Source of the DNA: an uncultured Candidatus Binatia bacterium | Lineage (GTDB): Bacteria; Desulfobacterota; Binatia; Bin18 | DNA: 64,000 nt | NCBI GenBank assembly: GCA_965200965.1 | Contig: OZ241744.1 | Span: forward strand, 2,880,001 to 2,944,000 | Direction of reading: 5' to 3' | Shown: positions 1 to 64,000 of the stretch, piece by piece | How the letters are laid out: each line of letters begins with the position of its first letter | Position numbering within the stretch: position 1 is the stretch's first letter | The notes under the pieces: generated by a model | Database searches by the model: none | Told to the model about the DNA's origin: nothing | The model's input: only the letters and a program-made list of their open reading frames with translations | Position numbers and translations under genes: made by a program

Positions 1-309
1 TATGCTTGCGTGTTGGTCACGCCGGATGATGAGGGGCGTAAGCGCTCTGAGGTGTCGGATAAAGATGCGGATTTGCGTCCTCGCGCCAGACAAAATGTCG
101 TCTTGGAGCTTGGAATGGTTCTCTCGCGTTTGGGGAGAAGCAGGGTAGCCGTCCTAGTGAAGGGTAGCGATGATATAGAACGTCCCTCTGACATCGACGG
201 TTTGCTCTATATCGAGTTCTCGGATCATGTAGACGGAGCGAAGAATCAACTCGCTGCGAACCTACAGAAGGCTGGTTTCGATATCCAGATCGAGGACTTG
301 GCGTCTTGA
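1..309 (+). CDS. TIR-domain nucleotide-binding protein (CAP12/Pycsar-type TIR, PF10137-like), 5'-truncated by window edge
   Basis: Frame open from base 1. [10 protein letters not shown]...[13 protein letters not shown]...[11 protein letters not shown] matches the TIR-like family signature including the conserved Glu. Confidence 0.85.
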
Positions 310-320
310 CGAGGCAAGCG

Positions 321-803
321 GTGAGTCGTAAGCAAGTGATGATCTACACAGATGGGTCCTGTCTCGGAAACCCCGGGCCTGGCGGGTATGCCGCCATCCT
401 GGATTACAAGGGACACCGCAGAGAACTGTCGGGTGGTTTCAGAGAGACGACGAATAACCGGATGGAACTGTTGGCTGTCATTGAGGGCCTTGCCGCCCTG
501 AAGGAACCGTGTGACGTAACCCTGCATAGCGACTCTGAATATGTCGTTCGTGCAATGCGTGCGGGGTGGCCTGACACATGGAGAAAGAAGGGCTGGCGAC
601 GCAATGGTAAAAAGAGCGTTGCCAACCGTGATCTCTGGGTCGAATTGATGAAAATGTGTGACAAGCACGATGTGCAATTTGAATGGGTGAGAGGCCACTC
701 AGGACACCCGGAGAACGAACGCTGCGACCGGCTCGCCCTGACCGCTGCGCAGACGCCTGACCTTCCTGCCGATGAAGCCTATGAACACGCACTGCCTCAT
801 TAG
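321..803 (+). CDS. rnhA: Ribonuclease HI
   Basis: [52 protein letters not shown] motifs. Start GTG 321 (or TTG 306). Confidence 0.95.
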
Positions 804-1002
804 TCCCCGCAGGTGCAAGCGGCCGGCTATGGCCCGGATTCGGCGGGGACGGAGGGCGGCAGTTCTATGCGCTGGGCGGCGTTTTCGACTTTGAGGATGG
901 TGACGGCGAAGGTCAACTCCCGGCCGGCCAGGGGATGCCTGGTGTCGATTGTGGCGCTGGTGTCGTTGACCGCGGTGACCCGGGCGAACAGCGTCTGTCC
1001 GC
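803..1002. repeat. Diverged direct-repeat copy of the 3' end of the FKBP gene plus 24 bp downstream (matches 2225-2430)
   Basis: Direct alignment by eye: about 8 substitutions and one 6-bp indel. Confidence 0.95.
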
Positions 1003-1244
1003 TTCCCCCGCTCGGAACTCAGCCCCAGCGTCCGGGCGACCGGACCGTCGTAATAGTCAGTGGCGCAGATCAGGACAAACAGGCCGGCCACCAGCCCGGC
1101 ATTGCCCACACTTGGCCGCCGCCACCCGGTGTCAACAGCGTACACAAAAAGCGGGGTCAGGAGCAGCCGCAGAGCGGTCAGCGCATGGGCAAAGTTGAAC
1201 GGCCGCCGGTCGGGAAAAACGTTGACAGAATGCCTCGTTGCCAT
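1003..1244 (-). pseudogene. CDP-alcohol phosphatidyltransferase (PgsA-like), 5' fragment fused to the FKBP repeat copy
   Basis: NFAHALTALRLLL...DYYDGPVARTLGLSSERG (DxxDGxxAR motif) breaks off at 1003. GGAGGG RBS before ATG 1244. Confidence 0.75.
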
Positions 1245-1365
1245 CCCTCCAGTGTAGACGGGAGGGGTGGGAAACGGAACGGATGGGTGTGAGAGCCCCA
1301 GTCGGGTGGGCAGTGACACCGTGTTTACAGTTCGTCCGGCTGCTCTGCGAGGATTTGCCGCTGAC

Positions 1366-1983
1366 TCAGCGTGAGCGCTGGCGCAAATTCAGCGGTACCA
1401 CATAGCGCGGGGTGGCGGCCGGCTGGCCCGGTGTGGGTGATTCCAGAAAAGTGACGCTCTCGTAAAAATCGTCCAGCGCGATGAACTGCCCGTTGTCTTC
1501 CGCCCATTCCCGCATCCGGCGGCTGCAACTGTGGTGCCACGACAGCACTTCTATACGCCATTCCTTACGGTGCATGCGTTCCAAGTCAGCGTGAAAGCCA
1601 ACACCGTCAGCGAAGCCGGCCCCGTCTCCGGTCAGTATGACCGCGATTCCCGGATCACCGTTGTAGTCTACGGTATCGCGGAGCATATAGGTTTGGAGGG
1701 CCTGATCCACGCCCTGTTCACGACCGTGCAGCGCGCCCCGCTCTAATAAATGGATGGTGACGCCTTCGTTTTCCAGGCGATTCCAGACGTGACGCAACTC
1801 CGGCGGAATAGAGCCGACAGCGATAGCCCGATGAATCGGTCGCCCCGCGTGCGCTAATTCCAGAAGATTGCGGAAATGGATGCGTACCCGCGAGCGCGTA
1901 TTCTCGCCTTCACGCTCTGCCGCGATTTCTTGCGCACTCATGAAAATGTTGGAATTGTCCCAGTAGATAAAAACTTTTTTCAT
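1366..1983 (-). CDS. NYN/LabA-type PIN-like domain protein
   Basis: VFIYWDNSNI, EQGVDQAL and ILTGDGAGF motifs. Confidence 0.88.
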   Translation of the reverse strand: MKKVFIYWDNSNIFMSAQEIAAEREGENTRSRVRIHFRNLLELAHAGRPIHRAIAVGSIPPELRHVWNRLENEGVTIHLLERGALHGREQGVDQALQTYMLRDTVDYNGDPGIAVILTGDGAGFADGVGFHADLERMHRKEWRIEVLSWHHSCSRRMREWAEDNGQFIALDDFYESVTFLESPTPGQPAATPRYVVPLNLRQRSR

Positions 1984-2248
1984 CTCACCCTCTACGCTCC
2001 GGGCGGATTGATCCCAGTGGGGGCGGGGTTTGATTAGTCGCCGCTTGGCCTCGGCTGCAACTCCAGAGACTACCGCTTGCCCTGCTTGGGCTCCGGCTGG
2101 TCTGGCTTTGGCCTGGGGGGTGGTGGAGGCGGCGAACTTTTGCCTGACCTGCTCTCAGGCCATTCTACTCTGCTCAATCGTCCGCGCAAACCGACTTACG
2201 CTAAGCTGGAACCTTACCCGGTGGGTCCCCGCATGTGCAAGCGGCCGG

Positions 2249-2821
2249 CTATGGCCCGGATTCGGCGGGGACGGGGACGGAGGGCGGCAGCTCTATGCGC
2301 TGGGCGGCGTTTTCGACTTTGAGGATGGTGACGGCAAAGGTCAGCTCCCGGCCGGCCAGGGGGTGGTTGGTGTCGATTGTGGCGCTGGTGTCGTCGACCG
2401 CGGTGACCCGGGCGAACAGCGTCTGTCCGCCCGGTCCTCTCCCCTGGAGCTGGGTGCCGACCTTGCGCGCCTGCTCAGGAATCTGCTCGATCGGCACCTG
2501 CTGGGTGCGGCTGGGGTCGCGCTCGCCGTAGCCGTCCTGGGGCAACACCACAATCTGTTTTGTGTCACCGGCCTTGAGGCCGAGCAGGCCGCGCTCCAGC
2601 CCTTTGACAATCTCGCCCCGGCCGTGGACATAGACCAGCGGCTCTTGGCCGATGTTGGTACCGGCCTGGGTGCCGTCGCCCAAGGTCAGGGTATACTCGA
2701 AGGAGACCTGTTTGCCGTTGGCAACCGCCAAGTCTCCGCCGGCCTCGTCCTCAGCCCAGCCCGGCAGGGCGATGAGGACGGCCACGAGTACCGCGCCTAT
2801 GCTCCAGATTGAACGTGTCAT
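2249..2821 (-). CDS. Exported FKBP-type (SlyD-like) peptidyl-prolyl isomerase
   Basis: Signal peptide, VSFEYTL, PLVYVHGRGEIVKGLE, DGYGERD, IDTNHPLAGRELTF. Confidence 0.92.
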   Translation of the reverse strand: MTRSIWSIGAVLVAVLIALPGWAEDEAGGDLAVANGKQVSFEYTLTLGDGTQAGTNIGQEPLVYVHGRGEIVKGLERGLLGLKAGDTKQIVVLPQDGYGERDPSRTQQVPIEQIPEQARKVGTQLQGRGPGGQTLFARVTAVDDTSATIDTNHPLAGRELTFAVTILKVENAAQRIELPPSVPVPAESGP

Positions 2822-2869
2822 AGTGTGTCTCCTTTCAAAAGGTGTGGCTGGGGCACCGGCGCGGGAGTT

Positions 2870-3772
2870 CTACAGCATCCGCGGCGGGTTCAGATGGGAG
2901 CCGAGGGTGCTCTTGAAGACTTTGAACAGGTGGTCAAGGTCCCACGGACCTGGACTGTAGATCGTCTTTTCCGGCTCCAGGTGGGTGTAGAGGGCGATCC
3001 GGTAGCCGCTGGCCCCAAACGCCTGGCCCGTCACCTCCCGGGCGTCGTCGCTGGCCAGGAAGACTACAATCGGGGCGATGTTGGTCGGGTCCATCGGGCT
3101 GGCCTGCTCCTGGGCGGCTTCGCTGCTCTCGGTCAGGCCCATCTGCTGGGCGAAGTTGGCTGGAATGGTATCGGTCATGCGGGTGGCCGCCCCGGGCAGG
3201 ATGGCGTTGCAGGTGACGCCGTATTTTTTAAGGGCGTTGGCGCAGCTATAGGTCAGCCCCAGAATGCCGGCTTTGGCCGCGGCATAGTTGGGCTGGCCGG
3301 GCGCGCCGAGGGCTGAGCCTGAAGAGAAATTGATGATCCGACCGCCTTTCTGCTGGCGCATCAGAGCCGAGGCCGGGCGGATGGTGCAGAAATGGCCCTT
3401 GAGATGGACGGCGATCACCGCGTCCCACTCTTCTTCGCTCATGTTGAAGATCATCCGGTCGCGCAGAATCCCGGCGCAGTTGACCAGAATATCCAGCTTG
3501 CCAAAGCTGTCGGCCGCGGTCTGGATCAGGCTCTCGCCGCCCTGGACGGTGGCCACGCTGTCGGTACTGGCCACGGCCTGGCCGCCGGCGCGGGTGATCT
3601 CGTCCACTACCTGCTGGGCCGGGCCGGCGTCCTGCCCCTCACCGTCCACGCTGCCGCCAAGGTCATTGACCACAACCTTGGCCCCCTCTTGGGCCATGAG
3701 CGTGGCAATGCCACGGCCAATGCCGCGACCCGAGCCGGTCACGACTGCAACTTTTCCGTCAAGTTTGCCCAT
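2870..3772 (-). CDS. SDR family NAD(P)-dependent oxidoreductase (intact copy; ORF extends in-frame to 4006 through an insert)
   Basis: TGSGRGIG, NCAG, NYAAAK motifs. Confidence 0.93.
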   Translation of the reverse strand: MGKLDGKVAVVTGSGRGIGRGIATLMAQEGAKVVVNDLGGSVDGEGQDAGPAQQVVDEITRAGGQAVASTDSVATVQGGESLIQTAADSFGKLDILVNCAGILRDRMIFNMSEEEWDAVIAVHLKGHFCTIRPASALMRQQKGGRIINFSSGSALGAPGQPNYAAAKAGILGLTYSCANALKKYGVTCNAILPGAATRMTDTIPANFAQQMGLTESSEAAQEQASPMDPTNIAPIVVFLASDDAREVTGQAFGASGYRIALYTHLEPEKTIYSPGPWDLDHLFKVFKSTLGSHLNPPRML

Positions 3773-3781
3773 TGGTGTTCC
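3533..3781. repeat. 249-bp direct repeat, copy 1 (SDR 5' region)
   Basis: Matches 4026-4274 at offset 493 with one visible mismatch (3546/4039). Confidence 0.95.
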
Positions 3782-4025
3782 CTCATGCCGTTCAACGAAG
3801 CCATCCCTGACCAAACCGCGAAGCAGGCCGGCACGGTATCCAGGCAAGGCTTCAATCTGTTGTTGCGTGAAGCTCTTGTTTTTGCTTGCCTTGACGGCTT
3901 GCACAAACATCCTGGCAGCGCCGCGCTTAGTCCCAAACGGCGGGTCTTCCGTTTGCCATTTGCTGGTCTTGGCAAAATTCGTTACCACCTTTTTTGTCTT
4001 TGCCATACATACCTCCGTTGTTGAA
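3782..4025 (-). other. 244-bp more AT-rich insert with its own RBS and ATG (4006); the resulting 78-aa basic N-terminal extension is fused in-frame to the SDR
   Basis: GGAGGT RBS, MAKTKKVVTNFAKT...; no stop before the SDR ATG. Confidence 0.7.
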
Positions 4026-4274
4026 CTCGCCGCCCTGGGCGGTGGCCACGCTGTCGGTACTGGCCACGGCCTGGCCGCCGGCGCGGGTGATCTCGTCCAC
4101 TACCTGCTGGGCCGGGCCGGCGTCCTGCCCCTCACCGTCCACGCTGCCGCCAAGGTCATTGACCACAACCTTGGCCCCCTCTTGGGCCATGAGCGTGGCA
4201 ATGCCACGGCCAATGCCGCGACCCGAGCCGGTCACGACTGCAACTTTTCCGTCAAGTTTGCCCATTGGTGTTCC
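4026..4274 (-). pseudogene. 249-bp direct repeat, copy 2: truncated SDR 5' fragment carrying the native RBS
   Basis: MGKLDGKV...VATAQGGE then runs into the insert. AAGGAGG RBS upstream of ATG 4265. Confidence 0.9.
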
Positions 4275-4286
4275 TCCTTATGTCTT

Positions 4287-5471
4287 TCATCCTTTTGGTA
4301 AGCCCAAGACCCGGTCGCCCAGGATGCCGCGCTGAATCTCGGAGGTACCGCCGGCGATGGTCAGCAAACGACAGGCCAGGGCGGCCTTGGGCCAGCGGCC
4401 GTTTCTGAGCGTATAGTCCGAGCCTTGAACAAGCTGGGCGTAGGGGCCGAGCAGTTCGGTGGCAAACAGGGCCAGCCGCATATTCAACTCAGAGCCGGCC
4501 AGTTTGTTGACCGAGCCTTCGGGGCCGGGCGGATTGCCCTGAATGCGTTTGCTGAGGCTACGGAACATATTGCAGGTGAGGGCCTTGCACTCAATCGAGA
4601 ACTGGACCAACTGCTGGCGCACCGCGGGGTCTTGTGTGGCCGGCCGGCCGTTCAACTCAAGCTCTCTGGCCAGGCTGATGAGTTCGTCGAGGTGGCGGTG
4701 AACCGGCAGTTCGTTGCCAATCCCGGCCCGCTCGTGCATCAGGGTTGTCACCAGGACCTTCCAGCCCTCGTCTTTGGGGCCGATCAGATTGGTGCGTGGC
4801 ACGCGCACATCTTCAAAAAAGACCTCGTTGAACTCGGCGTCGCCGGTCATCTGCACCAGCGGCCGCAGGCTGAGCCCGGGTGTGTTCATATCGACCATCA
4901 GGCAGCTGATGCCCTTGTGTTTGGGAGCGTCCGGGTTGGTGCGCACGAACAACTGGATGTAGTCGGCGCGGTGGGCAAAGCTGGTCCAGACCTTCTGGCC
5001 GTTGACCACAAAATAGTCGCCCTGCTCAACCGCCCGGGTCTGCATCGAGGCCAGGTCAGAGCCGGCGCTGGGCTCCGACAGGCCCTCACACCAGATTTCC
5101 TCCCCGGACAGAATCTTGGGCAGGTGGTCTTGTTTTTGCTCGTCCGTGCCCCAGTGGATCAGGGTCGGGCCGGCCATCATCAGGCCCAGCGTATTGGCAA
5201 ACCGCGGCGCGCGGGCCTTGGCCATCTCCTGCTTATAGATGAACATCTCCATCAGGCTGGCCCCGCGGCCGCCGTACTCCTTGGGCCAGTGAATCCCGAC
5301 CCAGCCTCCCGCGGAGGCGGTCTTTTGCCAAGCGCGCTGGTACTCAAAGCGGGCGTCGGCGTCAATCTCGTCAAAGTGCTGCGGATCATAGCCTTGCGGC
5401 AAATTGGTTTGCAGCCAGACCCGCACTTCCTGGCGAAAGGCTTCCTCTTCGGGGGTAAAATGAAAATCCAT
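4287..5471 (-). CDS. Acyl-CoA dehydrogenase (FadE17-like)
   Basis: WCEGLSEPSAGSDLAS, NGQKVWTS, TIAGGTSEIQR motifs. Confidence 0.95.
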   Translation of the reverse strand: MDFHFTPEEEAFRQEVRVWLQTNLPQGYDPQHFDEIDADARFEYQRAWQKTASAGGWVGIHWPKEYGGRGASLMEMFIYKQEMAKARAPRFANTLGLMMAGPTLIHWGTDEQKQDHLPKILSGEEIWCEGLSEPSAGSDLASMQTRAVEQGDYFVVNGQKVWTSFAHRADYIQLFVRTNPDAPKHKGISCLMVDMNTPGLSLRPLVQMTGDAEFNEVFFEDVRVPRTNLIGPKDEGWKVLVTTLMHERAGIGNELPVHRHLDELISLARELELNGRPATQDPAVRQQLVQFSIECKALTCNMFRSLSKRIQGNPPGPEGSVNKLAGSELNMRLALFATELLGPYAQLVQGSDYTLRNGRWPKAALACRLLTIAGGTSEIQRGILGDRVLGLPKG

Positions 5472-5611
5472 GTCGGTCCCTCCGCGGCGGTCAGCTTAAC
5501 CGCTTCGCCAGCCAGGGTAAAGGGTCGGAGCAGGACGTGCGATTGTGGCCGCGGTGCGCCACAAGGGCGTCTACAGCACAGGCTCCGGTCAGGACCCCGT
5601 GCCGCTGCGCC

Positions 5612-5833
5612 CTATTTTTCCCGATACAGTGTGTCCAACTGGGCCAGAAGGTCGGCCCGGCTGCCGGGCGGAGGGTTTTCCCCGGCTGGCGGCGGACGGT
5701 CAGGCGCGCCGGCCTGAAGCCGGGCCAACTGGCTTTGGAGCTGGGCAATACGCCGGTCCTGATCGGCCAACTCGTGCCGCAAGCGGCGGACTGAGGCTTG
5801 CAGCGCAGCCAGGTTTGTCTGGTGGGTCGCCAT
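5612..5833 (-). CDS. Small coiled-coil hypothetical protein
   Basis: Heptad-like LAALQASVRRLRHELADQDRRIAQLQSQL in a gap between genes. Confidence 0.5.
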   Translation of the reverse strand: MATHQTNLAALQASVRRLRHELADQDRRIAQLQSQLARLQAGAPDRPPPAGENPPPGSRADLLAQLDTLYREK

Positions 5834-5941
5834 GCGCCAAAGGGAAACGATTGGGGTGCTCCCCATCGTTCTCATCACACGCCGTCGGCCTTTGCAAGCC
5901 GGCTTTGACAAGCCACCGCCCGATTGCTAGTCGGTACGAGT

Positions 5942-7009
5942 ATGAACACGGCCGTGCCGGATGGGCTGGGGGTGGCGGTGGAGCGAACCTGGGGGGCTGA
6001 GATTGCCGCGGTTGAGCCCCTGGCCGGTGACGCCTCAAGCCGCAGTTACCTGCGTTTGCGCCTGCGCGGCCGCGGACCGCAGAGTGTGGTGGTGATGGTC
6101 TTGGCCGAGAGCGCCCTGCCGCTGTCGTCGGAAGAACTGTCGGTTTTTTCTGAGCCGCTGACCGAGCTGCCGTATGTGAACCTCGATCGGTTTCTGCGAC
6201 CGCTCGGCATGCGTATTCCAGACCTGTATTACGACGGGCCGGGTTTTCTGCTGCTCGAAGATATTGGCGACATGCCGCTCCGCGAGGCCGCCCAGGATTG
6301 TTCAGAGGCCGACGCCGAAGCCCTGTACCGCCGGGCTGTTGACCAATTGCTGTTGCTCCAGATTACCGGTACCCGCAAGCGCGATGCCGACTGTATTGCC
6401 TTTCGGCAACGCTTTGACCGGCGGCTGTTTGTGTGGGAGTTTGAGCATTTTGTTGAGTGGGGGCTGGAAAAGCGGGTCGGCAGACCGCTGAGCGTCGCCG
6501 ACGGTCATGTCCTGCGCCCCCTGTTTGAGGACATTGCCGGCCAGCTCGATCGCGCCCCGATGTTTCTCAACCACCGCGACTATCACAGCTGGAATCTGTT
6601 TGTGCATGGCGGGGAGATTCGCGTCATTGATTTTCAAGACGCGCTCCTCGGTCCGGCCACCTATGACTTGGCGACCCTGCTGAACGACCGGGATACGCCG
6701 GCGGTCGTCACCCCGCACTTGGAGCGCAGGCTGGTTGAGTATTATTATGATGCCTGGCACCGGGCCGGTGGGGCGGCCCGCTCGCACGACGCTGTGTGGC
6801 ACGAGTACAACCTGTGCCTGCTCCAGAAAGCCTGCAAAGTGGTCGGTCGGTTCTGTTATCTGGAGCTGGAAAAGGGCAAGACCGGCTACAGCCGCTATAT
6901 CGCGCCGACCCTGGCCACCATCCGTCGGGCGCTCGATCGACTACCCCAGTATCGCCCCTTGCAGGATATCGTGGCCCGACATTTTCCCGACGAGCCATGC
7001 GCGCCATGA
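5942..7009 (+). CDS. amgK: Aminoglycoside-phosphotransferase-family sugar kinase (AmgK-like)
   Basis: LAGDASSRSYLR, HRDYHSWNL, IDFQDA motifs; coupled to a nucleotidyltransferase. Confidence 0.8.
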   Translation: MNTAVPDGLGVAVERTWGAEIAAVEPLAGDASSRSYLRLRLRGRGPQSVVVMVLAESALPLSSEELSVFSEPLTELPYVNLDRFLRPLGMRIPDLYYDGPGFLLLEDIGDMPLREAAQDCSEADAEALYRRAVDQLLLLQITGTRKRDADCIAFRQRFDRRLFVWEFEHFVEWGLEKRVGRPLSVADGHVLRPLFEDIAGQLDRAPMFLNHRDYHSWNLFVHGGEIRVIDFQDALLGPATYDLATLLNDRDTPAVVTPHLERRLVEYYYDAWHRAGGAARSHDAVWHEYNLCLLQKACKVVGRFCYLELEKGKTGYSRYIAPTLATIRRALDRLPQYRPLQDIVARHFPDEPCAP

Positions 7010-7734
7010 TTCTGGCCGCGGGTCTGGGAACCCGCCTGCGGCCGCTTACCCACACCACGCCCAAGGCCCTGGTTCAGGTGGCCGGCCGGCCGCTGATCGA
7101 GTATGCCCTGCGCTTTGTGTGCGCACAGGGCATCCGCCGGGTGGTGATTAACCTGCATCACTTAGGCGACCAGATTCGGGCCAAGCTGGGCAACGGGCGG
7201 GCCGGCGGCCTTCAGATCAGCTACTCTGTTGAGGAGCGCTTGCTGGAGACCGGGGGCGGGGTGAAGCAGGCCCAGGTATTACTCGAGGACGGTGGGCCGT
7301 TTCTGGTTGTCAACTCGGACGCCATTCTTGATATTGACTTGGCGGCGGTGGTCAGCGCCCACCGCCGCAGCAGGGCGGTGGCGACCCTGGTCCTGCGGCC
7401 CGACCCTGAGGCTGCCCGCTACGGCCTGCTGGAGATTGACGCCAGCGGTCGCTTACGCCGCGTGCGCGGCCAGCCGGCCACGGTAGACGCCGGGCCGCTG
7501 TCGGCCTATATGTTCACCGGCTGTCAGATTCTTGAGCCGCGCATTTTTGATTTCATGCCACAGGGCCGGGCCTTCAGCCTCACCCGCGACACCTATGTCG
7601 GCCTGCTGCGGGCCGGGGAGCCGCTGTGTGGCTTTGTGCATACCGGGGCGTGGATGGTGGTGGACGATGCCAGGGGCGTGGAGCGGGCAACGCAGGCGAT
7701 TCGCTCCGGCCGGCTGTGCCTGTCCTACCTCTAG
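6997..7734 (+). CDS. murU: NDP-sugar nucleotidyltransferase (MurU-like)
   Basis: MRAMILAAGLGTRLRPLT...PKAL, LETGGG, NSD motifs; overlaps the amgK-like gene. Confidence 0.8.
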   Translation: MRAMILAAGLGTRLRPLTHTTPKALVQVAGRPLIEYALRFVCAQGIRRVVINLHHLGDQIRAKLGNGRAGGLQISYSVEERLLETGGGVKQAQVLLEDGGPFLVVNSDAILDIDLAAVVSAHRRSRAVATLVLRPDPEAARYGLLEIDASGRLRRVRGQPATVDAGPLSAYMFTGCQILEPRIFDFMPQGRAFSLTRDTYVGLLRAGEPLCGFVHTGAWMVVDDARGVERATQAIRSGRLCLSYL

Positions 7735-8450
7735 GCTCCGATGCGGGCGAAGTGCTCCACACAGGCTTGGGCCGCGGGGGCGTCCCGGACGCGAGACAGC
7801 AGCCACTCGCGCAGGGCTTGCCGGGCCGGCTTGGCCGGGAAGGCTTCGGGGGGCAGGGCTGAGGACAGGGAGTGAATCAGGTTGCGCACTATCGTCGGGG
7901 TGAACTCGGGATGAAACTGGGTGCCCCAGATGCGCTGGCCGAGTCGAAACGCCTGGCAGGGCCAGTGCCCGTTGTCGGCCAGCACGACCGCGCCCGGGGG
8001 CAGGCTGGTGACGACATCGCCGTGGCTCATGTGGGCCACAAAGGAGTCTCCGAGGTGTGAGAGCAAGGGGTCGGCCCGTCCCTCGGCAGTCAGGCTGAGG
8101 CTGACCGTTCCCAGTTCCCAGCCCCGGGGGCAAGGTTCGACCGTGCCACCAAAGGCTTGGGCGATGAGCTGATGGCCGAAACATACGCCATAGATCGGCA
8201 CCTCCCGGTCCGCGGCACGCCTCAGAAAGTCCTCGCTGCCGGCGATCCAGTCTTCGTCGTCATAGGTGGAGGCCGGCGAGCCGGTGGCGATGATGCCGGC
8301 CCAATCGGTGTCGGCCGGCACTTCCTTGCGGGCGTCAACCACCGTGCAGCGATCGTCACCGAGCAGGTTCAGAAACGCCCGCTCATAGGGGCCGAGTTGT
8401 TCGGTCACACGCCGCGGCAACTCGCCGGTCTTGAGAATCAGGAGTTTCAT
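7731..8450 (-). CDS. Class I glutamine amidotransferase
   Basis: TGSPAS, GVCFGHQL, QFHPE motifs. Confidence 0.9.
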   Translation of the reverse strand: MKLLILKTGELPRRVTEQLGPYERAFLNLLGDDRCTVVDARKEVPADTDWAGIIATGSPASTYDDEDWIAGSEDFLRRAADREVPIYGVCFGHQLIAQAFGGTVEPCPRGWELGTVSLSLTAEGRADPLLSHLGDSFVAHMSHGDVVTSLPPGAVVLADNGHWPCQAFRLGQRIWGTQFHPEFTPTIVRNLIHSLSSALPPEAFPAKPARQALREWLLSRVRDAPAAQACVEHFARIGA

Positions 8451-8454
8451 GTGT

Positions 8455-9558
8455 TCAGCGGTCCCGATGGTCGCGCGTCTGGCCGGGGGCTTTGGGGTGG
8501 GCATAGGGGTGGGGGCGGTCGGCGGCAACCTCAAAGGGGATGGCCTCCAGGCCGGCCATGCTGTCTTTGTAGGCGGCGATGAGACGGTCCTCACCGGCGT
8601 AATCAAACGGGTCCTGGAGCCGCTTCTCGATCTCTCCGCCGCGTTCCGGCTGATGCTCAACATACCACCTGACGGTGCTGGCCAGGGCGTCTTCAACGCT
8701 GGAGACATCGCTGTAGCCGAGTTGGCGCTTGATTTTGCTCAGGTCCACAACCCGATGGTGGGAGCTTTGCTGCATGGCGTAGGGATGGGCCGGGCGGGCA
8801 ATACGGTGGGGCATACTGACAATCTCCCACTCGTAATCCAGTTCTTTGGCGATGAGCTCAACGACTTGGCGCAGGCTGAACTGGTGTTCGTCGCCACAGT
8901 TGTAGAGCTGGCCGGCCGAGGCGTCCGGCTGGTCCACGGCCAGCAGGACGGCGTGGGCCAAGTTGCCGGCATAGCCGTGGGTGAACAGCATCAGGCCGGC
9001 GTCGGGAAGAATAATATGCGGCCGCTTGTCCAGAATGCGCCGGATGACGCTCCACTCACGGGGCACGAGTTGATACGGGCCGTAGACATAGGGATAGCGG
9101 AAGTAGGCGGCGGTCGGGTGGGTTTCTAACACCGCCTGTTCGGTCTGGGCGATCAGATAGGCGAAGCGCAACTCGTGTTCGCTGTCCACTACCGGCGCGT
9201 CTTCTGGAACCGCCACTTTGAGGCCGGGCGGGAACACGGCGTAGGCGTCCATATAGCCCCGGTAGCTGGCCACGCCACCAACGCCGACAAAGCGCCCGAC
9301 CTTGCCGACCAAGGCTTCGGCCACAAAGCGGATGCGGCCGTAGGTGACGACCGCGAGGTCAAAGGTCCGCCCATTGAGGGCCTCGTCAATGGTCTCCCGG
9401 AAATGCGGGTCGCCGTGGATGTGTTCAACCTGGGGTGGAATCTCGGGAATTTCGTGGGTCCCGCGGTGAAAAATTGTCACCTCATAACCCCGGTCAATCA
9501 GGCCATTGACAATAAACGGGCCGGTCGGGCCGGTCCCCCCAACGACAAGTGCTTTCAT
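8455..9558 (-). CDS. NAD-dependent epimerase/dehydratase family protein
   Basis: VVGGTGPTG Rossmann motif, RYPYVYGP. Confidence 0.88.
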   Translation of the reverse strand: MKALVVGGTGPTGPFIVNGLIDRGYEVTIFHRGTHEIPEIPPQVEHIHGDPHFRETIDEALNGRTFDLAVVTYGRIRFVAEALVGKVGRFVGVGGVASYRGYMDAYAVFPPGLKVAVPEDAPVVDSEHELRFAYLIAQTEQAVLETHPTAAYFRYPYVYGPYQLVPREWSVIRRILDKRPHIILPDAGLMLFTHGYAGNLAHAVLLAVDQPDASAGQLYNCGDEHQFSLRQVVELIAKELDYEWEIVSMPHRIARPAHPYAMQQSSHHRVVDLSKIKRQLGYSDVSSVEDALASTVRWYVEHQPERGGEIEKRLQDPFDYAGEDRLIAAYKDSMAGLEAIPFEVAADRPHPYAHPKAPGQTRDHRDR

Positions 9559-9611
9559 TGAGAACCTCTTTCGGAGGCAGCTTGTTGGCTGCCGAAACGG
9601 GGGCCGTTGTT

Positions 9612-9872
9612 TCAGGCGGCGTGGGGTTTGACTGCTTTGGCTTCTTCATTCACGATTCCCATCGCTTTATACATATCATGTCCGATGCGTTCCTGATCCC
9701 GCAGCCGGGCATCTTGCGGATAGCGGGGGGGATTGAAGCGTCGCGGGTTCAGGTCGCCCAAGGCCCCAAAACCTCGTACGAACCCTCTCCAGAAAGGATT
9801 TTTCCTTCTTCGATACCGTGTGGCCCCGAGCGTGTGGCCCAGATATCTTTGCCGATACGATTCATCCTCCAT
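9612..9872 (-). CDS. Small hypothetical protein (type usually found upstream of DUF2335 genes)
   Basis: FWRGFVRGFGALGDL...DQERIGHDMYKAM pattern; AAGGAGG-like RBS. Family link is from recollection. Confidence 0.55.
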   Translation of the reverse strand: MEDESYRQRYLGHTLGATRYRRRKNPFWRGFVRGFGALGDLNPRRFNPPRYPQDARLRDQERIGHDMYKAMGIVNEEAKAVKPHAA

Positions 9873-9977
9873 TGCAGAATCCTCCTTGTGCCTCTCTTTA
9901 TCAAAATGGCTTCAAGCTGAAAACCACCACAGACCCGCCCTTGTACTGGGCTGGGCAAGGGCATACAAGCGTGAGCT

Positions 9978-12900
9978 ATGCCGGCGGGAGTGGCTGTCAG
10001 ACCAAAAGACATCCGGGAATACTACGCCGCCCTCGACGCGTACGCCAGGCAGGGCGTGACGCATGAGGGGGCGGTCCGCTCAGCCTTTCAGAACCTGCTG
10101 GCCGAGACCGGCCGGCGGGTCGGCTGGACGCTCATCCCGGAGATGTCGATCGGGCCTATCCGGCCTGATGGCACGTTCCGGGATGAGTATTTTCTCAACC
10201 GTGGCTACTGGGAAGCCAAGGACACCGGAGACCGGCTTGAAGCCGAAATTGACAAGAAAAGAGACAAAGGCTATCCGCTGACAAACACGATCTTTGAAGA
10301 CACCCGGCGTGCCCACCTGTACCAGAACGGGCAGGTCGCCATGCAGGTTGATCTCGGCCAGCGGGCGCAACTCAGCAGCCTGCTCATCGCCTTTTTCTCC
10401 TATACCGAGCCGGCCCATGAGGACTTCAGTACTGCGGTTGACGATTTCAAGCAGCGCGTCCCGGACCTTGCGCGTGGCCTCGTCCAGATCATCGGGGACG
10501 CCCACGCCACCAACGCCCGATTCAAGCGAGCCTTTGCCAGCTTCTTTGCCCTGTGCCGCGAGTCCTTGAACCCCAACCTGAGCGAAGCCGCGGTGGATGA
10601 GATGCTGGTGCAGCATCTGTTGACCGAGCGGCTGATTCGGACGATTTTTGACAGTCAGGACTTTACCCGCCGGAACGTGATTGCGCGCGAGGTGGAAACA
10701 GTCATTGATGCCCTGGTCAGCCGGGCCTTCAACCGGCCGGCATTCCTCAAACGGCTTGACCCGTTCTATCTGGCGATTGAGTCCGCGGCGCAGACGATTG
10801 CGGACTTCCGCGAAAAGCAGCGTTTCCTGAACGCCGTCTATGAGCGTTTCTTTCAGGGCTATTCGGTCAAGGCCGCGGATACGCTGGGCATTGTCTACAC
10901 ACCACAGGAAATTGTCGATTTCATGTGCGCAAGCGTCGAGCGGGTGCTGAAAGACGAGTTCGGCAAGACCCTCAGCGACCCCGGGGTGAACATCCTTGAC
11001 CCCTGCACGGGAACCGGGAACTTTGTGGTCAACCTGTTGCGGCGCATCCCCAGCCGTGAGTTGCACCGGGTCTACACCACGCAGTTGTTTGCCAACGAGG
11101 TCATGCTGCTTCCGTACTACGTTGCCGCCCTCAACATTGAGCACGCCTATTATGAACGCACAGGCGTGTATGAGCCGTTTGACGGCCTGTGTTTTGTGGA
11201 TACGCTTGAGCTCGCCGAGGACAGCGAGCGACAATTTGCGTTTATGACCGAAGAGAACACCGCGCGGGTAGAGCGGCAAAAGACCGCACCCATCACCGTC
11301 ATCATTGGCAACCCGCCCTACAACGTCGGCCAGATCAACGAAAACGACAATAACAAGAACCGCAAGTACAAGGTCATAGATGAACGTATCAGAGTCACTT
11401 ACGCGAAGGATTCGAAGGCAACGCTAAACATGCAGCTCTATGACGCTTATGTGAAGTTCTTTCGCTGGGCGGTGGAGCGGCTGGAAGACCGGGACGGGAT
11501 TGTGTGCTTTGTGACAAATAATAGCTTCGTAGACGGTATTGCCTTTGATGGTATGCGGAAGCACCTCCTGCGAGACTTTACATATCTATATCATGTGGAC
11601 CTCCACGGCAACGTGCGTAAGAGTTCCAAAGGCGGGAATGTGTTCGGAATCCGGGTTGGGGTCGGAGTCACAGTTGCCGTTCGTAATTCAGAGCATATGA
11701 ATCACAAGCTGCTATACTATCGCGTTCCTGAAAACTGGCGTAAGGAAGAAAAGCTCTCTTGGTTAACAAAAAAGCGGGGCATTGAGGATGTGGATTGGCG
11801 GCCGTTACTGCCTGACGACAATCATACTTGGCTTGTTCCTGCCTATGCGGACGAGTTTGGTGCATTGCTGCCATTGGGCTCAAAAGAGGCCAAATCAGGC
11901 AAAGACAAGCCTGGAGAGATTATATTCAGAATATACTCTTCGGGAGTATGTACTAATTCAGACGCTTATGTGTACGATTTCGATTCATCCTCGCTTATTG
12001 ATCGCGCCAAAAACATGGTTGAGAATTTCAACACCGAACTTGACCGTTGGAAGCGGAACGACGAACCGAAAGACCTCAATACATTCTTGAAAGTCGATGA
12101 GACGGTCTTGAAGTGGATTCGTAATACCAAACGTGTTTTTCTGCGTGGCAATTATGTTGACTTCGACCTTGCTTCCATCCGAAATAGCCTGTATCGTCCT
12201 TTCACCAAACGTTCCCTATTTTTTAACCCAGTTTTCAACGAAGACACATACCGCTTGCCGTCAATATTCCCAACGATTTCCAGTGAAACGGAAAATCGTC
12301 TCATTTGTGTCAGTGATATAGGCCATAGGGCAGATTTTAGCACTTTAGTGATAGATACTCTGCCGGATCAGCATCTTCTTGCGAGTCTCGACCGTTTTCA
12401 GTTTTTCCCCTTCTACGTCTACGACGAAGAGGGAGGCAATCGGCGGGAGAATATCACCGAGTGGGCGCTGTCACAGTTCCGCAGGCACTATGCTGAGGCC
12501 AGCATCAGCAAGTGGGACATATTCTACTATGTGTATGGGCTGCTGCATCATCCCGGCTACCGGGAGCAGTTCGCCGAGAACCTGAAACGCGAGCTGCCGC
12601 GTCTGCCGTTTGCCCCGGACTTCCGGGCCTTTGCCGCTGCCGGCAAGCAGCTCGCCCGGCTGCACCTCGAGTACGAGAGCCTTGAGCCGTATGACTTGCA
12701 GTGGCTCGAAGCGGACGATGTGCCGCTCTCGCAGCGCGTGGAGCGCATGAAGCTCAGCAAGGACAAGACCGCCCTTGTTGTCAATGACTCGCTCACCCTG
12801 GCCGGGATTCCCCCGGAGGTGTTCGCCTACCGGCTCGGCAATCGCAGCGCGCTGGAGTGGGTGATTGACCAGTACCGCATCAAGACCGACAAGCGCAGCG

Positions 12901-13031
12901 GCATCCGCTCTGACCCCAACCGCCTTGACGACGAAGCCTACATCGTCCGCCTCGTCGGCCAAGTCGTCCGCCTCAGCCTGGAAACCGTCAGCATTGTGGC
13001 CGGTCTGCCGGCGGAGCTGGGGGCCGCTTAG
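9978..13031 (+). CDS. Type IIG / type ISP-like restriction-modification enzyme (nuclease-N6 MTase-TRD, no helicase)
   Basis: PDG...WEAKD nuclease motif, GIVYTP, ILDPCTGTGNF, IIGNPPY, LlaBIII-like C-terminus (YRPF, YRLGNRSALEWVIDQY). Confidence 0.88.
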   Translation: MPAGVAVRPKDIREYYAALDAYARQGVTHEGAVRSAFQNLLAETGRRVGWTLIPEMSIGPIRPDGTFRDEYFLNRGYWEAKDTGDRLEAEIDKKRDKGYPLTNTIFEDTRRAHLYQNGQVAMQVDLGQRAQLSSLLIAFFSYTEPAHEDFSTAVDDFKQRVPDLARGLVQIIGDAHATNARFKRAFASFFALCRESLNPNLSEAAVDEMLVQHLLTERLIRTIFDSQDFTRRNVIAREVETVIDALVSRAFNRPAFLKRLDPFYLAIESAAQTIADFREKQRFLNAVYERFFQGYSVKAADTLGIVYTPQEIVDFMCASVERVLKDEFGKTLSDPGVNILDPCTGTGNFVVNLLRRIPSRELHRVYTTQLFANEVMLLPYYVAALNIEHAYYERTGVYEPFDGLCFVDTLELAEDSERQFAFMTEENTARVERQKTAPITVIIGNPPYNVGQINENDNNKNRKYKVIDERIRVTYAKDSKATLNMQLYDAYVKFFRWAVERLEDRDGIVCFVTNNSFVDGIAFDGMRKHLLRDFTYLYHVDLHGNVRKSSKGGNVFGIRVGVGVTVAVRNSEHMNHKLLYYRVPENWRKEEKLSWLTKKRGIEDVDWRPLLPDDNHTWLVPAYADEFGALLPLGSKEAKSGKDKPGEIIFRIYSSGVCTNSDAYVYDFDSSSLIDRAKNMVENFNTELDRWKRNDEPKDLNTFLKVDETVLKWIRNTKRVFLRGNYVDFDLASIRNSLYRPFTKRSLFFNPVFNEDTYRLPSIFPTISSETENRLICVSDIGHRADFSTLVIDTLPDQHLLASLDRFQFFPFYVYDEEGGNRRENITEWALSQFRRHYAEASISKWDIFYYVYGLLHHPGYREQFAENLKRELPRLPFAPDFRAFAAAGKQLARLHLEYESLEPYDLQWLEADDVPLSQRVERMKLSKDKTALVVNDSLTLAGIPPEVFAYRLGNRSALEWVIDQYRIKTDKRSGIRSDPNRLDDEAYIVRLVGQVVRLSLETVSIVAGLPAELGAA

Positions 13032-13054
13032 TCTGCCAAGCGCTGACTGACCGG

Positions 13055-13423
13055 CTAGGTCGCCTGGAGTCGTTGGTCGGCGGTCCATTCTTCTTCGCTG
13101 TACAGAACGAAGCAGCAGAACTGTTCGGGGTCTCGTCTTGCTTCCTGCTCAAGGACGCGGAGGGACGCGGCTTTGCACTGCGCAACGACATCCTGCCAGC
13201 GGACTGTTTGCAAGAACTCTGACCAATCCGCTGAATTGATCGGAACCCGGGGATGAATCGCACCCTGCCGGATATGCACAAAGTCCATGCCAATCACCGC
13301 AAGCCCCTTTTGCGAACATTCCTCAACAAGCCGCCCAGCCTCTTGCAGGGAAAGATAGCGCTCGCCTCCTCTGACAATTCCCAGACCCTCATACCGCTCA
13401 ATGATCTGGTCAGTCATGCTCAT
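13055..13423 (-). CDS. ImmE5-like immunity protein
   Basis: LSLQEAGRLVEECSQKGLAVIGMD...NSADWS resembles recalled ImmE5 (LSPKAAIEVCNEAAKKGLWILGID...SSASWT); lies directly downstream of the toxin. Confidence 0.7.
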   Translation of the reverse strand: MSMTDQIIERYEGLGIVRGGERYLSLQEAGRLVEECSQKGLAVIGMDFVHIRQGAIHPRVPINSADWSEFLQTVRWQDVVAQCKAASLRVLEQEARRDPEQFCCFVLYSEEEWTADQRLQAT

Positions 13424-13437
13424 AAGCCCCTCGCTTT

Positions 13438-13713
13438 TCAGAACGGAAGCTGCCAATCAGGGTTATTTCGATCGCTGACCTGGACAATCCCTCCAGTTTC
13501 ATCATTCTGCACGACATAACTGCCATCGGCACGAATATAGGCGGTTGCTGGATCATCGCGTCTCTGCCCGTCCGGTTTATATCTGCTGTCCTTTGTTGTC
13601 TTTGTTCGGTGCGGATTATCTATTGTCTCGGTCACTAGCTCTTTATTCCAGCCTCGTCTGCCCATTTGCTTGCCAATTTTTTTCTCTATTGGCAAATTTC
13701 TTTTCTCAGCCAT
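13438..13713 (-). CDS. Stand-alone colicin E5-like ribonuclease (tRNA anticodon nuclease)
   Basis: KIGKQMGRRGW, R.DPATAY, YVVQNDETG.IVQVSD..PDW match the colicin E5 C-terminal RNase domain. AAGGA RBS before ATG 13713. Confidence 0.85.
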   Translation of the reverse strand: MAEKRNLPIEKKIGKQMGRRGWNKELVTETIDNPHRTKTTKDSRYKPDGQRRDDPATAYIRADGSYVVQNDETGGIVQVSDRNNPDWQLPF

Positions 13714-13782
13714 GTCTATTCCTTTCATAGTACATAAGAATTCTTGCGAGTTCTATTGATGCTGTTTTACGGCGAAAGTGGC

Positions 13783-14508
13783 TTAGCCCTGGGCGTCAAG
13801 CTGCTGACGGAAGCTGGCTGAACGTTGGATGAGGTCGGCGTACTGCTCCGGCGTCAGGCGGCCCCGCACGAGTTCAAGCCGCAGGAACAGAAAATAGGTC
13901 TGAATAACATCGCGGCGGCAATAGCGATGAATCTCGGCAAGGCGGCCGGCTTCCCAGTACTGCTGGACCTGCGAGCCATCAATCCCGACCTTGCCCGGCA
14001 GGCCGATCATTTTTGTCAGCAGGTTCAGCCCGCCCCGCAGGCGTTGAGCGCCGTAGTTGGTGACAAAATCGTACAGGTCATAGTGGCCCTCTTCGCTGAA
14101 GCGGTAGCGGGCTTTGCCGCTGAAGTAATGCGGGGCCGGACAGCCGTACCTGAGCGCGTGGAGTTCGAGGACGGGCAGGTCGAAACCGCGCCCGTTGAAC
14201 GTGACCAGCGCCCCCCGAAAGCGCTCGAAGCGCTGCCAGAAGGTCCGCACGATGGTTTCTTCGTCGGCGTCCTCCCCGCCGAGGGTCTCGACCGCGGCCA
14301 GACCGCGGTCCTCATCGACCTGGCCCACGCCAATAGAGACGGGGATATGAAATGGGACGGGAAAGAAGTCGCTGCCGTGCTCTTGCCTGAGGTGTTGCCG
14401 GACCTGGGCATAGGCCTCGTCGTCCGAGATGTCGGCGTCCGGGTGATAGACCTGCCGGACGAGGTGTTTGTCAATGCGGGTCTCAATATCGAGAATGGTG
14501 TAACGCAT
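13783..14508 (-). CDS. PolB-related 3'-5' exonuclease
   Basis: ILDIET, VTFNGRGFDLPVL, YCRRDV (DEDDy motifs). Confidence 0.9.
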   Translation of the reverse strand: MRYTILDIETRIDKHLVRQVYHPDADISDDEAYAQVRQHLRQEHGSDFFPVPFHIPVSIGVGQVDEDRGLAAVETLGGEDADEETIVRTFWQRFERFRGALVTFNGRGFDLPVLELHALRYGCPAPHYFSGKARYRFSEEGHYDLYDFVTNYGAQRLRGGLNLLTKMIGLPGKVGIDGSQVQQYWEAGRLAEIHRYCRRDVIQTYFLFLRLELVRGRLTPEQYADLIQRSASFRQQLDAQG

Positions 14509-14522
14509 GGACGAACTCGGGG

Positions 14523-15521
14523 CTACTGCGACACAAACTTGATGGAGCCGCCCTCGTGTATCCGCTCGACCTTGCCGTCGTACATGAGCAGGTGGAGATG
14601 TGCCAGGGTCTCAAACGCGGCGGCCATCAGATGAAAGATGGGCGGTTTGTCTTTGCCAAAGTCAAAGATGTTCATGGCGATGTCAAACGCGGTGATGGGC
14701 GTGGTGTGGGTCTGGTCGTGGATTTCCTTGAGCCGATAGATGTGGTGCTGGATGATCTGTCTGGCCCGGTAGCGGTGGTCCTTGAAATTGCCGCCGTGGG
14801 CCGGCAGGACGAGTTCCACGTCGAGCGCCTGGATTTTCTCGTGCGAGTTGATGAAATCCCTGAGCGGGTTCTGTGGCCCGGAGTAATACACGCCAACGTG
14901 GGGGGTGATTTTGGGCAGGAGATGGTCGCCGGCAATCAGCACCTTGTCTGTGGGAAAATAAAAGCAGCAGTGGCCGGGGGTATGGCCCGGCGTCCACACG
15001 GCCCGGAGTTCACGGTCTCCGACACACAGGGTGTCGCCGTCTTCAATCGGATGGTCCGGCATGACCGGCAGATAGCGCGTACCAAAATGGCTGGCCGGGC
15101 TGGGCAGGCCGTCTGGAAACTCGTCAAGCGGAATGCCGTGGGCACGGAAGAACGCCAGGGCCTCGGGCAAGGGCTGGGTGGACTGCATACGCTCAATCCG
15201 CTGTTTCTCGAGCGGGTTGAGATAGACCTCGGCCCCGGTCATCTCTTTGCAGGTCCGCGAGGTACCAAAGTGGTCGGCGTGGTGGTGGGTACAGATCAGC
15301 TTGCGAATGGCCGAGGGCCGACAGCCGACCCGGTTGAGGGCCGATGTGAGGGTGGCGACACTCTCTTTGGTGTGCATGCCGGTGTCAAACAGCGCCCATT
15401 CATCCCGGTCACGGACGAGGTGGATATTGACAATGCTGGGCCGCATCGGCAGCGGCATATGGATTTGATAGATATCCGCAGCAACTTCACGAATCTTGGC
15501 GTCTTGCATGGGGTTACTCAT
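14523..15521 (-). CDS. MBL-fold metallo-hydrolase
   Basis: THHHADHFG, PGHTPGH, GDH, PAHG motifs. Confidence 0.92.
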   Translation of the reverse strand: MSNPMQDAKIREVAADIYQIHMPLPMRPSIVNIHLVRDRDEWALFDTGMHTKESVATLTSALNRVGCRPSAIRKLICTHHHADHFGTSRTCKEMTGAEVYLNPLEKQRIERMQSTQPLPEALAFFRAHGIPLDEFPDGLPSPASHFGTRYLPVMPDHPIEDGDTLCVGDRELRAVWTPGHTPGHCCFYFPTDKVLIAGDHLLPKITPHVGVYYSGPQNPLRDFINSHEKIQALDVELVLPAHGGNFKDHRYRARQIIQHHIYRLKEIHDQTHTTPITAFDIAMNIFDFGKDKPPIFHLMAAAFETLAHLHLLMYDGKVERIHEGGSIKFVSQ

Positions 15522-15726
15522 GGACACGATCTTTGACCGGAAAGGTTGCCTTGATTTTGACCTTCCACAGGGCGATGCTGCCGTTCTCGACAATCGCTTT
15601 GATGTCGGTGACTTCGACCTGCTCAATACCGCTGATGGTCACCGTGGCGCGGGACACGGCCAGGGCCACCGCCTCTTCAATACCGGACTTTGAGTTGCCG
15701 GTAAGTTCTATTGTTTTCTCAACCAT
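15514..15726 (-). CDS. Dodecin family protein
   Basis: KTIELTGNS..GIEEAV..A..RA..T pattern, 70 aa. Confidence 0.85.
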   Translation of the reverse strand: MVEKTIELTGNSKSGIEEAVALAVSRATVTISGIEQVEVTDIKAIVENGSIALWKVKIKATFPVKDRVHE

Positions 15727-15740
15727 TGTCGGACCTCCTC

Positions 15741-16370
15741 TCACTCCAGGGACGCAGCCGGCGGGTCGAATGTGGCCGGCACAAGCGGTGTATCAGGGGA
15801 AGACAGGTGGGCATAGATGACCTGCCGGGCGCGGGTCAGGATCCCGCGCAGGGTATCGGCGTTCTCCGGCTCAACAACCTGCTGGACCAGGACGCCGTTC
15901 AGCGCGGCCATGATCAGCGCCGCGTCTTCGGTTGGTTTGACGCGGCTGGTAAAGTGTCCGGTCTCTCGACCACGCTCAAGAATGGTAGCCAGCAGGCCCC
16001 GGTAGACCCGGTAGAGTTTGTTGACATGGGCCACTACGTCTTTGGAGTTTTCTTCTTCACGCACGACCTGGCTGAGCATGAACTTCACCGAATCAACGTT
16101 TGTGGCGATGAACTCCGAGTAGTCGGTGATCAGCTTCTCCAACTGCTGCCGGGCGTCGAGGCCGCGCAGCGTCTTCTCATCAATCGCGTAGGGGGCGAGA
16201 AAGTGTTGCAGCGCGGTCCGAAACAGCTGCTCTTTGGTCTCGAAATACCACAGGATGAGCGCTTTGCTGACCTGGGCTTCCCGGGCAACCTGGGCCAATG
16301 AGGTATCGGCATAGCCGTGGGTGGCAAACAGTTGGCCCGCGGTTTCCAGTATTCTTTCGCGTGCAGCCAC
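15741..16370 (-). CDS. TetR/AcrR family regulator
   Basis: RERILETAGQLFATHGY..TSLAQVAREAQVSKALILWYFETKEQL HTH. Confidence 0.92.
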   Translation of the reverse strand: MAARERILETAGQLFATHGYADTSLAQVAREAQVSKALILWYFETKEQLFRTALQHFLAPYAIDEKTLRGLDARQQLEKLITDYSEFIATNVDSVKFMLSQVVREEENSKDVVAHVNKLYRVYRGLLATILERGRETGHFTSRVKPTEDAALIMAALNGVLVQQVVEPENADTLRGILTRARQVIYAHLSSPDTPLVPATFDPPAASLE

Positions 16371-16413
16371 GCCGACAGCCTAGGGAAAATGCCCCGCACT
16401 GTCAACGAGAACG

Positions 16414-16467
16414 GCGGGGGCAGGCCCGCGGCGAGCCAACCCGGGTGGGCTTGGCTCGCGCCCCCGC
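16414..16467. terminator. GC-rich hairpin after the clpB stop
   Basis: gcgagccaa/ttggctcgc and gcgggggc/gcccccgc inverted repeats; no clear U-tract. Confidence 0.4.
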
Positions 16468-19095
<2,628 letters not shown>

Positions 19096-19202
19096 AGTGT
19101 TCCTCCCTGGGTACGCGCCGGTTGGTGGCTCGTGGCTGTTCAAAAGCTAAGCCGGTGAGGGGGAGTGTCAAGCCGGGAAGGAACGGGCTGGACCGTCGGT
19201 GA

Positions 19203-20114
19203 TCAGGTCAGACAGGTATTAAACCGCTCATTGACTTCCTGCTGGATATAAAACACTGCCCTGCCGAACTGATCGGCCGTCCAGGTGATGCACGGGAAGT
19301 CGGGATAGGTCGTATAGCCGCCCGAGAAGACCTCGTTGCGATTGCCGTTCGGACCAAAGAAATAGATCGTCGTCCCCCGGGTAATGCCATGACGGGTCGG
19401 TCCCATATCGATCTTCAGATTGTTGCGCGACAGGGTATCGCCAGCCCGCAGAATATCGTGCCAGCTATCCAGCCAAAAGGCGTAGTGGTGCAGCTTTCCG
19501 TTCGGGCCTCTGACAAAGGCGATATCGTGCGCCTTGTTGGAGCAGAACAGAAAAGCGGCCAGCAGTTCATCGCTGTGCCGGTCTGGGACAATCCGCTCAC
19601 TCATCCGAAAGCCCAGCGCCCGGGTAAAAAAATCAACGCTGGTCTGGACATCTTCGGCCGTCAGCAGCAGATGGTCGAGGCGGGACGGGGCGATACCCGT
19701 CTGCCGGTCCGGCCAGGGGGCCGGGTTGAGTACGCCGACGCTGGTGCCCGGCTGCTCGGCCTCGGCGTACAATTCCAGCACATGGTCCGAGGGCAAGGTA
19801 CAGCGGAGCGCCTCCCCCTGGCCCGGGTTTTCTCCGCATGACAGCCGCTTGACGGTCAGGCCAAAGGTCTGGGCGGCGTGTTCTATACGCTCCAGGTCGT
19901 CCGGGCTCTCGACCTTATAGCCCATTTTGACCAGCCCCAAGCCGCCGTTTTCAATCACGACACTGTGGTGGTCGTACTCGTCCCAGCATTTGAAGTAGCG
20001 CTTGCCGTCCTGACGGGTGACCTCGTGGAGACCCAGAACCTGGGTATAGTAGTGGCTGGCTCTATCAAGGTCGGTTTCGCGCACATGGACAAACCCCAGT
20101 CGCATCACACCCAT
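19203..20114 (-). CDS. xylE: Catechol 2,3-dioxygenase
   Basis: MGVMRLGFVH, YFKCWDEYDHHSV, RLDH, AHDIAF, LHHYAFWLDSW, GPTRHGITRGTTIYFF..GNRNE motifs. Confidence 0.93.
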   Translation of the reverse strand: MGVMRLGFVHVRETDLDRASHYYTQVLGLHEVTRQDGKRYFKCWDEYDHHSVVIENGGLGLVKMGYKVESPDDLERIEHAAQTFGLTVKRLSCGENPGQGEALRCTLPSDHVLELYAEAEQPGTSVGVLNPAPWPDRQTGIAPSRLDHLLLTAEDVQTSVDFFTRALGFRMSERIVPDRHSDELLAAFLFCSNKAHDIAFVRGPNGKLHHYAFWLDSWHDILRAGDTLSRNNLKIDMGPTRHGITRGTTIYFFGPNGNRNEVFSGGYTTYPDFPCITWTADQFGRAVFYIQQEVNERFNTCLT

Positions 20115-20174
20115 GATATCCCTCCGCTGCGGTAATGGGTGCAGGTGTAGCAGGAAAGCGGCCCAAGGGGAAAT

Positions 20175-20576
20175 GTGGCCCTGAAGAACTCATCGTTCCC
20201 TTTTCAGCCCGGAGCGGCTAAGGTCTGGCCTGTGAGATGCCGCTACTGCCGCGACCGCGCCGGTTTTCGCCGGGTGTGTGCCGACTGCCGGCGCTTGCTG
20301 GCTCTTTACACCCGGTGCCAGGGCCGGCTGAGCCTGCTCCAACTCGTGGACCTGTACATTGACGCGGGTGTGTCTCGGGAGAAGATCGAGGCCTTTCTGA
20401 ACGCCGACCCTACCGGTCAGGGCAGCCTCAAAGACCGGATTACGGCCGACATGAGTACCGAACTGCTGGGCGCGATGGGGATCAACGCACGGCAAACCGC
20501 CCACGATGTCAAACGGCTCCGCAACCAGGGCAACTGGCGAAGCATGGATGCACGACCCGAAGAGGGGAAACACTGA
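20175..20576 (+). CDS. Hypothetical protein with N-terminal CxxC...CxxC
   Basis: CRYC...CADC; host-like codon usage; start may be GTG 20232. Confidence 0.6.
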   Translation: MALKNSSFPFQPGAAKVWPVRCRYCRDRAGFRRVCADCRRLLALYTRCQGRLSLLQLVDLYIDAGVSREKIEAFLNADPTGQGSLKDRITADMSTELLGAMGINARQTAHDVKRLRNQGNWRSMDARPEEGKH

Positions 20577-20722
20577 TACACGCTGCCAGACTTTTCGGTA
20601 AGGGAGACGCCCCGGCGTTTCCCGTGCGGCTCAGCATGCGCTTGGGAGTGTCAACTCGTCTTGATTCCTGCGGCCCCCGGGGGCTATGACAGGGGGGGCA
20701 CATTCACGAGCAGGAGGACTCT

Positions 20723-21637
20723 ATGGCAGAAATTGAATTTGGCACCGCGCTACCGGGAACGGACAAGACCGCGGAGTTTGCCCGGCGGGCGGAAGAACTG
20801 GGGTTTAACTATTTGGGTTGTGGTGAGCATGTGATGTTCCACGGGCCGGTCGGCAATACTTTCATATCGCTGTCGGTGGCCGCGGGGGCGACCCAAAAGA
20901 TCAAACTCATCAGCTCGATTGTGTTGCTGCCGCTGTATCCCGCGGCTCTGGTGGCCAAGATGGGCGCGGCGCTCGATGTGGCCTCCAACGGGCGCTACCA
21001 TTTTGGGGTGGGCATCGGTGGTGAGTTTCCCAAAGAGTTCGAGGCCTGCGGGGTACCGGTCAAGCAGCGCGGCTCACGGACCAATGAGGCCCTGGAAGTC
21101 ATCACCCGCTTGTGGACCGAGACACAGGTGTCTTTTGCCGGCAGGTATACAACACTCAATGAGGTCACGATTGAGCCTGCCCCGGTTCAAAAGCCGCGCC
21201 CGCCGATCTGGGTTGCCGGCCGCAAAGAGCCGGCCATGCGGCGCACCGCCACCTACGCCGATGGCTGGCTGCCGTATATGTATACGCCCGAGCAACTGCA
21301 CGACAGCATTGAGACAATCAAAGCCTACCGGCGGGAAGCCGGCCGTGATGTTGAGTCCTTTATTCCCGGGGTGTTTATTTTTACCGCCACCCACGCCAAG
21401 GGCGACACCGGCCGTGAGATGGTCGCCGCCCGGCTGGGCAGACAGTACGCCCAGGATTTCTCAAAGCTGGCCGGAAAATACGCCCTGGCCGGTACGCCCG
21501 ATGAGTGCCGCAAACGCTTGCAGGAGTATATTGACGCCGGGGCAAAAATGGTCATGCTGCCGTCGGCCTGCCCCGCCGATTATATTGAGGAAAACACCCG
21601 GCTTATCGCCCAGGAGATAATGCCGGCATTTCGGTGA
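20723..21637 (+). CDS. LLM-class flavin-dependent oxidoreductase
   Basis: AEELGF..L..GEH, SNGR...GVGIGG..EF, PPIWVAG motifs. Confidence 0.92.
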   Translation: MAEIEFGTALPGTDKTAEFARRAEELGFNYLGCGEHVMFHGPVGNTFISLSVAAGATQKIKLISSIVLLPLYPAALVAKMGAALDVASNGRYHFGVGIGGEFPKEFEACGVPVKQRGSRTNEALEVITRLWTETQVSFAGRYTTLNEVTIEPAPVQKPRPPIWVAGRKEPAMRRTATYADGWLPYMYTPEQLHDSIETIKAYRREAGRDVESFIPGVFIFTATHAKGDTGREMVAARLGRQYAQDFSKLAGKYALAGTPDECRKRLQEYIDAGAKMVMLPSACPADYIEENTRLIAQEIMPAFR

Positions 21638-21904
21638 TCAGTCGGGCTTATGCCGGCGTTGCCTATCGCCGGCCCGACACTCAGGGCTGCAAAAGGTGCG
21701 CGCTTTGCCGCCCACCAGGGCACGAATCGCCTCCGGCTCGGGGATAAACTGCTCGCACTGCGCGCATTGCACAAGCGGCGTTCCGCCCGTTGTCGGCGGG
21801 TCTTGCCGCCCGGCGGGGGCGGGCGAGCGGAAGAGGCGGCGTACCCCACGCGAGATGAGGTACACCGCCCCGGCGATAATCAGGAGGCGGACCAGCCCTC
21901 CCAT
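21638..21904 (-). CDS. PP0621-family small membrane protein
   Basis: N-terminal TM segment, LVQCAQCEQFIP...FCSPEC. Confidence 0.75.
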   Translation of the reverse strand: MGGLVRLLIIAGAVYLISRGVRRLFRSPAPAGRQDPPTTGGTPLVQCAQCEQFIPEPEAIRALVGGKARTFCSPECRAGDRQRRHKPD

Positions 21905-21906
21905 AC

Positions 21907-22866
21907 CTAGCCTTCGCGTGGGTCCTGCTGCGCGCCCGGCCCGGCTTGGGGAGCGTTGTTGTCGGTGCTGCTTTCCTGTACCACCGGTATCTCATTCTCC
22001 TGGTTGTAGTCGCTGCCCGGGCTTTGCAGGTAGTTGAGCAGTTCCGAGTTTGCCGGCAGCACCAGGGTAGTGCCGTCGGTCAGAATCTTCTCGTAGGTCT
22101 GCAAGCGACGGGTAAAAGCGTAGAACTCTTCGTCCTGCCCAAAGGCACCTGCATAAATCAGGGTTGCCTCGGCGTCACCCTCACCCTTGAGCTTTTCGCT
22201 CGTTTCGTAGGCGGTGGCCAGAATGATCTCGCGCTCACGTTCTGCCCCGGCCCGTACCTCGCGGGCCTTTTCATCGCCTTCGGCCCGATAGCGTTTGGCG
22301 ATACGTTCCCGTTCAGCCCGCATACGGGCAAAGACGCTGGCCTGGACTTCCTTGGGCAGGTCGAGGCGTTTGATGCGTACATCACGGACCTCAATGCCAA
22401 ACGACTTTGAGGTCTCAATGGTGTCTTTGGTCACGACCTGCATGATATTCTCCCGCTCTTCTCGAATCACGTCCAGAAAATTGTGCTTGGCGATCTCCTG
22501 GCGCAGACGGGCCGAGATAATTGCGTCAAGGCGGGTCCGGGCCTGCTCTGGATTCCGCACGCTGCGGTAGAACTCGAGCGGCTGCTCAATCCGCCAGCGC
22601 GAGACATGGTCAATCAACACCCGCTTTTTGTCGAGCGTCAGATACTCCGCGGGGCGGGCGTCGGTGGTCAGGACGCGCTTATCGAACCGAATCAGCTGCT
22701 GCATGAAGGGGATTTTGAAATACAGGCCAGGGTCGCGCAGGGTCCGTTGCCACTGACCGAACTGGAGGATCATCCCCTGTTCCCACTCGCCGATAGTGAA
22801 GGCGGGTTGCAAGATCGCAAAGGCAAAAACAACAACCAAACTGATACCAACCAGCAGACGTGCCAT
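21907..22866 (-). CDS. hflC: FtsH protease modulator HflC
   Basis: PGLYFKIPF, DKKRVLID, RMRAERER.A..YRAEG, FYAFTR.L motifs. Confidence 0.95.
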   Translation of the reverse strand: MARLLVGISLVVVFAFAILQPAFTIGEWEQGMILQFGQWQRTLRDPGLYFKIPFMQQLIRFDKRVLTTDARPAEYLTLDKKRVLIDHVSRWRIEQPLEFYRSVRNPEQARTRLDAIISARLRQEIAKHNFLDVIREERENIMQVVTKDTIETSKSFGIEVRDVRIKRLDLPKEVQASVFARMRAERERIAKRYRAEGDEKAREVRAGAEREREIILATAYETSEKLKGEGDAEATLIYAGAFGQDEEFYAFTRRLQTYEKILTDGTTLVLPANSELLNYLQSPGSDYNQENEIPVVQESSTDNNAPQAGPGAQQDPREG

Positions 22867-22879
22867 AGTGTCCCTCCTT

Positions 22880-23953
22880 TTAGTTACGCGGAGCGGCCTG
22901 GGCCGCTCCCGCGGCCGCGGTCATGCCTCCCAACTCCTTGAGCGGCAGGAGGGGCACGACGCCGTTGCTGTTGCCCGCATCGAGAATAATTTTTTCCACA
23001 GCGGGCATGATCCGCTCAACGCTCTCCAGGTACAGACGGTCTCGGGTGACCTTTTTGGCCTTTTTGTACTCGCCCAGGACCTGCAAGAAGCGATCGGCGT
23101 CCCCCTGAGCGCGGATGACCCGCTGGGCTTTGTAGGCCTCGGCCTGTTGGAGTATCTGGGCGGCCTCGCCCCGGGCCTTGGGCACGACATCTTCACGGTA
23201 GCCCTCGGCCTCCTTAATCAAGCGGTCGCGGTCTTCGAGGGCCCGGACCACATCATGAAACGCATCCTGGACCTCGCCCGGCGGATCGACGGCCAGCAGC
23301 CTGGCTTCTGTGACATACAGCCCGGTCTGATAGGCGTCGAGCAACTCCTGGAGCGCAACCCGGGCCTGCTCCTGGACCTCTAGGCGTCCGTCGGTCATGG
23401 TGTGGTCAATGGTGTTGCTGCCGACCGCGCTGCGGAGCGCCACCTCTGCCGAGGAGTGCAAGATACCTTCCGGGTCGGAAGCCCCGAACAGAAATTTGGC
23501 CGGATCGTTGACCAGATACTGCACAAAGAGCTGGAGCTGGACGATGTTTTCATCGCCGGTCAGCATCAGGGCTTCTTCCGGTCGGGCGTCGGCCTGACCG
23601 CGTAGACCCCGGCCCACTGCGCCGCGTGTCCGAAAGCCGATCTCGGCATTCCGAATCTGTTTGACATCAACCACCGCATAGCGCTGGATCGGCCACCAAT
23701 GCCAGCGCAAGCCCGGCTCGGTCAACTCCGACACCCGCCCAAACAGGAGCTCGACGCCCTGTTCGCCAGGGCCAACGATGTACAGCCCGACATAACACCA
23801 CAGGGCCAGGGCCAGGGCACCGACCAAGCCAAAGACGCCCCAGCCGCGGTTGAAGATTTTAAACCTCTGGGCTTTTCTTTTGAGCTCTTCGACGGCTTGG
23901 AAGAGTTCATCAGCCGGTGATGGGCCGTCTTGATTTCGCCATTGATCTGCCAT
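22880..23953 (-). CDS. hflK: FtsH protease modulator HflK
   Basis: MLTGDENIV, VQDAFHDV..A.ED, VTRDRLYLE motifs. Confidence 0.95.
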   Translation of the reverse strand: MADQWRNQDGPSPADELFQAVEELKRKAQRFKIFNRGWGVFGLVGALALALWCYVGLYIVGPGEQGVELLFGRVSELTEPGLRWHWWPIQRYAVVDVKQIRNAEIGFRTRGAVGRGLRGQADARPEEALMLTGDENIVQLQLFVQYLVNDPAKFLFGASDPEGILHSSAEVALRSAVGSNTIDHTMTDGRLEVQEQARVALQELLDAYQTGLYVTEARLLAVDPPGEVQDAFHDVVRALEDRDRLIKEAEGYREDVVPKARGEAAQILQQAEAYKAQRVIRAQGDADRFLQVLGEYKKAKKVTRDRLYLESVERIMPAVEKIILDAGNSNGVVPLLPLKELGGMTAAAGAAQAAPRN

Positions 23954-24109
23954 GCCTGGCCTCCTTCCGCTGAGGGGAATAGGAAAAACGTTCCCCTCAT
24001 CCTACTCCATCTCCTCCGCCAACTCCAGCCTTGGTTTCTTGACTGGACACAGGCGGCGGCCGCGGGGTATTGTTCAGGCCATGCGCCTGTGACAGGGAAG
24101 GAGGAAACC

Positions 24110-24901
24110 ATGCCTGATCACGCCTTGCTCTTACACAAAGAGCCGCCTCTTGCCTGGCTTGTGTTCAATCGGCCCGAACGCCGCAACGCCGTCAGTCTGG
24201 AGATGTGGCAAGCCCTGCCCGACTTGGTCGCCGAGGCCGCTGAGGACCCGGCGGTGCGTGTGCTGCTTGTCCGGGGCGGGGGAGAAGAGGCGTTTATTTC
24301 TGGGGCCGATATCTCGCAGTTTGGCAAAGTCCGCTCTTCATCGGAGACCATGAGCGTCTATAACCGGGCGACCGGCGCTGCGCTGCACGCCCTCGAACAA
24401 CTGGAAAAGCCGCTGGTGGCCATGATCCATGGCTTCTGCCGGGGCGGCGGCTGCTCGGTTGCGCTGATGTGCGACCTGCGGCTGTGCGCCGATGACGCGA
24501 GTTTTGGGATTCCGGCCGCCCGGCTGGGTATTGCCTATGCCATTGAGACCGGGGTGGAGCGGCTGGTGCAGGTCGCAGGGGCGGCCAACGCGGCCGAGAT
24601 TCTGATGACCGCCCGGACCTATGACGCCGAAGAAGCCTGCCACATGGGCCTGGTGAACCGGGTCATCGCCAAGACCGAACTCGAATCCTTCACCCGCGAT
24701 TATGCTACCACAATGGCCGACAACGCCCCGCTCAGCGTAGCTGCCCATAAGTTCTTTATCCGCGAGAGCGCCAAAGCCGCGGCCCTGCGGGACGCCGACA
24801 AAATCCGCGCCCTGTCTGCCGCCTGTGCCGAGAGCGAAGACTACCGCGAGGGCGTGCGGGCGTTCATGGAAAAGCGCCGCCCGCGGTTTCAGGGCAGCTA
24901 G
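24110..24901 (+). CDS. Enoyl-CoA hydratase/isomerase
   Basis: NRPERRNA, AFISGADI, GFCRGGG, DYREGVRAFMEKRRP motifs. Confidence 0.93.
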   Translation: MPDHALLLHKEPPLAWLVFNRPERRNAVSLEMWQALPDLVAEAAEDPAVRVLLVRGGGEEAFISGADISQFGKVRSSSETMSVYNRATGAALHALEQLEKPLVAMIHGFCRGGGCSVALMCDLRLCADDASFGIPAARLGIAYAIETGVERLVQVAGAANAAEILMTARTYDAEEACHMGLVNRVIAKTELESFTRDYATTMADNAPLSVAAHKFFIRESAKAAALRDADKIRALSAACAESEDYREGVRAFMEKRRPRFQGS

Positions 24902-24911
24902 GATCACGTCC

Positions 24912-25004
24912 GTGTGTCCGCGGTGGTGCTGACCCGAGTGCGTTCTTCAGTCTGATATTGAAGAAGCGAGGGCACGGTTGAAGAACTGGAATCTGAGACC
25001 TTAG
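24912..25004 (+). pseudogene. C-terminal remnant of a RelE/ParE-type addiction-module killer toxin
   Basis: ...QSDIEEARARLKNWNLRP* resembles the (GGDK..)Q..DI..A tail; lies directly before the antidote gene. Confidence 0.5.
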
Positions 25005-25016
25005 ACCAATGATGGA

Positions 25017-25313
25017 ATGAGCAAAGAATTTGTAAAGGTAAAGCACAACGACTGGCTCTACGAACAACTGGGAGATCCGGGTTTTGCCGCAGCATATCTG
25101 ACCGCGGCGGCAGAAGACGAAGAACCAGCGGTATTCCTGCAAGCGCTTCGTAAGGTCGCCGAGGTCCGAGGCATGACGCAGGTCGCCAAACGGGCGGGGA
25201 TTCCACGCGAGAGCCTGTACCGGATGCTCTCGGCAAAGGGCAATCCGCGGTGGTCAACGCTCGCTCCGGTCGTCCGGGCGACGGGGCTGAAGCTTGAAGT
25301 GATTCGGCCATGA
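25017..25313 (+). CDS. Addiction-module antidote protein (HTH antitoxin)
   Basis: AAAYLTAA, FLQALRKVAEVRGMTQVAKRAGIPRESLYRMLS.KGNP. Confidence 0.9.
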   Translation: MSKEFVKVKHNDWLYEQLGDPGFAAAYLTAAAEDEEPAVFLQALRKVAEVRGMTQVAKRAGIPRESLYRMLSAKGNPRWSTLAPVVRATGLKLEVIRP

Positions 25314-25441
25314 GATATCGAGTGGGTTGGATGTCCTGAAAAAGCCTCCAGGCCAGGGGAGGAGGATGCTGGAAGCCTTATTTGAGGAGCGTTCGGGGCA
25401 GTCTAATCTGGGTTCAACAGGGGGGAGGCTTGACCGCAATT

Positions 25442-26095
25442 ATGACTGAAAATTCAGCCACTACAAAAGAGGAGATGTTGCGCGAGTTTCGCGTCCGGGA
25501 AATTCTGGATGCAACGTGTCGAGTGGTGTCGCGGCACGGCTTTCAGGGGGCGACCGTCGATCGCGTAGCAGAAGAGGCCAGGATCGCCAAAGGCACGATC
25601 TATCTCTATTTCCACAAAAAAGAAGAGCTGTTCAAAGCCGCGGTTGAGCAGGGCATGGAGAACTTCACCGACCAGGTTCGGGCCGAGGTGAAAGAAGTCA
25701 GCGCTCCGCTCGAAAAAATCGTGTGTCTGGTTGAAGCCGTTCTTGAGCTGAGCGATACCAACCGCGACTTTTTCAAGATGCTACTGCTTGAGCGCAACCT
25801 GCTGGCCGCCTCGCCGGACCATCCCGAGGCGTCCCATACGCTGGACCTCTATCTCGACTACATCCGGTTTATTGAGGAGACGCTTCAAGAGGCGGTTCAT
25901 GCCGGGGTGCTTCGTCCGCATAACACCGAAGCCTCAGCCTTTGCCCTGAGCGAGTCCATGCGGGGATGCTTCCAGCAGCGGGCCTTGGGGCTGACGGCGC
26001 GCTCGGCCACAGAGGACGCCGAGATTTTGCTTGACCTGCTGATGCACGGGGTGCTCAACCCCGATCAGAGCACCAACAAGGGGGTGTCATCGTGA
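25442..26095 (+). CDS. TetR/AcrR family regulator
   Basis: GFQGATVDRVAEEARIAKGTIYLYF HTH; upstream of the RND genes. Confidence 0.92.
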   Translation: MTENSATTKEEMLREFRVREILDATCRVVSRHGFQGATVDRVAEEARIAKGTIYLYFHKKEELFKAAVEQGMENFTDQVRAEVKEVSAPLEKIVCLVEAVLELSDTNRDFFKMLLLERNLLAASPDHPEASHTLDLYLDYIRFIEETLQEAVHAGVLRPHNTEASAFALSESMRGCFQQRALGLTARSATEDAEILLDLLMHGVLNPDQSTNKGVSS

Positions 26096-27213
26096 AACGC
26101 AGATCGGTCCTCCCACTGCTGGCGGTCCTGGGCGGCCTCGTAGCGGTCGGCTGCCAGGACGGAGATTCCAAGGTCGCCGAGGCCGAGGCGGCCAAGCCCG
26201 GCCAGGCTGAGCAGGCGGCCGCCCCGGGGCTTACCGTTCAGGTTGCCGCGCCGGTCGTGCGCCAAGTCCAGCGCACCGGCCACGGTCAGGGTGCGCTGTT
26301 TGCCCATGAGACGGTCGTCCTGTCAAACAAGCAGGACGGCTATGTCAGCACCGTCCATGTTGACTTTGGGGACGAGGTCCGCCGCGGTCAGCTCTTGGCC
26401 CAGATGGAACGCGAGGAGCTCGCCCTTGAGGTTGACGCCGCGGAAAGCGCGGTCAAACAGGCCGAAGCCCTGTATATCCGGGCCGAGGCCGAAAACCAGC
26501 GCATTCAAGAGTTGTTTGCCGAGCAGATCATTCCGCCCCAGCGCCGCGACACCGCGGAAGCCGAGTACAAAGTCGCCGCCGCCCAGGTCGAAACCGCCAA
26601 GAAAGCCCTGGCCTTGGCCAAGAAACGCCTGCGCGATACCCGCATTGTGTCGCCGGTCAACGGCTTTGTTCAACAGCGCTTCGCCAACCCGGGCGAGTAC
26701 AAACAGGCCGCCTCCAAACTGCTGGAGGTGGTGGTGGTCAATCCGCTCAAACTGCGCTCGCCTGTCCCGGAACGGTTTGCCGCGGTGGCCCGCATCGGCA
26801 TGGCCCTCCGCGTCGAGGTCGAAGCCCTGCCAGGCGAGATGTTTGAGGGCCGGCTGACCCGGATGGCCGCCCAGGCTGACCACCGGACACGCACCCTGCT
26901 GATCGAAGCCGAAATCCCCAACCCCGACCGCAAGCTGCGGCCCGGCTATTTTGCCCACATCACCGGGGTGCTGGGCGAAGAAGAAGCCCTGTTCATCCCG
27001 CGCGCCGGCCTCTCCCGCTTTGCCGGTGTGGAACGGGTCTTTGTCGTGCAGGACAATATCGTTGTCTCGCGCGAGGTGCGGTCCGGGGTTGAGGACGGGG
27101 ACTGGGTCGAGATCGCCGAAGGGCTGGCCCAGGATGAAGTGATCGCCGTCAGCCGCCTCAACCGTCTGGCCGAGGGCATGGCGGTGCAGGTCCACCGCGC
27201 GGAGGCCCCATGA
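26092..27213 (+). CDS. RND efflux periplasmic adaptor (MFP)
   Basis: Lipobox-like VAVGC, VDFGDEV..GQLL, TRIVSPVNG, LRPG motifs. Confidence 0.92.
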   Translation: MKRRSVLPLLAVLGGLVAVGCQDGDSKVAEAEAAKPGQAEQAAAPGLTVQVAAPVVRQVQRTGHGQGALFAHETVVLSNKQDGYVSTVHVDFGDEVRRGQLLAQMEREELALEVDAAESAVKQAEALYIRAEAENQRIQELFAEQIIPPQRRDTAEAEYKVAAAQVETAKKALALAKKRLRDTRIVSPVNGFVQQRFANPGEYKQAASKLLEVVVVNPLKLRSPVPERFAAVARIGMALRVEVEALPGEMFEGRLTRMAAQADHRTRTLLIEAEIPNPDRKLRPGYFAHITGVLGEEEALFIPRAGLSRFAGVERVFVVQDNIVVSREVRSGVEDGDWVEIAEGLAQDEVIAVSRLNRLAEGMAVQVHRAEAP

Positions 27214-30200
27214 TTCTCGCCGATATCTGTGTTCGCCGGCCGGTCTTTGCCACCATGCTGATCGGCGTGCTGGTGGTGGCCGGCTGGTTCTCATACCGCA
27301 GCCTGACCCTGGAGTTGATGCCCAAGGTCGAGATGCCTGTTGTCACCGTGACCACCACCTTGCCGGGTGCCGGCCCGGAAGAAATTGAGGCCCAGATCAC
27401 CAAGATCATTGAGGAGGCCATCAATACGGTCAGCGGGATTGATGAACTGCGCTCGGTGACCCGAGAAGGGCTCTCGCAGGTGATCGTCCAGTTTGTCCTG
27501 GAAAAAGACCTCGGCGTTGCCGCCCAGGAAGTCCGCGACAAGGTCGGCACAATTCTGGCCGAGCTGCCCCAAGACGCCGACCCGCCGATTGTGGAGAAGT
27601 TTGATATTGACGCCACGCCTATTGCGACGATTACGGTCTCCGGCTTCCGGAGCCTGAAAGAACTGACCGAAATCGCCGAAAACCAGGTCAAGGAGCCGCT
27701 GGAGTCGGTGACCGGGGTGGGGGCGATTGACATTATTGGCGGGCGCAAGCGGGAGATACAGGTTTTGCTTGACCACGAACGCCTGATGGCCTACCGGCTG
27801 TCAATGCGCACGGTAGCCGAAGCGCTGGCCAAACAGAATGTCGAGTTTCCCGGTGGGCGGATCACCCAGGACAGCGGCGAGACCGTGCTGCGCACCCTCG
27901 GTCGGGTCAAGTCGGTCCGCGAGTTTGAAGATATTGTGGTGGCGACCACAGACGGCGTGCCGATCACCATCGCCGACATTGGCCGGGTCGAAGACGGGGT
28001 TGAAGAACCCCGCTCGCTGTCCCGCTACGACGGCAAGAATGCCGTGTCGCTGGTGATCCGCAAGCAGTCGGGGGCCAACACAGTGGATGCGGTTGAGGCC
28101 CTGCAGGAACGCCTGACCGAGGTCCAGAAGCTCCTGCCGCCCGGGCTGGACGCCCGCATCACCCGCGATCAGTCAGAGTTTGTCAAAGCCTCGGTCCACG
28201 AGGTTGAACAGCATCTCATCCTCGGCTCGATATTTGCCAGCATCATTGTGTTTTTCTTTCTGGGCAACCTGCGTTCAACCATTATTGCCGCGGTCTCCAT
28301 CCCGGTCTCGATCATTGCTACCTATACCCTGCTGGCCGCGGCCGGCTACTCGCTCAATCGGATCACGCTGCTCGGCCTGACCCTGGCCGTAGGCATTGTG
28401 ATTGATGACGCCATTGTCGTCCTGGAAAACATCTACCGCTACATTGAAGAGAAGGGCATGAACCCGTTTGAGGCGGCCCGGGCCGCCACCGCCGAGGTCG
28501 GCCTGGCGGTCAGCGCCACCACCTTGTCGCTGGTGGTGATTTTTGTGCCGGTCGGCTTCCTCAAAGGCATCATTGGCATGTGGCTCAGTAGCTTCGGCTT
28601 TACAATGGCCTTTGCCATCATGGTCTCGCTGCTGGTGTCGTTCACCCTGACGCCGATGATGTGCGCCCGCTTCCTGCCCAAGAATAGCGACCACAAGGCC
28701 CATTCATCGCGCGAGTCGCTCTTCTACCGACTCATTGACCGCAGCTATACGGCCATGCTGGCCTGGTCTATGCGCCACCGCTGGGTGGTCGTGTGTCTGA
28801 CCCTGGGGCTGTTTATCGCCACCCCGTGGATCGCCGGCCTCGTTCGGCCCAGCCTGATGGCCAGCGATGATCGGGGCGAGTTTGAGATCAACATCAAAAC
28901 CCCGCCCGGCTACTCGCTGGCCCAGACCGATGCCGTTACCCGCCAGATTGAGGCCGAGATTCAGCCCTTGCCGGGCGTTGCCCATCTGCTGACCGAGATC
29001 GGCTCGGTCGTTGGCGAGTCGGTCACCAGGGCCAAGATCGTCGTCCTGCTCAACCACTACACCGAACGCGACCTGAAGCAGCACCAGGTCATGGACTTGG
29101 CCCGGGAGAAGGTCCAGGGTTTTCCGGGTATGCGCATCAGCGTAGACCAGATTCTGCCGGTGAGCGGCGGCGGCGTGCAGAACGTTGACGTGTCCTACAA
29201 CCTGCGTGGCCCGGAATTGGAAACCCTGCACCACTACGCCGAGGCGTTGACAACCGAGGCCCGGCAGATTCCCGGTCTGCGCGATGTGGACTCGAGCTAC
29301 GAGGGCGGCAACCCTGAACTGCAAGTCCACCTCAACCGCCGCAAGTCTTCCGACCTTGGTGTTGAGGCCGCGGATATTGCCTCCACCATCCGCATCATGG
29401 TTGCCGGCGAGAAAATCACCACCTACCGCGAGGGCGACGAACTCTACGATGTGCGCCTGCGCCTCGCCCCCGAGAGCCGCAACCGGCCGGAGGTCATCCA
29501 GCAGGCCGCCATCCCCTCGGCCGCGGTCGGACAGGTCCAGCTCAGCAGCCTGGTGGACATGATTCCGGGCACCGGCCCGGTCCAGATTGACCGCCAGGAG
29601 CGCCAGCGCCAGATTACGCTGACGGCCAACTTGGCCAAGGGCAAGGCGCTGAGCGACGCGATTGCCGACATTGACGCCAAGGTTGAAGACATGGGCCTGC
29701 CGCCCGGCTATACGACCGGCGTCTCGGGTATGGGCAAGATGTTTGCCGAGATGATGGAGAGCTTCCAGCTTGCCTTTCTGCTGTCGATCATCGGCATGTA
29801 TATGATTCTGGCCGCTCAGTTCGAGAGCTTTCTGCATCCCATTACGATCATGCTGTCGCTGCCCCTGGCAGTGCCGTTTGCCCTGCTGGCCCTGTGGCTG
29901 TTCGATCAGCATCTGGCTCTGTTTGCAATTCTGGGTATGTTGCTGCTGTTCGGGATTGTGAAGAAGAACTCAATCCTCCAGATTGACCATACGATCAACC
30001 TGCGCGCCCAGGGCATCCCGCGTGACGAGGCCATCCTGCGGGCCAACCGTGAGCGCTTGCGACCGATTCTGATGACCACCCTGGCCCTGGTAGCCGGCAT
30101 GGTGCCGATCCTCATCGGTCAGGGGCCGGCGGCCGAGAGCCACCGCGGCATTGCAGTGGTGGTGATCGGCGGGCAGAGTCTGTGTCTGCTGATTACCCTG

Positions 30201-30359
30201 CTGGTGACGCCGGTCGCCTACTCGCTGTTTGACGACATGGAAGCCGGCTTGGCCAGGCTGCTTGAGCGGCTGCGCCGGGCCGTGGCTTGGCTGCGCTTCC
30301 GCCGTACGCCCGGCCCGGCCCATGTCGCCGGGGTCGGCGAAGAGCCTATTGCGGACTGA
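27210..30359 (+). CDS. RND efflux permease (AcrB/AcrD/AcrF family)
   Basis: RRPVFA, GIVIDDAIVVLENI, GIVKKNSIL, RLRPILMTT motifs. Confidence 0.96.
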   Translation: MILADICVRRPVFATMLIGVLVVAGWFSYRSLTLELMPKVEMPVVTVTTTLPGAGPEEIEAQITKIIEEAINTVSGIDELRSVTREGLSQVIVQFVLEKDLGVAAQEVRDKVGTILAELPQDADPPIVEKFDIDATPIATITVSGFRSLKELTEIAENQVKEPLESVTGVGAIDIIGGRKREIQVLLDHERLMAYRLSMRTVAEALAKQNVEFPGGRITQDSGETVLRTLGRVKSVREFEDIVVATTDGVPITIADIGRVEDGVEEPRSLSRYDGKNAVSLVIRKQSGANTVDAVEALQERLTEVQKLLPPGLDARITRDQSEFVKASVHEVEQHLILGSIFASIIVFFFLGNLRSTIIAAVSIPVSIIATYTLLAAAGYSLNRITLLGLTLAVGIVIDDAIVVLENIYRYIEEKGMNPFEAARAATAEVGLAVSATTLSLVVIFVPVGFLKGIIGMWLSSFGFTMAFAIMVSLLVSFTLTPMMCARFLPKNSDHKAHSSRESLFYRLIDRSYTAMLAWSMRHRWVVVCLTLGLFIATPWIAGLVRPSLMASDDRGEFEINIKTPPGYSLAQTDAVTRQIEAEIQPLPGVAHLLTEIGSVVGESVTRAKIVVLLNHYTERDLKQHQVMDLAREKVQGFPGMRISVDQILPVSGGGVQNVDVSYNLRGPELETLHHYAEALTTEARQIPGLRDVDSSYEGGNPELQVHLNRRKSSDLGVEAADIASTIRIMVAGEKITTYREGDELYDVRLRLAPESRNRPEVIQQAAIPSAAVGQVQLSSLVDMIPGTGPVQIDRQERQRQITLTANLAKGKALSDAIADIDAKVEDMGLPPGYTTGVSGMGKMFAEMMESFQLAFLLSIIGMYMILAAQFESFLHPITIMLSLPLAVPFALLALWLFDQHLALFAILGMLLLFGIVKKNSILQIDHTINLRAQGIPRDEAILRANRERLRPILMTTLALVAGMVPILIGQGPAAESHRGIAVVVIGGQSLCLLITLLVTPVAYSLFDDMEAGLARLLERLRRAVAWLRFRRTPGPAHVAGVGEEPIAD

Positions 30360-30389
30360 GCCGCGCCAGAAAAAACCCTTGCGGCCTTA

Positions 30390-30872
30390 TCAGAATGGGC
30401 CGGCCAGCGCCCGCAGGGCTTGGCCGCTGACCCGGTAGGACAGCCATTCCTCCAGGCACTCCAGACCGAGACGGCGGTAGAAGGTCCGGGCCGGGTTCCA
30501 GTCCAGGACCTGGAGCTCAAGCCGGGCATAGCCGCGACGGACGGCAATGGCGGCCAGTGCCCGCATCAGTTTTTCCCCGACCCCCTGGCCGCGTACCGCT
30601 TCCTCAACAAAGATATCTTCGAGATGAATGCCAGCCGTGCCTTCCCAGGTGGAGTAGGTCGGAAAAAAGAGGGCAAAGCCGACCGGAACACCGTCCAGCT
30701 CAGCAATCAGGGTTTCAAATTTGGGCTGTGGGCCAAAACCGTCGCGCAGCAGGTCCCGCGTCGTCGCCTTGACCGCCTCAGGCTTGCGCTCAAAGGCCGC
30801 CAAGCTCTTGATGAAGCACAGGATGATGTCAACATCGGCGGCGCTGGCCGGGCGGACAGTGACAGACGACAT
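30390..30872 (-). CDS. GNAT acetyltransferase (diamine acetyltransferase-like)
   Basis: YSTWEG..GIHLEDIFV...RGQGVG, VLDWNPA..FY. Confidence 0.9.
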   Translation of the reverse strand: MSSVTVRPASAADVDIILCFIKSLAAFERKPEAVKATTRDLLRDGFGPQPKFETLIAELDGVPVGFALFFPTYSTWEGTAGIHLEDIFVEEAVRGQGVGEKLMRALAAIAVRRGYARLELQVLDWNPARTFYRRLGLECLEEWLSYRVSGQALRALAGPF

Positions 30873-30914
30873 GGGCCAGGAATAGAACGGCCCAGGGCAA
30901 AGGGCAAGGGGATT

Positions 30915-31365
30915 TTAGGGATCTGTTTTCACCAGGCGGAACTCTCCCCTGACCGCATTCCGATACAGGGTGATCTGCCCGATGTGCCGCGCCCGGCCCT
31001 CTTCGTCGCTGACGCCCAAGCCATCCTGGGGGGGCGAGGCACAGGACGCCGATTTTGCCGATCTGCTTGTTGTGATGGACCTGCAAGGCGGCCTCCCCGG
31101 TGTCCTCCAGCAGATAGGTTTCTGACAGCAGGGGGTGAATGGCGCGTTTGACCACCAGCCGGTTGGCCTCCCAGGCCACGGGAGTTGGCGAACTGGGAGC
31201 CGATAATCTGCTTTTTGTTCATCCACAGATAGCGGTTGTCGTACTCATGGTCATAGCCGGCGGTTGAGGCGCAGGTCACGACCTTGCCGCCCGGTCGGGC
31301 CACAAAGACGCTGGCTCCGGTCTCCCGGCCCGGGTGCTCATAGACCACATCGTGGTCTTCCTTGT
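30915..31365 (-). pseudogene. ccr: Crotonyl-CoA carboxylase/reductase C-terminal remnant, frameshifted
   Basis: VYEHPGRET.ASVFV, VTCASTAGY, DNRYLWM..K.IIGS.FAN / AWEANRL / H.N...GKIGVLCLAP spread over three frames. Confidence 0.8.
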
Positions 31366-31368
31366 TGC

Positions 31369-32976
31369 TCAGGGGTCAATCAGGACGCCGGGATTCAGCA
31401 GGCCCTTGGGGTCGAGTGACTGCTTGGCAGACCGCAGGGCGGTGGCGAAGAGTTCTGGACGCTGGCGGTCGTACTGGGGCCGATGGATACGCCCGACCGA
31501 GTGGTGGTGGGTGACTGTGCCGCCGTATTTGACTACGGCGTCCGCGGCCGCGGTCTTGAGTTCCTGCCACTGCTGGATGGCATCGGCGTGGCTGCCGAGG
31601 GCGGTAAAGGTGTAGTACGGGGCCGGGCCGTCTGGATAGACATGGGTGAAGCGGCACGACAGCAAGCCACCGCCGCACACTTCGTCAAGGGCGTTCTGGA
31701 TATCGGCCTGTACCCCGGCGTGAAACGCGGCAAAATCCTGCCACGGAATGGCACTCTCGACCGTATCGAAAATCGCCCCCATCGCCGCTGTCGTGCCCAT
31801 CTGATACGGCATCCGCAGAAAGGCATCGCGCCAGTCGCCGACCGAGCCGGCACGCCCGGCTGTCTGTCCGCCGCCTCGAATGACCGGACCGTGGAGGGTG
31901 GTCCCGCCGTAGTCGGCGCAGCACTCCAGGGCACGCGTGATCCAGCTTTCCAACGCGTGGTCGGCCGATTCAAAGCCCAGCATCAGCATCGCCCCCGGGC
32001 GGTCGCTGACCTTGTTGCGGGTGACCTCGGCCGGGTCAAGCAGCCGGCAGTTGGCCGGGTAGAGTCCGGCCTGGCTGAGCGCCTGCACCGCGGCCACGCC
32101 GGACTCGAACTGCTCAAAATGCACGCCGGCAGAGGCGCGGTAGACGGGCCGGTCCTGAAGACGCATCCACGCCTCGGTGATAATGCCCAGAATCCCTTCT
32201 GAGCCGATAAACATACGGTCCGGGCTTGGGCCGGCCCCGGAGCCAGGCAGCCGCCGCGATTCGAGCGTGCCGCGCGGCGTCACCACCCGCAGGGATTCGA
32301 CAAAGTCGTCAATATGGGTGTACAGGGTGGCAAAGTGGCCGCCTGAGCGGGTCGCGATCCAGCCGCCGAGGCTGGAAAACTCGAACGACTGCGGATAGTG
32401 GCGCAGGGTATAGCCGTGCGGCCGCAGCTGGTTCTCGAGCGCCGGTCCATAGACACCAGCCTGGATGCGGGCGGCCCGGGAACTGGTGTCGATGTCCAGC
32501 ACCCTGTTGAGGTGCCGCAGGTCTATCGAGACGCTGGCCGGGCAGGTATCGCTGGGCGGCGGCTCAACCCCACCGGCGACGCTTGACCCTCCGCCGAATG
32601 GAATCGCGGCCGCTCCGACCTGATAACACCAGTCAAGGACCGCAACAAGGTCGCGCTCAGTTGTGGGGAAGGCGACAACATCGGGCGGGTTGGGAAACTC
32701 GGCGCGGACGGCCCGCAACAGATCTGGGCAGGCTTTTCCGTAGGAGTGGGCCGCCCGGTCGTAGGGTGTGGCGGAACATATGGCCTGCAAAGAAGCCGGC
32801 GGTGTGATGCGCGGCCGGCGGAGTTCCAGGTCTTCGACCCTGGGCAGGGGACGCAGATCGATATCTGTTTTGCCCAGACTGGTGGCCAGGGCCTTGGCAA
32901 TGGCGTGCTGCTGGTCCGGCGTTGGCTGCTCATCCTCATAGCCCCAGCCCCAAATTGCTGTACGACGGTGTGACAT
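31369..32976 (-). CDS. FAD-binding oxidoreductase (alkyl-DHAP synthase-like)
   Basis: WGWG, PFGGGSSV, HYPQSFEFSSLGGW, GSEGILGII, THHHSVG, NPG motifs. Confidence 0.92.
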   Translation of the reverse strand: MSHRRTAIWGWGYEDEQPTPDQQHAIAKALATSLGKTDIDLRPLPRVEDLELRRPRITPPASLQAICSATPYDRAAHSYGKACPDLLRAVRAEFPNPPDVVAFPTTERDLVAVLDWCYQVGAAAIPFGGGSSVAGGVEPPPSDTCPASVSIDLRHLNRVLDIDTSSRAARIQAGVYGPALENQLRPHGYTLRHYPQSFEFSSLGGWIATRSGGHFATLYTHIDDFVESLRVVTPRGTLESRRLPGSGAGPSPDRMFIGSEGILGIITEAWMRLQDRPVYRASAGVHFEQFESGVAAVQALSQAGLYPANCRLLDPAEVTRNKVSDRPGAMLMLGFESADHALESWITRALECCADYGGTTLHGPVIRGGGQTAGRAGSVGDWRDAFLRMPYQMGTTAAMGAIFDTVESAIPWQDFAAFHAGVQADIQNALDEVCGGGLLSCRFTHVYPDGPAPYYTFTALGSHADAIQQWQELKTAAADAVVKYGGTVTHHHSVGRIHRPQYDRQRPELFATALRSAKQSLDPKGLLNPGVLIDP

Positions 32977-34618
32977 AGCTGGATTCCTCTTGTTCGGCCT
33001 GGTAGCGCCCAAACGGCGGGGTATCAATGGTTGTTTGCATCTCGATCAGGTGCATGTCGCCATGACGGAGCGCTTGTTCCAGGGCCTCGGCCAGACCCTC
33101 GGGCGAGGTGACTCGGCTGGCGGCTACGCCAAAGGCCCTGGCAAAGGCCAGAAAATCCGGGTTGGTCAAGCGGGCCTGGTACTCCTCTCGATAGGCCACT
33201 CGTTGCAAATAGCCGATCACTCCATAGGCGTTGTCATTGACCACAATCAGCGGAAAGCCGATCTGATGCTGCACACAGGTGGCGAGCTCCTGGGCGGTGT
33301 ATAACAAGCCACCGTCACCAATGATGGCGACGACCGGTTTGTCGGGACAGGCGAGCTTGACGCCGACTGCGGCTGGAAAGCTGAAGCCTAAGAGTCCCGA
33401 GCCCTTGGCTCCGACCAGGCCGTTTGGTCGATAGGAGGGGTAAAAATACTCGGCCCAGTAGGCGAGCTGCGTGTTGTCAATAACCAGCGCGCTGTCCCGA
33501 ACCAGGCCCTGGCGGATCGTTTTGAGATAGCGCACGGCGGGCAGATCGCTTTCGAGTCGGGCTTGGGCCTCATCCGCCTGTTGCCGCCAGGCTTTGACCC
33601 GTTCCTGGCGGGGACCGGTGTATGGCTCGCCTTCCAATTGGCCGCTGAGCGCACGCGCAATTGCCGGCACATCGCCAATCAGCGGAAGCGGAGTCGGGTA
33701 ATTTCTGCCGATCCAGCGTTCGTCCCAGTCCACATGAATGAGTTGCTCGGGCAGCGTCAGCCCGCGACGCTTGGCATCGACCTCCCGCAGCCGGGTTCCA
33801 ATCGCCAGGGCCACATCGCAGTGCGGTATTACCTCGTGGACGGCCAGTCGGCGGGCGGCGTTGCCCAGAGACAGGGGGTGATCTTCGGCAATCACCCCTT
33901 TGCCCGGGGTGCTGGTCAGCACCGGGGCGCACAAGGCTTGCGCGAGCGCGGTCACCTCGGCCGCCAGCCCGGCGCGGACCGCGTCGGTGCCGGCCAGCAG
34001 GACCGGCTGTCTGGCCCGGCGCAGGAGGGCAACGGCTTCGTCAAGCTGGCATGGCAGTGGCGGGGGCGTTGGGGGGTCGGGAGCGGCTGGCGACACGGCC
34101 GCGTGGGTCGCTTCGCCGGCCAGGATATCGGTCGGGATTTCTACACATACCGGGCCGGGCCGGCCGCTGGTGGCGAGTTGAATCGCCTGTGTCGTGAGCG
34201 CCCGTAGATCATCCCCGACGCGGGGCGTAAAGGTCGCTTTGGTGATGGTGCGGAACAGCGCGGTTTGTTCCTCGAGTTCGTGCAGGCTGCCCAAACCCTG
34301 GCCGATCTTGGCGGCGTCGATATTTGTCGTCAGCATCAGGACCGGCGAACAACTGCCCCAGGCTTCCTGTAGTGCCGAAATGGTAAAACCGGCCCCCGGC
34401 CCGGTGGATGAAATAAGAACGCCAAGACCCTTGAGTCGCGCATAGCCGTCGGCCATATGGGTCGCCCCGGCCTCGTGCCGGCAGACGATATGCCGGATGG
34501 ACGGCTGGCGACGCAGGGCGTCATAGAGCGCGATATTGTGAATGCTGGGGATGCCGAAGATGGTATCGACCCCGGCGTCTTTCAGCGCCCCGACAACCCC
34601 GTCTGCTCCGCGTGGCAC
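32936..34618 (-). CDS. Thiamine pyrophosphate-binding protein (acetolactate synthase-like)
   Basis: FGIPS.HN, RHEAGA.HMADGYAR, GDGG...NDNAYG motifs; start GTG 34618. Confidence 0.92.
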   Translation of the reverse strand: MPRGADGVVGALKDAGVDTIFGIPSIHNIALYDALRRQPSIRHIVCRHEAGATHMADGYARLKGLGVLISSTGPGAGFTISALQEAWGSCSPVLMLTTNIDAAKIGQGLGSLHELEEQTALFRTITKATFTPRVGDDLRALTTQAIQLATSGRPGPVCVEIPTDILAGEATHAAVSPAAPDPPTPPPLPCQLDEAVALLRRARQPVLLAGTDAVRAGLAAEVTALAQALCAPVLTSTPGKGVIAEDHPLSLGNAARRLAVHEVIPHCDVALAIGTRLREVDAKRRGLTLPEQLIHVDWDERWIGRNYPTPLPLIGDVPAIARALSGQLEGEPYTGPRQERVKAWRQQADEAQARLESDLPAVRYLKTIRQGLVRDSALVIDNTQLAYWAEYFYPSYRPNGLVGAKGSGLLGFSFPAAVGVKLACPDKPVVAIIGDGGLLYTAQELATCVQHQIGFPLIVVNDNAYGVIGYLQRVAYREEYQARLTNPDFLAFARAFGVAASRVTSPEGLAEALEQALRHGDMHLIEMQTTIDTPPFGRYQAEQEESSYVTPSYSNLGLGL

Positions 34619-34727
34619 ATCCGCTCCCTTCTCCTTGCCCGCCAGACCATAGCACACCGACCCGGCCCGGCAAAGCCGGCCGCTTGATCTTGACAGAAAG
34701 CACACCTGCGGAGCATATTGACCCGCG

Positions 34728-34825
34728 GTGAGCGATTGTGACTGGGACGAGGAGAAGAATGCGTTTCTCAAGAGTGTCCGAGGGGTCGGCTTTGAAGATG
34801 TCATCTTTCATATTCAGAACGGGGC
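34728..34825 (+). pseudogene. BrnT-like toxin N-terminal remnant
   Basis: DWDEEKNAFLKSVRGVGFEDVIFHIQNG, then similarity is lost. Confidence 0.65.
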
Positions 34826-35192
34826 AGCCGCTTTTGCTCTGCTTCGTTCTTGCTCCGTTCACTCCTGGATTGAGCCTGCTCGGTTTCTTCTTTGTGGATG
34901 TTATCTACTATCCCCACCACCATCGTGGGCCCGGAACGATGTCTGATATGCCATTGCACCCAGCTACGAAAACCGGAGAAAAGATCAAACTGAATACGCC
35001 TCATGTCACCTTCCTTACCAAGTCCTTGCTGGTCGCATCCCGGCCAGTATTGCGCTCACTCCCTGGTCTGGCGGTCCCACCGTCTCCAATGTCTTGAACG
35101 AAGTCGCCGGCTTGCCCTTTGCCCCGTGCCGCTCTATGGTAGGCCGCAGCTGGGGGAGAGCGAGCCGAAGACCACACACAGGAGGAAATCGT

Positions 35193-35480
35193 ATGCCGCT
35201 GTATCTCGATGAAATCTACTGGAATCCAGATCGCACCAACGAGGTGAAGGCGATGTTCAAGGGCGTACTCGACGGGACAACGGGGTTTCCCGAAGGGGTC
35301 AGCCTCAAAGCCGGTCCGTGGGCTTCCAACGAAGAGCCGAAAATGGTTCTCGTCCTTGACATCAAGGACCACGCCAAGACCTTTGAGACCTTTCAGGGAC
35401 TTGTAGCCAAGGGCGTGATTGCCAAGCGCCGGCTGACCCCGATTGTTGAATGGGCGTCAATGGATGGGGTGTCGGGCTGA
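35193..35480 (+). CDS. Small ferredoxin-like hypothetical protein (DUF3303-like)
   Basis: AGGAGG RBS; PEGVSLKAGPW ... LTPIV pattern. Confidence 0.65.
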   Translation: MPLYLDEIYWNPDRTNEVKAMFKGVLDGTTGFPEGVSLKAGPWASNEEPKMVLVLDIKDHAKTFETFQGLVAKGVIAKRRLTPIVEWASMDGVSG

Positions 35481-35507
35481 CCCGTTTGTCTTTGCTTATC
35501 TGATGCC

Positions 35508-36062
35508 ATGCCGCTCTCTCCCAGCCCGCTTGCCGTGACCGTGTACTGCTCCTCAAGTCGGCAGCTGTCCGCGGTGTACACCGCCCAAGCCGACGTATTG
35601 GGGCGGCTGATCGCCCGGCGTGGTTACACCCTGGTGTACGGCGGCGGCAATATCGGCCTGATGGGCGCGTTGTCCAGCGCTGCGCTGGCCGAGGGCGGTC
35701 GGGTCAAGGGGGTGATTCTCAAAGACTTCCTTGACCGGGGTTACGCCCAGGGCGGCCACGAGATGCGCGTTGTCACCGACATGCGCGCCCGCAAACAGGG
35801 CCTGGAAGAGTTGGGCGATGCTTATATTGTTCTGCCCGGAGGCTTCGGTACGGTTGAAGAAGTCTCCGAGATCATGGCCTTAAAGCAGTTGGGCTTTCAT
35901 GCCAAGCCGGTCGTTTTTGTGAACATCAATCACTTCTTCACCCCGCTGCTGACCTTCTTTGACCGGGCTTTTGCAGAGGCGTTCATCCACGAACGGTTCC
36001 GCGGGGTGTACGGCGTGGTGGATACCCCCCAGGCCGCTCTCGAGCTGATCGAAACAGCCTGA
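35508..36062 (+). CDS. LOG family (TIGR00730) nucleotide phosphoribohydrolase
   Basis: VYCSSS, LVYGGGNIGLMG, MRARK, PGGFGTVEE motifs. Confidence 0.92.
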   Translation: MPLSPSPLAVTVYCSSSRQLSAVYTAQADVLGRLIARRGYTLVYGGGNIGLMGALSSAALAEGGRVKGVILKDFLDRGYAQGGHEMRVVTDMRARKQGLEELGDAYIVLPGGFGTVEEVSEIMALKQLGFHAKPVVFVNINHFFTPLLTFFDRAFAEAFIHERFRGVYGVVDTPQAALELIETA

Positions 36063-36159
36063 GCAGGTGGCTTGTCACCACCGGGTCAGGAGGAGAGGAC
36101 GCACTGCTCCGGCATGAAGATGAATCGTCGGTGTCGGGGTTTTGCAATCAGAGGTTTTT

Positions 36160-37131
36160 ATGCCAATCCCTGCTTTTGCCTCACGCGCGTGCCACACGGC
36201 TGGCCGGCTCCGCCGGGTGCGCATTGAGCGCGTGCAGATCAACCTGGGCAAACGCTGTAACCAGGCGTGCCGGCACTGTCACGTTGACGCCGGTCCCAAG
36301 CGGACCGAGATCATGGACCGCTCAATGATCGACCTGGCGCTTGACCTGGTTCGCGCGGCCGGTGCCCACACGGTCGATATGACGGGCGGCGCACCAGAAC
36401 TCAACCCGTCTTTTCGGTATGCCGTGAAAACCCTGCGTAGCGCCGGCCGTCAGGTCATTGACCGCTGTAATCTCACCGTCCTGTTCGAGCCTGGGCAAGA
36501 AGACCTGGCCGAGTTTCTCGCCCTGATGGGGGTAGAGATCATCGCCAGCCTGCCGTGTTACTCTGAGGAGAACGTCACTAGGCAGCGCGGTCAGGGGGTG
36601 TACGACAAGTCAATGCAAGCCCTGCGGACCCTCAACGCCCTGGGCTACGGTCAAGACGGCTCGGGGCTGACCCTGAATCTTGTCTACAACCCGGTCGGGC
36701 CTCAGCTGCCCCCCTCGCAACAGCAGTTGGAAGCAGACTACAAGCGTGAGCTGGGGGCGCGCTTCGGTCTGGTGTTCAACCATCTGTACACCCTCACGAA
36801 TATGCCGATTGCCCGCTTTGCCCACAGCCTGGAGCGTGAGGGTCAGTTCGACGCCTATATGCAGCTGCTGGCCGATGCCTTCAACCCGGCCACGCTGGAG
36901 GGCCTGATGTGTCGCTCTCAGGTGAGTGTGTCCTGGGACGGCTTTGTGTACGACTGCGACTTCAACCAGATGCTGAACCTCACCCTTGGCCACACTGTGC
37001 CTCTGCGCTTGGGAGATCAGCCGACCGACAGACTCGTCCGGGCGCTGGAACAGCGCGCCATTGCAGTCGGCTCGCACTGTTACGGCTGTACGGCAGGCGC
37101 GGGGAGTTCGTGCGGTGGTGCTCTGTCCTAG
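36160..37131 (+). CDS. arsS: Radical SAM/Cys-rich protein, ArsS family
   Basis: QINLGKRCNQACRHCHVDAGP, TGGAPELN, IDRCNLT, LMCR, YDCDFNQM, HCYGCTAGAGSSCGG. Confidence 0.88.
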   Translation: MPIPAFASRACHTAGRLRRVRIERVQINLGKRCNQACRHCHVDAGPKRTEIMDRSMIDLALDLVRAAGAHTVDMTGGAPELNPSFRYAVKTLRSAGRQVIDRCNLTVLFEPGQEDLAEFLALMGVEIIASLPCYSEENVTRQRGQGVYDKSMQALRTLNALGYGQDGSGLTLNLVYNPVGPQLPPSQQQLEADYKRELGARFGLVFNHLYTLTNMPIARFAHSLEREGQFDAYMQLLADAFNPATLEGLMCRSQVSVSWDGFVYDCDFNQMLNLTLGHTVPLRLGDQPTDRLVRALEQRAIAVGSHCYGCTAGAGSSCGGALS

Positions 37132-37155
37132 GGCTTTGAGACAAAGGAGACGACG

Positions 37156-38217
37156 ATGGATTTCGGGGTGATCTTTCTCTCCCACGTTGACAGCTACAAG
37201 GACGTGGCGCTGGCCGAACGCCAGGGCTTCAGCCACGCCTGGTTTGGCGACTCGCAGATGGTGTGGGCCGATGTCTACCAGTGCATGGCCCTGTGTGCGG
37301 CCAACACAACGACGATCAAACTGGGCACCAACGTCACCAATCCCAGCTCGCGCATTGCTCCGGTCACGGCCGGGAGTTTTGCCACCCTCAACGCACTTGC
37401 CCCGGGCCGGGTCATTCTGGGCATCGGCACCGGCAACACCTCGAGGCGGACACTCGGAATGCCGGCGGCCAGGCGTGCCGAGCTACGCAGCCATATTGAG
37501 GTGTGCCGCGGCCTGCTGAGTGGAGCGACCGTCCCCTATCAGGAGGGCGAGCGGCGGCGTATGATCCGCTTCCTCAATCCCGACGACGGGTTCATCAACC
37601 TGAGCGATCCCATCCCGGTCTATGTGGCCGGCAGTGGACCCAAGACGCTGGAGTTGGCCGGAGAAATCGGCGATGGGGTGATCCTGTTTGGGACGGTTGG
37701 CGACAGTCTGCTCAAATACACCCTGAGCCATGTCCGGCGCGGAGCCGAACGGGCCGGCAAGCGGCTGGAGGACTTGTACATCCTGGTCCTCACCGCCCTG
37801 CACTTTACCACACCCGGAGAGAGCCTCGCCGACCTCCAGCGGGCGGTAGGGCCGCTCGTCGTCTCAGAGTGCAACATCTTTGCCCTGTCGGTGAGCGATC
37901 CCTATCAACTGCCGGGTGACATTCGTGACGAGTTGATGGGCTTTCGAGACGCCTACCGCACGCCGACCGCTCCAATCGAGACCCGCCACCTCGAGCTGTA
38001 CACCGGCTATTGTGCCGAGTTCAAACCCGAGCACACGCCGCTGGTGACAGAGCGGATGATCAAGGAGACCACCCTGACCGGGACACCCGAGGAGATTCGG
38101 GAGCGCATCCGCACCATGCAAGCGTTGGGCGTGAAGCAGGTAGCGGTGGCGGCCCAAGTCCCCGAGATGACTGCCTTTGCCACCCACGTCATGCACTATT
38201 CCGCCTGGCCCGGCTGA
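37156..38217 (+). CDS. LLM-class flavin-dependent oxidoreductase
   Basis: AERQGFSHAWFGDSQ, APGRVILGIGTG, YVAGSGPKTLELAGEIGDG. Confidence 0.9.
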   Translation: MDFGVIFLSHVDSYKDVALAERQGFSHAWFGDSQMVWADVYQCMALCAANTTTIKLGTNVTNPSSRIAPVTAGSFATLNALAPGRVILGIGTGNTSRRTLGMPAARRAELRSHIEVCRGLLSGATVPYQEGERRRMIRFLNPDDGFINLSDPIPVYVAGSGPKTLELAGEIGDGVILFGTVGDSLLKYTLSHVRRGAERAGKRLEDLYILVLTALHFTTPGESLADLQRAVGPLVVSECNIFALSVSDPYQLPGDIRDELMGFRDAYRTPTAPIETRHLELYTGYCAEFKPEHTPLVTERMIKETTLTGTPEEIRERIRTMQALGVKQVAVAAQVPEMTAFATHVMHYSAWPG

Positions 38218-38243
38218 GGCAAGGCGGATTATGTGTCCGGCCT

Positions 38244-38743
38244 TCACCTGACCCCATCAATAACGAAGTTCTGTGAACTTTCCTGCCAGCGGATAGAGGT
38301 TTCTCGGCCAACCCGGGGGAAGTCCGGCAACGTATAGGAACCTTGGAGGCCACGGACAAACTCCCCAAGCCCAAGCGTAGATACCGTAAACCGTGAAGAC
38401 CTGGTGAGGACCCCGTCTACATATAAGCGGATGGTATGCCCGCCGGTCCCAAACAGGTTCCAGTTGATGAGCAGTCCAAAGCCGTTGTTTGTATCTCCAC
38501 ACACCGCCCGGGTATCACCCCGAGGCGTTCCATACGCCATCCGCATCCTTGGATGAGTATCGACTTGCACCTCTACCGTCCTGGCAGAACAGACCCAGCC
38601 TGAGATGACCCCTATCCCGCTCTTGTCGGATTCCAGTAAACTGGCCGTCCATTATCGGTTCTCGAGCGTACAAACGCCGCACTGACCCCGACCGTTGCAA
38701 TCAGGATGCACCCGACTCCCGCCATCAGGAGGCACCTAGTCAT
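38244..38743 (-). pseudogene. Internally deleted secreted protein (signal peptide plus C-terminal SGIGVISGWVC beta domain)
   Basis: MTRCLLMAGVGCILIATVGVSAAFVRSRTDNGRPVYWN joined out of frame near 38630 to KSGIGVISGWVC...NWNLFGTGGHT...WQESSQNF. Confidence 0.7.
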
Positions 38744-39329
38744 GGGCCGCCTCCTGTTCAACGGCTGCCGCAAAGTCGTCCAGGGTCATGGGCGATGCGG
38801 CCGCTTGGCGCAATGCCTGAACCGACGGGCCGGCGTGCAGGAACTCGCCCTCACTGCCGGGCAGGCTGGTCAGGGGCTGCATGTCGTGCGTGTACACGGT
38901 TTCCGTGTCACTGGCCGGGTCCGGGACAACCCGGAACACGCCCTGCCACAGGCCCACGAAGGGAATGGCATAGTGGTGGTTGCCAGTAACAAACAGGATC
39001 GACCGCTCGCCGAGGGAAAAGGCGGGGACCCCGGCTATCTGGAGTGAGGTTCCGTCCGGTGCTGGGCCGCCCAACAAGCGGATGGTCAGGGTGGGGTGGC
39101 TGTGGCTTCCTTTGAGCACGTCCAGGTCCGTGAAGGTCACCAGGGTATACGGGGTTTCTGTGGCCTCGTTCCACGCCGCTTCAATAGCCTGCGCCGTGCC
39201 CACGACTACCAGGGCGGCCTCGTGGACCAGGGCGGGAAATGCGGTCGACAACACCGTCGTTGCGTGAGCACTTGTGGCGAATGGGGAAAGCAGGGCCCAT
39301 GCTCCTATGCAGATTCTCAGCAGTTTCAT
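38736..39329 (-). CDS. Secreted hypothetical protein (type often preceding matrixin-like metalloproteases)
   Basis: Signal peptide ending AHA-TT, LV..A.LVVVG, LLGG....G..L.I.G.P.F..GER.ILF, VGL.QG.F. Confidence 0.75.
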   Translation of the reverse strand: MKLLRICIGAWALLSPFATSAHATTVLSTAFPALVHEAALVVVGTAQAIEAAWNEATETPYTLVTFTDLDVLKGSHSHPTLTIRLLGGPAPDGTSLQIAGVPAFSLGERSILFVTGNHHYAIPFVGLWQGVFRVVPDPASDTETVYTHDMQPLTSLPGSEGEFLHAGPSVQALRQAAASPMTLDDFAAAVEQEAAHD

Positions 39330-39703
39330 CCCGTCACACCTTCCTCTCCTGAGACAGTGCCGGTGTTCTCCGGCACCGGGAAATCCGGAATCTTCCCTGT
39401 CATGGCGTACCGCTCCATTCCCAGCCTCATCATTGTAGGGTGCAATCACACGCTTGCACGCACGGCGACCGACACGGCGGTGTGCCGGGCCATTGCAAAC
39501 ATCTCTTTTGGGAAAGGGATAGTCCCCGCCTGTTCACCCAGGCTCAGGGAGCTACCCTTCGCCGGGCTCTGAGGCTGTTCTATTCAGCGGGTAGCCCGAC
39601 GTGAGTCGGGATTCCCAAAAGAATGTTTGCGGGTGGGATAATACGACGGAGGAAGGGGGGTGAGTCAAGTTTTGGGACGGAACGGCTCTGGAGGCGGACG
39701 AAA

Positions 39704-41563
39704 TCACAATTTCGACTCCCGCCCTCCCCGATAGAAGAACACCAGGGTACACACCACCGCCCCCAGGGTCAGCAGGGTCAGCAGCCCATCGGGCAGCCCG
39801 AGCGACAGCCGGGCAACCCCGATACTCGCCAGCAGGGCCAGCCCAACCCCCATCAGGGCCTCACCGGCAATAGCCCCGGAAGCCAGGAGCACGCCGGGCT
39901 GGACTTGAGGTGACTGCCCGGCGGTCCTGCTGCTGAGCAAGAAGGCCACAATCCCGCCGAGCAGGATCGGGACCGACAGGCCGAACGGCAGATACATGCC
40001 GACAGCGATGGGCATCAGGTGGGCACGAAACGGTGTGCCCCGCAACAACCGGTCTATGAGCAGAATACAGACGCCGAGGCCCGCGCCGAGGCCGACCAGC
40101 GACCACGGCAGCTGGCCGTTGCCAAAAAAGCCACGGACCAGGCTGGCAAACAGTTGCGCTTGCGGAGCGGCCAGCTCTTTGCCGCCAATGCCGCCCGGGG
40201 TGTGGTCGTGCAGGAGTTGTAACACCGGGACCATGACCAGCGCGGCAACCGCCACCCCGGCAATCTGCATGACTTGCTGACGCCACGGTGTCGCCCCCAC
40301 CAGTTGACCCGTCTTCAGGTCATTACACACGTCACCGGCCGTACACGCCGTGCAACACACAATCGCCGCTACGCCCAGGGTGGCCACCATGCCGGTCGGG
40401 CCGCTGAAGCCAAACAGCAACAGCAGCCCGCCGGTACACAGCACCGCGGTAATCGTCATGCCCGAAACCGGGCTGTTCGAGTTGCCGACCAGCCCCACAA
40501 TATAGCTCGCCACCGCGGTGAAGAAGAAGGCCATGACCAGCATAATCAGCGTGGTCAGCAGGCTGACGCCGGGCCGCTGGGTCAGGACGGCGTACAGCCC
40601 GCCGATGAGTGCGACACACCCGAGGCTGAGGGTGATGATCGTGCCAAAGGAAAGGTCGCGGGCTGTCGCCGCAGGGGCCGCGTCCGTCCGAGCGGTCTGT
40701 CCGTCGGTCCCGAACAGCACATGCACGGCCTGGACAAGCCCGTGTCGAACCTGGACGATGGCCGCCAGGCCACCGACCACCATCGCTCCCACACCGATAT
40801 AGCGGACCTGACTTGACCAGATCGCATACGCGCCCTCAAGCGGATTGTTGAGCAGCGGTGGCGACGCGCCCAGCAGCGGCAGGATCACCAGCCAGCCGAG
40901 GGCACCGCCCAGGAAGATGAGCAGGGCGATATTGAGTTGGACAATCATTCCAACGCCCAGCAGGGCGACCGAAATATCCCCCCCCAGATAGAAAATCCGG
41001 TGTCCCAGCACGACCGCCCCTTCCAGACTGCCTTTGAGCAGTCCGACAAAGCCGATCAGCAGTTTGCACCCAAAGCCGAACACCGCCCCGTGCAGGACCG
41101 CCCGGGCGTCGGCCGCGCCGGCGTGGGTCTGCTGCCCGGCTCGCAGGACGGCCGCACAGGCCACGCCTTCGGGAAACGTCAGGGTCGGGTTGGGGGGCAC
41201 GACAAAGACGCGCCGGAGCGGAATCATCAGCAGCACGCCCAACAGTCCGCCGCTCAAGGCGATCAGCGTCGTGAGGACAAGGTCAAAGCGCTGCCACACC
41301 CCGATAAGGACCAGGGCGGGTATGGTAAAGATAATACCGGCGGCCAGCGACTCACCGGCTGAGGCGGCCGTTTGGGCTTGGTTGGCTTCGAGAATCGTCC
41401 CGCCGCGCATCACGATCCGCAGGAGCAGCATGGCCAAGACCGCAGCCGGAATGGAAGCTGAGACGGTCATGCCGACTTTCAGCCCCAGGTACACATTGGC
41501 CGCGCCCATGACGCCCGATAAGACCAGGCCGAGGAGGACGGTCCGGGGGGTCAGTTCAGACAT
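39704..41563 (-). CDS. OPT family oligopeptide transporter
   Basis: YLGLKVGMTVSASIPAA, SAGES, FPEG, NSPVSG, APQA, ASG.IAGE motifs. Confidence 0.94.
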   Translation of the reverse strand: MSELTPRTVLLGLVLSGVMGAANVYLGLKVGMTVSASIPAAVLAMLLLRIVMRGGTILEANQAQTAASAGESLAAGIIFTIPALVLIGVWQRFDLVLTTLIALSGGLLGVLLMIPLRRVFVVPPNPTLTFPEGVACAAVLRAGQQTHAGAADARAVLHGAVFGFGCKLLIGFVGLLKGSLEGAVVLGHRIFYLGGDISVALLGVGMIVQLNIALLIFLGGALGWLVILPLLGASPPLLNNPLEGAYAIWSSQVRYIGVGAMVVGGLAAIVQVRHGLVQAVHVLFGTDGQTARTDAAPAATARDLSFGTIITLSLGCVALIGGLYAVLTQRPGVSLLTTLIMLVMAFFFTAVASYIVGLVGNSNSPVSGMTITAVLCTGGLLLLFGFSGPTGMVATLGVAAIVCCTACTAGDVCNDLKTGQLVGATPWRQQVMQIAGVAVAALVMVPVLQLLHDHTPGGIGGKELAAPQAQLFASLVRGFFGNGQLPWSLVGLGAGLGVCILLIDRLLRGTPFRAHLMPIAVGMYLPFGLSVPILLGGIVAFLLSSRTAGQSPQVQPGVLLASGAIAGEALMGVGLALLASIGVARLSLGLPDGLLTLLTLGAVVCTLVFFYRGGRESKL

Positions 41564-41891
41564 GGCGGGTGCTTGCATACGCGCTCCGACGCTCTCCGAA
41601 TCATGGGCCCGCGGCCCGTTTTTGCAGGACAAAGCGAATCGTTTGAATGCTCACCTCGGCCCGGGCGGTCCGAAATTACGACCGCGCACCGGGACGGCGA
41701 CAAGCCGGCCGGAAAATCCGACGACATGGACGCAAAATCGAGAAAAAAGCTGAGCGGCAGGCGAGCGGTGTCGGTCTGGGTGTGAACCAGTTCCAGGCCG
41801 GCCAGCCGGCCAAAGATCGGCCAGCGTTCGGTGAGCCGCTGGTAAGCGCGGACGCGCTCCTGCCAGGAGTCGATAATCTGTTGCTCTTCCA

Positions 41892-42206
41892 TCACGGTAT
41901 GAAGACACAATCTATGCCGTCCAGGAGCATATGGATCAAGAGACCAAGGCCGGCGATCCGCGTGGCCGGGATGAGCGTCAGGAGGCAGTAGGCGACAATC
42001 GCCGGGCCCGAGTGCAGCGGATGAAAGCCAATCCCGCAGCGGTCCGGGTCGTAGACCGGCGTGGCCAGGAGATGGTCAAGGTCAACGGCCATAGTCAGCA
42101 GCATGATCAGCCAGGCCCTCTGCCAGCGGGAGGGAAACACCAGACGGGCGACCAGCCCGGGTACCAGCAGGTGGAGGATGAGGTGAAAGACCGGGCGAGT
42201 CATCAT
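41892..42206 (-). CDS. DUF6122-like membrane protein
   Basis: MAVDLDHLLATPVYDPDRCGIGFHPLH motif. Confidence 0.8.
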   Translation of the reverse strand: MMTRPVFHLILHLLVPGLVARLVFPSRWQRAWLIMLLTMAVDLDHLLATPVYDPDRCGIGFHPLHSGPAIVAYCLLTLIPATRIAGLGLLIHMLLDGIDCVFIP

Positions 42207-42268
42207 TATGGGTGGTATCAGAGCCCGCGCCCCCGGCCAAGCGCGGCGGCGTGTGATATGCTCGTCCT

Positions 42269-44059
42269 ATGCCGCGGCTCCGCTCTCCATTTGCCGACCC
42301 CAAGCGCTGGCTGGGCTTTGTCATGTCCTGGACGCTGAGCTGTGCCCTGCTGCTCGCCCTGCCCTCTCCCGGCCCGCACGCTGTCGGCCAGTGGTATTCG
42401 GTCCTGCCGCCCGTGCTGGCCATTCTGCTGGCGATGTTTTTCCAACACCTGTTTGTCTCGCTTGGCGCAGCCGTCCTGTTGGGGGCTTTTCTGGCCTATG
42501 GCCCGCTGCCCTGGGTTGCCCTGCCCCGGGGCTTTGACACGTTTATCTGGGCCAACCTGAGCAGCGGGTTTCATCTTTCCATCCTGGCTTTTACCCTGAC
42601 CCTGGTCGGCATGGTGCAGGTCATGAGCCGCAGCGGGGCAGCTCATGCCCTGGTCGGCGCGCTCTTTGGGGCGGCCAAGAGCGGTCGGACGACCCGGCTC
42701 GGCATTGCCCTGGCGGGAGTCTTCTTTTTCTTTGACGACTATGCCAACTCGATGGTGCTCGGAACAACCCTGCGGCCGGTTGCCGACCGCTGGCGGATCT
42801 CCCGTGAGAAGCTGGCCTATCTGGTTGATTCGACCAGTGCGCCGGTGGCCGGGCTGGCGTTGATCTCGACCTGGATTGCCTACGAGGTCGGGCTGCTTGG
42901 CGAGATCGCCGCCGACCTGAAGCTGGGCCTGGACGGCTATGCGTTTTTCCTGCTGGCGCTGCCGCTGCGTTTCTACTGTCTGACAACCCTGCTGTTTGTG
43001 GTGTGCAACGCGGTCTTGGGCCGCGACTTTGGCGCAATGTATCGGGCCGAGGCGCGGGCTGTTCGGGACGGCACAGTGCTGCGCGACGGTGCCCGACTGC
43101 TCACGAGCCGGGCGCTTGAGGATGTCCGCCCGCCCGCGGACAGGCTGCCACCGTGGTCCCACGCGGTGTTGCCCGTGGTCGCCCTGATTGTGACCGCGGT
43201 GGGCGGGATGCTGTGGTCTGGAGCAGGGGCGATTCGGGCGGCCGGGGTCTCGTTTTCGGTCTTTGAGCCCGCGGTGTGGCGGCTCGCCTTTGGGGCGGTC
43301 GGCGGCTCGGCCGTGGGCTCAGGCCAAGTCCTTTTCCTGGCCAGCCTGGTCGGAACGAGCCTGGCCCTCGCCCTTGCCGTGTCGCAGCGTTTCCTGAGCC
43401 TGTCCGAGGGGATTGCGGCCTGGACACGCGGCATCGCGCTGGTCTGGCCGGCGGTGGTTATCCTTGTCCTGGCCTGGGCAATGAAAACCGTCTGCGCCGA
43501 CGTGCTGCACACCGACCTGTTTCTGGCGTCCACGCTGAGCGGGCACATCTCGCCGCTGGCCGTGCCGCTGGCCACCTTTGGCTTGGCCGCGGGCATTGCC
43601 TTTGCCACCGGCACAAGCTGGGGGACGATGGGGATTGTCCTGCCGCTGGCCGTGCCGCTGGCCCACAGCCTGGCCGATGGGCAGGCCGCAATGGTGTGGC
43701 TGACCGCTGCGGCGGTGCTTGACGGGGCGATCTTTGGCGATCATTGCTCGCCAATCAGCGATACCACGATTTTGTCAGCAACGGCGTCAAGCTGCGATCC
43801 GCTGGACCATGTCTGGACCCAGATTCCGTACGCGCTGAACTGCGCCCTGCTGGCCGGCCTGGCCGGCTATTGTGGAGTGGCCTGGGGCCTGCCGGTCTGG
43901 GCGGCCTATGTCCTGCTGCTGATCGGCACCCTGGCCGTCCTGCTCGGGCTCGGCCGGCCCTCGCCCGAGCCGCCGACCGTCTCAGTCGTCGCTCAGGGCC
44001 ATGAAGAGCCGCAGGATGTACCAGAACAACAACGCCACCCCGGCAAACAGAGCCAGTGA
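42269..44059 (+). CDS. Na+/H+ antiporter NhaC family protein
   Basis: FFDDYAN, SREKLAYLVDSTSAPVA, GTSWGT, GAIFGDHCSPISDTT motifs. Confidence 0.92.
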   Translation: MPRLRSPFADPKRWLGFVMSWTLSCALLLALPSPGPHAVGQWYSVLPPVLAILLAMFFQHLFVSLGAAVLLGAFLAYGPLPWVALPRGFDTFIWANLSSGFHLSILAFTLTLVGMVQVMSRSGAAHALVGALFGAAKSGRTTRLGIALAGVFFFFDDYANSMVLGTTLRPVADRWRISREKLAYLVDSTSAPVAGLALISTWIAYEVGLLGEIAADLKLGLDGYAFFLLALPLRFYCLTTLLFVVCNAVLGRDFGAMYRAEARAVRDGTVLRDGARLLTSRALEDVRPPADRLPPWSHAVLPVVALIVTAVGGMLWSGAGAIRAAGVSFSVFEPAVWRLAFGAVGGSAVGSGQVLFLASLVGTSLALALAVSQRFLSLSEGIAAWTRGIALVWPAVVILVLAWAMKTVCADVLHTDLFLASTLSGHISPLAVPLATFGLAAGIAFATGTSWGTMGIVLPLAVPLAHSLADGQAAMVWLTAAAVLDGAIFGDHCSPISDTTILSATASSCDPLDHVWTQIPYALNCALLAGLAGYCGVAWGLPVWAAYVLLLIGTLAVLLGLGRPSPEPPTVSVVAQGHEEPQDVPEQQRHPGKQSQ

Positions 44060-44686
44060 GGCGGCCACATGTTGATCCGGTCGGTAGTGGTGGATGATGT
44101 TCGAGGTGGTGTACAGAATTGAGCCGGCGGCGTAGGCAACCATGATGGTCGAGAACAACAGGCCGAGGCTGAAGCCGAACAGGAGGCTGACCACAATGAC
44201 GCCCAGGGCAAGAAACCCCCCGATGGCTAAAATCCCCCGCAGGAAGGAAAAATCCTTGCGGGTGGTAAAGGCGATACAGGTCAGCCCGCCAAACAGCACG
44301 AGCGTCATCAGGCCGGCCTTGGACAGCACATCGGGCGAGCTGAAATGAACCGCCATATACAGCATGGGCAGAAAGATCACCGCTTCGGCAACCACAAACA
44401 GCCCCAGGCCGACATATTGCAGCCGCGGCGAGGTGTCCGACCGGGCCCAACTGTCGGCCAGCCATGACACGCCCATAAAAGCCGCCAGAACGACCAACCA
44501 GCCATAGCCGCCGACCATCATGCTCACCAGGGCCGGCGTTCCAGACCACGACAACAGGATGTTCTCAACAGCCAGAAAGCCCAGAATGGCAAACGCCAAG
44601 TGGGTGTAGGTGCGGCGAATGAATGCCGAGCGGACCGTGTCCGCGGCGTAGGCCGCGGGGCGGGAGTATGCGTGTACAGTGCTCAT
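43982..44686 (-). CDS. Bax inhibitor-1/YccA family membrane protein
   Basis: FIRRTY.HL, T.KDFSFL, ILY.TS.I, ASLALF...ALLFWYILRLF. Confidence 0.9.
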   Translation of the reverse strand: MSTVHAYSRPAAYAADTVRSAFIRRTYTHLAFAILGFLAVENILLSWSGTPALVSMMVGGYGWLVVLAAFMGVSWLADSWARSDTSPRLQYVGLGLFVVAEAVIFLPMLYMAVHFSSPDVLSKAGLMTLVLFGGLTCIAFTTRKDFSFLRGILAIGGFLALGVIVVSLLFGFSLGLLFSTIMVAYAAGSILYTTSNIIHHYRPDQHVAASLALFAGVALLFWYILRLFMALSDD

Positions 44687-44690
44687 TGGC

Positions 44691-45629
44691 CTAGACCTCC
44701 TGTTTCTGTGCAAACGCTGCCTTGAGTGCGCTGCCGGCCTCGTCAATCGCTTTGCGGCAGGCGTCAAAGGCAAAGAAACTGAAAAAGCCGTGGATCATGC
44801 CGTCATACCGGGAGGTAGTGACCTGGCAGCCGGCCTGCCTCAGCTTGTCGGCATAGGCCTCACCCTCGTCCCGCAGCGGATCAAACTCGGCCGTAATCAC
44901 CAGTGCGGGCGGCGGGCTGTTGACGTATTTGGCCTGGAGCGGAGACGCATACGGGTTCTTGCCGTCGGCTTCGCTGGCCAGATAATGGCCCCAGAACCAC
45001 TGCATGGCATCGACCGTCAGCAGATAATCCTTGGCGTTCTGCTTGCACGATTCGGTATCAAACGCGTGGTTGGTCACCGGGTAGATCAGGAGTTGGAAGG
45101 CCAGAGACGGTGCTCCGCGGTCGCCGGCCATGAGCGCCACGGCCGCGGCCAGATTCCCCCCGGCGCTATCCCCCCCAACGGCCACCCGGATGGGATCGCC
45201 CTGGTAGGTGGCGATATTGAGCATCGTCCACTTGGTGGCCTCATAGCAGTCGTCCGCGGCCGCGGGAAATTTATGTTCCGGGGCGAGGCGGTAGTCAACC
45301 GACACGGTGACGCAGTTGGCTGCGTTACTCAGCGCGCGGCAGGTCGGATCGTGCGTCTCCAGGTCGCCGATGACCCAGCCGCCGCCGTGAAAGAACACCA
45401 GGACCGGGAAGGGGCCGCGTCCCTCGGGTACATAGATCCGAATTGGCACGGGTCCGTTGACGGTGGGGATGGTCCGGTCTTCAACCCTGGAGACCGATTC
45501 GGGATGTTCCGCCGCAAACAGACCTTTGATGGCCTGCCGCGCTTCGGCAACCGGCAGTTCGTTCAGGCCCGGGGCACCCGCGGCTGCTAATTGATCGAGC
45601 AATGCTTTGGCTTGTGGGTCTAAGGGCAT
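44691..45629 (-). CDS. Alpha/beta hydrolase (HSL-family esterase)
   Basis: HGGG, YRLAPEH, GDSAGGNL, DPLRDE, HGF motifs. Confidence 0.95.
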   Translation of the reverse strand: MPLDPQAKALLDQLAAAGAPGLNELPVAEARQAIKGLFAAEHPESVSRVEDRTIPTVNGPVPIRIYVPEGRGPFPVLVFFHGGGWVIGDLETHDPTCRALSNAANCVTVSVDYRLAPEHKFPAAADDCYEATKWTMLNIATYQGDPIRVAVGGDSAGGNLAAAVALMAGDRGAPSLAFQLLIYPVTNHAFDTESCKQNAKDYLLTVDAMQWFWGHYLASEADGKNPYASPLQAKYVNSPPPALVITAEFDPLRDEGEAYADKLRQAGCQVTTSRYDGMIHGFFSFFAFDACRKAIDEAGSALKAAFAQKQEV

Positions 45630-45768
45630 GCTGTTCCTCCTTGTGCAAGCTTGTGCAAGATACCTCACCATTTTCTAGCCTGCCCATGCCCCCGGAGGCA
45701 AGTAGGGGCCAGGCAGTCGGTTGTGCACAGCCTTGCCCAAGCCGGGCTGAGGACATACAACAGACCGC

Positions 45769-47466
45769 ATGGAAGCCCTTGACCCCATCGCTTTGGAGAT
45801 TGTGTGGAACCGCCTGATCTCGATTGTCAACGAACAGGCGACAGCCCTCCAGAACGCCTCGTTTACTACCGTGGTCCGCGAGGCCGGCGACCTGTCGGCC
45901 GGGGTGTTTGACATCCAGGGCAATATGATCGCCCAGGCCGTCACCGGCACGCCGGGCCATATCAACACGATGGCGCTGGCCGTGCGCCACTTTTTGGCCG
46001 CCTACCCGTGGCCGCAGCTCGAAGACGGCGACAGCCTGATCAGCAACGATCCATGGCTGACCTCCGGCCACCTCAACGACTTTACGGTTGTCACCCCGAT
46101 CTTTCGCGCCGGCCAGCCGGTCGGCCTGTTTGCCAACACCTGTCACGCGGTTGATGTGGGCGGGCGGATGCTGGGCGCAGACGCCCGTCAGGTGTTTGAA
46201 GAGGGCATCTATGTCCCGATCATGAAGCTCTTCCGCGCCGGCCGGCCCAACGACGATCTGTTCCGGCTGGTCAAACAGAATGTCCGTGCGCCCGAGCTGG
46301 TTGAGGGCGACCTGATGGCCCAGGTCGGCAGCAACGAGGTGGGCGGGGCCAAACTGCTGGAGTTCATGGACGAGGCAGACCTGCCCGGGCTCGATCAGCT
46401 CTCGGACGCCATCCTGAGGACCTCGGAAAAGGCGATGCGGGAGGCGATTGCCGAGCTGCCGCGGGGGACATACCAGCACGAAATCCGGATGGACGGCTTT
46501 GACGAGCCGATCGTGGTCAACATTGCGGTGCGGGTCGAAGGCTCGGACCTGTATGTCGATTTTACCGGCACCTCGGCCCAGTGTGAGCGGGGGATCAATG
46601 TCCCGTTTGCCTATTGTGTGGCCTATACGACCTATCCCCTCACCTGCGCTGTCTCGCCCGGTGTGCCCAATAATGCGGGCAGCTTTCGACCGATTCATAT
46701 CAGCGCCCCGCGGGGCTGCATCCTGAACTGCGCGTTTCCGGCACCGGTTGGCGGGCGGCACATTATCGGCCACTTTCTGTCTACCGCGGTGTTTGGCGCG
46801 CTGTCACAGGCGGTGCCCGATCGCGTTCTGGCCGACGGCGCGGCCAATATCTGGATCACCCAGTTTACCGGCACGGGCGCGGACGGCGAAAACTTTACCT
46901 CTGTCTTCTTCTCTTCAGGTGGAATGGGCGCGCGGCCAGACAAGGACGGCATCTCGGCCACGGCCTTTCCCAGCGGCATCCAGGGCGTGCCGGCCGAGAT
47001 CATTGAAAATGTCTCGCCGCTGCTCATGGAGCAACGCGCCCTTATTCCCGACTCCGGCGGACCGGGCAGATATCGGGGGGGATTGGGCCAGGAGATGGTC
47101 TTATCGGTCAGAACGTCCGAGCCGGTCATCCACTCGGCCATGTATGACCGGACCAAATTTCCGGCGCTGGGCTATCAGGGCGGGAAGAACGGCGGGCTGG
47201 GCGATTTTCTCTTATCGGACGGCAGTCGCCCCCACCCCAAGGCCCAGTACCGATTGCGGCCCGACCAGAAAGTCATCTTGCGGCTGCCGGGCGGGGGTGG
47301 CTTTTACTCGCCTCTCGAACGCGCGCCCGAATTGGTCCGGCAAGACGTGGTGGACGGCTATGTATCCGTTGCCGCGGCCCGGGCCGAGTACGGCCTTGTT
47401 TTGGACGCCGAGGGCGAGATCGACTGGCCACAAACCCGAGGCTTGCGGACGGAGATGAACGCTTAG
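45769..47466 (+). CDS. Hydantoinase B/oxoprolinase family protein
   Basis: DPIALEIVWNRL, NDPW..SGHLND, DSGGPGRYRGGLG, PGGGG motifs. Confidence 0.93.
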   Translation: MEALDPIALEIVWNRLISIVNEQATALQNASFTTVVREAGDLSAGVFDIQGNMIAQAVTGTPGHINTMALAVRHFLAAYPWPQLEDGDSLISNDPWLTSGHLNDFTVVTPIFRAGQPVGLFANTCHAVDVGGRMLGADARQVFEEGIYVPIMKLFRAGRPNDDLFRLVKQNVRAPELVEGDLMAQVGSNEVGGAKLLEFMDEADLPGLDQLSDAILRTSEKAMREAIAELPRGTYQHEIRMDGFDEPIVVNIAVRVEGSDLYVDFTGTSAQCERGINVPFAYCVAYTTYPLTCAVSPGVPNNAGSFRPIHISAPRGCILNCAFPAPVGGRHIIGHFLSTAVFGALSQAVPDRVLADGAANIWITQFTGTGADGENFTSVFFSSGGMGARPDKDGISATAFPSGIQGVPAEIIENVSPLLMEQRALIPDSGGPGRYRGGLGQEMVLSVRTSEPVIHSAMYDRTKFPALGYQGGKNGGLGDFLLSDGSRPHPKAQYRLRPDQKVILRLPGGGGFYSPLERAPELVRQDVVDGYVSVAAARAEYGLVLDAEGEIDWPQTRGLRTEMNA

Positions 47467-47567
47467 CTGGGAGAGCGTTCGCGGACTTGCCCGCACTATC
47501 GTTTCGCTGTTCTGCGTGCTAGTGTTGAGTGTGGTTCCCGAAACGCGAACACCGAGAATTGGCTGAC

Positions 47568-48653
47568 ATGATGCAGGCACAACGGTCCGGCAAAGACAGG
47601 ACACGACAGAGCCAGTACTGGATGCGCGCCATCTCGTTTGCTGGACTCCATCGTATCGTGAAAGCCGTTGCTGCCTTTCCGAACGGCCTGAGGGCCGCTG
47701 AAATGAACCAGTTGGTGCAAGAGAATAAGCTCGTGCTTACCCGGCGTCGTTCTGCCCCGGCCCCGACGACCCTGTACCACTATCGACGTACTTTGCTTTG
47801 CCTGCGTGCACTCACACGAGATGGGCGGAGGCTGCGTATCAATGCAGCTGACCCTGATGTTCGCAAGTTGCTCTGTCACCCAGTCCCGGCTAGCGGAGAT
47901 CGCACGCTCACTGATTCCGCAAAAGACCATTTCGCCGCGTTGGTCTTAAAGAATGCACCATGCAGGACACTGTTTTTTGATCTGTTCATGCCCGTGGGTG
48001 TCACCGCAGATTCCGTTGTGCGTTTTCGTCACAACGGTTGTCCTGTCACATGGACCCGCCATACCTCCTGTCGTGCCAGGGAGGTGGTTTTTCACAATGA
48101 CACAACAGGCCGTACAGCACGGTGTACTTCACCCGTAAGCGTAGCTGCTCTCCTCTACGGGGTGCGCTACTGGGCGCGTGATGAGTTGGGACTCATAGAC
48201 GAATATTGTCCAAAGGGCGGTGATGGCGTGGTCATGTTTCCTATATTACGCCCCCGATCTTACGCTACGCGAAACGGCCGCTCTGTCCCGCAAATTGCGT
48301 ACCGCCTCCTCTCGATGCGGAACTCAGAGGAATGGACGGTCTTCTCCATTCTTGATCTCATTACTCGGTGCTGCGAAGCGCACCGGCAACCGATCAGCGC
48401 GCTTTTTGACGCGATCGATTGGCTGCTTCGAGAATGGCCGCATCACGTCGTCCTGATCCCGACCTCTCGTGCTCTTGCAACGCTCACGGCGACCTCTGCG
48501 CAAAGGGAGACGCTGGAGTTGCGACAGTACTACCAAGTCTCAAACGGCCCTTACATCTCCCACTTCCGCATACACAAAGACATCGTGTTGAAAACCACGG
48601 AGTTCACAGACCATCATGTCCAACATCCTTCAAAAATTCAGGCTGCATTCTAA
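47568..48653 (+). CDS. Hypothetical protein, putative tandem winged-helix DNA-binding subunit (gene 1 of cassette)
   Basis: Long ORF overlapping the ATPase start; TTLYHYRRTLLCL and YWARDELGLIDE look like wHTH segments (inference). Start could be 47529. Confidence 0.65.
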   Translation: MMQAQRSGKDRTRQSQYWMRAISFAGLHRIVKAVAAFPNGLRAAEMNQLVQENKLVLTRRRSAPAPTTLYHYRRTLLCLRALTRDGRRLRINAADPDVRKLLCHPVPASGDRTLTDSAKDHFAALVLKNAPCRTLFFDLFMPVGVTADSVVRFRHNGCPVTWTRHTSCRAREVVFHNDTTGRTARCTSPVSVAALLYGVRYWARDELGLIDEYCPKGGDGVVMFPILRPRSYATRNGRSVPQIAYRLLSMRNSEEWTVFSILDLITRCCEAHRQPISALFDAIDWLLREWPHHVVLIPTSRALATLTATSAQRETLELRQYYQVSNGPYISHFRIHKDIVLKTTEFTDHHVQHPSKIQAAF

Positions 48654-49803
48654 TCCTTTCGAGCCTGCCGCGACGGGTATGCCTCTTTCGGGGGCTCTAC
48701 CTCCGCCGGAGACATGGAAGACGGATGTGCAACATCTCCTTGATATTCATCAGACTGGAGAGGGGGTGAAGGCCATTGTCATTAATGGCGCCTATGGGAG
48801 TGGAAAGACTTGCCTGCTGCAATGGCTCCATAGGGACATCCTGCCAAAACGTCAGATCAGGTCGTTCTACTTCGACAATCCAGGGGTACAATTCTATGAC
48901 CTCGCTAACATGTTATTACGCACTATTGGGCGAAAAGATTTTGCTAAATTTATTTGGGAGTTGGCAGGCTCGTATGTGACTGTCCCATATCCGAGGTCTC
49001 TTTTCCAAGAGGGTTTCGAGGAGTATTTGTCCGACGCGTTTCGTCCACATCGGACTCAACCGGACATGACAAAGCCCCTCCAGGATGCTATCCTGAATGC
49101 GCAAGTCACGACCGACGAAGAGATCGCACACTGTCTCGCTCGGATCGTCACCGAGACTATAAAGCAACCGTATTTTGAATACCGGGACTTCGTCCCTCGC
49201 TCAAGAGGCAGTGTGGTCCCTGAAGGAGAGGAAGCCCCCTACTTTGGAGCGATATTGAAAACAATTTTACAAGGGACAAGTGCCAAGGCCATTGCGTTTC
49301 TGATAGACGAATTCGAGGAAATAGGCCTGCAGAAACGGCTCAGCAAGCGAGCGGCGCACGGTTACTTGGCCACGCTGAAACGTCTTATCAACCTTGCTGA
49401 AAACGCGCCGTTCAACTTCTGGATTGTGCTCTCAATGACACCCGATGCTTACCAGACTACCGAAAACCTTGAACCCTCTCTTGTGGCGCGTATTGCGGAC
49501 CGTAAATTCGATCTCAAACCCCTGACGCCCAAGGATGCGCTCGCTCTGATGAAATCCCGGATAGACGCTACTCGCTCAGGAGAGACAGATGAGTCAATGG
49601 GTGCCCTTTTCCCGTTTCCTGACAATATCCTCTTTCATCCCAGCACCTACTCGAATCCCAGGCGGCTTATAAAAGTGTGTTTCCGGGCGCTTGGGCAGGC
49701 AGACGCTGAGGTGCAACTCCCATTTACGGAGGACTATCTTCACGCAATCGAAAAAGAGCTTTATCCCAGCTTGGCTCCAACAGAAACGCAAAACCATGAA
49801 TGA
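48616..49803 (+). CDS. AAA+/P-loop ATPase (gene 2 of cassette)
   Basis: N-terminal NPF, Walker A GAYGSGKT, Walker B FLIDEFEE, putative Arg finger LVARI, sensor-II-like SNPRRLIKVC. Confidence 0.88.
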   Translation: MSNILQKFRLHSNPFEPAATGMPLSGALPPPETWKTDVQHLLDIHQTGEGVKAIVINGAYGSGKTCLLQWLHRDILPKRQIRSFYFDNPGVQFYDLANMLLRTIGRKDFAKFIWELAGSYVTVPYPRSLFQEGFEEYLSDAFRPHRTQPDMTKPLQDAILNAQVTTDEEIAHCLARIVTETIKQPYFEYRDFVPRSRGSVVPEGEEAPYFGAILKTILQGTSAKAIAFLIDEFEEIGLQKRLSKRAAHGYLATLKRLINLAENAPFNFWIVLSMTPDAYQTTENLEPSLVARIADRKFDLKPLTPKDALALMKSRIDATRSGETDESMGALFPFPDNILFHPSTYSNPRRLIKVCFRALGQADAEVQLPFTEDYLHAIEKELYPSLAPTETQNHE

Positions 49804-50578
49804 TCGACAGGATTTTTGGAAGGTCGTATTCCTGGACACAAATACCCTCCATTACATCGGAATCTACCTGGAATATGCGCAGGAGAAATCCCTATATCCT
49901 TATTCTCAGGACATCAAAGAGAAGGCGATAGCGAACATCAACGAACAAGCGAAAGCCGATGTCAAGCCAAGCCTTAAGCGGGGGCTGGAAACTGTCGACT
50001 ATTTCCGTTCGTCTGGTGTACAGGTCCAATACTCGCCCATCTCTGAGCTTGAGTTACTCACAGGGAAAGCGAGAGGAAGAGCCCTCTTGAGGGCAGCAAG
50101 AGAAGGGGTGCCGGACCGGATGTACTCGCGCTTTCTTGAAAAAGAAATCAGCGCCCGAGTGGGCGTCGACGACTTGAAGGAGGTCAAGGAGAAGGTGGAC
50201 GGGTTAACTTCACTGCTGGAAAAATTGGATGTTGTTGTCAAGATGAGCCGCGGTGACGAAACGCGCGATGTGCTGGAGTTGGCAAAGGGTATCAATGGGC
50301 TGATTTATATGCAAGCTATGGACAGTATTATTTATGCGAGTACGCTCGTTGCCAAAGCGGATTACCTGTTTACCAGTGATAAATATCTCAGAAATACTAT
50401 AAACAGAATACAGGGTCTACGCAGTTCGGGTGACACTACCCGCGATCGGGAAATCAGAAGACAATTACGCCAACTCGTCAGCAACATCATACCTGGACCT
50501 GGAACTGCCGATAAAGTGGAATTGCCAAGTGCCCATACGATTACAGCTGGCGGTACAGCTAAACCGGAGATACCGTAA
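49796..50578 (+). CDS. PIN-like domain nuclease (gene 3 of cassette)
   Basis: VFLDTNTL, SELE, MDSIIYAS, LFTSDK acidic PIN pattern; ATGAATGA overlap with the ATPase stop. Confidence 0.72.
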   Translation: MNDRQDFWKVVFLDTNTLHYIGIYLEYAQEKSLYPYSQDIKEKAIANINEQAKADVKPSLKRGLETVDYFRSSGVQVQYSPISELELLTGKARGRALLRAAREGVPDRMYSRFLEKEISARVGVDDLKEVKEKVDGLTSLLEKLDVVVKMSRGDETRDVLELAKGINGLIYMQAMDSIIYASTLVAKADYLFTSDKYLRNTINRIQGLRSSGDTTRDREIRRQLRQLVSNIIPGPGTADKVELPSAHTITAGGTAKPEIP

Positions 50579-50591
50579 ACCGGAGATACCG
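50560..50591. repeat. Perfect 16-bp tandem duplication TAAACCGGAGATACCG
   Basis: 50560-50575 equals 50576-50591; the second copy supplies the TAA stop of the PIN gene. Confidence 0.9.
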
Positions 50592-50615
50592 GGTTCACGA
50601 ACATGATCGCACGTC

Positions 50616-51830
50616 ATGAAGTGGCACGTTACCGAACGGGCTGAGTGGAAACATTGGATGACACCAAGAGCCGCGAGGGAGAAGGCGGTCCACCGCTGGT
50701 ATCTTTTTCCTCACAGCTTTACGGGCGAACTCGTCTACTCTTTAGTTGATGAATGGAGATTGACCGAACACGATACGATCCTTGACCCCTTTACGGGCGC
50801 GGGGACCACACTCTTGGCCGCGAAGGAAAAGAGCCTTTCGGGGACAGGTTACGATCTTTCCCCCCTCGCCGTTCTTGCCTCGAACACCAAGACAGCTACT
50901 TTTGTACCGGAGAACTTGGAGAAGCTAGGGCAGACGCTCCAACACGCCTCACAGTCGAGAAGCGCGTTGCCTATGAAGCGAACCTACCCAGAACTGGTAC
51001 GAAAAGCGCTGCCTGAGGGACGGCTTGAAGCGTTCGATACGATTGCTACGCGTATAGACACCCTTGACGGTTCTTCGTCGGAGCGAGACTTCTTTCGGCT
51101 GGCGTTGATTTCCATCATCCCGCATTTCAGTCATGCGGTTGCAAACGGGGGCTGGTTGAGGTGGTTGCGCCAGGGCGCTGGCACCGAAAACGTGTGGAAC
51201 TCTTTCAAGGATCGAGTCGAGATGATGTTATCGGACGTTCGTGACTCGGAACCCCAAGGCGCTGGCAATTGGGAGGCCCGGGTCGCGGATGCCCGCACCA
51301 TCCCAGCGCCCGACGCATCGTATTCAGCCGTGATTACTTCGCCGCCATACCCGAATCGTCACGACTATACGCGAATCTTCGGTATAGAATTGATGTTTGC
51401 GTTTCATGGCTGGGAGGCAAATCGAGCCCTGAGATACCAGAGTTTCCATTCCCATCCAGAAGCTCGCCCGAAACGACCTCCGGCGAAAGGGTACGAAGCA
51501 CCGAAATCGCTGGAAAGAAATATTTGCCATGTGAGAGACCAGCGTATGCAACAGATGCTACGGGGGTACTTTTTTGATATGTATCTCTGTCTGTGTGAAG
51601 TTGAACGTGTGTGTCGTGCAGGCGGAAAGGCTGCGTTCGTGGTTGGAAACGCCCGCTACGATGGCAGCGTCATTCCTGTTGACGAGTACAGCGCGGAAAT
51701 CGGCGAGCGGGCAGGGCTCATATGCAAGGAAATACGAGTGGTACGTTGGCGCGGAAACAGTGCCCAGCAGATGGGGAAATACGGGCGCGTGGCATCCCGA
51801 GAGAGCGTTGTGCTCTTTGAGAAACGATGA
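50616..51830 (+). CDS. DNA methyltransferase, alpha-type order, probably N4-cytosine (gene 4 of cassette)
   Basis: VHRWY.FPHSF, ILDPFTGAGTT (motif I) before ITSPPYPN (motif IV), VVGN, RESV. Confidence 0.88.
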   Translation: MKWHVTERAEWKHWMTPRAAREKAVHRWYLFPHSFTGELVYSLVDEWRLTEHDTILDPFTGAGTTLLAAKEKSLSGTGYDLSPLAVLASNTKTATFVPENLEKLGQTLQHASQSRSALPMKRTYPELVRKALPEGRLEAFDTIATRIDTLDGSSSERDFFRLALISIIPHFSHAVANGGWLRWLRQGAGTENVWNSFKDRVEMMLSDVRDSEPQGAGNWEARVADARTIPAPDASYSAVITSPPYPNRHDYTRIFGIELMFAFHGWEANRALRYQSFHSHPEARPKRPPAKGYEAPKSLERNICHVRDQRMQQMLRGYFFDMYLCLCEVERVCRAGGKAAFVVGNARYDGSVIPVDEYSAEIGERAGLICKEIRVVRWRGNSAQQMGKYGRVASRESVVLFEKR

Positions 51831-51880
51831 CAATCAAGTTATGGTTGGAACGGTAGATTAGTCTGTCTCTGAGAAATGCA

Positions 51881-51933
51881 GGCTATCTGTCCGCTGCCGC
51901 AGCTTGGCCCGAGTACGGCCTCGTGCGGATGCC
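51881..51933 (+). repeat. Degenerate copy of the hydantoinase B 3' segment 47356-47409
   Basis: 42/54 identical by manual alignment; GYLSAAAAWPEYGLV versus GYVSVAAARAEYGLV. Confidence 0.75.
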
Positions 51934-52286
51934 TGGAATGAGAGAGAAAAAGAAGGCTGGGGGGCCACAAGAGAACCCGGCCTGGAGAACCTACTGGAAA
52001 CAGGGAGCCATGCGCCTAGTCACCTGCCTTAAGCACCCTGGTAAGACAAACGAATAAGGTGGGCGAAATATCGGGAATCAGTTCTGACCCAACTTGGGCT
52101 ACACCGGCTGAGGCAAACAGGCAGACTCCAAGCACGACAAGGCTGGTGCAACACGGCATAAGCGCTATTCTCTCTCCGATGTCCCGACGGGTCAATCTCG
52201 TTTTTGATGCGCCAGGGGCTGGGCCGGACACGCGTCCTTGACCTTCTTCCCCCACCAGGCTACGCCAGAGGAAGAGGGGGGAGGGG

Positions 52287-53432
52287 GTGCAGGATATCCA
52301 GGACCTTGACCTGCTCATGCTGAGCATGGGGGAGAAATTCCGGGCGGAGATTGTCCAGCCGATCGGACCACGCCCAACACGCCTGCCGGTTAAGCAGTCC
52401 TTTTCGCTGGCCGTGACGCACGCCTTTTTGGGCTTTCCCCAGCTCATGCGCAGGCGCACGCCCAGCCCCGAGCGTGTCGCTCGGCGGGGCAGGCGGCTGG
52501 GGGATACGGTTTCGCCCCTGTCGATCTGGATGCTGGGGTACTTCTTTCTGGTCGGACGGGAGGTTGTGCTCGATTTGGCACCCGAAACAGCCGACGCCCT
52601 CCAGGACAATGTTGCTGAGGTCCTGGAGTTCTGGCAGTGCCTGAGTGCGGCGCATCGGGGCGATGGGCATCTCGACAATAGCGACGCCGGCCTGACCAAC
52701 CGTTTTTTGCCAAAGGCGCTCGTTGAGCAGTTGTATCAGGGTTTGGTCCCGGCGGATGGGGAAATGCGCCGGCTGGTGGCGCGGTGTGCGGCGACGCTGG
52801 AAGCCTATCTGTTCGACCTGAACGCCGAGGCGCATGTGGGCCTTGCCGATTCCGGCCCCTACCCGCTGAGTACCGACCGGGTGCTGATTGTGCGGGACTT
52901 TTTCGATCTCAAAGGCCGCTTCTATCCCTGGCGAGAGACCGTGGCCGCGCTGCCGTATGCCAGTTGTTCCCTGGCCTTTACCCTGGACCCAGCCGATTTT
53001 CAGCGCATTGCTGTGCGTGACCGGGCGGCTCTGCTGACCTCTCCCCCGGATTATACCCGGCGGCTGCGTGAGATCGCCTTTGTGACGCATGACAGCGGTC
53101 GGCCGCGCCTGCTGCCTTTTACCGAAATGGATCGGCTCGTCCGTGCCGTCAAAAAGCTCCAGCCGCGTCTGGCCGCCTGGTTTGCCCGTCTGTCGCCCTA
53201 CGGCACTATTATCCACGGGGCTATGCCCTGGGTCCTGCGGCCCCTCTCGGTGATTGGCACGGCCGAAGACTGCTTTGACTGGCAGCCCGACCCCGAAGCG
53301 CTGCGTTTGCTCTCCTTGTACGCCGACGACGAGGCGCGGGCGGTGCGCTGGGCCAGCCACCGCTGCCTGGCCCCGGGCCGCCCGGCGTTTGTGTCAATCG
53401 GCGCGCGTTCGGCCGCGGGCAGGCGCGGGTAA
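52287..53432 (+). CDS. Conserved hypothetical protein
   Basis: 381-aa ORF with host-like codon bias; family-like motif YLF.LNAE..VGLADSGPY.L..DRVLIVRD. Confidence 0.75.
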   Translation: MQDIQDLDLLMLSMGEKFRAEIVQPIGPRPTRLPVKQSFSLAVTHAFLGFPQLMRRRTPSPERVARRGRRLGDTVSPLSIWMLGYFFLVGREVVLDLAPETADALQDNVAEVLEFWQCLSAAHRGDGHLDNSDAGLTNRFLPKALVEQLYQGLVPADGEMRRLVARCAATLEAYLFDLNAEAHVGLADSGPYPLSTDRVLIVRDFFDLKGRFYPWRETVAALPYASCSLAFTLDPADFQRIAVRDRAALLTSPPDYTRRLREIAFVTHDSGRPRLLPFTEMDRLVRAVKKLQPRLAAWFARLSPYGTIIHGAMPWVLRPLSVIGTAEDCFDWQPDPEALRLLSLYADDEARAVRWASHRCLAPGRPAFVSIGARSAAGRRG

Positions 53433-54343
53433 AAGTACAGCCGGGCCGGTACGCTGTCCCGCTCCTCGCTGACCGTATAATAGCCCGTCCCGTCGGCCTT
53501 CCAGCCCAGCGCTTCGCCCTGGGGCTCGGGCAGATAGGGCAGGGTGACAGGCCGGGCGGTGAGGGCTTGGTGGATGGTCTGACCGGGGCTCCGCGTCCAG
53601 TAGTACACCGCGCGGTAACTCTTGAGCAGAATCTCTGCGCCCGATGGGGAAATATCCCCGCCAACCAGCCAGGCGTCCTGAGCGGCGTGCTCATTCAGGG
53701 CCAAAGTGGCGACCCGCTCAAGCGTGATGGGAGCGGTGGTCAATTGGGGGGAGGCGGCGCGGTAGACACGCACCTGAGGCTCGCGTTTGGAGATGACGTA
53801 CAGGTCTTTTGTAATCGGATCGACCAGCAAGGTTTCTGCGTCGCGTTTGCCGTCCGGGTAGCGAAAGGAAATTGTCTCAATGTTGGACAGGGTTTGGCCA
53901 GCGGCCTGCCCAGCCCTGACCCGTGGTTCTGGCACACGGTGGATATATTTCAGATCACGTCGCGCCCGGTTATCGCCAATATCGCCGATATACAGGTAGG
54001 ACCGGCCGGCCTCGGGGCCTGGTCCGAGCGCAATATCTTCCCAGTCGTGGTTCTTGACACCGTTCAGCACATAGGTGCCGAGATGGACGCCCCGGGAGTT
54101 GAGCGCAAACACCCGGTTTGGCTGTCCAGAGTCATTATGGACCCAGAGCACCCCCGGATTTTTTTGACTGGCGACAATGCCCGAGGCTTCGCTGATGGGC
54201 GCGTGTTCAACCAGCCCCCTATCCACCCGCTCCCCGAAGCGAGGCGTGCCGCCGGCCGCCTGAGCAGCCCAGCCGGCCAGGACCAGACACGCCACACCGA
54301 CCAACAGCGGTGATGACCGCGCTCTCTGCCAGCAAGCTCGCAT
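53198..54343 (-). CDS. Secreted beta-propeller protein (SdiA-regulated/phytase-like)
   Basis: Signal peptide, EASGIVAS.KNPGVLWVHNDSG, DWEDIA, GDIGDN, DAETL, QGEAL, YTVSE. The last ~70 codons overlap the convergent gene. Confidence 0.8.
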   Translation of the reverse strand: MRACWQRARSSPLLVGVACLVLAGWAAQAAGGTPRFGERVDRGLVEHAPISEASGIVASQKNPGVLWVHNDSGQPNRVFALNSRGVHLGTYVLNGVKNHDWEDIALGPGPEAGRSYLYIGDIGDNRARRDLKYIHRVPEPRVRAGQAAGQTLSNIETISFRYPDGKRDAETLLVDPITKDLYVISKREPQVRVYRAASPQLTTAPITLERVATLALNEHAAQDAWLVGGDISPSGAEILLKSYRAVYYWTRSPGQTIHQALTARPVTLPYLPEPQGEALGWKADGTGYYTVSEERDSVPARLYFYPRLPAAERAPIDTNAGRPGARQRWLAQRTARASSSAYKESKRSASGSGCQSKQSSAVPITERGRRTQGIAPWIIVP

Positions 54344-54454
54344 CCTTGTCTTTATACCGCCGGGAGCGAAACACGGCTATGATGCACGGCCTTAGCCCCG
54401 AATGCCGTGTCTGATAGGATGACGCTATGCCCGGCTCGGAGTGCTGTAGCGTGA

Positions 54455-55372
54455 ATGCGAGAGGCCATGCTGCCCGCAGTCTTTACCCCCCAATTTCTGG
54501 CTCGCCTGGAAACCCTCCGGCTTCGGTCGCGGCGACAATTTGTCGGCAGTCGCCCGGGCCGACATATTTCGCCCCGCCGTGGGGCCGGGCTTGAGTTTGC
54601 CGACTATCGCCCCTACACCCCGGGCGATGATCTGCGCGCCATTGACTGGAAACTGTACTGCCGCACCGACCGTCATTACATCAAGCTCTTTCAGGCAGAA
54701 GAAGACCTGTACACCTCTCTGTTCCTCGACCTGAGCGCCTCAATGGCGTATCCGGTCGGCGATGAGAAGTATGCTGCGGCCCGCAACCTGACACTGGCCC
54801 TAGCCTATATCGTGCTGGCCGGGGATGATGCGGTCAAACTGCACGCCTTGACCAGCGATGAGACCGAGCCGGCCACGCCGTTTCTTCGCGGGCGGCGACG
54901 TTTTGTCCAACTGCACGATTTTTGTACCAGGCTCCAGCCCCGGGGCCAGCCGCATCCTCCGACCGCCCTGGCCGGCCACCTGCACGCCCTGCACCGTCCG
55001 GGGAAAGCGATCTGGGTGTCGGATTTCCTCTTTTCCATCGAGATGTTCCAGGCTTCGCTCAAGCTGCTGCGGGCGGCCAACTTTGACCTGTCGGTCATCC
55101 AGGTGTTGGGCAGGACCGAGACCGACCCGCCGCTCGTGCCGGCCGGGGCCCGCTTTGTGGACAGCGAGAGCGGTGGCTCGGCCCTGATCCGCTTTGACGC
55201 CCGGGCCAAAAAAGCCTATGTTGAGCGCCTGGAGCGTCACAGCCGAGCGTTGCGCAGTGCGTGTCATCAGGCCGGGGTGCGGTATGCGCAATTGGTGACT
55301 GGCGCGCAGGCACTTGGTGATGTTCACGATTTTGTCCTGCGCGAATTGCCGGCTCTGGGCGTGCTGCGCTAA
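54455..55372 (+). CDS. DUF58 domain protein (MoxR-associated)
   Basis: GLEFADYRPYTPGDDLRAIDWK, LDLSASM, SDF motifs. Confidence 0.92.
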   Translation: MREAMLPAVFTPQFLARLETLRLRSRRQFVGSRPGRHISPRRGAGLEFADYRPYTPGDDLRAIDWKLYCRTDRHYIKLFQAEEDLYTSLFLDLSASMAYPVGDEKYAAARNLTLALAYIVLAGDDAVKLHALTSDETEPATPFLRGRRRFVQLHDFCTRLQPRGQPHPPTALAGHLHALHRPGKAIWVSDFLFSIEMFQASLKLLRAANFDLSVIQVLGRTETDPPLVPAGARFVDSESGGSALIRFDARAKKAYVERLERHSRALRSACHQAGVRYAQLVTGAQALGDVHDFVLRELPALGVLR

Positions 55373-55392
55373 GGGGTCGCTGGGTCAAACCT

Positions 55393-57288
55393 ATGGACTT
55401 CTCATTGCTGTCGGTGTCGTCCGCGGCCCCCCTGTTGCTGGCGCTGCCGGCCTTGCTCCTGCCCTATCTCTTCCGTCGGCGGGCCAGGCGGGTCGTTGTC
55501 CCCGGCCTGTTTCTGTACGAAGGTCTGGCCGCCGCGGCCACACAAGGGCTGTGGGGCCGCTTACAGCTCGCGCCCCTGTTCCTCCTCCAACTGCTGATTC
55601 TCTTGCTGTTGATTCTGAGCGCAGCCCGTCCGGTCGTCCACAGCCGCGGCGGCTCGGTCGCCCTGGTTCTTGATACCTCTGCCAGTATGCAGGCGCGTGG
55701 GCCTGACGGAACCACGCGCGTGTTTGAGCTGGCCAAGCAAGAGCTGTGGTCCAGCGTGCAGACGACCCCCGATGGAGAACGTATCGGGCTGTTTACCTCT
55801 GCTCCCTCGCCAAAAAAGATCGCGGAGAGCATCTCGGGCCGCGGCTGGTCATCGGCACTCTTTTCCCCAGGTGGTCCACCGTTTGAATCGGAGTCTTCTC
55901 TGCGCCGGTTGCTCGAACGTATTGAGGCAAGCGATACCCCCGACCCGAGCGACGAGGTCTTGTCCGTGTTTTTTACCCAGCTCTTCGCCGAGGAGGGCTT
56001 TCGGCACCTGGTGTTCTTTACCGATAGACCCCTGGCCTTGTCAGCCCAGGCGCACATCTCGGTGGTGCAGCTTGGCGAACCCGGCCCGAACCTCGGCATC
56101 ACCGGCTTTCGCCTGTACCGCAGCCCCTTTTTTCCCGACACGGTTGAGGCCACGTTGCGGGTCGAGGGCGTCGCCCCCACGCAGGGCTGGCGGGTCGGCA
56201 TTGAAGATGCTGAGACCGGTCAGCAACTCCGGTCGCTGGCGGCGAGCGCCGACCAAGAGACCTTTTCTTTTACCGACTTGCCCGTGGCGCGCAGCTACCG
56301 GGCGCGGCTGTTGATCGAAGACGATCTTGGCCTCGATAATGAGGCCTATGCTGTCCTGCCCCCACCGAGGGCGGTATCGGGGCTGCTGGTCACGCCGTTG
56401 CCCGCCCGCGCTTCTGGTCTGTCCCAGATTCCTTCTCTCAGGCTTGAGCAGCTCAGCCCCCACGACTATCGCCCGGAGATGGCCGCCCGTTTTCCGTTTG
56501 TGCTTTTTCACCTGACCGCGCCGGCGAGTCTGCCGTCGAGCAATGCCGCTTTTGTATTGCCGCCCGAGGGCAATGCCGTCTTCCCCTTAGGCCGGTCGGC
56601 CACCGAACCTGACATGACCCGCTGGACGGTCGGCCACCCGCTGGTGAGCTATGTGCATATTCCGCTCTTGAAGCCCGCCTTTGGCCAGGCCCTCTCGCCG
56701 CCGGCCTGGAGCAAAACGGTCGTTCACGCCACACCCGGACCACTGATCCTGGCCGGCGAACGACGCGGCTATCGCTACGCCGCGGTCGGGTTTGACCTGT
56801 TGCCCTACCTTGGCCGGCAGAATTTGCCGGTCTCAATTCTGACCCTGAATCTGCTGAGTTGGCTGGTCGGTCAGGCCGGCCTGCCGCCCAGCCTGAAAAC
56901 CGGAACCAGCCTGACCCTGGGTGGACCCTCCCCCCAGGTCTCCGGGCCAGCCAGCCAGCCCCTGCCCGTTGCCGGCCACAGTCTGCGCCTGCTCAAGCAG
57001 GGGGTATATCGCGTCACCGAGTATGGACAGCCGCGCCGCCTGGCCGTCAATCTCAGCAGTGCCGAGGAATCCCGCCTCGGACGGCCCTTGCGGCTGGCCG
57101 TGCCCGCGCCGCTCAGGTCGGAGCAAACGGCCCAGCGTCCGGTCTGGCCGTGGCTTATCGTTGCCGTGGTGCTGCTCGTCTGCCTCGAACGCTGGCTTGG
57201 CACAAAGAAGAATCGTCTTTCCCGGTCAAGAGGCAGACACGCCGCTTCCTCTGTGCCGGAAGAAGCCAGCAGCGCAGCCTGGGAATGA
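55393..57288 (+). CDS. BatA N-terminal / vWA domain membrane protein
   Basis: N-terminal double TM, LVLDTSASM MIDAS, DDLGLDN, AVN..S.EES, C-terminal TM with LERW. Confidence 0.85.
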   Translation: MDFSLLSVSSAAPLLLALPALLLPYLFRRRARRVVVPGLFLYEGLAAAATQGLWGRLQLAPLFLLQLLILLLLILSAARPVVHSRGGSVALVLDTSASMQARGPDGTTRVFELAKQELWSSVQTTPDGERIGLFTSAPSPKKIAESISGRGWSSALFSPGGPPFESESSLRRLLERIEASDTPDPSDEVLSVFFTQLFAEEGFRHLVFFTDRPLALSAQAHISVVQLGEPGPNLGITGFRLYRSPFFPDTVEATLRVEGVAPTQGWRVGIEDAETGQQLRSLAASADQETFSFTDLPVARSYRARLLIEDDLGLDNEAYAVLPPPRAVSGLLVTPLPARASGLSQIPSLRLEQLSPHDYRPEMAARFPFVLFHLTAPASLPSSNAAFVLPPEGNAVFPLGRSATEPDMTRWTVGHPLVSYVHIPLLKPAFGQALSPPAWSKTVVHATPGPLILAGERRGYRYAAVGFDLLPYLGRQNLPVSILTLNLLSWLVGQAGLPPSLKTGTSLTLGGPSPQVSGPASQPLPVAGHSLRLLKQGVYRVTEYGQPRRLAVNLSSAEESRLGRPLRLAVPAPLRSEQTAQRPVWPWLIVAVVLLVCLERWLGTKKNRLSRSRGRHAASSVPEEASSAAWE

Positions 57289-57291
57289 GGG

Positions 57292-60018
57292 ATGGATACC
57301 GCTTCTCCACCTCTCTCCTGGTTGCTGTTTTGGCTGCCGTCCTGGCCGCCGTCGTTTGCCTTTGAGCGGCCTGAGTTTTTGTGGCTGTTTGCCGGACTGC
57401 CCCTGCTGTGGCTGGTGCAGTGGTCTCGGGCCGGGTTTATCAGCCTGGTGCTGCACTCTGTGCTGGTGGGGGTGTTGATTCTGTGTGCGGCCGGCTGGTC
57501 TGGCCTGCGGCCAGCAGCAGCCGGCGCGCGGCTGCTGCTGGCCTTTGACGTGTCACACAGCCTGACGCCCGACCAACGCCGCTGGATGCGGGAGACCGCG
57601 GTCCGGCAGTTCGCGCCAACACCCGACACGCCGACCCTGCTGTTCGCCGGCCGCGGCCAGTGGCTACCGTGGAGCCAAGCCGAGCCCTTGCTGCTCGCCC
57701 CGCCCCCACGCTTACAGCTTGAAGAGACGAACCTGGCCGGCGCGCTGACCAGCCTTTTAGGCGAGAGTCCGGAGCAAGTGAACGGGTCATCAGATCGAGA
57801 GGAAGGCGACACGTTCACTCCTCGCGGCAGACACACCGCTTCCTCTGTGACGATCTACCTGCTGAGCGACGGCTGGGAGACAGTCGGCTCGGCCGCCCCG
57901 CTCCTGCCCCTCCTGGCCGAACGGCGACACCGCCTCTATCCGTTTGCTCCGCCGGGTGCCGAATCAGCTCCGAATATCGCTATCCAGCGTATCGGTGCCC
58001 CGCGCATAGCGCAAAAGGGAGACACCGTAGCCCTGAGCCTGGTCCTCGACAACAGCAACCCCCGCCCGGTGCGGGGAGAACTGGCGTTGCGACACCACGG
58101 CCGGCCGGTGTGGCAGGGGCAGGTCAGCCTGTCCCCTGGTGTTTCCCTGTTGACCCGCCGGGTCAGCCTGTCCGAAGACGGTCTGGTTCCACTCCAGGCG
58201 ACTTTCACCCCAGCGGCCGGCGTACCGGACGCCCACCCGGATGATAACCGGGCGGTGGCCTGGGTTCAGGTCGGCACAGCCGATACGGTCTTATTGCTCA
58301 GCGCCCGGGAGCGCGACAACCGCTATCTGCGCCAGGTGCTGGGCACGCGCGGCTTTACGGTTGAGGCCGTGGATGTCTCTGCTCCTTCAACAGTGGCACC
58401 GGCCCCAGAGTCGTTCGGCGCGGTCGTCCTGAATAATGTGGACAAGAACAGCCTGCCGTCGGCCCTGCTGACCCGTCTGCCGACCTATGTGCATAACGGT
58501 GGGGGTCTCATCATGGTCGGCGGCGAAGCGAGCCTGGGGCTGGGCGGCTACACCGGCACGCCGGTTGAGCACGCCCTGCCGGTGTCTCTGACGCCGCCCC
58601 AAAAAGAACAAAAGCGGACGGCCCTGATGCTGGTGATTGATACATCGGGCAGTATGCGCCGTGAACAGCGGCTGCTGTTCGCCAAAGCCGGCGTGCGTGG
58701 CGTGGCCCGCAACCTGAAGGAGAGCGACCTGTTGGGCGTCATTGGCTTTGATACCGAGCCGTTTGCCGTCATTCCGCTGAACGAGTTGGGCCAGATTCAC
58801 CCCGACCTGGAGTCGCGGATCGACAGGCTCACCGCGGCCGGCGGGACCTCCCTCTTGCCCGCTCTCGAAGAGGCCAAACGCCACCTGGAGCGTCAAGACG
58901 CCACCCGCAAGCATATCGTTATCCTCACCGACGGCGAAACCGGCGGCAGTGGCAGCGATTATCTCGACCTCGTCGCGGTCATGCGCCAGGAACTCAACAT
59001 GACCATCTCGACCATTGCGGTTGGACGCCGGCCTAATCTGCGCCTGCTGTCGCGTCTAGCCGCTTACGGGGGTGGGGCTTTCCACCATACCACCGACCCG
59101 GCGAGCCTGCCCGAGTTGTTTATCGGTGAGCTGGAGGAAAAAGCCGAAGAAAAGACCATGATCGAGGCAGACCTCACCCCCGTCCCCAACCCGCGCTCGC
59201 CCCTCCTCACCGACTCGGCCAAGCGTCGGCTGCCGCAGGTCAAGGGCTATGTTGAGGCGCGGCTCAAGCCCGGTGCCCGCGGCGATGTGTTGCTACGGGT
59301 GAACGGTACATCACCGCCCTTGCTCGCCTCGTGGTCATACGGGCAGGGCCGAGCCGTGGCCTTTACCTCCGACGCCAACGGCCGATGGTCGGCACCGTGG
59401 ATCGGTTGGGACGGTTTCGGTGCCTTTTGGGAACAGGTCGTCCGCTGGAGCCTCCACAGCACGGACAGCGGGGCAAAGAAGACCGATTTTACGGTCGAAC
59501 TCGGCCACACCGACCAGGGGCTGGTCATTGATCTCTTCTCGCACGCCGACCAGGAACGTGGCCGAGCGGCTTTTGCCGAACTCTGGCTGCCGAGCGGTAC
59601 GACCCGCGGGCTGTCTTTGGAGCGGCTGGCACCGGGTCACTACCAGGGGGTATATCCCGACCCCCAGCCGGGCGACTACCGGATCGAAGTGCGCCTGCCG
59701 TCGGGCGAAACGCTGGGCCCGTTGGGCTATACCGTGCCAGCCCTGGGCCGGGGAGAAGTCCCCCGGCCCCAACCGAACCTGGTCCTGCTGGAAACCCTCG
59801 CCCAGGCCACCGGCGGGAGTCTCAATCCAGATCCCAGCGATGTTGTTCACCGAGGCCGGAACATGTCATCAGATCGAACGGAAGGCGACACCTTCCGGCC
59901 TTCGGTCAGTCCGCTCCGGCCCCAGCCCTTTTTGCCGTATCTGATACCGCTGGCCATCGGGCTGTATGTGCTGGAGTTGCTGGCCCGGCGCATGGCCGAG
60001 GAGCCGTCCGGGCGCTAG
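57292..60018 (+). CDS. vWA plus glutamine-amidotransferase-like membrane protein
   Basis: DVSHS, LLSDG, GGGLIMVGG..S.G.GGY, VIDTSGSM, ILTDG, YGQGRAVAFTSD motifs. Confidence 0.88.
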   Translation: MDTASPPLSWLLFWLPSWPPSFAFERPEFLWLFAGLPLLWLVQWSRAGFISLVLHSVLVGVLILCAAGWSGLRPAAAGARLLLAFDVSHSLTPDQRRWMRETAVRQFAPTPDTPTLLFAGRGQWLPWSQAEPLLLAPPPRLQLEETNLAGALTSLLGESPEQVNGSSDREEGDTFTPRGRHTASSVTIYLLSDGWETVGSAAPLLPLLAERRHRLYPFAPPGAESAPNIAIQRIGAPRIAQKGDTVALSLVLDNSNPRPVRGELALRHHGRPVWQGQVSLSPGVSLLTRRVSLSEDGLVPLQATFTPAAGVPDAHPDDNRAVAWVQVGTADTVLLLSARERDNRYLRQVLGTRGFTVEAVDVSAPSTVAPAPESFGAVVLNNVDKNSLPSALLTRLPTYVHNGGGLIMVGGEASLGLGGYTGTPVEHALPVSLTPPQKEQKRTALMLVIDTSGSMRREQRLLFAKAGVRGVARNLKESDLLGVIGFDTEPFAVIPLNELGQIHPDLESRIDRLTAAGGTSLLPALEEAKRHLERQDATRKHIVILTDGETGGSGSDYLDLVAVMRQELNMTISTIAVGRRPNLRLLSRLAAYGGGAFHHTTDPASLPELFIGELEEKAEEKTMIEADLTPVPNPRSPLLTDSAKRRLPQVKGYVEARLKPGARGDVLLRVNGTSPPLLASWSYGQGRAVAFTSDANGRWSAPWIGWDGFGAFWEQVVRWSLHSTDSGAKKTDFTVELGHTDQGLVIDLFSHADQERGRAAFAELWLPSGTTRGLSLERLAPGHYQGVYPDPQPGDYRIEVRLPSGETLGPLGYTVPALGRGEVPRPQPNLVLLETLAQATGGSLNPDPSDVVHRGRNMSSDRTEGDTFRPSVSPLRPQPFLPYLIPLAIGLYVLELLARRMAEEPSGR
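57772..57823. repeat. Hairpin repeat copy A (in-frame in vWA gene)
   Basis: agtgaacgggtc-ATCAGATCGAGAGGAAGGC-gacacgttcact. Confidence 0.85.
57826..57849. repeat. Second motif GGCAGACACRCCGCTTCCTCTGTG (other copy near 57232-57255)
   Basis: 23/24 identical pair, both inside ORFs (RGRHTASSV / RGRHAASSV). Confidence 0.75.
59849..59906. repeat. Hairpin repeat copy B (in-frame in vWA gene)
   Basis: accgaggccggaacatgtc-ATCAGATCGAACGGAAGGC-gacaccttccggccttcggt. Confidence 0.85.
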
Positions 60019-60032
60019 GCGTGCCGCCGGCC

Positions 60033-61691
<1,659 letters not shown>

Positions 61692-61705
61692 GTTGTGTGT
61701 TCAGA

Positions 61706-61756
61706 AAGGAGCGAACGTGTCATCAGCCCGAGAGGAAGGCGACACGTTCACTCCTT
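61706..61756. repeat. Hairpin repeat copy C (intergenic)
   Basis: aaggagcgaacgtgtc-ATCAGCCCGAGAGGAAGGC-gacacgttcactcctt; 15/16-bp stem. Confidence 0.88.
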
Positions 61757-61779
61757 GGGCGCGTGGAGTCAGAAAAGGG

Positions 61780-62214
61780 TCACAGCAGCTCAATCTTTTG
61801 AACGCTGCAGATGTGACCGAAATCCCTGAGATTGAATGTCAGCATTGCGTCTATGCGGACATTTGTATCCGCAAGGATTGCACACAGTACTGAATCCACA
61901 AGGCTCATGGGCTTGCGTTGTGTTCTCGCTCGTGTAAGCGCGTCCTCATAGGCTTCAAGTCGATACGGGCAATCATTGAGAAACTCTGTCCCGGGCGCAC
62001 GCATGAGGCTTTCAAACCGGGCAATCGTCTCTGGTCGTCCAGTGAATCGCGTGTTGATGGTCTCGTACAGAATTGGCCACGGCATGATAACAGCAAGCTT
62101 TTCCAGCCATTCCTGTTTTTCACACGCGGCGGCGTGATGCTGATCTCTCTCGTTAAAGAGGGCAAAAAAGAAACCGGAGTCAACCAGAAGCGTGTTATTG
62201 GAAGTCCTGCTCAT
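61780..62214 (-). CDS. PIN domain (VapC-like) protein
   Basis: LLVDSGFF.A...RDQHH, ILYET, SLVDS, LTFN..DF motifs. Confidence 0.88.
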   Translation of the reverse strand: MSRTSNNTLLVDSGFFFALFNERDQHHAAACEKQEWLEKLAVIMPWPILYETINTRFTGRPETIARFESLMRAPGTEFLNDCPYRLEAYEDALTRARTQRKPMSLVDSVLCAILADTNVRIDAMLTFNLRDFGHICSVQKIELL

Positions 62215-62518
62215 CGTCGTGCTCCTCGCCGGTTCCATATCCGTCCCAGGGGGCGCTTTTACGCCTTCCGATGATGTAGCGACCTTTGAGTCTGTTTTTA
62301 TCCCGGTACACCAGATAGACCCGCGAGCGTTTGTTCAGCGAGACCGCCTCTGCTATCTCGGTCTTGAGAGCTTCGGCTATGTCTCCGTCACAGGAAAACT
62401 GGAAACACGCGACGCTGCTCCCGCACTCTTTTGCCCGGTGGTCGTCAAGCCAGGCGTACATGCCTTCGTAATCGCCTGACACGCCCAGATCGAAAGATAG
62501 CCAGATTAACCTTTCCAC
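62195..62518 (-). CDS. Small hypothetical protein, possible VapD/Cas2-like ferredoxin fold
   Basis: IWLSFDL...Y...L...ECGSSVA pattern, acidic tail, AAGGAG RBS; overlaps the PIN start by 20 bp. Confidence 0.7.
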   Translation of the reverse strand: MERLIWLSFDLGVSGDYEGMYAWLDDHRAKECGSSVACFQFSCDGDIAEALKTEIAEAVSLNKRSRVYLVYRDKNRLKGRYIIGRRKSAPWDGYGTGEEHDDEQDFQ

Positions 62519-62553
62519 AGGCTTCTCCTTTTAGCGCTTTCGTCATCGCCGAC

Positions 62554-62859
62554 TCAATTCTTTCTTATGGCATAGCTCTTCCAGTTGGGCACATGCGCCG
62601 TCAGCAGGGCCTTGAAGAGCCGACCGTGGTTGGGAACACGCAGGTGCAGCAGCTCATGGGCAATGACGAAATCCTGGAATCCCGTTTCCTGAGCGGCCAA
62701 GTCGGCGGCGAAGGTGACAATTCCCGAGCGTGAGCAAGACCCCCATTTCCGCCTCATGGGCTGAACCCGCACCTGCCGCGGCCGGACGCGCAAGCGCCAC
62801 GCCCAGCATGCAGCGCGGGCGCGGAGGCTCTGGCCCCGGTCTGTGTCAGGTGCCGGCAT
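62554..62859 (-). CDS. Short M48/YgjP-like metallopeptidase domain protein
   Basis: [24 protein letters not shown] motifs. Confidence 0.85.
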
Positions 62860-64000
62860 TGTCGCCTGGGCCCAGAAGAATAGTGAGCATACGCCCGACA
62901 ATGTGGCTCCGGCGGTCCCCGCTCAATCCCAGAAGCGGGCGATACAGAGCCGCCCGCAGCCGCCGCTCCTCCTCTGCGCTGTCGGCTGCGTTGGGGAAGC
63001 GGCTGCGCAAGGCTTCCACTTCCCGCGCCATGTTTATTGTCGATATGTCGGCGGCCTTCAGGGCGGGGTCATCCTTGAGTGCCCAGTGAATGCCGAAGGC
63101 GCGGGGCGACAGCCCGCTGTTCTTCAGGGCCGTGAGCGCCGCTTCTTTCTCCTCGGCCAGGCTGGCCAGCAGTTCCAGTGCCGCCAGCCCGGTCGTTTTG
63201 CGGTCTTCCAGGTCCTTCACGATGCGTTCGGCGCGCTCCTTCAGGGACAGCAGCACGGACTGCATATCCGGCGTGTTCTCGACTTCCTGTCGCAGGCCGC
63301 GCACGAGGTTGAATACCTTGGCCTCGGCTGTCCCTCGCTCGCCACGAAGCGCTGTGAGGGTGCTCACGTCAAACATGACTGTCTTTGTCGGCTGGCCAAG
63401 CCCTTGCTGGGCCGCGCTCTCCTGCACCATGAAGCGTGTCTTGTTGGCCAGATCAACGGCATAGTTGACGCGGCTGGCGTAGGCGTTCCGCACGGCAGTG
63501 TACAGATGGGCGAGCCGCCTGTAGGTCGTGATGTGGTCGCGCAGGGCCGGCGAGGGTGACAGAATCTCCCACAGCGCCTCAATCTCTTTGTAGGCTTCAC
63601 AGAACGCCTGGCGCGGCTCCGGGTCAATGAAGCGCCCATAGACGATTCTTTCGAGACCTTCGTCCGCGCTGCCACCCCCTGCGTCGGCGAGGGAGTCTGT
63701 CCTGGCCTTTTCAATCTTGTTCAGAAAATCCTGTCGCAACAGGTCGAGGTCTTCAATCACATTGCCAACATCGGACGAGTCAAACTGGAGGGCCTTTTTC
63801 AGTTCGCGCAGCACACCCACAAAGTCAACGACGAGGCCGATGGGTTTGCGGACGCCGTCCGCGTCTACATGGGGGCGGTTGACGCGGGCGATTGCCTGCA
63901 AAAGAACATGATCGCGCATTGGCTTGTCGAGGTACAGGCAGTACAGGAGCGGGGCGTCGTAGCCCGTCAGCAGCTTATCCGTCACAATGAGTATCCTGGG
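62846..64000 (-). CDS. hsdR: Type I restriction enzyme R subunit, C-terminal part (runs off window)
   Basis: [42 protein letters not shown] motifs. Confidence 0.93.

What the first reader, a model, noticed from the sequence alone, without database searches (positions are those of the whole stretch)
47529..51830. Candidate new methylation-linked defence system: wHTH protein + AAA+ ATPase + PIN nuclease + m4C-type MTase, no restriction endonuclease
Seen: four co-oriented genes, more AT-rich than the flanks, with overlapping junctions (38 bp gene1/2, 8 bp gene2/3) and a 37-bp gap before gene 4. Motifs are intact: Walker A/B, PIN acidic residues, DPFxGxGT and SPPY. The block is bracketed by a duplicated host-gene end. 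Known: SPPY alpha-type MTases usually partner a type II REase; BREX uses P-loop ATPases but needs PglZ, which is absent here. I cannot match this gene set to BREX, DISARM or type I-IV R-M. Inference: the MTase marks self, gene 1 recognises unmethylated sites, and the ATPase assembles there to cut DNA or trigger the PIN RNase for abortive infection.
Basis: partly seen in the sequence, partly recalled or inferred. Interest (0 to 1): 0.85.

Follow-up and report, generated by a model that had tools for sequence, protein, structure and literature searches.

The report
Methylase–reader–ATPase–PIN mobile defence cassette
Four tightly packed genes (a DNA methylase, a predicted FokI-like DNA reader, a BREX-type ATPase and a PIN nuclease) travel together among unrelated uncultured bacteria and likely form a compact anti-phage system in which unmethylated DNA would switch on the nuclease, with no ordinary restriction enzyme.

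Summary
All four genes, junctions and motifs are as described, the block is 53% GC in 64% flanks, and five same-genus genomes show the empty site. All four genes are intact together in 62 of 108 loci (57 non-redundant, nine named host groups). Gene 1 models as three winged-helix domains like the FokI recognition domain, BrxA and SspB; I found no conserved PD-(D/E)xK motif. Gene 2 is BrxD-like, and is fused to gene 1 in three relatives. Gene 3 is VapC-like with four invariant acids. Gene 4 is an alpha-class SPPY methylase. It fails membership in BREX, Ssp and type II R-M, and my eight answered paper searches found no description. Function is untested. One intact locus lacks the methylase. A six-gene variant adds NurA–HerA. 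This scan found the same cassette before on other DNA (e1-5218453).

The parts
47529..48653 (+). Gene 1: predicted triple winged-helix DNA reader (FokI recognition domain / BrxA / SspB architecture); probable start ATG 47568
   Evidence: 334 homologues. Model pLDDT 84. FokI Z 9.7, rmsd 3.4, 169 aligned; BrxA Z 7.8, rmsd 4.3, 160 aligned. SspB Z 6.7, 222 aligned over residues 26-354, rmsd 13.2. FokI D1-D3-only cluster at 0.89, a lead only.
48616..49803 (+). Gene 2: BrxD-like (ORC/Cdc6-clade) AAA+ ATPase with Walker A 58-65, Walker B 231-232, invariant R292 and P348-R349
   Evidence: Pfam AAA_22. PADLOC BrxD in 19 of 20 family members, best E 2e-7. Atlas BrxC/D clusters at 0.98. Invariant columns. 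Fused to gene 1 in L041, L049 and P0361.
49796..50578 (+). Gene 3: VapC-like PIN nuclease with helical inserts, catalytic D14/E86/D176/D195
   Evidence: Model pLDDT 91. VapC-type PIN matches at Z 10-11. The four acids are invariant in 115 homologues and in 57 loci.
50616..51830 (+). Gene 4: alpha-class amino-methyltransferase (FxGxG near residue 57, SPPY 242-245), likely m4C
   Evidence: PADLOC MTase_II E 3e-57. Pfam N6_N4_Mtase. A 24.7% identical plasmid relative sits beside an AvaI/BsoBI-family endonuclease.
47356..47399 (+). Part of the 3' end of the host hydantoinase B gene (45769-47466); left copy of the repeat
51881..51924 (+). Decayed second copy of the hydantoinase B 3' segment (82%)
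   Evidence: 88-nt version in G007

Best explanation
The four genes are one mobile unit that likely acts as a methylation-gated anti-phage system: gene 4 would mark host DNA (probably m4C), the predicted FokI/BrxA-like gene 1 product would bind unmarked sites, and the BrxD-like ATPase would then assemble and switch on the PIN nuclease, most likely as an RNase that halts the infected cell. Shown: co-inheritance, conserved order, purifying selection, intact catalytic motifs, reader-ATPase fusions, cross-phylum spread and defence neighbours. Predicted from models: the folds of genes 1 and 3. Inferred: that the methylase and reader share one site, that the ATPase activates the PIN, that the target is RNA, and that the unit protects against phage.
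For: All four genes are intact in 62 of 108 loci. Of 68 loci with an intact reader, ATPase and PIN, 62 have an intact methylase, 2 have it cut by a contig end, 3 are short or end-truncated contigs and 1 truly lacks it. The methylase can lie before or after the other three, which keep their order. Pairwise distances co-vary, Spearman 0.87-0.96 over 57 loci. dN/dS is 0.15-0.69, with the PIN highest in each of three comparisons. Gene 1 matches the recognition domains of FokI and Nt.BspD6I, plus BrxA and SspB. Three reader-ATPase fusions exist. PIN matches are VapC toxins and no VapB-like small gene recurs at the loci. 29 of 61 genome loci carry a recurring defence gene in the fetched flanks (up to 10 kb), and 8 intact cassettes lie between hsdS and hsdR. 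Five of nine host groups with two or more loci... see tree: five of eight such groups are not monophyletic. The cassette is present in 3 of 8 same-genus genomes at one site.
Against: No phenotype or biochemistry exists. L049 keeps an intact reader-ATPase fusion and PIN, yet its 7.1-Mb draft genome has no orthologous methylase (best 24-28% identity). The methylase tree conflicts with the others at 6-7 strongly supported splits, so it is the loosest member. A NurA-HerA DNA-resection pair joins the unit in 8-10 metagenome loci, which points to DNA as a target. The defence-neighbour count has no background control. The FokI match (Z 9.7) is only about 1.3 above generic wHTH rows and covers two of the three domains. 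No avoided motif tracks the cassette.
Confidence: 0.45

Rival explanations
1. Same marking and reading, but the output is DNA cutting: the ATPase brings the PIN (or a cryptic site in gene 1) to unmarked DNA, making this an ATP-dependent R-M system with an unorthodox nuclease, organised like LlaJI.
For: The layout (methylase, reader, AAA+ motor, separate nuclease) parallels LlaJI (abstract of PMC1459862). NurA-HerA is added in three different positions in metagenome loci. Gene 1 keeps H84, D224, E225, H345 and H349 nearly invariant. SspB is reported to nick DNA (recalled, not checked).
Against: The PIN's top fold matches are VapC-type proteins, which are known as RNases (activity from established knowledge). 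NurA-HerA is absent from all 61 genome loci and may belong to the large PglX/type IIG-like methylase beside it in L089, L098 and L114.
Confidence: 0.25
2. A guard or backup module like PrrC or PARIS: reader, ATPase and PIN sense inhibition of a neighbouring R-M system (for example by a DNA mimic) and abort infection, with the methylase as bait or passenger.
For: 8 intact cassettes lie between hsdS and hsdR. prrC is embedded in a type I locus (passage of PMC12707154). L049 lacks the methylase. PIN RNases occur as backup effectors in BREX loci (PMC12839542 section 35).
Against: The cassette stands alone in this window and at the same site in G005 and G007. It brings its own methylase in 62 of 68 loci with an intact trio.
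Confidence: 0.12
3. A selfish addiction cassette kept by post-segregational killing: loss of the mark triggers the PIN, and anti-phage benefit is negligible.
For: No locus has a broken methylase beside an intact trio, while the reverse occurs (L020, L025, L037). Several deletions remove ATPase, PIN and methylase start in one step (L015, L033, L061). Patchy presence.
Against: The numbers of broken loci are too small to test. No carrier element was found: no match in plasmids or viral contigs. The same pattern is expected of a defence system.
Confidence: 0.1

Closest known systems
BREX (BrxA reader; type 2 BrxD ATPase) and BREX-related systems (PMC12839542: abstract, sections 12, 20, 24, 36, part 1 of 35, term passages)
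   Same: Multi-wHTH reader related to FokI/SspB, a stand-alone ORC/Cdc6-clade ATPase, and a DNA methylase for self-marking.
   Different: No PglZ, BrxC/DUF499, BrxB, BrxL or helicase in the unit. The methylase is a 404-aa SPPY enzyme, not PglX. The PIN is a fixed core gene, not an occasional backup.
SspABCD-E phosphorothioate system (passages of PMC10853773)
   Same: Triple-wHTH subunit (SspB aligned over the whole length of gene 1) paired with an ORC/Cdc6-clade ATPase.
   Different: No sulfur-transfer genes. The mark is a methyl group. The ATPase is 395 aa against about 1,050 for the SspC model.
LlaJI / McrBC-like type II R-M (abstract of PMC1459862)
   Same: Four co-oriented genes; methylation protects, one subunit reads DNA with an NTPase, and another carries the nuclease.
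   Different: One amino-methylase instead of two 5mC enzymes, a BrxD-like ATPase instead of a McrB GTPase, and a PIN instead of a PD-(D/E)xK McrC.
ORC/Cdc6 + triple-wHTH + REase-ASCH neighbourhoods (passage of PMC10853773)
   Same: Same reader and ATPase pair with a nuclease.
   Different: The effector there is a REase fused to ASCH, and no methylase or PIN is mentioned in the passage read.
FokI (type IIS)
   Same: Gene 1 resembles its recognition domain.
   Different: No fused cleavage domain. An ATPase and a PIN follow instead.

Membership tests
BREX | PglZ | tested here: not met
   No PF08665 match in G000 (99% complete), G007 or G047; matches in G005 and G046 lie away from the cassette.
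BREX | Large BrxC/PglY ATPase in the locus | tested here: not met
   Gene 2 is 395 aa. BrxC model hit in 1 of 20 members, BrxD in 19 of 20, all weak; NCBIfam BrxD 16 bits against a cut-off of 350.
BREX | BrxA-like multi-wHTH protein | tested here: met
   BrxA 7zge Z 7.8, rmsd 4.3, 160 aligned; by predicted fold only, no sequence match.
BREX | PglX methylase | tested here: not met
   Gene 4 matches MTase_II models, not PglX.
Ssp phosphorothioate system | Cysteine desulfurase and PAPS reductase genes in the unit | tested here: not met
   Neither is in the window block or among the recurring neighbours scanned.
Ssp phosphorothioate system | SspB-like triple wHTH | tested here: inconclusive
   6juf Z 6.7, 222 aligned, rmsd 13.2.
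Type II R-M | Stand-alone methylase with intact motifs | tested here: met
Type II R-M | PD-(D/E)xK, HNH, GIY-YIG or PLD endonuclease | tested here: inconclusive
   Gene 1: only wHTH matches and no conserved lysine. Gene 3 is a PIN. The insert of gene 2 between Walker A and B was not folded.
McrBC-like R-M (LlaJI) | McrB GTPase and McrC nuclease | tested here: not met
   No AAA_5 or McrBC match for genes 2 and 3; profile comparison with a McrB-like protein aligned only the P-loop.
VapBC toxin-antitoxin | VapC-type PIN fold with acidic tetrad | tested here: met
VapBC toxin-antitoxin | Small upstream VapB antitoxin | tested here: not met
   The ATPase overlaps the PIN start by 8 bp here and abuts it in relatives.
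Anti-phage defence system (any) | Protection against phage | not testable with these tools
   Needs cloning and a phage panel.

The most novel reading that the evidence does not exclude
A restriction-modification system without a restriction enzyme: a free FokI-type reader checks DNA methylation and, through a small BrxD ATPase, fires a VapC-type RNase. It would be the minimal form of the BREX/Ssp architecture, and an optional NurA-HerA pair would add DNA destruction.
Probability: 0.4. Interest if true: 0.82.

Novelty: new variant of a known kind. Interest (0 to 1): 0.62.

Why it matters
What BrxA-type readers and BrxD-type ATPases do in BREX is still open; PMC12839542 (section 24) calls BrxD's role uncharacterized. 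A 4.3-kb unit with one reader, one such ATPase, one methylase and one nuclease, including natural reader-ATPase fusions, would make that step directly testable. It would also show either methylation-gated RNase killing or a PIN used as a restriction nuclease. All named carriers found were metagenome-assembled genomes, which may explain why catalogues miss it.

Tried and rejected
Sequence searches of gene 1 against Pfam, PADLOC, NCBIfam and PDB gave nothing meaningful. Foldseek gave no hit at E<=0.001. No match in plasmids for genes 1 and 2, in phages for gene 4 or in viral contigs for the ATPase. Phylum samples found no carrier beyond the centre genome: 0 of 400 in each of three phyla (only 4-5 candidates scored per genome). 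Target-site inference failed: YACGTR and GGCGCC are strongly avoided in G000 and G007 but not in cassette-bearing G005 or in other carriers' flanks. The plasmid locus L144 is a McrBC-type unit unrelated in genes 1 and 2. No RNA holder was listed, so expression is unchecked. The promoter scan was uninformative. Eight answered paper searches found no description of this gene set. The supplement of PMC12839542 could not be read and might list such neighbourhoods; supplements of PMC10853773 were not opened; DefenseFinder and REBASE were not available. The 'duplicated host-gene end' was rejected as a defining integration signature.

Full report
Observation. The four ORFs, their overlaps (38 and 8 bp), the 37-bp gap and all motifs are in the sequence. 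The block is 53.1% GC against 63.7% and 64.2% in the flanks. One contig of an independent run spans 45123-54500, and runs labelled sponge metagenome hold the stretch. The host's same-genus relatives G005 and G007 are the records titled Candidatus Binatia (L002, L001). The cassette follows the hydantoinase B gene in G000, G005 and G007; in G001-G004 and G006 that gene runs straight into downstream sequence and gene 1 is not found. The repeat of the host gene end is 44 nt at 82% here, 88 nt at 87.5% in G007 and not found in G005.

Gene 1. It has 334 homologues and no family match; a profile search found 207 representatives at 50% clustering. The model (pLDDT 84) has three helix-turn-helix domains with wings. 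Its best structural match is the FokI recognition domain (Z 9.7, rmsd 3.4, 169 residues), with BrxA (Z 7.8, 160 residues) and Nt.BspD6I (Z 7.5, 166 residues) also spanning two domains. SspB aligns over residues 26-354 (Z 6.7, rmsd 13.2). A language-model search lists a cluster of 338-aa proteins made only of FokI D1-D3 at 0.89, a lead only. These Z values are moderate, but the two-domain matches agree with the family link drawn in PMC12839542 (section 20) and PMC10853773 (passages). No lysine is conserved and only D224 and E225 among acids, so a PD-(D/E)xK site is unlikely.

Genes 2-4. The ATPase has invariant Walker A and B, R292 and P348-R349. Its family hits BrxD in 19 of 20 members and DpdH in 9, all weakly, and its nearest atlas clusters are BrxC/D (0.98). 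It is fused to gene 1 in L041, L049 and P0361. Gene 3 models at pLDDT 91 and matches VapC-type PIN proteins at Z 10-11; its only fully invariant acids are D14, E86, D176 and D195. Gene 4 has motif I before SPPY. A 24.7% relative sits beside an AvaI/BsoBI-family endonuclease; that M.AvaI makes m4C is recalled, not checked.

One inherited unit. Gene 1 retrieved 61 genome loci and the ATPase 49 metagenome loci. I scored the window, the 61 and 46 of the 49 (L131-L133 were left out as distant and read separately). All four genes are intact in 62 of 108, 57 after removing near-duplicates; this includes L055 (inverted) and L042 (insertion between genes 1 and 2). The rest are cut by contig ends or decayed. 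Reader-ATPase-PIN order is otherwise fixed, while the methylase lies after, before or divergent. Distant L132/L133 have methylase, reader, ATPase and, read in L133, a Pfam PIN. Distances co-vary (Spearman 0.87-0.96), with 2-7 strongly conflicting splits per pair, most involving the methylase. dN/dS is 0.15-0.69. In a tree of 39 genome loci, five of eight host groups with two or more members are not monophyletic (labels from record titles). Samples of 400 genomes in each of three phyla gave no further carrier.

Context. 29 of 61 genome loci carry a recurring defence gene (type I R-M, Hma/DUF499, Septu, IetA, RmrA, SNF2 helicase), and 8 intact cassettes lie between hsdS and hsdR; there is no background control. 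NurA-like genes occur in 10 and HerA-like genes in 8 of the 49 metagenome loci (three near-identical), in three positions, and in none of the 61 genome loci. Large PglX/type IIG-like methylases adjoin several of these. No plasmid or viral carrier was found.

Mechanism. A methylase, a FokI-like reader, an oligomerising ATPase and a single nuclease give the logic of R-M with the cutter replaced. DNA cutting in the manner of LlaJI (abstract) is second (0.25) and is favoured by the NurA-HerA variant. A PrrC-like guard (0.12; passage) and pure addiction (0.10) follow. Against the gating model: L049 has an intact trio and no orthologous methylase in its draft genome. No broken methylase sits beside an intact trio, but the numbers are too small to weigh. 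The target site could not be inferred, and binding between subunits is untested.

Novelty. It is not BREX (no PglZ in G000; no BrxC or PglX), not Ssp, not McrBC-like and not VapBC. Eight answered paper searches and the parts of PMC12839542 and PMC10853773 that I read do not describe it; the first paper's supplement was unreadable. I rate it an unnamed variant of the wHTH plus ORC/Cdc6-ATPase modification-defence kind, interest 0.62.

Noticed in passing
window 50560-50591: A perfect 16-bp tandem duplication; the second copy supplies the PIN stop codon. In relatives the PIN gene runs up to or overlaps the methylase start.
   Followed up: partly
L094:3454-6284, L114:6624-9446, L089, L098, L113, L118: Six-gene variant with a NurA-like nuclease and HerA-like ATPase at three different positions.
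   Followed up: partly
L131:46-3295: A winged-helix-like ORF and a BrxD-like ATPase followed by a DpdA/TGT-like gene: possibly the same reader-ATPase module with a deazaguanine mark instead of a methyl group.
   Followed up: partly
L049:10028-12991 (G041): Fused reader-ATPase plus intact PIN with no methylase nearby or orthologue in the draft genome.
   Followed up: partly
G000 whole genome; G007 samples L164-L167: Extreme avoidance of YACGTR (O/E 0.02) and GGCGCC (0.03), with GTGCAC and CTGCAG also low; shared with G007 but not G005, G002, G004. Suggests other long-resident R-M systems.
   Followed up: partly
L144:4956-11190 (plasmid NZ_MN657145.1): Two amino-methylases, an unknown 389-aa protein, a McrB-like ATPase and a McrC-like protein: a LlaJI-like unit with a possible free reader.
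   Followed up: partly
L015, L033, L061, L031, L028: Decayed copies in which deletions bring gene 1 or the ATPase start close to the methylase end.
   Followed up: no
L016 and L017; L012: Near-identical cassettes in records titled Rhodothermaceae and Gammaproteobacteria, and an Acidobacteriota copy inside a Latescibacterota clade: recent cross-phylum transfer, or misbinning for the short L016 contig.
   Followed up: partly
window 51925-52020: A stretch of about 250 bp that follows the hydantoinase gene in empty-site genomes appears replaced or lost here.
   Followed up: no
ESM Atlas cluster: A 92-member cluster of 338-aa proteins made only of FokI D1-D3 domains, with no cleavage domain; their neighbourhoods may hide similar systems.
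   Followed up: no
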